Origin: Escherichia coli
GTDB taxonomy: Bacteria; Pseudomonadota; Gammaproteobacteria; Enterobacterales; Enterobacteriaceae
Reading direction: 5' to 3' (one strand)
Assembly (NCBI RefSeq): GCF_003334315.1
Contig: NZ_QOWR01000075.1
DNA length: 15,366 bases
In this document: one piece after another, positions 1-15,366 of the stretch
Layout: every line of letters begins with the position of its first letter
How positions within the stretch are numbered: position 1 is the stretch's first letter
The notes under the pieces: model-generated
The model's input: only the letters and a program-made list of their open reading frames with translations
Databases searched by the model: none
What the model was told of the DNA's origin: nothing
Translations under genes and position numbers: made by a program

Positions 1-105
1 ATTATATCGAATGTGATTACAATCGGTGGCGGCGGCACAGTTGGTGTGGCGGCCTCAGTCCGGAACAATTTGAAAACAAGAACCTCGCTTAGGCCTGTGT
101 CCATA

Positions 106-483
106 TTACGTGGGTAGGATCAGATCAGGAACAGCTTTAACAGTAGCTTCTTGTTGTGTCTTGGCTTCTTGTCTAGCTTCTTCTTGTGGAATATCTACCA
201 CTTGATAGACATTAGAACTTCCTGGTCGTGCATCTTTTATAATTAACCCCATTTCGAGCAATTTCTTAACCCTTTCCTCTGCTGCTCTTGGTGTTATGCC
301 AAAAACATCGCCTATCTTAGCGTAAGAGGGAAATGCACGATCAAACCCTTTCAGATAGCAGTAAAGATTTTTAGCACTATCTGTAAATTTATGCCCGTTT
401 ACTTGGCTTATTTTTAGAATCCACATAGGAACTTTTACAAATTGTTCTTCATTAATCATTAAAAATCTCCTTGATGTAATCAC
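106..483 (-). CDS. HTH_36-like winged-helix DNA-binding protein, 125 aa (putative replication-initiator-like or regulatory protein of the element)
   Basis: ORF MITSRRFLMINEEQFVKVPMWILK...; the central segment SAKNLYCYLKGFDRAFPSYAKIGDVFGITPRAAEERVKKLLEMGLI has the pattern I associate with the HTH_36 family found in phage/plasmid Rep-like proteins. Strong RBS: the minus strand reads AAGGAGA about 7 nt before the ATG. Last gene of a tightly packed three-gene operon. Confidence 0.55.
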   Translation of the reverse strand: MITSRRFLMINEEQFVKVPMWILKISQVNGHKFTDSAKNLYCYLKGFDRAFPSYAKIGDVFGITPRAAEERVKKLLEMGLIIKDARPGSSNVYQVVDIPQEEARQEAKTQQEATVKAVPDLILPT

Positions 484-512
484 GCTCTATGGCGCTACTA
501 TGGTGATAAAAA

Positions 513-683
513 TCACTTGCTTTTATTTGAGAGTGTTTCAGCCTCTCTTTTCAACATATCAAGAATGTAATCTGTGACAGTGATACGTCTACTTCTGGCT
601 TCTTTAAATAACACCTGAAATACTTCATCAGGAATATGAAAGCAAGTGCGTGGTTGTCTTTTCTTTTCTGTAGTTTCGCTCAT
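513..683 (-). CDS. Small ribbon-helix-helix-like (CopG/Arc-type) protein, 56 aa; absent from the supplied ORF track (below length cutoff)
   Basis: Hand translation of the minus strand: MSETTEKKRQPRTCFHIPDEVFQVLFKEARSRRITVTDYILDMLKREAETLSNKSK, stop TGA (complement at 513-515). The pattern basic N-terminus, beta-strand (TCFHIPDEV), helix (FQVLFKEARSRR), helix (ITVTDYILDMLK) is RHH-like. Strong RBS AAGGAG 6 nt upstream; 19-nt gap to the upstream gene and 29-nt gap to the downstream gene. Confidence 0.35.
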   Translation of the reverse strand: MSETTEKKRQPRTCFHIPDEVFQVLFKEARSRRITVTDYILDMLKREAETLSNKSK

Positions 684-702
684 AGTTTTCTCCTTCTATT
701 CT

Positions 703-891
703 TTACTCTGTTTCAGATTCTTTTTCATTTTTTCTTAATTCATCAATAATCTTGAGTGCTTCATTGAAGCAAGCTGCTCGCTCTGGATAACCTCGACTCC
801 TTGCCATATTACGATTCATTACTATTTGGTGGCGTGTAAGCTCACCTTTTTTAAATGCCGCGACAACGTGTTCCGATGTGAACCATTTCAT
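703..891 (-). CDS. Hypothetical small protein, 62 aa; first gene of the three-gene operon
   Basis: ORF MKWFTSEHVVAAFKKGELTRHQIVMNRNMARSRGYPERAACFNEALKIIDELRKNEKESETE with a strong RBS (minus strand TAAGGAGTTTTTT then ATG). I do not recognise a family. Confidence 0.4.
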   Translation of the reverse strand: MKWFTSEHVVAAFKKGELTRHQIVMNRNMARSRGYPERAACFNEALKIIDELRKNEKESETE

Positions 892-1122
892 AAAAAACTC
901 CTTATTCAGTTAAAAGAAAAACACCTTGCAAGCCTGACGGCTTCAAAGTGCATTGATTTTGATTATTTAGAGAAGAATGTTTTTCTGTCCCTCTAATACC
1001 TATTATTACATATAAAGAAACATTTGTCAATACCTTTTCACAAAAAATCTGATCTTTTTCATGTACTTACATTTTTTCTTAGCAATTCGTGCTCTTCTGT
1101 GTAGTGCTATTCTTCCTTATTG

Positions 1123-1145
1123 TCTAAAACGCTCTAAAACGCGTT
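1123..1145. repeat. Tandem 10-bp direct repeat tctaaaacgc x2 running into the palindrome AACGCGTT
   Basis: Seen directly: tctaaaacgc at 1123-1132 and 1133-1142, followed by a degenerate third unit (gttctaacga). Lies in the non-coding region upstream of the minus-strand operon. Confidence 0.4.
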
Positions 1146-1461
1146 CTAACGAGGTTTTGATAAAAGCAATACATTCCCTTATGTAATGGCTGTTTAGCTC
1201 GCCAGAGGCTTATTTAAGGGGCTTATTTTGTATTTGTTAGGTATATGAAAAGGTGATGGTAGATATAAGATAGAGAGTCACTTTATAAAACGCTCTGTAA
1301 AGCCCTGTAGTGAGTTTATATATGTAGGCAATGCGTTTCCATTCCCTACCCTGCTTAATGCTGTTAGAGAAGCATTTAGACCCCTTATTTTTAATTACCT
1401 AAAGTATCCTCTATACATTCCTGTTATGAAACACCTCTGAATCCTTCATAAAACACATTAT

Positions 1462-1517
1462 GACGCAAAGAACACTTTTCTAAGGTGATTCCCTTCCTGA
1501 ATGCTGTTTCTTGCGTC
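1462..1517. repeat. Imperfect inverted repeat, 13-nt arms (gacgcaaagaaca ... tgtttcttgcgtc), 30-nt spacer
   Basis: Seen directly; 11 of 13 positions are complementary. Possible operator or RNA hairpin. Confidence 0.4.
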
Positions 1518-1560
1518 AAAGAGCTACACAGAGCTTATAAAGCTATTATTAATAATAAAG

Positions 1561-1620
1561 TAGACAAAGTAAGTAAGATAAGTAAGTAAGATAACTAAGA
1601 TAGATAAGATTAATAAGATC
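1561..1620. repeat. Degenerate AT-rich short tandem repeat (aagtaag / ataagat units)
   Basis: Seen directly: aagtaagataagtaagtaagataactaagatagataagattaataagatc. Confidence 0.6.
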
Positions 1621-1630
1621 AGAATTCTCT

Positions 1631-1660
1631 TTCGGTGTCGCCTCTGGCTTTTCCACCGAA
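1631..1660. other. Hairpin-forming inverted repeat ttcggtg-N16-caccgaa
   Basis: Seen directly: 7-bp perfect arms with a T-rich loop (tcgcctctggcttttc), located just before the first 42-bp direct repeat. Confidence 0.35.
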
Positions 1661-1663
1661 AAC

Positions 1664-1828
1664 AATTACACAACTACAGAGAATAACGAGAGTTATTAAA
1701 TGTAGAAAGTGGAATTGTATTGAGGCTTAGTGAAATTACACGAGGAAAGCAGAGTGTAATTGAGCTTTAGCCGCTCTCTCTTCGAGTAATTACACAACTA
1801 CAGAGAATAACAGAGTTATTAAATGTAG
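1664..1828. repeat. Pair of 41/42-bp direct repeats (aattacacaactacagagaataac(g)agagttattaaatgtag) about 124 bp apart
   Basis: Seen directly: copy 1 at 1664-1705, copy 2 at 1788-1828, differing by a single g indel. Each contains the short palindrome aataac...gttatt and is followed by similar sequence (gaaagtggaatt / gagggtaatt). Confidence 0.7.
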
Positions 1829-1917
1829 GAGGGTAATTAAGAGTTAGAGAGAGTTAACACATAAGCAATCAGTATGATTGGTTAGGTGATTACTCTTCTG
1901 CGCACAGCGCAATAGTA

Positions 1918-1960
1918 TTTCTTCGTGGGCGTTACCGCCAACGATAGTTACACGAAGAAA
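1918..1960. other. Strong stem-loop: 10-bp perfect inverted repeat tttcttcgtg / cacgaagaaa enclosing a nested ggcg-ttac-cgcc hairpin, within a locally GC-richer segment (about 1860-2075); candidate structured RNA or protein-binding site
   Basis: Seen directly. The 75-codon minus-strand ORF over this segment has no obvious RBS or protein-like composition, so I favour a structural element over a CDS. Confidence 0.4.
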
Positions 1961-2128
1961 GTAACGCTTTGCTTTCGGTGTGAGCGGAACGGGCCAGCCA
2001 CGAAGCCCAAAGGTAGCGGAGTAAGGCTGCTTGCCAGAGAGTGAAGCTAACGCCGGAAGGCAAAAGATCATATAAATAAATATATAATATTATAATTTAA
2101 TAAGTAATTTAATAAATGATCTAATAGG

Positions 2129-2262
2129 TAACAGAATTCTGTGGGGGTGTCTAACAGTTTTCTGTGGGGGTGTCTAACAGAATTCTGTTAGGGTGGGGTA
2201 ACAGAATTTTGTTAGGGTAAAAATCTCTTTAAAAGTTAAGATTAACAGAATTCTGTGGGGGG
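2129..2262. repeat. Repeat family A: palindrome (t)AACAGAATTCTGT(T) followed by G-runs (gtggggg); direct repeat ctgtgggggtgtctaacag x2
   Basis: Seen directly: copies starting near 2129, 2176, 2199 (degenerate, aattttgtt) and 2243, with a fifth at 2538. ACAGAATTCTGT is a perfect 12-bp palindrome, a likely dimeric DNA-binding-protein site. Confidence 0.7.
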
Positions 2263-2325
2263 TAGCTCACAGTGACCTACCCCCTAGTTCACTATGACCT
2301 ACCCCCCTAGGTCACAGTGACCTAT
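2263..2325. repeat. Iteron cluster 1 (family B): three roughly 21-bp units tag(c/t)tcac(a/t)(g/a)tgacctacccc; the third is the perfect palindrome AGGTCACAGTGACCT
   Basis: Seen directly: 2263-2284, 2285-2307 and 2307-2325; the palindrome is at 2309-2323. Confidence 0.7.
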
Positions 2326-2349
2326 ATAGTATAAAGAATATTATTTATA

Positions 2350-2377
2350 TTATTTAATTATAGTATTTAATTATAGT
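2350..2377. repeat. AT-rich 13-bp tandem repeat (atttaattatagt x2) in a roughly 50-bp A+T tract; candidate DNA-unwinding element
   Basis: Seen directly, lying between iteron families B and C. Iterons next to an AT-rich tract is the classical origin layout. Confidence 0.45.
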
Positions 2378-2385
2378 ATTGGTGG

Positions 2386-2483
2386 AACTCATTTCCTAGG
2401 TAGGTAGGAACTAATTTCCTAAGTAGGTAGGAAACCACTTCCTAGGTTACTTCCTAAATAGATCGGAAATCATTTCCTAGGTG
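2386..2483. repeat. Repeat family C: (a/c)tttcctagg(taggtagga) units at roughly 22-bp spacing (4-5 copies); contains the palindrome CCTAGG
   Basis: Seen directly: tttcctagg at 2392, tttcctaag at 2414, cttcctagg at 2438, cttcctaaa at 2451, tttcctagg at 2473. Confidence 0.6.
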
Positions 2484-2498
2484 TTATTTATACTTATC

Positions 2499-2535
2499 GG
2501 GTATCAGTTTTGATAGGGGTATCAGACTTGATAGG
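2499..2535. repeat. Repeat family D: gggtatcag(tt/ac)ttgatag x2 in tandem, 19-bp period
   Basis: Seen directly at 2499-2516 and 2517/2518-2535. Confidence 0.6.
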
Positions 2536-2556
2536 GGTAACAGAATTCTGTGGGGG

Positions 2557-2618
2557 TAGTTCACTATGACCTACCCCTAGTTCACTGTGAGCTACCCCTA
2601 GTTCACTGTGAGCTACCG
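2557..2618. repeat. Iteron cluster 2 (family B): three head-to-tail 21-bp units tagttcac(t)(a/g)tga(c/g)ctacc(cc)
   Basis: Seen directly: 2557-2577, 2578-2598 and 2599-2618, with exact 21-bp periodicity (two helical turns), as expected for Rep-binding iterons. Confidence 0.75.
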
Positions 2619-2712
2619 TTACATCCAATCATCTGTCGATGTAACATATCGTTACTACCAACTTTCTTACAAAGAGCATTTCAGATAGCTGAATGTAACC
2701 TCTCGTTACATC
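2617..2712. repeat. Palindrome-rich block: gttacatc-N12-gatgtaac, gtaac-atatc-gttac, and cgttacatcc repeated (2617 and 2703)
   Basis: Seen directly. Confidence 0.5.
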
Positions 2713-2729
2713 CATTTGTCACATAGCAC

Positions 2730-3210
2730 TCTGTGTAATGCCTTTCTATGTGTGTGCCATAATCCCCCTATATTCCCTGTGTAAATCATAGAATAATGCT
2801 CTCTATTCCCTGTGTAATTCCCTACTAAAAATCAATGAAAAAGTAGCTTAAAGTTGCAATTCTTACTTTCTTCACTTTTACATCACTTTCGCAAAGCCTT
2901 GTGTAATGCGGCTTACAGAGCACCATCAGAAATTGTTGGCTAAAAATTATTCTGCTTGTTTCTGAACGAGTTTTCTCGTTTGTGCAAATTTTAAAATTTA
3001 TTTTGTTTTTACAGCCTTATTTCGTGTAATGCGTGGCATAGCAAGCCCTTTTCTTGTGTTGTCAAGACATTTGGCAACGTTCAAACATCTGTTTAGAAAT
3101 GCCAAATTGTTGATCTAACAAATAAACCTGTATAAACAGAACACCATTTAATCTATTCCCCTGTGTATCCATTAGGCATACCAAATGAATACAGCTAAAT
3201 CGTGTAATAT
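2730..3210. repeat. Dispersed motif (c)tgtgtaat(g) recurring about 7 times, including the direct repeat tattccctgtgtaa x2 (2770-2818)
   Basis: Seen directly near 2733, 2779, 2811, 2901, 3026, 3161 (variant tgtgtatcc) and 3203. The region is non-coding and leads up to the recombinase gene. Confidence 0.45.
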
Positions 3211-3262
3211 TCCGTACCCATAAGGCTTGAAACAGACCAAATGAATACGGTATACTCATTTG
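3169..3262. promoter_or_regulatory. Putative res/hix-like recombinase binding region: duplicated motif cat(t/a)aggc..accaaatgaatac(a/g)g plus the palindrome caaatga-N11-tcatttg
   Basis: Seen directly: copy 1 at 3169-3194, copy 2 at 3217-3250, palindrome at 3238-3262 with the palindromic core gtatac. The location immediately 5' of a resolvase-family gene is where res sites sit in Tn3-family and plasmid resolution systems. Confidence 0.4.
3227..3256 (+). promoter_or_regulatory. Putative sigma70 promoter of the recombinase gene (-35 TTGAAA, 18-bp spacer, -10 TATACT)
   Basis: -35 at 3227-3232, -10 at 3251-3256, about 45 nt upstream of the ATG at 3302. The -10 lies inside the palindrome, which would suggest autoregulation. 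Sequence-pattern inference only. Confidence 0.35.
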
Positions 3263-3301
3263 CATTTAAGTAGTGCCAAATCGACACATTAAGAGGATTT
3301 T

Positions 3302-3841
3302 ATGAGCAATATCGGTTATAAGCGTGTGAGCACTGTAGATCAGAACACTGATCGCCAGCTTGCAGGAGTAACTCTCGATAAAGTCTTTGAAGATAAGCTG
3401 TCTGGTAAAGACACTAACCGCCCAGGCTTACAAGCGTGTTTAGCCTATCTGAGAGAAGGCGACACCTTACACGTGCACTCTCTCGACCGTTTAGGACGTA
3501 ACACCTTAGACATCCTTGCTTTAGTTGAACAACTTAATAATCGAGGTGTAATTGTTCGATTTCACAAAGAAGGAATCATTGCAGACATTACAAGCGCGAT
3601 GGGAAAGATGATGCTTACGATGTTGTCGGCAGTTGCAACGTGTGAACGTGAACTGATGTTAGAACGTAAACGAGAAGCGCAAGCCGTCAATCCTACAAAA
3701 CGTGGTAATGGAAAAGCAGTGGATCGAGAAGGTATAAAGAAAGCCCTTTCTGATGGCCTGTCAGTGCGTAAAACCGCCGAGAGCTTTAATGTTGCTCCTT
3801 CAACGGTGCAACGTATCAAGAAGGAAGAAGAGGAGGCGTAA
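3302..3841 (+). CDS. Small serine recombinase (resolvase/invertase family), 179 aa
   Basis: N-terminal GYKRVSTVDQ is the catalytic-serine motif of serine recombinases. Conserved blocks FEDKLSG, RPGL, LDRLGR and SAVATCERELMLER resemble the Tn3 TnpR, Gin and Hin layout. A C-terminal HTH is present (LSVRKTAESFNVAPSTVQRIKK). RBS AAGAGGA lies 5 nt upstream. Not identical to the Pin or Gin sequences I recall. Confidence 0.85.
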   Translation: MSNIGYKRVSTVDQNTDRQLAGVTLDKVFEDKLSGKDTNRPGLQACLAYLREGDTLHVHSLDRLGRNTLDILALVEQLNNRGVIVRFHKEGIIADITSAMGKMMLTMLSAVATCERELMLERKREAQAVNPTKRGNGKAVDREGIKKALSDGLSVRKTAESFNVAPSTVQRIKKEEEEA

Positions 3842-3850
3842 TGCCTCCTT
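3829..3850 (+). terminator. Possible hairpin at the recombinase stop (ggaggcg-taa-tgcctcc)
   Basis: 6-bp GC stem spanning the stop codon, followed by ttgatattt. Weak T-tract, so low confidence. Confidence 0.25.
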
Positions 3851-4077
3851 GATATTTGAGAATTGTCGCTGCGTGGACCTGACGGCGCTGATCTTCTCGT
3901 TAAGCGATGATCACGTATGCGCCGATTTCAGAGAAAAAGACAGTAACTGAACTCACTATGAAGGCTAAACGTATCTTTACACTTGATGAAAACGTTCAAA
4001 AAACAACCTAACCCCAAAATTCAACAAATTGCAACACATTGTTTTTAAAAGAAAATTAAATCTACATCAAATATTGG

Positions 4078-4106
4078 TTGACGTAGATTGAGGTGAATAG
4101 TAGACT
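4078..4106 (+). promoter_or_regulatory. Putative promoter for the small hydrophobic ORF (-35 TTGACG, 17-bp spacer, -10 TAGACT)
   Basis: Pattern match only; would give a leader of about 70 nt before the ATG at 4183. Confidence 0.25.
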
Positions 4107-4182
4107 ATTAGGGTAAATTACCACCCTTGTAACATCATTTAATGCATGTTCTAATCTTCCTATCGTAAAACCGGAGGAAGTT

Positions 4183-4341
4183 ATGCATTTACTTTCAAAA
4201 CATCTTCACACTATTCACTTTCTCGTTATTGATGTATTCGTTGTGGCTATTAGTTACCGCATTTGCATCGCTTCCAGTGAAGAGATGGACGCTGTTGCAA
4301 TTATTGCTCAAGCAATGGCGATATTAACTAAACGACTTTAA
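4183..4341 (+). CDS. Small hydrophobic protein, 52 aa (candidate small membrane protein or toxin-like peptide); absent from the ORF track
   Basis: Hand translation: MHLLSKHLHTIHFLVIDVFVVAISYRICIASSEEMDAVAIIAQAMAILTKRL, stop TAA at 4339-4341. Strong RBS GGAGGAAG 5-6 nt upstream. A roughly 20-residue hydrophobic stretch is consistent with one transmembrane helix. Confidence 0.35.
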   Translation: MHLLSKHLHTIHFLVIDVFVVAISYRICIASSEEMDAVAIIAQAMAILTKRL

Positions 4342-4354
4342 TAATTTCACTATC

Positions 4355-4398
4355 AGGCGCATAAACACATCTTTGATCGCTGGATGTGTTATGCGCCT
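4355..4398. terminator. Long near-perfect inverted repeat (aggcgcataaacacatc - N11 - gatgtgttatgcgcct) between the two convergent small ORFs; candidate bidirectional terminator or operator
   Basis: Seen directly: arms at 4355-4371 and 4383-4398, 16 of 17 positions paired with one bulged A. The position between convergent ORFs fits a terminator, though flanking T-tracts are weak. Confidence 0.45.
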
Positions 4399-4407
4399 AC
4401 TGGTGAT

Positions 4408-4560
4408 TCAATCCTTAAGCCATTTCAACTCACTAAGGAGTTTTCTTTCTTCGTTCTCTCGTTGCTTTCGCTCTAGCCAGGCTTTTCCCTCTGGCGTAGA
4501 CAGGAACTTACGAGCGTGAATCTTGCGGTTATTACGTTTTATAGCTGCAATGTTTTTCAT
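4408..4560 (-). CDS. Small basic protein, 50 aa, hypothetical; absent from the ORF track
   Basis: Hand translation of the minus strand: MKNIAAIKRNNRKIHARKFLSTPEGKAWLERKQRENEERKLLSELKWLKD, stop TGA (complement at 4408-4410). A possible RBS (AGAGG) lies upstream. I do not recognise a family. Confidence 0.3.
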   Translation of the reverse strand: MKNIAAIKRNNRKIHARKFLSTPEGKAWLERKQRENEERKLLSELKWLKD

Positions 4561-5166
4561 CGTGTTGCCTCTGTATTCATATGAAAATTAACAAGTTACA
4601 TACTACACAGGGAGACTACGCATAAAACACAATACAAGTAAAGATACATTTTCAAGACAATAGGAGCCATAAAGCGCCTTTGATGGTTATACCAAAAAAT
4701 AAGCGCCGTAGGCGTATCCACTAAAAAGGGCTTTTTCACAAAAGCTATGAAGTCTTAGCAGTTCTTCTCTTATCAGGCACCCGTTGTACTCCGGTGGACG
4801 AAACCGTGCTAGAGCTTGATTCTTTCCCGATCAAGTTAGGTTTTGAAGAGGTGGGCTTTAATCCACTATTGCACTTAAAACTCTTCCCATCATTTAGCCT
4901 GTTTATCCTCTGCAACGTCTCACGACGTGTAGCATCATTGGACACCGCGCCAGGTGTGGAACATCTTGCTAAGAGTTTTGGTAGAAGGTTTAGAGACGGT
5001 GGCACGTCTTCCAGCTTCAAAGGAACTTGTTACGAGGTTGAGCCTGGGAACTACTCGCCCATACGTGTTACACTACCAAAGCCCATAACAACGTATAGGC
5101 GTTTGTAAGTGATAACAGAAGATACAATTTCTTAGAGAAGTTAAGCTAAGTTATTGATTTTCTTGA

Positions 5167-5242
5167 TGGTGCCGATAATAGGAGTCGAACCTACGACCTT
5201 CGCATTACGAATGCGCTGCTCTACCAACTGAGCTATATCGGC
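5167..5242 (-). tRNA. thrW: tRNA-Thr (anticodon CGU), thrW-like
   Basis: The minus strand reads GCCGATATAGCTCAGTTGGTAGAGCAGCGCATTCGTAATGCGAAGGTCGTAGGTTCGACTCCTATTATCGGCACCA: cloverleaf features, anticodon loop TTCGTAA, encoded CCA. It sits downstream of proA as in E. coli. Confidence 0.95.
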
Positions 5243-5356
5243 CCTGAAAGGACATGTTCACGAACGTGAATCACGGTGGACAAGGTTAAAACTAACCGGG
5301 CGATGCGTCAATGGCCTTGTGAATCAAATGGCTACTTTTGCATCACCCGGTTTTAT

Positions 5357-6610
5357 TTACGCACGAATGGTGTAATCACCAATGCCGATCCACTTGTAAG
5401 TGGTCAGTGCTTCCAGCCCCATTGGGCCACGCGCGTGGAGTTTTTGTGTGCTTACCGCCACTTCCGCACCCAGACCAAACTGGCCGCCGTCGGTAAAACG
5501 CGTAGAGGCGTTAACGTAAACAGCGGACGAATCCACTTCGTTAACAAAACGCTGGGCGTTGCGCATATCGCGGGTCAGGATCGCATCGGAGTGTTGTGTG
5601 CCGTGTTCACGAATATGGGCGATGGCATCGTCAAGATCGCTGACGATTTTGACGTTCAAATCTAATGACAGAAACTCATCGTCATACTCTTCGGCTTTAA
5701 CAGCAACCACCTTCGCAGGGCCTGCCTGCAACTGCGCCAGTGCAGCTGCATCTGCGTGTAATGTCACGCCGCTTTCCGCCATTTGTTTGCTTAATGCGGG
5801 CAGGAAGCTATCGGCGATGTTTTTATTCACCAGCAACGTTTCAACCGTATTACATGTGCTCGGACGCTGAGTTTTCGCGTTGACGATCACTTTTAATGCT
5901 TCAGCGATCTCTACACTTTCATCAACGTAAATATGGCATACGCCTATACCACCTGTGATCACCGGGATTGTCGACTGTTCACGGCACAGTTTATGCAAAC
6001 CAGCGCCACCACGCGGGATCAGCATGTCGATGTATTTATCCATACGCAGCATTTCACTGACCAGCGCACGGTCAGGATTATCAATCGCCTGCACGGCACC
6101 CGCCGGTAAGCCACAGGATTTCAGGGCGTCCTGAATCACCGCCACCGTTGCCGCGTTAGTGCGACAGGTTTCTTTGCCACCACGCAGGATCACCGCATTA
6201 CCGGTTTTCAGGCACAGCGAAGCGACATCAACCGTCACGTTCGGGCGCGCTTCATAAATCACGCCAATAACCCCCAGCGGTACGCGACGACGCTCAAGAC
6301 GCAGGCCGCTGTCCAGTACGCCGCCATCGATTACCTGCCCCACCGGATCGGCGAGGTTACACACCTGGCGTACATCGTCGGCAATGCCTTTCAGCCGTGC
6401 GGGCGTCAGTGCCAGACGGTCAAGCATCGCTTCGCTAAGGCCATTGGCTCGCGCGTCAGCAACATCCTGGGCGTTAGCGTTGAGGATGATTTCGCTTTGT
6501 GCTTCCAGTTCATCGGCGATTTTTTCCAGCACGCGATTTTTTTCGCGGCTGGAGAGTTGCGCTAATTTATACGAGGCTTGCTTCGCGGCAATGCCCATTT
6601 GTTCCAGCAT
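5357..6610 (-). CDS. proA: Gamma-glutamyl phosphate reductase (glutamate-5-semialdehyde dehydrogenase), 417 aa
   Basis: Full-length [40 protein letters not shown]... recognised as E. coli ProA, immediately downstream of proB (11-nt gap). Confidence 0.97.
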
Positions 6611-6621
6611 CAGCCTGCTCC

Positions 6622-7725
6622 TTAACGGGTAATCATGTCATCACGGTGAACGGCAACCGGGCCGTATTCATATCCCAGTATTGCATCAATTTCTTGCGAG
6701 TGGTGTCCGGCAATACGGCGTAATGCATCGCTGTTGTAACGACTGACACCGTGGGCGATATCGCGACCTTCGAGGTTGCAAATGCGGATGACTTCACCAC
6801 GCGAGAAATTGCCAGTCACGCTTTTAATGCCTTTCGGCAACAGGGAGCTGCCGCGTTCAAGAATGGCGGCAGTTGCCCCTTCATCTACCGTGATTTCACC
6901 CGCCGGCGGCGCACCGAAAATCCAGCGTTTACGGTTTTCAAGCGGAGTCGCCTGGGCATGGAACAGCGTACCGACGGAAATGCCTTCCATCACATCACCA
7001 ATAACGCCCGGCTTGCTGCCCGCGGCAATAATGGTGTCGATACCCGCACGGCAAGCCACGTCAGCGGCCTGCAATTTGGTACTCATGCCGCCAGTTCCGA
7101 GGCCTGAAACGCTGTCACCGGCAATCGCGCGCAGTGCGTCATCAATGCCGTAAACATCTTTAATCAGTTCTGCCTGCGGATTGCTGCGCGGGTCAGCGGT
7201 ATACAAACCTTTTTGATCGGTCAGCAGCAACAGTTTATCGGCACCCGCAAGAATCGCCGCCAGCGCAGAAAGGTTATCGTTATCGCCGACCTTAATCTCT
7301 GCCGTAGCGACAGCATCGTTCTCATTGATTACCGGAACGATATTGTTATCGAGCAACGCTCGCAGGGTGTCGCGGGCGTTCAGGAAGCGTTCACGGTCTT
7401 CCATATCAGCACGGGTCAGCAGCATTTGCCCGACGTGAATGCCATAAATCGAAAACAGCTGTTCCCACAGTTGAATCAGTCGACTCTGCCCTACCGCCGC
7501 CAGCAATTGTTTCGAGGCGATAGTCGCTGGCAGTTCCGGGTAACCCAGGTGCTCACGTCCGGCGGCAATCGCGCCCGACGTCACAATAACAATCCGATGC
7601 CCGGCGGCATGTAACTGCGCGCACTGGCGAACAAGTTCAACGATATGGGCACGGTTCAGACGGCGCGATCCGCCTGTTAGCACACTGGTGCCGAGTTTTA
7701 CCACCAGCGTCTGGCTGTCACTCAT
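6622..7725 (-). CDS. proB: Glutamate 5-kinase, 367 aa
   Basis: The ORF track opens at 7812, but the ProB N-terminus [19 protein letters not shown] begins at the ATG whose complement is at 7723-7725. A C-terminal PUA-like region is present. Confidence 0.95.
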
Positions 7726-7913
7726 GATTCTCTGCCATTCAATTTTAGGAAAAATGATATCAAACGAACGTTTTAGCAGGACTGTCGTCGGTTGCCAACC
7801 ATCTGCGAGCAAAGCATGGCGTTTTGTTGCGCGGGATCAGCAAGCCTAGCGGCAGTTGTTTACGCTTTTATTACAGATTTAATAAATTACCACATTTTAA
7901 GAATATTATTAAT

Positions 7914-7931
7914 CTGTAATATATCTTTAAC
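7914..7931 (+). promoter_or_regulatory. Putative Pho box (PhoB site) of the phoE promoter: CTGTAAT-ATAT-CTTTAAC
   Basis: Two 7-bp direct repeats separated by 4 AT-rich bp, about 80 nt upstream of the phoE start, matching the Pho-box architecture known for Pho-regulon promoters. An inverted copy (attacagatt) occurs at about 7869-7878. Confidence 0.45.
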
Positions 7932-8012
7932 AATCTCAGGTTAAAAACTTTCCTGTTTTCAACGGGACTCTCCCGCTGAATATTCGCGCGTTAATTAAAA
8001 TCAGGAATGAAA

Positions 8013-9068
8013 ATGAAAAAGAGCACTCTGGCATTAGTGGTGATGGGCATTGTGGCATCTGCATCCGTACAGGCCGCAGAAATATATAACAAAGACAGTA
8101 ATAAACTGGATGTCTATGGCAAAGTTAAAGCCATGCATTATATGAGTGATAACGACAGTAAAGATGGCGACCAGAGTTATATCCGTTTTGGTTTTAAAGG
8201 CGAAACACAAATTAACGATCAACTGACTGGTTATGGTCGTTGGGAAGCAGAGTTTGCCGGTAATAAAGCAGAGAGTGATACTGCACAGCAAAAAACGCGT
8301 CTCGCTTTTGCCGGGTTGAAATATAAAGATTTGGGTTCTTTCGATTATGGTCGTAACCTGGGCGCGTTGTATGACGTGGAAGCCTGGACCGATATGTTCC
8401 CGGAATTTGGTGGCGACTCCTCGGCGCAGACCGACAACTTTATGACCAAACGCGCCAGCGGTCTGGCGACGTATCGGAACACCGACTTCTTCGGCGTTAT
8501 CGATGGCCTGAACTTAACCCTGCAATATCAAGGGAAAAACGAAAACCGCGACGTTAAAAAGCAAAACGGCGATGGCTTCGGTACGTCATTGACATATGAC
8601 TTTGGCGGCAGCGATTTCGCCATTAGTGGGGCCTATACCAACTCAGATCGCACCAACGAGCAGAACCTGCAAAGCCGTGGCACAGGCAAGCGTGCAGAAG
8701 CATGGGCAACAGGTCTGAAATACGATGCCAATAATATTTATCTGGCAACTTTCTATTCTGAAACACGCAAAATGACGCCAATAACTGGCGGCTTTGCCAA
8801 TAAGACACAGAACTTTGAAGCGGTCGCTCAATACCAGTTTGACTTTGGTCTGCGTCCATCGCTGGGTTATGTCTTATCGAAAGGGAAAGATATTGAAGGT
8901 ATCGGTGATGAAGATCTGGTCAATTATATCGACGTCGGTGCTACGTATTATTTCAACAAAAATATGTCAGCGTTTGTTGATTATAAAATCAACCAACTGG
9001 ATAGCGATAACAAATTGAATATTAATAATGATGATATTGTCGCGGTTGGCATGACCTATCAGTTTTAA
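8013..9068 (+). CDS. phoE: Phosphate-starvation-inducible outer membrane porin PhoE, 351 aa
   Basis: Signal peptide [21 protein letters not shown] followed by AEIYNKD...; C-terminal ...VAVGMTYQF with terminal Phe, typical of porins. I chose the ATG at 8013 rather than 8007, based on the SD AGGA at 8003-8006 and the recalled PhoE N-terminus. Confidence 0.95.
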
Positions 9069-9075
9069 TGGATAA

Positions 9076-9098
9076 TGCCGGATGTGATGCATCCGGCA
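9076..9098. terminator. GC-rich hairpin (tgccggatg-tgatg-catccggca) between convergent phoE and crl; probable bidirectional terminator
   Basis: Seen directly: 9-bp perfect stem, 5-nt loop, 8 nt after the phoE stop and 9 nt after the crl stop. Confidence 0.5.
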
Positions 9099-9106
9099 CA
9101 TTTCAC

Positions 9107-9565
<459 letters not shown>

Positions 9566-10810
9566 TTAACACAATCGTTTTTCGATCCAGTCGGTGATTT
9601 CCTGAAGACCTTTGTCAAAATTCCGATACACCGGGTTAAATGGGATCTCTAATAATTTACCGTCAGCAGATGATGAGGTGATTAAGCGTGAGTCCTCTTC
9701 CGGGCTGAACGGATCGTTCTTCCAGTAGCCTGATAACATTGGCGTTGGGCAGCGACGTCCCAGCAATCCTTGCACTTTTAATGAATAACGATTCAGCTCC
9801 ACGCGTAACGCTTCGTCGGAAGCATCATGCATCCCCAAACGACTGGCCAGAACGTCAAGATACATTTCCGGCACCTGTTGCTGGCACTTAAAATCACTCA
9901 ACAGGGTATGAACTACCGGACCAAGACAGGCAACCGCTTTCAGACGCGGCGATTCAAGGTATGCCAGACGCACGGCAACGTTAGCGCCGAAACGGAAACC
10001 AAAGGCCGCGACGCGAGTGTGATCCACCCACGGTACGTTAGGCAGCGCCTTTAAGACGTGCTGATGCAACAGGCTGGAGTCCTGGGTGAGCTTCCATTTT
10101 GAAGAAAAGCCCACCGACGGCATATCAATAGTCAGCATCGCAATGCCGCGCGGCGCAAAATAACGTTCGTACAGGCTGTAATAGTCCGTCTGCATCGCAT
10201 CCAGACCACCACACATTAATACTGTCGGGAACGGGCCATCGCCTTTCGGCATATGCAAAAAGCCGGTGATGGGCGCACCGCCGGGTACGGTAAACTCCAT
10301 CTGCCGCATCGTGCCCGGTAGACGCTGAGCGGCCTCTTCATAGGCGCGGTTTGACAAAGCCTGCGCTTGCTCGGCCAGGTCATCTCCTTTCAGATGAGGA
10401 TAGGCGGCAATGTTGTACAACGTAGCCGCATGCAGCCAGTGACGACCACTGAGTTGCGGATCTTCTTCCGCACAGGCTTTTTGTTGCCACACCATCGCCT
10501 GGGTGGCCCACTCATAAATCCAGTTGCCGCCACGGTAGCCAATCACCGTATCGTATAAATCATCGTCGGTACGTTCGGCATCGCTCATCACAATACGTGC
10601 CTGGACGTCGAGGATTTCGCGTGGGTCAATGCCGCGCCAGATCCACATCAGACGGTTAATCATGCGATACCAGTGAGGGATGGTTTTACCATCAAGGGCC
10701 GACTGCACAGGCGGTTGTGCGCCGTGATTAAAGCGGCGGACTAGCGTCGAGGTTTCAGGATGTTTAAAGCGGGGTTTGAACAGGGTTTCGCTCAGGTTTG
10801 CCTGTGTCAT
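9566..10810 (-). CDS. frsA: Fermentation/respiration switch protein FrsA (alpha/beta-hydrolase fold esterase), 414 aa
   Basis: [35 protein letters not shown]... recognised as FrsA; an alpha/beta-hydrolase nucleophile-elbow-like motif (FGFRFGAN) is present. Confidence 0.95.
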
Positions 10811-10859
10811 GGATGCAGCCTCCAGAATACTTACTGGAAACTATTGTAACCCGCCTGAA

Positions 10860-10894
10860 GTTAAAAAGAACAACGCCCGGCAGTGCCAGGCGTT
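10860..10894 (-). terminator. Putative rho-independent terminator of gpt
   Basis: Hairpin aacgcc-cggcagtgccag-gcgtt (10872-10894), followed on the minus strand by TTCTTTTTAA (complement of 10861-10870), directly downstream of the gpt stop. Confidence 0.5.
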
Positions 10895-10901
10895 GAAAAG
10901 A

Positions 10902-11360
10902 TTAGCGACCGGAGATTGGCGGGACGAATACGACGCCCATATCCCACGGCTGTTCAATCCAGGTATCTTGCGGGATATCAACAACATAGTCATCAACCAG
11001 CGGACGACCAGCCGGTTTTGCGAAGATGGTGACAAAGTGCGCTTTTGGATACATTTCACGAATCGCAACCGCAGTACCACCGGTATCCACCAGGTCATCA
11101 ATAACGATGAAGCCTTCGCCATCGCCTTCTGCGCGTTTCAGCACTTTAAGCTCGCGCTGGTTGTCGTGATCGTAGCTGGAAATACAAACGGTATCGACAT
11201 GACGAATACCCAGTTCACGCGCCAGTAACGCACCCGGTACCAGACCGCCACGGCTTACGGCAATAATGCCTTTCCATTGTTCAGAAGGCATCAGTCGGCT
11301 TGCGAGTTTACGTGCATGGATCTGCAACATGTCCCAGGTGACGATGTATTTTTCGCTCAT
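10902..11360 (-). CDS. gpt: Xanthine-guanine phosphoribosyltransferase, 152 aa
   Basis: [26 protein letters not shown]... with the PRPP-binding motif [13 protein letters not shown]; recognised as Gpt. Confidence 0.97.
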
Positions 11361-11620
11361 GTGAAGTGTCCCAGCCTGTTTATCTACGGCTTAAAAAGTG
11401 TTCGAGGGGAAAATAGGTTGCGCGAGATTATAGAGATCTGGCGCACTAAAAACCAGTATTTCACATGAGTCCGCGTCTTTTTACGCACTGCCTCTCCCTG
11501 ACGCGGGATAAAGTGGTATTCTCAAACATATCTCGCAAGCCTGTCTTGTGTTGACAACATTTTCTGCTAACCCTGTGACCTGCAATACTGTTTTGCGGGT
11601 GATCGACAAGGAGACTTAAC

Positions 11621-13078
11621 GTGTCTGAACTGTCTCAATTATCTCCACAGCCGCTGTGGGATATTTTTGCCAAAATCTGTTCTATTCCTCACCCGTCCTA
11701 TCATGAAGAGCAACTCGCTGAATACATTGTTGGTTGGGCAAAAGAGAAAGGTTTCCATGTCGAACGCGATCAGGTAGGTAATATCCTGATTCGTAAACCT
11801 GCCACCGCAGGTATGGAAAATCGTAAACCGGTCGTCTTGCAGGCCCACCTCGATATGGTGCCGCAGAAAAATAACGACACCGTGCATGACTTCACGAAAG
11901 ATCCTATCCAGCCTTATATTGATGGCGAATGGGTTAAAGCGCGCGGCACCACGCTGGGTGCAGATAACGGCATTGGTATGGCGTCTGCGCTGGCGGTTCT
12001 GGCTGACGAAAACGTGGTTCACGGCCCGCTGGAAGTGCTGCTGACCATGACCGAAGAAGCCGGTATGGACGGTGCGTTCGGCTTACAGAGCAACTGGTTG
12101 CAGGCTGATATTCTGATTAACACCGACTCCGAAGAAGAAGGTGAAATCTACATGGGTTGCGCGGGGGGTATCGACTTCACCTCCAACCTGCATTTGGATC
12201 GTGAAGCGGTTCCAGCTGGCTTTGAAACCTTCAAGTTAACCTTAAAAGGTCTAAAAGGCGGTCACTCCGGCGGTGAAATCCACGTTGGCCTGGGTAATGC
12301 CAACAAACTGCTGGTGCGCTTCCTGGCGGGTCATGCGGAAGAGCTGGACCTGCGCCTTATCGATTTCAACGGTGGCACACTGCGTAACGCCATCCCGCGT
12401 GAAGCCTTTGCGACCATTGCTGTCGCAGCTGATAAAGTCGACGCCCTGAAATCTCTGGTGAATACCTATCAGGACATCCTGAAAAACGAGCTGGCAGAGA
12501 AAGAGAAGAATCTGGCCTTGTTGCTGGACTCTGTAGCGAACGATAAAGCTGCTCTGATTGCGAAATCTCGCGATACCTTTATTCGTCTGCTGAACGCCAC
12601 CCCGAACGGTGTGATCCGCAATTCCGACGTGGCAAAAGGTGTGGTCGAAACCTCCCTGAACGTCGGTGTGGTGACCATGACTGACAATAACGTAGAAATT
12701 CACTGCCTGATCCGTTCACTGATCGACAGCGGTAAAGACTACGTGGTGAGCATGCTGGATTCGCTGGGTAAACTGGCTGGCGCGAAAACCGAAGCGAAAG
12801 GCGCATATCCTGGCTGGCAGCCGGACGCTAATTCTCCGGTGATGCATCTGGTACGTGAAACCTATCAGCGCCTGTTCAACAAGACGCCGAACATCCAGAT
12901 TATCCACGCGGGCCTGGAATGTGGTCTGTTTAAAAAACCGTATCCGGAAATGGACATGGTTTCTATCGGGCCAACTATCACCGGTCCACACTCTCCGGAT
13001 GAGCAAGTTCACATCAAAAGCGTAGGTCATTACTGGACACTGCTGACTGAACTGCTGAAAGAAATTCCGGCGAAGTAA
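11621..13078 (+). CDS. pepD: Cytosol non-specific dipeptidase (aminoacyl-histidine dipeptidase) PepD, 485 aa, GTG start
   Basis: ORF MSELSQLSPQPLWDIFAKICSIPHPSYHEE... recognised as PepD (M20 family). Start codon GTG at 11621, preceded by AAGGAGA. Divergent from gpt across a roughly 260-bp intergenic region. Confidence 0.95.
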   Translation: MSELSQLSPQPLWDIFAKICSIPHPSYHEEQLAEYIVGWAKEKGFHVERDQVGNILIRKPATAGMENRKPVVLQAHLDMVPQKNNDTVHDFTKDPIQPYIDGEWVKARGTTLGADNGIGMASALAVLADENVVHGPLEVLLTMTEEAGMDGAFGLQSNWLQADILINTDSEEEGEIYMGCAGGIDFTSNLHLDREAVPAGFETFKLTLKGLKGGHSGGEIHVGLGNANKLLVRFLAGHAEELDLRLIDFNGGTLRNAIPREAFATIAVAADKVDALKSLVNTYQDILKNELAEKEKNLALLLDSVANDKAALIAKSRDTFIRLLNATPNGVIRNSDVAKGVVETSLNVGVVTMTDNNVEIHCLIRSLIDSGKDYVVSMLDSLGKLAGAKTEAKGAYPGWQPDANSPVMHLVRETYQRLFNKTPNIQIIHAGLECGLFKKPYPEMDMVSIGPTITGPHSPDEQVHIKSVGHYWTLLTELLKEIPAK

Positions 13079-13090
13079 TTATTTGATTTG

Positions 13091-13122
13091 CTGCCGGATG
13101 GCGTTTAATCGCCTTCCGGCAG
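13091..13122. terminator. Hairpin between convergent pepD and prfH (ctgccggatggcg-tttaat-cgccttccggcag)
   Basis: Seen directly: 13-bp stem with one mismatch. Flanking T-tracts are weak, so the terminator call is tentative. Confidence 0.4.
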
Positions 13123-13134
13123 TTTCATCCTTCA

Positions 13135-13692
13135 TTATCCTTCGATAAAAGCCATCCCTGTAAATGTCCGTCGCGGGTTGCCACGTTCAATCTGGTGATG
13201 GAACATTCGCCGCTGCGATTTCAGCGCCGCGCTATTTTCCTGTTGCTGCTGCTCCAGCTTCCAGGCAATCAGCAATCGCGCCAGCCGTTTGTTAGCATGC
13301 TGGCTGCGCTCTGACTGAACCTTCACGCTAATACCGGATGCCAGATGCGTGGCGCGTACCGCCGAGTCGGTTTTATTGACATGTTGACCGCCCGGCCCCG
13401 ACGAACGCAGCGTCTCATAACGGATTGCATCCGATTGTTCCTTCTCATCAGCGGTAAAACGCCCAATGCCCAGAAACCAGTTTTTGCGCCCATGATGAGG
13501 CCGATACGGACTCGGACAAATCCACTGAATAGTGCCACACCAGCTTTCGCTTAATGCCCATGCGTTATCGCCATCCAGAGAAACCAGCGCCGAACGCAGC
13601 GTGTCAGAGTAGCGGCCCGTTTCTGTTTCCAGCACCGTTACAGCGACGTCTTGTCGGGTAAAAACGACCAACAGAGAAGAACGCTGCGCCAA
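13135..13692 (-). pseudogene. prfH: Peptide chain release factor homolog PrfH, 5'-truncated or fused remnant
   Basis: The ORF contains the release-factor GGQ motif ([20 protein letters not shown]). Its 5' end overlaps, in another frame, the end of an RtcB-like fragment, consistent with the deletion-fused rtcB'-prfH' remnant known from E. coli K-12. Whether the product is functional cannot be told from sequence alone. Confidence 0.7.
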
Positions 13693-13870
13693 TCGGGTAG
13701 CCGCGTCCGGGGTGTAAATCTGGCATCCCCACTACGCGCTGCATGTTGGGTAAATTTGCCGTGGTGTGTAATTGTTGGATCGCTAAACTCTCGATCCACA
13801 GGTCATCAGATGCGATGGTAAATACCGCATCGGATAAGGGACGAATATATTTGCCCATGTACCATTCCAT
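13604..13870 (-). pseudogene. ykfJ: RtcB-like RNA ligase N-terminal fragment (ykfJ-like remnant)
   Basis: The 88-codon [67 protein letters not shown]... resembles the RtcB N-terminal region (MPD.H.G.G..IG), then runs into out-of-frame prfH sequence at about 13655-13660. Far shorter than an intact RtcB. Confidence 0.6.
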
Positions 13871-14050
13871 TTATACTCGTCATACTTCAAGTTGCATGTA
13901 CTGCGACTCGAATTATTTAGAGTATATAAATATAAAAATCAGGAAATGGCAGACGAATCCAGGGCAAGAAAAAAAGAATTAATCCTGGAAAGGTCTGCAA
14001 AGAGTCATTGATAAAGGATTTGTCATGATTTACCTCCTTGCAGTTTGTGG

Positions 14051-14090
14051 AATAAGAAAACGCGCACATACCAGGCGGGCGTTATTTTCA
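14051..14090 (-). terminator. Weak candidate terminator downstream of yafP
   Basis: Short hairpin aacgc-N15-gcgtt (14059-14083), followed on the minus strand by TTTTCTTATT. Low confidence. Confidence 0.25.
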
Positions 14091-14103
14091 TTGCAAGCTG
14101 GAT

Positions 14104-14556
14104 TTAATATTGCGGTTTATATCGCATATAAAAATTAGTAAACCACGTTCCCCGGCATTCAACGCGCTGCTGCTTAACTGTCTGAAAACCATAACGTTCA
14201 AAAAAGGGTTTTGCGGTTATGCTGGCGTCCACCGTAAGTTCGGATTCAGACTTAATCAAAGGTTTTAACAAAGCGCAGGCAACCCCGCGGCGGGTGTATT
14301 CAGGGTCAACAAATAACATATCGATATAACGTTCAACGCAGGTAATAAAACCAACCGGTTGTGCATTAATGACGGCAACCCGCACTTGTGATTTCGCGAG
14401 TTTCTCCTTCCAGCGAGATTCGTCAATCTGCGCCCAGGCGGCAATTTGTTGTGGTGAATAATGCTGACTGGAGATCATCGTAACCGCTCTAATGAAAATA
14501 GCGCATAGTTGCTGAAAATCGCCAGGCTGATAGTCTCTTATTTGTATGTTATTCAT
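14104..14556 (-). CDS. yafP: GNAT-family N-acetyltransferase, 150 aa (YafP-like)
   Basis: ORF MNNIQIRDYQPGDFQQLCAIFIRAV... with an acetyl-CoA-binding-like segment (RRGVACALLKPL); 10 nt downstream of yafO, as in the dinB-yafN-yafO-yafP operon. Confidence 0.8.
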   Translation of the reverse strand: MNNIQIRDYQPGDFQQLCAIFIRAVTMISSQHYSPQQIAAWAQIDESRWKEKLAKSQVRVAVINAQPVGFITCVERYIDMLFVDPEYTRRGVACALLKPLIKSESELTVDASITAKPFFERYGFQTVKQQRVECRGTWFTNFYMRYKPQY

Positions 14557-14565
14557 AATATAAAT

Positions 14566-14913
14566 TCAAAAACGCATGCGAAACGCTTCTGCCATTTTCC
14601 CAATTTTATGCATTTGGTTGTTATCTCGAGCCTGTTTATGAGGTTCAGGTTTCAGAATGGCAATGAGCAACCATGCTTGCTCATCAAACGCACCCTGACA
14701 ATATACCAAATGCGCTTCGTCATTCGTTCTGCTGAATTGGCGCAACTGTGGCGGAAATGGATTATTCACATTTGCCAGATGAATATGAGCAACTCGCTCA
14801 AATTTGATTAATGGCCAGGTAAACGAGTCGTCGTAGAGTGCATCGCGACCAAATATATCTGGCAAAACACCGTCACGCTTATAGGAAATAAAATCCGCCG
14901 TTAACGCATCAAG
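14566..14913 (-). pseudogene. yafO: YafO-family toxin gene (type II toxin of YafN-YafO) interrupted by IS1; about 16 N-terminal codons lie beyond the insertion
   Basis: The reading frame continues upstream of the track ORF (...LDALTADFISYKRDGVLPDIFGRDALYDD...) right up to coordinate 14913, where the IS1 terminal repeat begins at 14914. There is no in-frame ATG in the retained part; the track ORF starts at TTG. Confidence 0.8.
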
Positions 14914-15366
14914 GGTAATGACTCCAACTTATTGATAGTGTTTTATGTTCAGATAATGCCCGATGACTTTGTCATGCAGCTCCACCGATTTTGAGAACGA
15001 CAGCGACTTCCGTCCCAGCCGTGCCAGGTGCTGCCTCAGATTCAGGTTATGCCGCTCAATTCGCTGCGTATATCGCTTGCTGATTACGTGCAGCTTTCCC
15101 TTCAGGCGGGATTCATACAGCGGCCAGCCATCCGTCATCCATATCACCACGTCAAAGGGTGACAGCAGGCTCATAAGACGCCCCAGCGTCGCCATAGTGC
15201 GTTCACCGAATACGTGCGCAACAACCGTCTTCCGGAGACTGTCATACGCGTAAAACAGCCAGCGCTGGCGCGATTTAGCCCCGACATAGCCCCACTGTTC
15301 GTCCATTTCCGCGCAGACGATGACGTCACTGCCCGGCTGTATGCGCGAGGTTACCGACTGCGGCCT
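14914..15366 (-). mobile_element. IS1 insertion sequence, partial (runs off the window end); terminal inverted repeat GGTAATGACTCCAACTTATTGAT at 14914-14936
   Basis: Sequence from 14914 recognised as the IS1 end adjoining the insB C-terminus; the encoded protein ends ...[13 protein letters not shown]. Confidence 0.95.
14929..15366 (-). CDS. insB: IS1 transposase InsB reading frame (C-terminal part; 5' end outside the window)
   Basis: Open frame to the window edge: ...[64 protein letters not shown]...HYQ, recognised as IS1 InsB. In IS1 the transposase is made as an InsAB' frameshift fusion. Confidence 0.9.

Follow-up and report, generated by a model that had tools for sequence, protein, structure and literature searches.

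The question raised by the proBA/phoE locus of Escherichia coli is how PhoB acts on the spacer between phoE and proB, and in particular why what looks like half of a second PhoB site should lie there in the opposite orientation. The window analysed here, a stretch of 15,366 nucleotides from contig NZ_QOWR01000075.1 (RefSeq assembly GCF_003334315.1), covers this locus. Over proA-proB and phoE-crl it matches E. coli chromosomes with 100% identity, and the 287-bp phoE-proB spacer shows no difference from that of K-12 MG1655; a window coordinate is converted by taking it from 268113, which gives the MG1655 position. The two genes are transcribed away from each other, an arrangement retained in 79 of the 80 loci that were compared.

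6622 to 7725, minus strand: coding sequence of proB, the glutamate 5-kinase gene, transcribed away from phoE
8013 to 9068, plus strand: phoE coding sequence (phosphoporin, 351 aa), from the RefSeq annotation of identical DNA

It is very probable that the segment between them is the PhoB-controlled regulatory region of phoE and that a second, inverted PhoB box within it serves as an auxiliary upstream element. A Pho box is taken here to be two CTGTCAT-like 7-bp direct repeats with a 4-bp A/T-rich spacer, giving an 11-bp period, and sites were scored with a PhoB matrix derived from 58 ChIP-seq sites that Fitzgerald et al. (2023, PMC10294691) list in their Table 1, with the phoE entry excluded. 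The promoter-proximal elements are as follows.

7914 to 7931, plus strand: classical phoE Pho box, CTGTAATATATCTTTAAC, which replaces the -35 element
7942 to 7947, plus strand: phoE -10 hexamer TAAAAA, weak and without the final T, 10 nt past the 18-mer box
7953 to 7955, plus strand: predicted phoE transcription start, placed from the -10 position alone

The main box (CTGTAAT at 7914-7920, ATAT at 7921-7924 and CTTTAAC at 7925-7931) departs from the Pho-box consensus at a single position, and the degenerate form of that consensus finds three matches in the window, all of them in the phoE-proB spacer, against an expectation of 0.17. At 15.45 bits the register 7915-7932 (plus strand) has the top PhoB-matrix score among 30,698 window positions and stands close to the median of ChIP-bound PhoB sites (median 15.1 bits, 10th percentile 10.7), and a site of at least 15.45 bits was found in 3 of 1000 shuffles of the spacer. 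The offset from this box to the -10 equals that of phoA (TATAGT), phoB (CATAAT), phnC (CACGAT) and yoaI (TAACAA), and the -10 itself reads TAAAAC or TAAAAA in 64 of 66 unique orthologous sequences. The initial annotation had placed a Pho box at 7914-7931 and this is borne out, with exact letters, the best matrix score, the canonical -10 offset and a main Pho box in all 80 species loci; alignment with a characterised promoter also leaves it in place, the plus-strand box of Salmonella phoE occupying the same columns. Expression of phoE depends on PhoB, its RNA dropping from 68,155 in the wild type to 69 when phoB is deleted (Fitzgerald et al. 2023, PMC10294691).

Upstream of the main box lies a second one that faces the other way, together with an inverted repeat that connects the two.

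7859 to 7876, minus strand: complete inverted Pho box CTGTAAT-AAAA-GCGTAAA, recognised from consensus, matrix, ChIP-seq motif and conservation
7869 to 7879, unstranded: left arm of an exact 11-nt inverted repeat, TATTACAGATT, containing the attacagatt picked out by the initial annotation
7911 to 7921, unstranded: right arm of the same repeat, AATCTGTAATA

It had been noted that AATCTGTAAT, at 7911-7920 on the plus strand, has an inverted copy upstream, and an exact reverse complement, ATTACAGATT, does exist, but at 7870-7879, one base away from the 7869-7878 first assigned to it. The inverted half-site is present as claimed, yet it does not stand alone: it is the first repeat (CTGTAAT, 7876-7870, read on the minus strand) of a full box which runs on through AAAA (7869-7866) to a second repeat, GCGTAAA (7865-7859), that had been missed, and the separation given as about 40 bp is 57 bp when measured from box to box. 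The 10-mer by itself is weak evidence, with two matches at one mismatch or fewer arising in 69 of 200 window shuffles and 43 of 1000 dinucleotide-shuffled versions of the intergenic region containing an exact inverted repeat of at least 10 nt; the repeat can be followed to 20 nt at 80% complementarity (7869-7888 with 7902-7921). The Pho-box reading, unlike the 10-mer repeat, is well above chance, as an opposed pair of sites each scoring at least 10.16 bits was seen in 0 of 1000 shuffles of the spacer. The inverted repeat exists because the spacer holds two opposed copies of one motif, and it has no role of its own.

The E. coli copy of the inverted box is a mediocre match, with three mismatches to the consensus and a degenerate GCGTAAA repeat; in the matrix register 7858-7875 (minus strand) it scores 10.2 bits, which ranks 8th among the 30,698 positions of the window and, compared with ChIP-bound sites, falls around the 10th percentile. 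An overlapping register, 7869-7886 (minus strand), reaches 11.9 bits and is 3rd among the same positions. This overlapping register, also given as 7870-7887, is the one called by Yang et al. (2012); it takes in the 10-mer first noticed and a third A/T-rich "repeat", and was considered as the conserved site and rejected, its median across species being only 2.25 bits as against 12.8 bits for 7858-7875. The AATC/GATT extension that makes up the 10-mer is specific to E. coli and lies outside the conserved part.

Published binding data place PhoB at the same spot. A PhoB ChIP-seq peak annotated phoE/proB, and listed as H-NS-bound, lies at 260277 (window 7836), and the MEME motif under it is TGTAATAAAAGCGTAAAC, that is 7875-7858 on the minus strand (Fitzgerald et al. 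2023, PMC10294691), whilst ChIP-chip gave the motif ATTTATTAAATCTGTAAT in an overlapping register of the upstream site (Yang et al. 2012, PMC3465305). For Salmonella phoE both a minus-strand and a plus-strand box have been listed (PMC10715179, Table S3). The suggestion that there is an additional PhoB site in the opposite orientation is therefore supported by the ChIP-seq motif, the ChIP-chip motif and the homologous Salmonella minus-strand box. Each of the two genome-wide studies (PMC10294691, PMC3465305) gives one upstream motif, in different registers, and neither lists the classical box, which is not in the ChIP-seq table because it falls outside the 100-bp motif-discovery window. Of the two published registers, the comparison between species shows 7876-7859 to be the conserved one.

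Relative to the inverted box the centre of the ChIP-seq peak is displaced by 30.5 bp toward proB, and 87.5 bp separate it from the main box; for calibration, peak centres at eight accepted Pho promoters fall between -1.5 and +22.5 bp of the motif centre. We conclude that the inverted box is part of what PhoB occupies in vivo. The 57 bp between the boxes is below the resolution of ChIP-seq, and each box is probably occupied in its own right. That the peak centre should lie past the inverted box toward proB is left unexplained by a simple role as a helper of phoE. Tommassen, Koster and Overduin (in J Mol Biol, 1987) are said to have found that an element upstream of the phoE promoter is required for efficient expression, and reportedly noted within this upstream element a Pho-box-like sequence in inverted orientation. 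Two opposed Pho boxes at phoE are ordinary, already described biology, and the initial annotation was right to call them expected for phoE and not novel, the main box being textbook material and the inverted site being listed in published ChIP and motif studies.

Comparison between species shows what is held constant at this promoter. Orthologous phoE loci were taken from 80 species, with subsets of 63, 66 and 68 unique sequences in the separate alignments and counts. Among 70 Enterobacteriaceae sequences, 69 have the inverted box at 56-58 bp from the main box and one has it at 68 bp (57+11); taken locus by locus, the best minus-strand match is 57 bp away in 62 loci, 58 bp in four, 56 bp in one and 68 bp in one, and two E. 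coli loci return "46" where the overlapping register is preferred. The spacing from box to box is much steadier than the distances to the start codons of phoE and proB, which differ by tens of bp among loci. At the 57-bp offset an inverted box of at least 8 bits is found in 64 of the 80 loci; it is missing from Pantoea, Erwinia and Hafnia, and many genera carry a near-perfect version, for example TGTCATAAAATTGTCATC in Raoultella terrigena (20.7 bits). The sole locus with the 68-bp spacing is that of Pseudocitrobacter faecalis, which has an 11-bp insertion in the region some 100-168 bp upstream of phoE, and such an insertion of one helical turn hints that the helical phase between the boxes may matter. 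A further conserved feature lies midway between the boxes.

7893 to 7909, unstranded: conserved A/T tract, consensus TTTTTTAAAAnTATTCT, from the high-information columns of 63 unique sequences

This tract may act as a bend or as a contact for the C-terminal domain of the RNA polymerase alpha subunit, and the near-invariant spacing, the +11 variant and the central tract together suggest a phased architecture of two PhoB dimers.

It is well established for Pho promoters generally that PhoB substitutes for the -35 element and recruits sigma-70 RNA polymerase, and all the features seen at phoE agree with this. At phoE, on limitation of phosphate, a phosphorylated PhoB dimer would occupy both direct repeats of the 7914-7931 box in a head-to-tail arrangement and from the -35 position would recruit sigma-70 RNA polymerase to the poor -10 TAAAAA, raising phoE about 1000-fold. 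A second dimer would sit on 7876-7859 as an auxiliary upstream element facing away from phoE, an orientation that prevents it from touching sigma region 4 at the phoE promoter in the usual way. How it helps we can only infer: it might hold PhoB or RNA polymerase more firmly on the weak main box, acting across the phased, A/T-rich spacer, or alternatively it might counteract H-NS or drive a divergent promoter.

This account has to be weighed against several others, two of which involve promoters directed toward proB and require the following features.

7770 to 7798, minus strand: constitutive proB promoter, with -35 TTGGCA (7798-7793), a 17-nt spacer and TGc-TAAAAC with its -10 at 7775-7770; start at 7764
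7843 to 7848, minus strand: -10-like hexamer TAGGCT, candidate -10 toward proBA, 10 nt past the inverted box
7825 to 7855, unstranded: conserved GC-rich block TTGTTGCGCGGGATCAGCAAGCcTAGCGGCA, defined by alignment conservation and containing GATC at 7835-7838

It would seem very improbable, and we strongly disfavour the idea, that the upstream copy resembles a Pho box by chance, in DNA that is A/T-rich and bound by H-NS, and that the main box alone is functional. A 10-nt inverted repeat does appear in about 4% of shuffles, PhoB and H-NS have common A/T-rich preferences in a region that is listed as H-NS-bound, and many PhoB ChIP sites are transcriptionally inert, yet position, orientation and spacing are kept in about 70 species, often with far better matches than that of E. 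coli, the shuffles never gave the opposed pair (0 of 1000), and the ChIP peak is centred closer to the upstream box than to the main box. Even less credible is a reading of the inverted repeat as a DNA cruciform, an RNA hairpin or a binding site for some symmetric, dimeric protein that is not PhoB. The segment 7866-7924, taken as single-stranded DNA, folds at -7.9 kcal/mol (z = -4.0 relative to shuffles), but the repeat stem, weak and A/T-rich, is placed upstream of the two inferred transcription starts and hence in neither RNA, and outside E. coli the complementarity is reduced to the Pho half-sites, as would be expected of a by-product of opposed boxes; a hairpin or cruciform role was rejected on these grounds, the stem being a weak, untranscribed by-product that is not conserved beyond the Pho repeats. 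A comparison of the phoE-proB spacer with Rfam gave no match to an RNA family. The idea that the inverted box is an operator, at which PhoB would block a phosphate-independent promoter toward proB and so silence or insulate divergent transcription during phoE induction, is improbable, although it has more in its favour than a coincidence of sequence. In phosphate-replete cells Cappable-seq detects proB-strand starts at window 7876, 7764, 7746 and 7735 (PMC4782308). The first of these (U00096.2 259461) is the first base of the inverted box and scores 7.3 as against 7.7 for the main proB start; it could be served by a plausible sigma-70 promoter between the boxes (TTAATA at 7912-7907, a 17-nt spacer and TGG-TAATTT at 7889-7884), which PhoB on the inverted box would occlude by covering +1 to +18. 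Against this, the -10 of the 7876 promoter is conserved only in Escherichia and Klebsiella, whereas the inverted box is conserved more widely, and proBA RNA in the phoB deletion is slightly lower, not higher, a direction in the RNA-seq that opposes repression as the main role. The start at 7764 (U00096.2 259573) agrees with that predicted for the constitutive proB promoter, which is conserved in all aligned genera, Erwiniaceae included.

The reading that comes nearest to competing with an auxiliary role, and is compatible with it, is that the inverted box serves mainly as the -35 substitute of a second PhoB-dependent promoter directed toward proBA, any stimulation of phoE then being a side effect of divergent transcription or of RNA polymerase bound close by; we regard this as possible, if short of an even chance. 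The layout would be the box at 7876-7859, a 10-nt gap, the -10 TAGGCT at 7848-7843 and a minus-strand start at about 7836-7837. In the hexamer at offset 27 from the inverted box, positions 2 and 6, which are A(-11) and T(-7), are the same in 68 of 68 unique sequences, whilst positions 3-5 vary (TACGCT, TAGGCT, CAGAAT, TATTTT, TAGGTT); among offsets 20-35 this invariant A/T pattern occurs at 27 alone, the same offset is used by phoA, phoB, phnC, yoaI and phoE itself, and the minus-strand G at -14 is conserved as well. The TAnnnT pattern thus has the look of a -10-element conservation signature at the canonical Pho-promoter distance. In Pantoea and Erwinia (Erwiniaceae) the inverted box and the GC-rich block have been lost together, with the main box and the constitutive proB promoter kept. 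Furthermore, the ChIP-seq peak is centred (7836) to the proB side of the inverted box, and the wild type has about 1.45-1.5-fold more proB and proA RNA than the phoB deletion (q = 0.046 and 0.021). This effect is small, however, and was not counted as regulation by Fitzgerald et al. (PMC10294691), proB was unchanged in the study of Yang et al. (PMC3465305), and the Citrobacter, Salmonella and Yang et al. supplements contain no independent proBA expression data under Pho induction. Cappable-seq found no proB-strand start near 7837, in a phosphate-replete medium where PhoB is inactive and which is hence no real test (PMC4782308). Conservation also runs beyond the -10 into GGATC and further, for which a -10 alone is insufficient as an explanation, and a link with phoE is indicated by the 57 bp that almost invariably separate the inverted box from the main one. 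The conserved GGATC at 7834-7838 includes a Dam site and lies within the GC-rich block, which is conserved across Enterobacteriaceae; the bases flanking GGATC are conserved as well.

On these patterns of conservation, and with the displaced ChIP peak, the hexamer 10 nt past the inverted box suggests a putative mirror-image PhoB-dependent promoter toward proBA, and it appears to be new; this candidate divergent Pho promoter is the only part of the present analysis that may be so. In its fullest form the proposal, which is tentative and on balance somewhat unlikely, would be that the inverted box and TAnnnT make up an undescribed, Enterobacteriaceae-wide PhoB promoter toward proBA, that the spacer is a mirror-symmetric pair of promoters around a shared A/T tract, and that the polymerase or supercoiling of the divergent member stimulates phoE. 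If true it would link proline biosynthesis modestly to phosphate starvation, and would explain both how a reversed box can aid phoE and why the ChIP peak is shifted toward proB.

Returning to the auxiliary PhoB box, its arrangement can be set beside other promoters of this kind. The phoE promoter of E. coli K-12 was reportedly characterised by Tommassen and co-workers. As mapped by ChIP (PMC3465305, PMC10294691) it has the same sequence as the window, a Pho box at the -35 position, a PhoB peak and full PhoB dependence. Salmonella enterica phoE has an upstream minus-strand box and a promoter plus-strand box at homologous positions, with different repeat sequences (GGTAATAAAATGGTCAA) (PMC10715179, Table S3), and at the phoE locus of S. 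enterica subsp. arizonae the spacing of the boxes is 56 bp. Like the multi-box promoters of pstS, ugpB and phnC, phoE has more than one PhoB dimer site, built of 7-bp repeats with an 11-bp period, and a promoter-proximal box 10 nt from the -10. In those promoters, however, the extra boxes are tandem, adjacent and in the same orientation (in 22-bp steps at pstS), whereas the second box of phoE is inverted and lies 57 bp off, across the conserved A/T tract. In promoters of the OmpR/PhoB family of regulators, such as those of the Salmonella PhoP regulon, activator boxes are found in either orientation and at upstream positions too; the likeness to phoE is that a reverse-oriented upstream dimer of a winged-helix response regulator contributes to activation, though the regulator differs and membership is not claimed. 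We know of no other reversed upstream PhoB box.

The finding itself is minor, amounting to a rediscovery of the textbook Pho box of phoE and of the inverted PhoB site upstream of it, and the additions to it are modest: identification of the conserved register, the 57-bp (or 57+11) spacing across about 70 species and a testable hypothesis of a proBA promoter.

Several other features of the window were observed. In the phoE 5' UTR (7950-8012, plus strand) TTCCTGTTTTCAA at 7950-7962 is complementary to TTAAAATCAGGAA at 7995-8007, which includes the Shine-Dalgarno sequence, and a small hairpin, CGGGA-CTC-TCCCG (7963-7975), shows apparently compensatory variation between genera. The fold of this UTR as a single sequence is not significant (z = -0.42) and RNAalifold returned no consensus structure for it; GCGCGT at 7986-7991 is invariant.

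Downstream of phoE, crl (9107-9508, minus strand) is intact in the window, and that of MG1655 is interrupted by IS1; the window does not come from K-12. At the other end a phage-like island occupies approximately 1-5242, with an integrase at about 3787-5001 together with antirepressor, Ash-family and HTH genes, and is inserted at a tRNA-Thr gene (about 5167-5242) adjoining proA. Inside the island TTACATCCATTTGTCACA at 2706-2723 (plus strand) scores 14.0 bits, the second-best PhoB-matrix match in the window; it probably arose by chance or is inert. Finally, TGTAATACGGTTGAAACG at 5837-5854 (minus strand), inside proA, is an intragenic PhoB ChIP-seq site with the peak centre about 10 bp from the motif; it is listed at MG1655 262258 (window 5855) and is transcriptionally inert (Fitzgerald et al., PMC10294691).

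Follow-up and report, generated by a model that had tools for sequence, protein, structure and literature searches.

The rtcB2-prfH locus between pepD and yafP of Escherichia coli: anatomy, breakpoints and population frequency of a 1,027-bp deletion allele

The pepD–yafP interval of the E. coli DNA analysed here (15,366 nucleotides of contig NZ_QOWR01000075.1, assembly GCF_003334315.1, referred to below as the window) almost certainly contains an inactive remnant of the ribosome rescue-and-repair operon rtcB2-prfH, in the same allelic form as the K-12 pseudogenes ykfJ and prfH. An earlier note on this DNA had described a decayed rtcB-prfH module at 13135–13870, formed by a deletion that removed most of rtcB together with the start of prfH and fused the two pieces out of frame. 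The ORF listing agrees with this, in that two overlapping ORFs on the minus strand together span exactly that interval (Table 1), and comparison with eight intact loci reduces the event to one deletion of 1,027 bp.

With gene identities assigned from ORF sizes and from the RefSeq annotation of matching genomes, the order of genes in the window is thrW, proA, proB, phoE, crl, frsA, gpt, pepD, yafP and yafO. Between pepD and yafP the rtcB2 fragment lies on the same strand as the prfH remnant and directly upstream of it, and the two-gene order of the RtcB2 family is thereby retained. In strain VG1046-3E9, whose allele is identical to that of the window, RefSeq labels one piece 'prfH, incomplete, missing N-terminus' and the other 'RtcB family protein, incomplete, missing C-terminus', and the alleles of K-12 and O157:H7 have the identical annotation, both pieces being partial pseudogenes.

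Table 1. Positions of the remnant, its neighbours and other features in the window
Feature	Position	Strand	Basis or remark
Small serine recombinase in the low-GC island	3302–3841		weak XisF/invertase-type matches
tRNA-Thr(CGT), thrW	5167–5242	-	
pepD	11621–13078	+	
185-codon ORF, prfH frame	13135–13692	-	first start-type codon TTG
prfH remnant, nt 92–615 of the 615-nt gene	13135–13658	-	alignment to intact prfH (L003 1586–2200)
GGQ motif, codons GGC GGT CAA, PrfH residues 120–122	13384–13392	-	inside the Pfam RF-1 match
88-codon ORF	13604–13870	-	ATG start
Deletion junction, one hybrid repeat copy TGTCGGGTA	13652–13660		base-by-base comparison
rtcB2 remnant (ykfJ in K-12), first 200 nt of the 1,140-nt gene	13659–13858	-	native ATG 13858 kept
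Short-form ERIC/IRU intergenic repeat, directly upstream of the rtcB2 start	13872–13926		inverted repeat of 25-nt arms
yafP	14104–14556	-	
yafO remnant ORF	14566–14865	-	YafO profile positions 35–132 of 132

Intact loci, such as those of STEC005, ATCC 25922, LF82, HS and O121:H19, carry an rtcB of 1,140 nt and a prfH of 615 nt, the stop of the former overlapping the start of the latter (prfH at 1586–2200 and rtcB at 2197–3336 in the intact locus L003). When aligned base by base the window lacks L003 2110–3136, and the deleted length is equal against all eight intact loci compared, which are those five and three others. The segment lost runs from about nt 201 of rtcB2 to the end of that gene and takes in nt 1–91 of prfH. 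Such an alignment, which the earlier note had proposed as a means of mapping the endpoints, places them at imperfect 9-bp direct repeats, TGTCGGGTA and TGCCGGGTA, of which one hybrid copy is left in the window; in four intact loci (L004, L008, L017 and L018) the repeats read TGTCGGG followed by TA on the prfH side and TGCCGGG followed by TA on the rtcB side. The crossover position falls within 13655–13660. Because 1,027 is 1 modulo 3, the rtcB2 and prfH remnants are joined out of frame: the RtcB frame continues for 20 codons into prfH DNA to a stop at 13604, and the PrfH frame reaches upstream into rtcB DNA as far as 13692. A single 1,027-bp deletion joined rtcB2 at about nt 200 to prfH at about nt 92, and it most likely arose by illegitimate recombination or replication slippage between the two imperfect repeats.

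The 88-codon ORF is made up of 4 extra N-terminal codons, RtcB2 residues 1–68, 20 out-of-frame prfH codons and a TGA stop. It matches the RtcB2 model NF007153 over profile positions 1–69 of 379 with 106.6 bits (E 1.4e-30), short of the cut-off of 407 for a full-length RtcB2 (NF007153 / TIGR03073), and its match to the Pfam RtcB family is limited to the first 33 positions, whereas intact rtcB2 and prfH from the same chromosomal site give full profile coverage. The proposal that this ORF is an N-terminal fragment of RtcB therefore stands, although the length of about 72 residues given for it does not. Counting the microhomology codons, 68 residues are kept and the fragment ends at P68; the other four (MEWY) come from an in-frame upstream ATG at 13870 that is not conserved, being ACG in the intact STEC005 allele, and the conserved start is the ATG at 13858. 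In an alignment with P. horikoshii RtcB the counterparts of RtcB2 residues D74 and C77 are D95 and C98, and HGAGR is situated near residue 294. In RtcB enzymes aspartate, cysteine and histidine residues are the established metal ligands, and the histidine of HGAGR is the one that is guanylylated. All of these positions are beyond residue 68 and so belong to the deleted part, the fragment ending 6 residues before the first metal-binding motif, and as every catalytic residue is lost the RtcB2 piece cannot ligate RNA. Since the promoter region of rtcB2 is intact, as are its ATG and codons 1–68, the remnant could still give rise to a short RtcB' peptide. A sigma-70 promoter scan of 13000–14250 predicted no promoter, a negative to which no weight attaches.

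In the 185-codon ORF the first 11–12 codons are out-of-frame rtcB2 DNA, and what follows is prfH from codon 32 to codon 204 with the stop at 13135–13137 and without the native start codon. The ORF matches the NCBIfam model for peptide chain release factor H (TIGR03072) with 277.2 bits (E 6e-83), above the cut-off of 166.65, but only over profile positions 31–200 of 200, and it contains the Pfam RF-1 domain (PF00472) with its GGQ motif. This is the PrfH-like ORF with GGQ and without a native N-terminus that had been described before, and it is not a full-length gene, as 31 of the 204 residues, the start codon and the ribosome-binding site are missing and the ORF upstream of it is indeed RtcB. 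The rRNA-recognition domain of PrfH consists of residues 2–98 and 180–204, as defined by cryo-EM on the damaged ribosome (structure 7sa4; PMC9304027), and residues 9–12 form one wall of the pocket for the cleaved A1493 3'-phosphate end of 16S rRNA (PMC9304027). With residues 1–31 lost the recognition domain of the remnant is incomplete, and Baranov et al. had argued that in the truncated product a central beta-strand of the domain would be missing (authors' response in PMC1586002).

The signals for translation of prfH are affected as well. The native ATG and its GGAGGG Shine-Dalgarno sequence (anti-Shine-Dalgarno duplex of -9.8 kcal/mol) are inside the deleted segment, and the remnant is without a start codon of its own, with Shine-Dalgarno sequence, that overlaps the rtcB2 stop (translational coupling). 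The only start-type codons ahead of GGQ in the PrfH frame are TTG 13692, TTG 13671 and GTG 13635, whose duplexes range from -0.7 to -3.7 kcal/mol and none of which has a Shine-Dalgarno match. The prfH reading frame is nonetheless still open over 185 codons in the window, which counts against a dead remnant. The PrfH piece keeps the GGQ peptidyl-tRNA hydrolase domain while its start, its Shine-Dalgarno sequence, its coupling to rtcB2 and residues 1–31 are gone, and from these features we infer that it is probably not translated.

The deletion allele is common. When 13050–14110 was searched by megablast against 5,426 complete E. coli genomes, 5,418 proved to carry the locus, which falls into several length classes, and the matching arrangement recurs at 96–100% identity in thousands of E. 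coli genomes, far beyond chance. A 100-nt junction probe was matched end to end in 2,688 genomes of the 5,426, including K-12 MG1655 and O157:H7, and the 1,027-bp segment that the window lacks was found in 2,675, an approximately 50:50 split. A single origin of the deletion is the best explanation for a junction that is identical throughout. Among 12 deletion alleles and 8 intact alleles that we sampled, secondary lesions are confined to the deletion alleles. A frameshifting 169-bp deletion with GCAT microhomology at its ends removes GGQ in five of the twelve (L005, L006, L011, L012 and L013; equivalent to window 13301–13469, and absent from the window itself), and a 12-bp deletion occurs in one. 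The 169-bp segment is held by 4,756 genomes and its flanks by 5,365, from which it follows that about 600 of the 5,426 genomes are without the segment, a figure that is the difference of two probe counts and thus an estimate only.

The spacer between rtcB2' and yafP is itself variable. The window and STEC005 have the short form of the ERIC element, two 25-nt arms with the central 72 bp missing; the element is full-length in K-12 (L002 2332–2458), O157:H7 and LF82, where each of the two ERIC PCR primers matches it with 1 mismatch; and ATCC 25922 is missing 127 bp at the ERIC site. The ERIC indel and the 1,027-bp deletion occur in all four combinations, a sign of recombination or of recurrent loss. 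The one identical junction is found in many different haplotypes, and over 513 bp the deletion alleles have 21 variants in common with intact alleles; together with the four combinations this shows an old, recombining polymorphism at intermediate frequency. It seems quite unlikely that the loss allele is held near 50% frequency in E. coli by selection and not by mere tolerance. Were it so, selection might, for example, act on the burden of an active RtcB2-PrfH module in settings free of colicin E3-type toxins, or on some activity left in the 84–88-residue RtcB' peptide, which could still be translated, or in the GGQ fragment.

The variation within prfH provides further insight into constraint on the remnant. 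Codons 34–204 of prfH, aligned as the prfH part alone, were compared in the 12 deletion and 8 intact alleles, which were picked by identity band and not at random, and the numbers are therefore indicative only. Pairwise dN/dS between deletion-bearing alleles is low (0.03–0.16), which taken alone would point to purifying selection, and a functional remnant was considered on this account and rejected after private and shared variants were separated, as the synonymous excess comes from the shared variants. Those found only in deletion alleles comprise 8 nonsynonymous and 7 synonymous changes, compared with 2 and 19 for variants shared by deletion and intact alleles and 10 and 27 for those found only in intact alleles (Fisher p = 0.02 when private, deletion-only variants are compared with all others, and 0.007 when they are compared with the shared ones). 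Of the synonymous variants carried by deletion alleles, 19 of 26 are shared with intact alleles, and the low dN/dS of the deletion alleles arises because such variants are ancestral or were imported by recombination from intact alleles. The changes specific to the deletion class look relaxed, although in this small sample (12 deletion and 8 intact alleles) the private ratio of 8:7 is still below the 2.5–3:1 or so expected at strict neutrality.

Taken together, the alternatives of a functional shortened PrfH, a fusion protein made by +1 frameshifting, an origin of the long form by insertion and an assembly artefact appear very unlikely. The 185-codon ORF, or a 166-codon ORF from GTG 13635, might encode an N-terminally shortened release-factor-like protein that functions as a stand-alone peptidyl-tRNA hydrolase, which is how prfH was first annotated in K-12, and an open ORF with an intact GGQ, a score of 277 bits against a TIGR03072 cut-off of 167 and the low pairwise dN/dS among deletion alleles (0.03–0.16) would all fit such a protein. 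We consider it highly improbable, because ahead of GGQ there is no ATG and no Shine-Dalgarno match, the native start and Shine-Dalgarno sequence having been deleted, and because the missing residues 1–31 include both a central beta-strand (PMC1586002) and pocket residues 9–12. The private variants, moreover, are enriched in amino-acid changes, GGQ itself has been lost in about 600 genomes, and in BW25113 knocking out the truncated genes produces no phenotype under challenge with colicin E3 (PMC9223846).

Translation of both pieces as an RtcB(1–68)-PrfH fusion protein by a programmed +1 ribosomal frameshift, as in prfB, is suggested by the phase of the two frames, the PrfH frame being +1 relative to that of RtcB' (13870 - 13692 = 178, 1 modulo 3), and by the end of the RtcB' ORF, CUC UGA C, which superficially resembles the prfB site CUU UGA C. 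Re-pairing from CUC to UCU is poor, however, there is no Shine-Dalgarno-like stimulator 3 nt upstream, and an accidental deletion created the arrangement; shifting at the stop codon would also bypass PrfH residues 32 to about 60, and the product would still be without the RtcB catalytic residues and the PrfH N-terminus, such that we regard a frameshift fusion as exceedingly improbable. As the two forms of the locus are about equally frequent, one could also suppose that the short form is ancestral and that the long rtcB2-prfH form arose by insertion, or that the short form is an artefact of assembly. Almost no credence can be given to either, since the long form consists of two complete members of widely conserved bacterial families with full-length profile matches and solved structures while the short form carries only truncated, frame-broken pieces, so that profile coverage already refutes an insertion, and since the same junction in 2,688 independently finished genomes excludes an artefact. 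A remnant left by deletion from an intact operon is thus the reading we adopt, and the locus should be annotated as a pair of pseudogene fragments, rtcB2'/ykfJ and prfH', instead of a release-factor gene.

Several features of the surrounding DNA are recorded here in their own right. An IS1 element extends from 14914 to the end of the window and interrupts yafO, which encodes the toxin of the yafNO toxin-antitoxin pair, some 51 nt past the yafO start. Collinearity with E. coli VG1046-3E9 stops at 14913, and the yafO::IS1 junction was found in one piece in none of the 5,426 complete E. coli genomes. In the window, K-12 and VG1046-3E9 yafNO is situated between dinB and yafP; in four loci with an intact operon (L003, L004, L015 and L016) dinB overlaps yafP directly and yafN-yafO are absent. 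In three further loci with an intact operon (L017, L018 and L019; positions 1–314) a gene for a 'metal-dependent hydrolase' follows prfH on the same strand after about 60 bp, at the place where other sampled strains show pepD, and in these loci PrfH ends in FVAV or FIAV, compared with FIEG. This arrangement may represent a three-gene variant of the module.

At the other end of the window a low-GC island (34–45% GC, window 1–5160) adjoins thrW, and a scan of the whole window against Rfam found only this tRNA-Thr. The best complete-genome matches of the first 5.3 kb have about 94–95% identity over 86–87% of its length. Within the island a stretch of about 2 kb (approximately 1100–3300) contains no ORF of at least 90 amino acids, and the closest E. 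coli genome has no gene annotated there; the stretch includes short internal direct repeats at 1664–1705 and 1788–1828 (98% identity) and at 2243–2324 and 2538–2615 (85% identity).

The inactivated rtcB2-prfH allele is already known. Baranov et al. (2006; PMC1586002) reported that prfH of K-12 is N-terminally truncated, and that a deletion of about 1,000 nt has taken away the C-terminal portion of the gene upstream along with the RFH N-terminus in K-12 MG1655 and W3110 and in O157:H7 Sakai and EDL933, while CFT073, UTI89 and 042 have an intact locus (PMC1586002). To that record we add the exact breakpoints with their 9-bp repeats, the approximately 50:50 split among 5,426 genomes, the signal of relaxed constraint and the common second deletion that removes GGQ. 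The earlier note had said of the intact pair that it is thought to act in RNA repair and ribosome rescue, and this can now be put more firmly, as the function of the pair has been shown: PrfH frees the peptide only from ribosomes that have been cut in the decoding centre, between A1493 and G1494 of 16S rRNA (Tian et al. 2022; PMC9304027), and RtcB2 then religates the 30S subunit (PMC9304027), both proteins being presumably inactive in K-12 owing to the deletion (PMC9304027). Resistance of ATCC 25922 to colicin E3 depends on its intact operon (Maviza et al. 2022; PMC9223846), and BW25113, a K-12 derivative and not the strain of the window, is sensitive to colicin E3, with knockouts of the truncated genes changing nothing (PMC9223846). 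That the truncated K-12-type operon gives no protection from colicin E3 (PMC9223846) agrees with the view that the locus is vestigial here. Strains with the deletion allele should have no RtcB2-PrfH defence and should be sensitive to the ribotoxins that cut at A1493/G1494, colicin E3 and CdiA-CT(ECL), from which strains with an intact operon are protected. Beyond correct annotation the importance of the finding is small.

Set against the ykfJ/prfH pseudogenes of K-12 MG1655, W3110 and O157:H7, the remnant of the window occupies the same site (pepD / prfH' / rtcB2' / yafP) and has the same 1,027-bp deletion with a base-identical junction, 98–99% identity over the remnant and the same RefSeq pseudogene annotation. 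It differs from that of K-12 by one amino-acid difference, Q103K, by the short ERIC form upstream of rtcB2', which is 72 bp less than in K-12, and by the IS1 in the neighbouring yafO. The intact module of ATCC 25922 is orthologous and lies at the same site, with about 97% DNA identity in the parts that are kept, and the remnant shares with the PrfH of that strain GGQ, R83–N90 and R181–R189; by comparison the window is without RtcB2 residues 69–379, PrfH residues 1–31 and the overlapping stop and start with the Shine-Dalgarno sequence, and protection against colicin E3 and CdiA-CT is given by the intact ATCC 25922 module but not by the truncated operon. With RF1/RF2 and ArfB the remnant has in common the RF-1 (PF00472) GGQ domain and weaker matches to the prfB, prfA and ArfB models, but these fall far below the respective cut-offs and it is without domain 1, the stop-codon recognition motif and the ArfB-type C-terminal tail, and it is a fragment of PrfH, not a member of RF1/RF2 or ArfB.

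Follow-up and report, generated by a model that had tools for sequence, protein, structure and literature searches.

The question raised by this locus is how an IS1 element came to stand inside the toxin gene yafO of the dinB-yafN-yafO-yafP operon, and what the event has left of the toxin and of yafP, the last gene of the operon. The yafN-yafO pair is dispensable, and only about one E. coli strain in two carries it (ECOR collection; Gutierrez et al. 2011, PMC3105422), and the yafN/yafO boundary is carried by 2,847 of the 5,426 complete E. coli genomes. The window, by which we mean the whole 15,366-nt stretch of DNA that was analysed, is an E. coli chromosomal segment, which begins with a thrW-linked island (1-5160), continues through the genes from thrW to a truncated yafO (hereafter yafO') and ends inside IS1.

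The IS1-yafO junction

The gene for thrW (5167-5242) is the only Rfam match in the window, and the Rfam scan of the window found nothing beyond it. It is followed by proA, proB, phoE, crl, frsA and gpt, in this order, and by pepD (11621-13078). Between pepD and yafP lie the truncated remnants of a prfH'/rtcB' pseudogene pair (13135-13870). The open reading frame list gives yafP (14104-14556, minus strand) as an intact GNAT N-acetyltransferase gene of 150 codons and a stop, and yafO' (14566-14913, minus strand) retains codons 18-132 and the TGA stop. This gene order is presumably the reverse of the K-12 map, and the remnants at 13135-13870 are what we take to be ykfJ/prfH of K-12. A full-length pair of rtcB (379 aa) and prfH (204 aa) occupies the same position in AF14, in MS 198-1 and at two further loci, L045 and L050.

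The first 5160 positions are part of an island integrated at thrW, which looks like a phage satellite. Complete relatives of the island encode integrase, Dit-like, major-capsid-like and HTH proteins together with a 179-aa resolvase, and the last of these is found in the window at 3302-3841. A region of about 2.4 kb without long open reading frames (900-3300) holds dense clusters of iterons, especially at 2129-2620. These include a 23-nt unit, TAACAGAATTCTGTGGGGGTGTC, in six close copies, a unit of about 21 nt, CCCCTAGTTCACTGTGAGCTACCCC, also in six copies, and three repeats of 32 nt with the core TTCCTAGGTAGGTAGGAA; taken together, the iteron clusters look like a replication origin.

An uninterrupted form of the locus is present in E. 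coli AH65 (NZ_CP058302.1; loci L022 and L061), and aligns with the window from position 5166 to exactly 14913. From thrW to yafO' the two sequences are 99.98% identical, with two mismatches in 9,748 bp. One is at 8915, in phoE, and the other at 14074, in an intergenic region; neither yafO' nor yafP contains any. PhoE of the window has D where the AH65 protein has E; an exact-protein look-up found the YafP, PepD, D-variant PhoE and island resolvase proteins to be all widespread in exactly the form encoded here. At 14914 the sequences part, AH65 going on with TTCCTCTGC (yafO codons 17 and lower) and the window with GGTAATGACTCC. An earlier note on this DNA had the YafO frame running to 14913 and cut exactly at an IS1 repeat beginning at 14914, and had proposed comparison with an uninterrupted locus as a check; the AH65 alignment bears it out to the base.

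The terminal inverted repeats of IS1 are imperfect, about 23 bp long, and read GGTRATG...CCAACTTAYTGAT. The repeat consensus has a single match in the window, at 14914-14936 on the plus strand (GGTAATGACTCCAACTTATTGAT), exact over 23 bp and without a mismatch, where none was expected by chance and none was seen in 200 shuffles. This is the right terminal inverted repeat (IRR), the left one lying beyond the window; the same scan found neither a second repeat nor an IS1 scar elsewhere in the window. From the repeat to the end of the window (14914-15366, minus strand) the sequence corresponds to IS1 positions 768 down to 316, i.e., to the right-hand 453 of 768 bp, the element being cut by the window end. 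In this part 452 of 453 bases are identical to the IS1A-type copies at loci L001, L002 and L019, and it has thousands of matches of at least 99% identity across E. coli genomes. It contains the C-terminal 145 codons of insB and their TAA stop (14929-15366, minus strand; stop at 14929-14931) in a frame without internal stops. The encoded 145 amino acids score 138 bits against the IS1 transposase profile NF033558 (cut-off 100; profile positions 82-199 of 199), which places the visible C-terminal part in the InsB/InsAB' DDE transposases. Transcription of insB and insAB' points toward yafO' and yafP and has the same direction as both. The exact right repeat, the near-identity of the bases and the InsB C terminus are common to the window and the IS1A-type IS1 of E. 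coli and Shigella, whereas the rest of the element, with the left repeat, insA and the frameshift site, would fall beyond the window, as would the target duplication. On these grounds the element can be recognized as a canonical, IS1A-like IS1, whose right repeat abuts codon 18 of yafO.

The remnant of yafO

The minus-strand translation of 14566-15000 passes through the C terminus of InsB (...HYQ*) and then, in the same frame, through VGVIT, directly followed by LDALTADFISYKRDGVLPDIFGRD...AFRMRF*. The part after VGVIT corresponds to YafO, from its residue 18 as far as the natural stop. The intact AH65 protein reads MRVFKTKLIRLQLTAEE before LDALTADF..., and therefore exactly 17 codons, with the ATG, are absent from yafO'; codons 18-132 agree at every base with the intact allele of AH65. 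Against the NCBIfam equivalog NF007377 the remnant, 115 aa long, scores 216 bits (cut-off 153; profile positions 19-132 of 132), and it matches Pfam PF13957 (YafO_toxin) over positions 2-101 of 101 with E = 2.7e-39, so that the whole domain is contained in it. By both profiles the remnant belongs to the YafO family. What the window lacks is a complete 132-aa yafO reading frame with a start of its own, its first 17 codons with the ATG having been replaced by IS1; yafO is here a pseudogene.

The frames of insB and yafO' coincide, with the TAA stop and five codons between them and no start codon there; that they share a frame is apparently coincidental. Downstream of the in-frame InsB stop, the translation meets no ATG, GTG or TTG before the TTG at 14865, which is the first possible in-frame start in yafO' and opens a frame of 99 aa, the longest one left. 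The strain would thus be null for the YafO toxin. Since yafO' and yafP carry no further mutations relative to the intact close relative, the IS1 event appears to be a recent one.

Loss of the toxin has also come about by other routes. There are frameshifts at loci L005 and L006 and an internal stop in MS 198-1. In MEI003 (L060, NZ_CP071263.1) yafO alone is cleanly deleted, which leaves dinB-yafN-yafP, an antitoxin without its toxin. The two-gene dinB-yafP operon (PMC3105422) resembles the window in that the YafO toxin is missing and yafP is retained. In that operon and in the other yafO-null alleles, however, yafP is joined to the dinB promoter, whereas in the window IS1 stands between the two.

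Simple insertion or adjacent deletion

The window shows one end of the element, and what lies at the other end has to be judged from related events. Eleven other IS1 copies were found in the yafO-yafP-rtcB' region of other genomes; eight of them are simple insertions with perfect duplications of 8-9 bp, and three have adjacent deletions. Two of the simple insertions are in yafO, namely L004, 27 bp downstream of the window's site and oriented alike, where intact dinB and yafN precede it (duplication AAGCGTGAC), and L012, at the 3' end of the gene (duplication CAAAAACG). Another, L002, is in yafP (duplication GACCCTGAA), and the remaining five (L001, L019, L056, L057 and L059) lie downstream of yafP, each with a 9-bp duplication. 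The L004 assembly (GCA_054662595.1, BAAFPK010000020.1) and the window are alike in the location of IS1, within the 5' part of yafO, in its orientation and in the 99-aa remnant with a TTG start that it leaves; in L004, dinB and yafN are found upstream and yafP downstream of IS1::yafO. It represents an independent event, in which both IS1 ends are visible and the duplication proves a simple insertion, whereas the window shows a single end.

The three copies with adjacent deletions lack a duplication. T28R (L003) and AF14 (L058) have the right end of IS1 at the L056 site, and deletions on its left side that reach into yafP. In ATCC 8739 (L042, NC_010468.1) yafN and 135 bp of yafO are kept, the 3' part of yafO and yafP are lost, and IS1 connects yafO codon ~45 to the rtcB'/prfH region. 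This strain resembles the window in having a same-orientation IS1 with one end in yafO, and its yafO is annotated as a pseudogene; its IS1, however, is a more divergent variant (95% identical), and it retains the 5' part of yafO where the window retains the opposite part. The site shared by SW070919 (L056), T28R and AF14, with the flank CAGCTTGCA in the yafP-rtcB' spacer, is identical in all three. SW070919 has there a simple insertion with its 9-bp duplication, and T28R and AF14 have different deletions on the left-end side. This suggests either that the three go back to a single insertion with later, separate deletions beside it, or that IS1 prefers this target site.

Short contigs add two IS1 ends in the 5' part of yafO: L008/L009 has one at codon 4, in the opposite orientation, and L011 has one that lies 15 bp upstream of where IS1 stands in the window. 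Altogether, at least five further independent IS1 ends lie in yafO in other assemblies: L008/L009 at codon 4, L011 at nt ~36, L004 at nt ~80, L012 at the 3' end and L042 at codon ~45, the last with a deletion. A hot spot for IS1 at the 5' end of yafO is not indicated: of the 2,847 complete genomes that carry the 272-bp stretch covering the yafN 3' and yafO 5' ends, 2,836 have it uninterrupted and 11 interrupted. Recurrent IS1 hits are thus rare, and call for no special explanation.

We searched for the window's own junction in several collections. A 901-bp query spanning it did not retrieve the yafO/IS1 junction from the 5,426 complete E. coli genomes; all 22 full-coverage matches are two-piece, with IS1 in or downstream of yafP. 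The exact junction-spanning 36-mer was not found in GTDB representative genomes, JGI metagenome contigs or IMG/VR, and no plasmid in PLSDB covers the junction. An exact-protein look-up in the gene index with the 99-aa remnant frame did not find it either, and returned other independent lesions of yafO. The upstream junction predicted for a simple insertion, with a duplication of 8-10 bp allowed, was not found in the JGI metagenomes; the yafO 5'-IS1 fusion frame predicted there has only 28 aa. BLAST matches to unrelated loci, which overran the IS1 end by 25-29 bp, were discarded as chance similarity of A+T-rich flanks, and a literature search on yafO with IS1 returned nothing relevant. With the exact junction absent from the collections searched, the window holds a new allele, but the same kind of thing.

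Because neither the junction nor its predicted upstream counterpart was found in the collections searched for them, it is the base rate at the locus, eight simple insertions to three deletions, that carries the choice between the readings. From this ratio we estimate that a simple insertion of IS1 into CTTGATGCG is probable, that a deletion or rearrangement is rather unlikely, and that a truncated or misassembled element is very improbable indeed. In a simple insertion, IS1 would have transposed into the target CTTGATGCG, and the 9 bp adjoining its end (14905-14913, minus strand, read from the sequence in yafO sense) would be one copy of the target duplication. Their first base is C and their last is G, which fits the target preference of IS1 that Zerbib et al. 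are said to have described in 1985. About 315 bp past the window the left end of IS1 would be reached, and after it the second copy of CTTGATGCG, the yafO 5' end, yafN and dinB. The sequence past the left end would be ...GCAGAGGAACTTGATGCG, with yafN upstream of that, and the flank of the left repeat (GGTGATGCTGCCAACTT...) would accordingly read ...ACAGCAGAGGAACTTGATGCG. The outcome would be a toxin-null allele with the antitoxin retained, harmless to the cell if yafN has been kept.

About a quarter of the IS1 copies at the locus have adjacent deletions, and for this reason a single visible end does not suffice to call an IS1 a simple insertion; three such copies out of 11 make deletion a real alternative. 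The earlier note had stated that the N-terminal codons of yafO and the antitoxin gene must lie past the IS1, which, with both outcomes on record at the locus, is too firm. It could take the form of an IS1-mediated adjacent deletion or inversion, or of recombination between two IS1 copies, and the sequence past the left end would then not be yafO 5'-yafN. In the former case IS1 would have inserted at this site or further upstream, and intramolecular transposition would afterwards have removed or inverted the DNA by one end; in either case yafN would be absent or displaced, possibly along with dinB and the lateral-flagellar remnant genes. Loss of the antitoxin would be tolerable through the truncation of the toxin. 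ATCC 8739 offers a deletion at the very same locus, and the T28R-type strains and AF14, with their right end at CAGCTTGCA as in SW070919 and their left side deleted into yafP, offer others. Copies of IS1 without duplications are also present among the loci compared, in the flg genes of L004 and in L040 and L044; some close relatives (T28R-type) have at least 39 IS1 places per genome; and IS1 typically produces deletions after which no direct repeats flank the element (PMC9330008). Against this, simple insertions are in the majority at the locus, and nothing within the window, neither a second IS1 repeat nor a scar, gives any sign of a deletion. A more specific version, in which IS1 marks a deletion that has taken yafN and perhaps dinB, the truncation having permitted the loss of the antitoxin, is more doubtful still. 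It would make yafP an orphan without DNA polymerase IV, a condition that one study associated with reduced fitness in a mouse septicaemia model (PMC3105422).

The remaining suggestion is that the IS1 stretch is a truncated remnant, or an artefact of a contig extended into a collapsed multi-copy repeat. The odd length of the window and its end in mid-IS1 would fit a contig broken within a repeat. But yafO gives way to IS1 precisely where a perfect terminal repeat begins, which is a signature of transposase action rather than of misassembly; the 453 bp have a single mismatch and an open insB frame; and the junction and the disruption of yafO stand even if the contig was cut short.

Expression of yafP and the state of the operon

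The yafP gene itself is intact. Its product scores 322 bits against the equivalog NF007338 (cut-off 146) over profile positions 1-150 of 150, and is thus full-length; the DNA of the gene shows no mismatches to AH65. What may have changed is its expression. An IS1 within an operon is classically expected to be polar on the genes downstream. Normally yafP is transcribed from the LexA-controlled dinB promoter (PMC3105422), and a polar IS1 would cut it off from that promoter. Any translational coupling of yafP to yafO would be lost too, since the gap between the yafO stop and the yafP ATG is only 9 nt long and no Shine-Dalgarno sequence can be made out.

A terminator-like hairpin with a T-run (CAGAAGCGTTTCGCATGCGTTTTTG AATTTATATT; 14567-14591, minus strand) is found in the last yafO codons, upstream of the yafP start. 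The same hairpin is present in AH65, where the yafO 3' end is base-for-base as in the window. The scan of the region gave four terminator-like sites where 1.7 were expected, so that the hairpin may be due to chance.

The earlier note had held that IS1 would separate yafO' and yafP from their promoter, and that an outward or hybrid promoter could drive yafP instead. The separation stands, inasmuch as the start codon and the link to the upstream transcription and translation signals have been removed; the activation has no support in the sequence. IS1 can form a hybrid promoter by means of an outward -35 box in its repeats, but only in combination with a -10 box at the right distance (PMC8764528). 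A consensus scan found no promoter-like site at the IS1/yafO junction. The outward -35-like hexamer of the right repeat, TTGGAG, matches TTGACA at 3 of 6 positions, and the hexamers that follow at 16, 17 and 18 bp (GTTAAC, TTAACG and TAACGG, located by eye) are all poor -10 boxes. The repeat and its flank therefore do not provide the -35 box and well-placed -10 box of an IS1 fusion promoter, and the candidate was rejected. The sole promoter-like match on the yafP strand, at 14582-14555, overlaps the yafP start codon and is present in intact loci too. With no hybrid promoter to be seen where IS1 meets yafO, silencing of yafP or weak read-through into it is more likely than its activation. In line with the general polarity of IS1, the gene is probably expressed weakly, if at all, and by read-through rather than from a new promoter.

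Taken as a whole, the earlier interpretation finds partial support. A recent and ordinary IS1 event has disrupted a toxin gene that E. coli can do without, which is an instance of routine gene decay; IS1, YafO and YafP are all well characterized, and the window adds an allele and nothing new in kind. For annotation it follows that yafO should be recorded as a pseudogene in this strain, and that the SOS-inducibility of yafP should not be assumed. The locus is one more case of the decay of a chromosomal toxin gene beside neighbours that persist.
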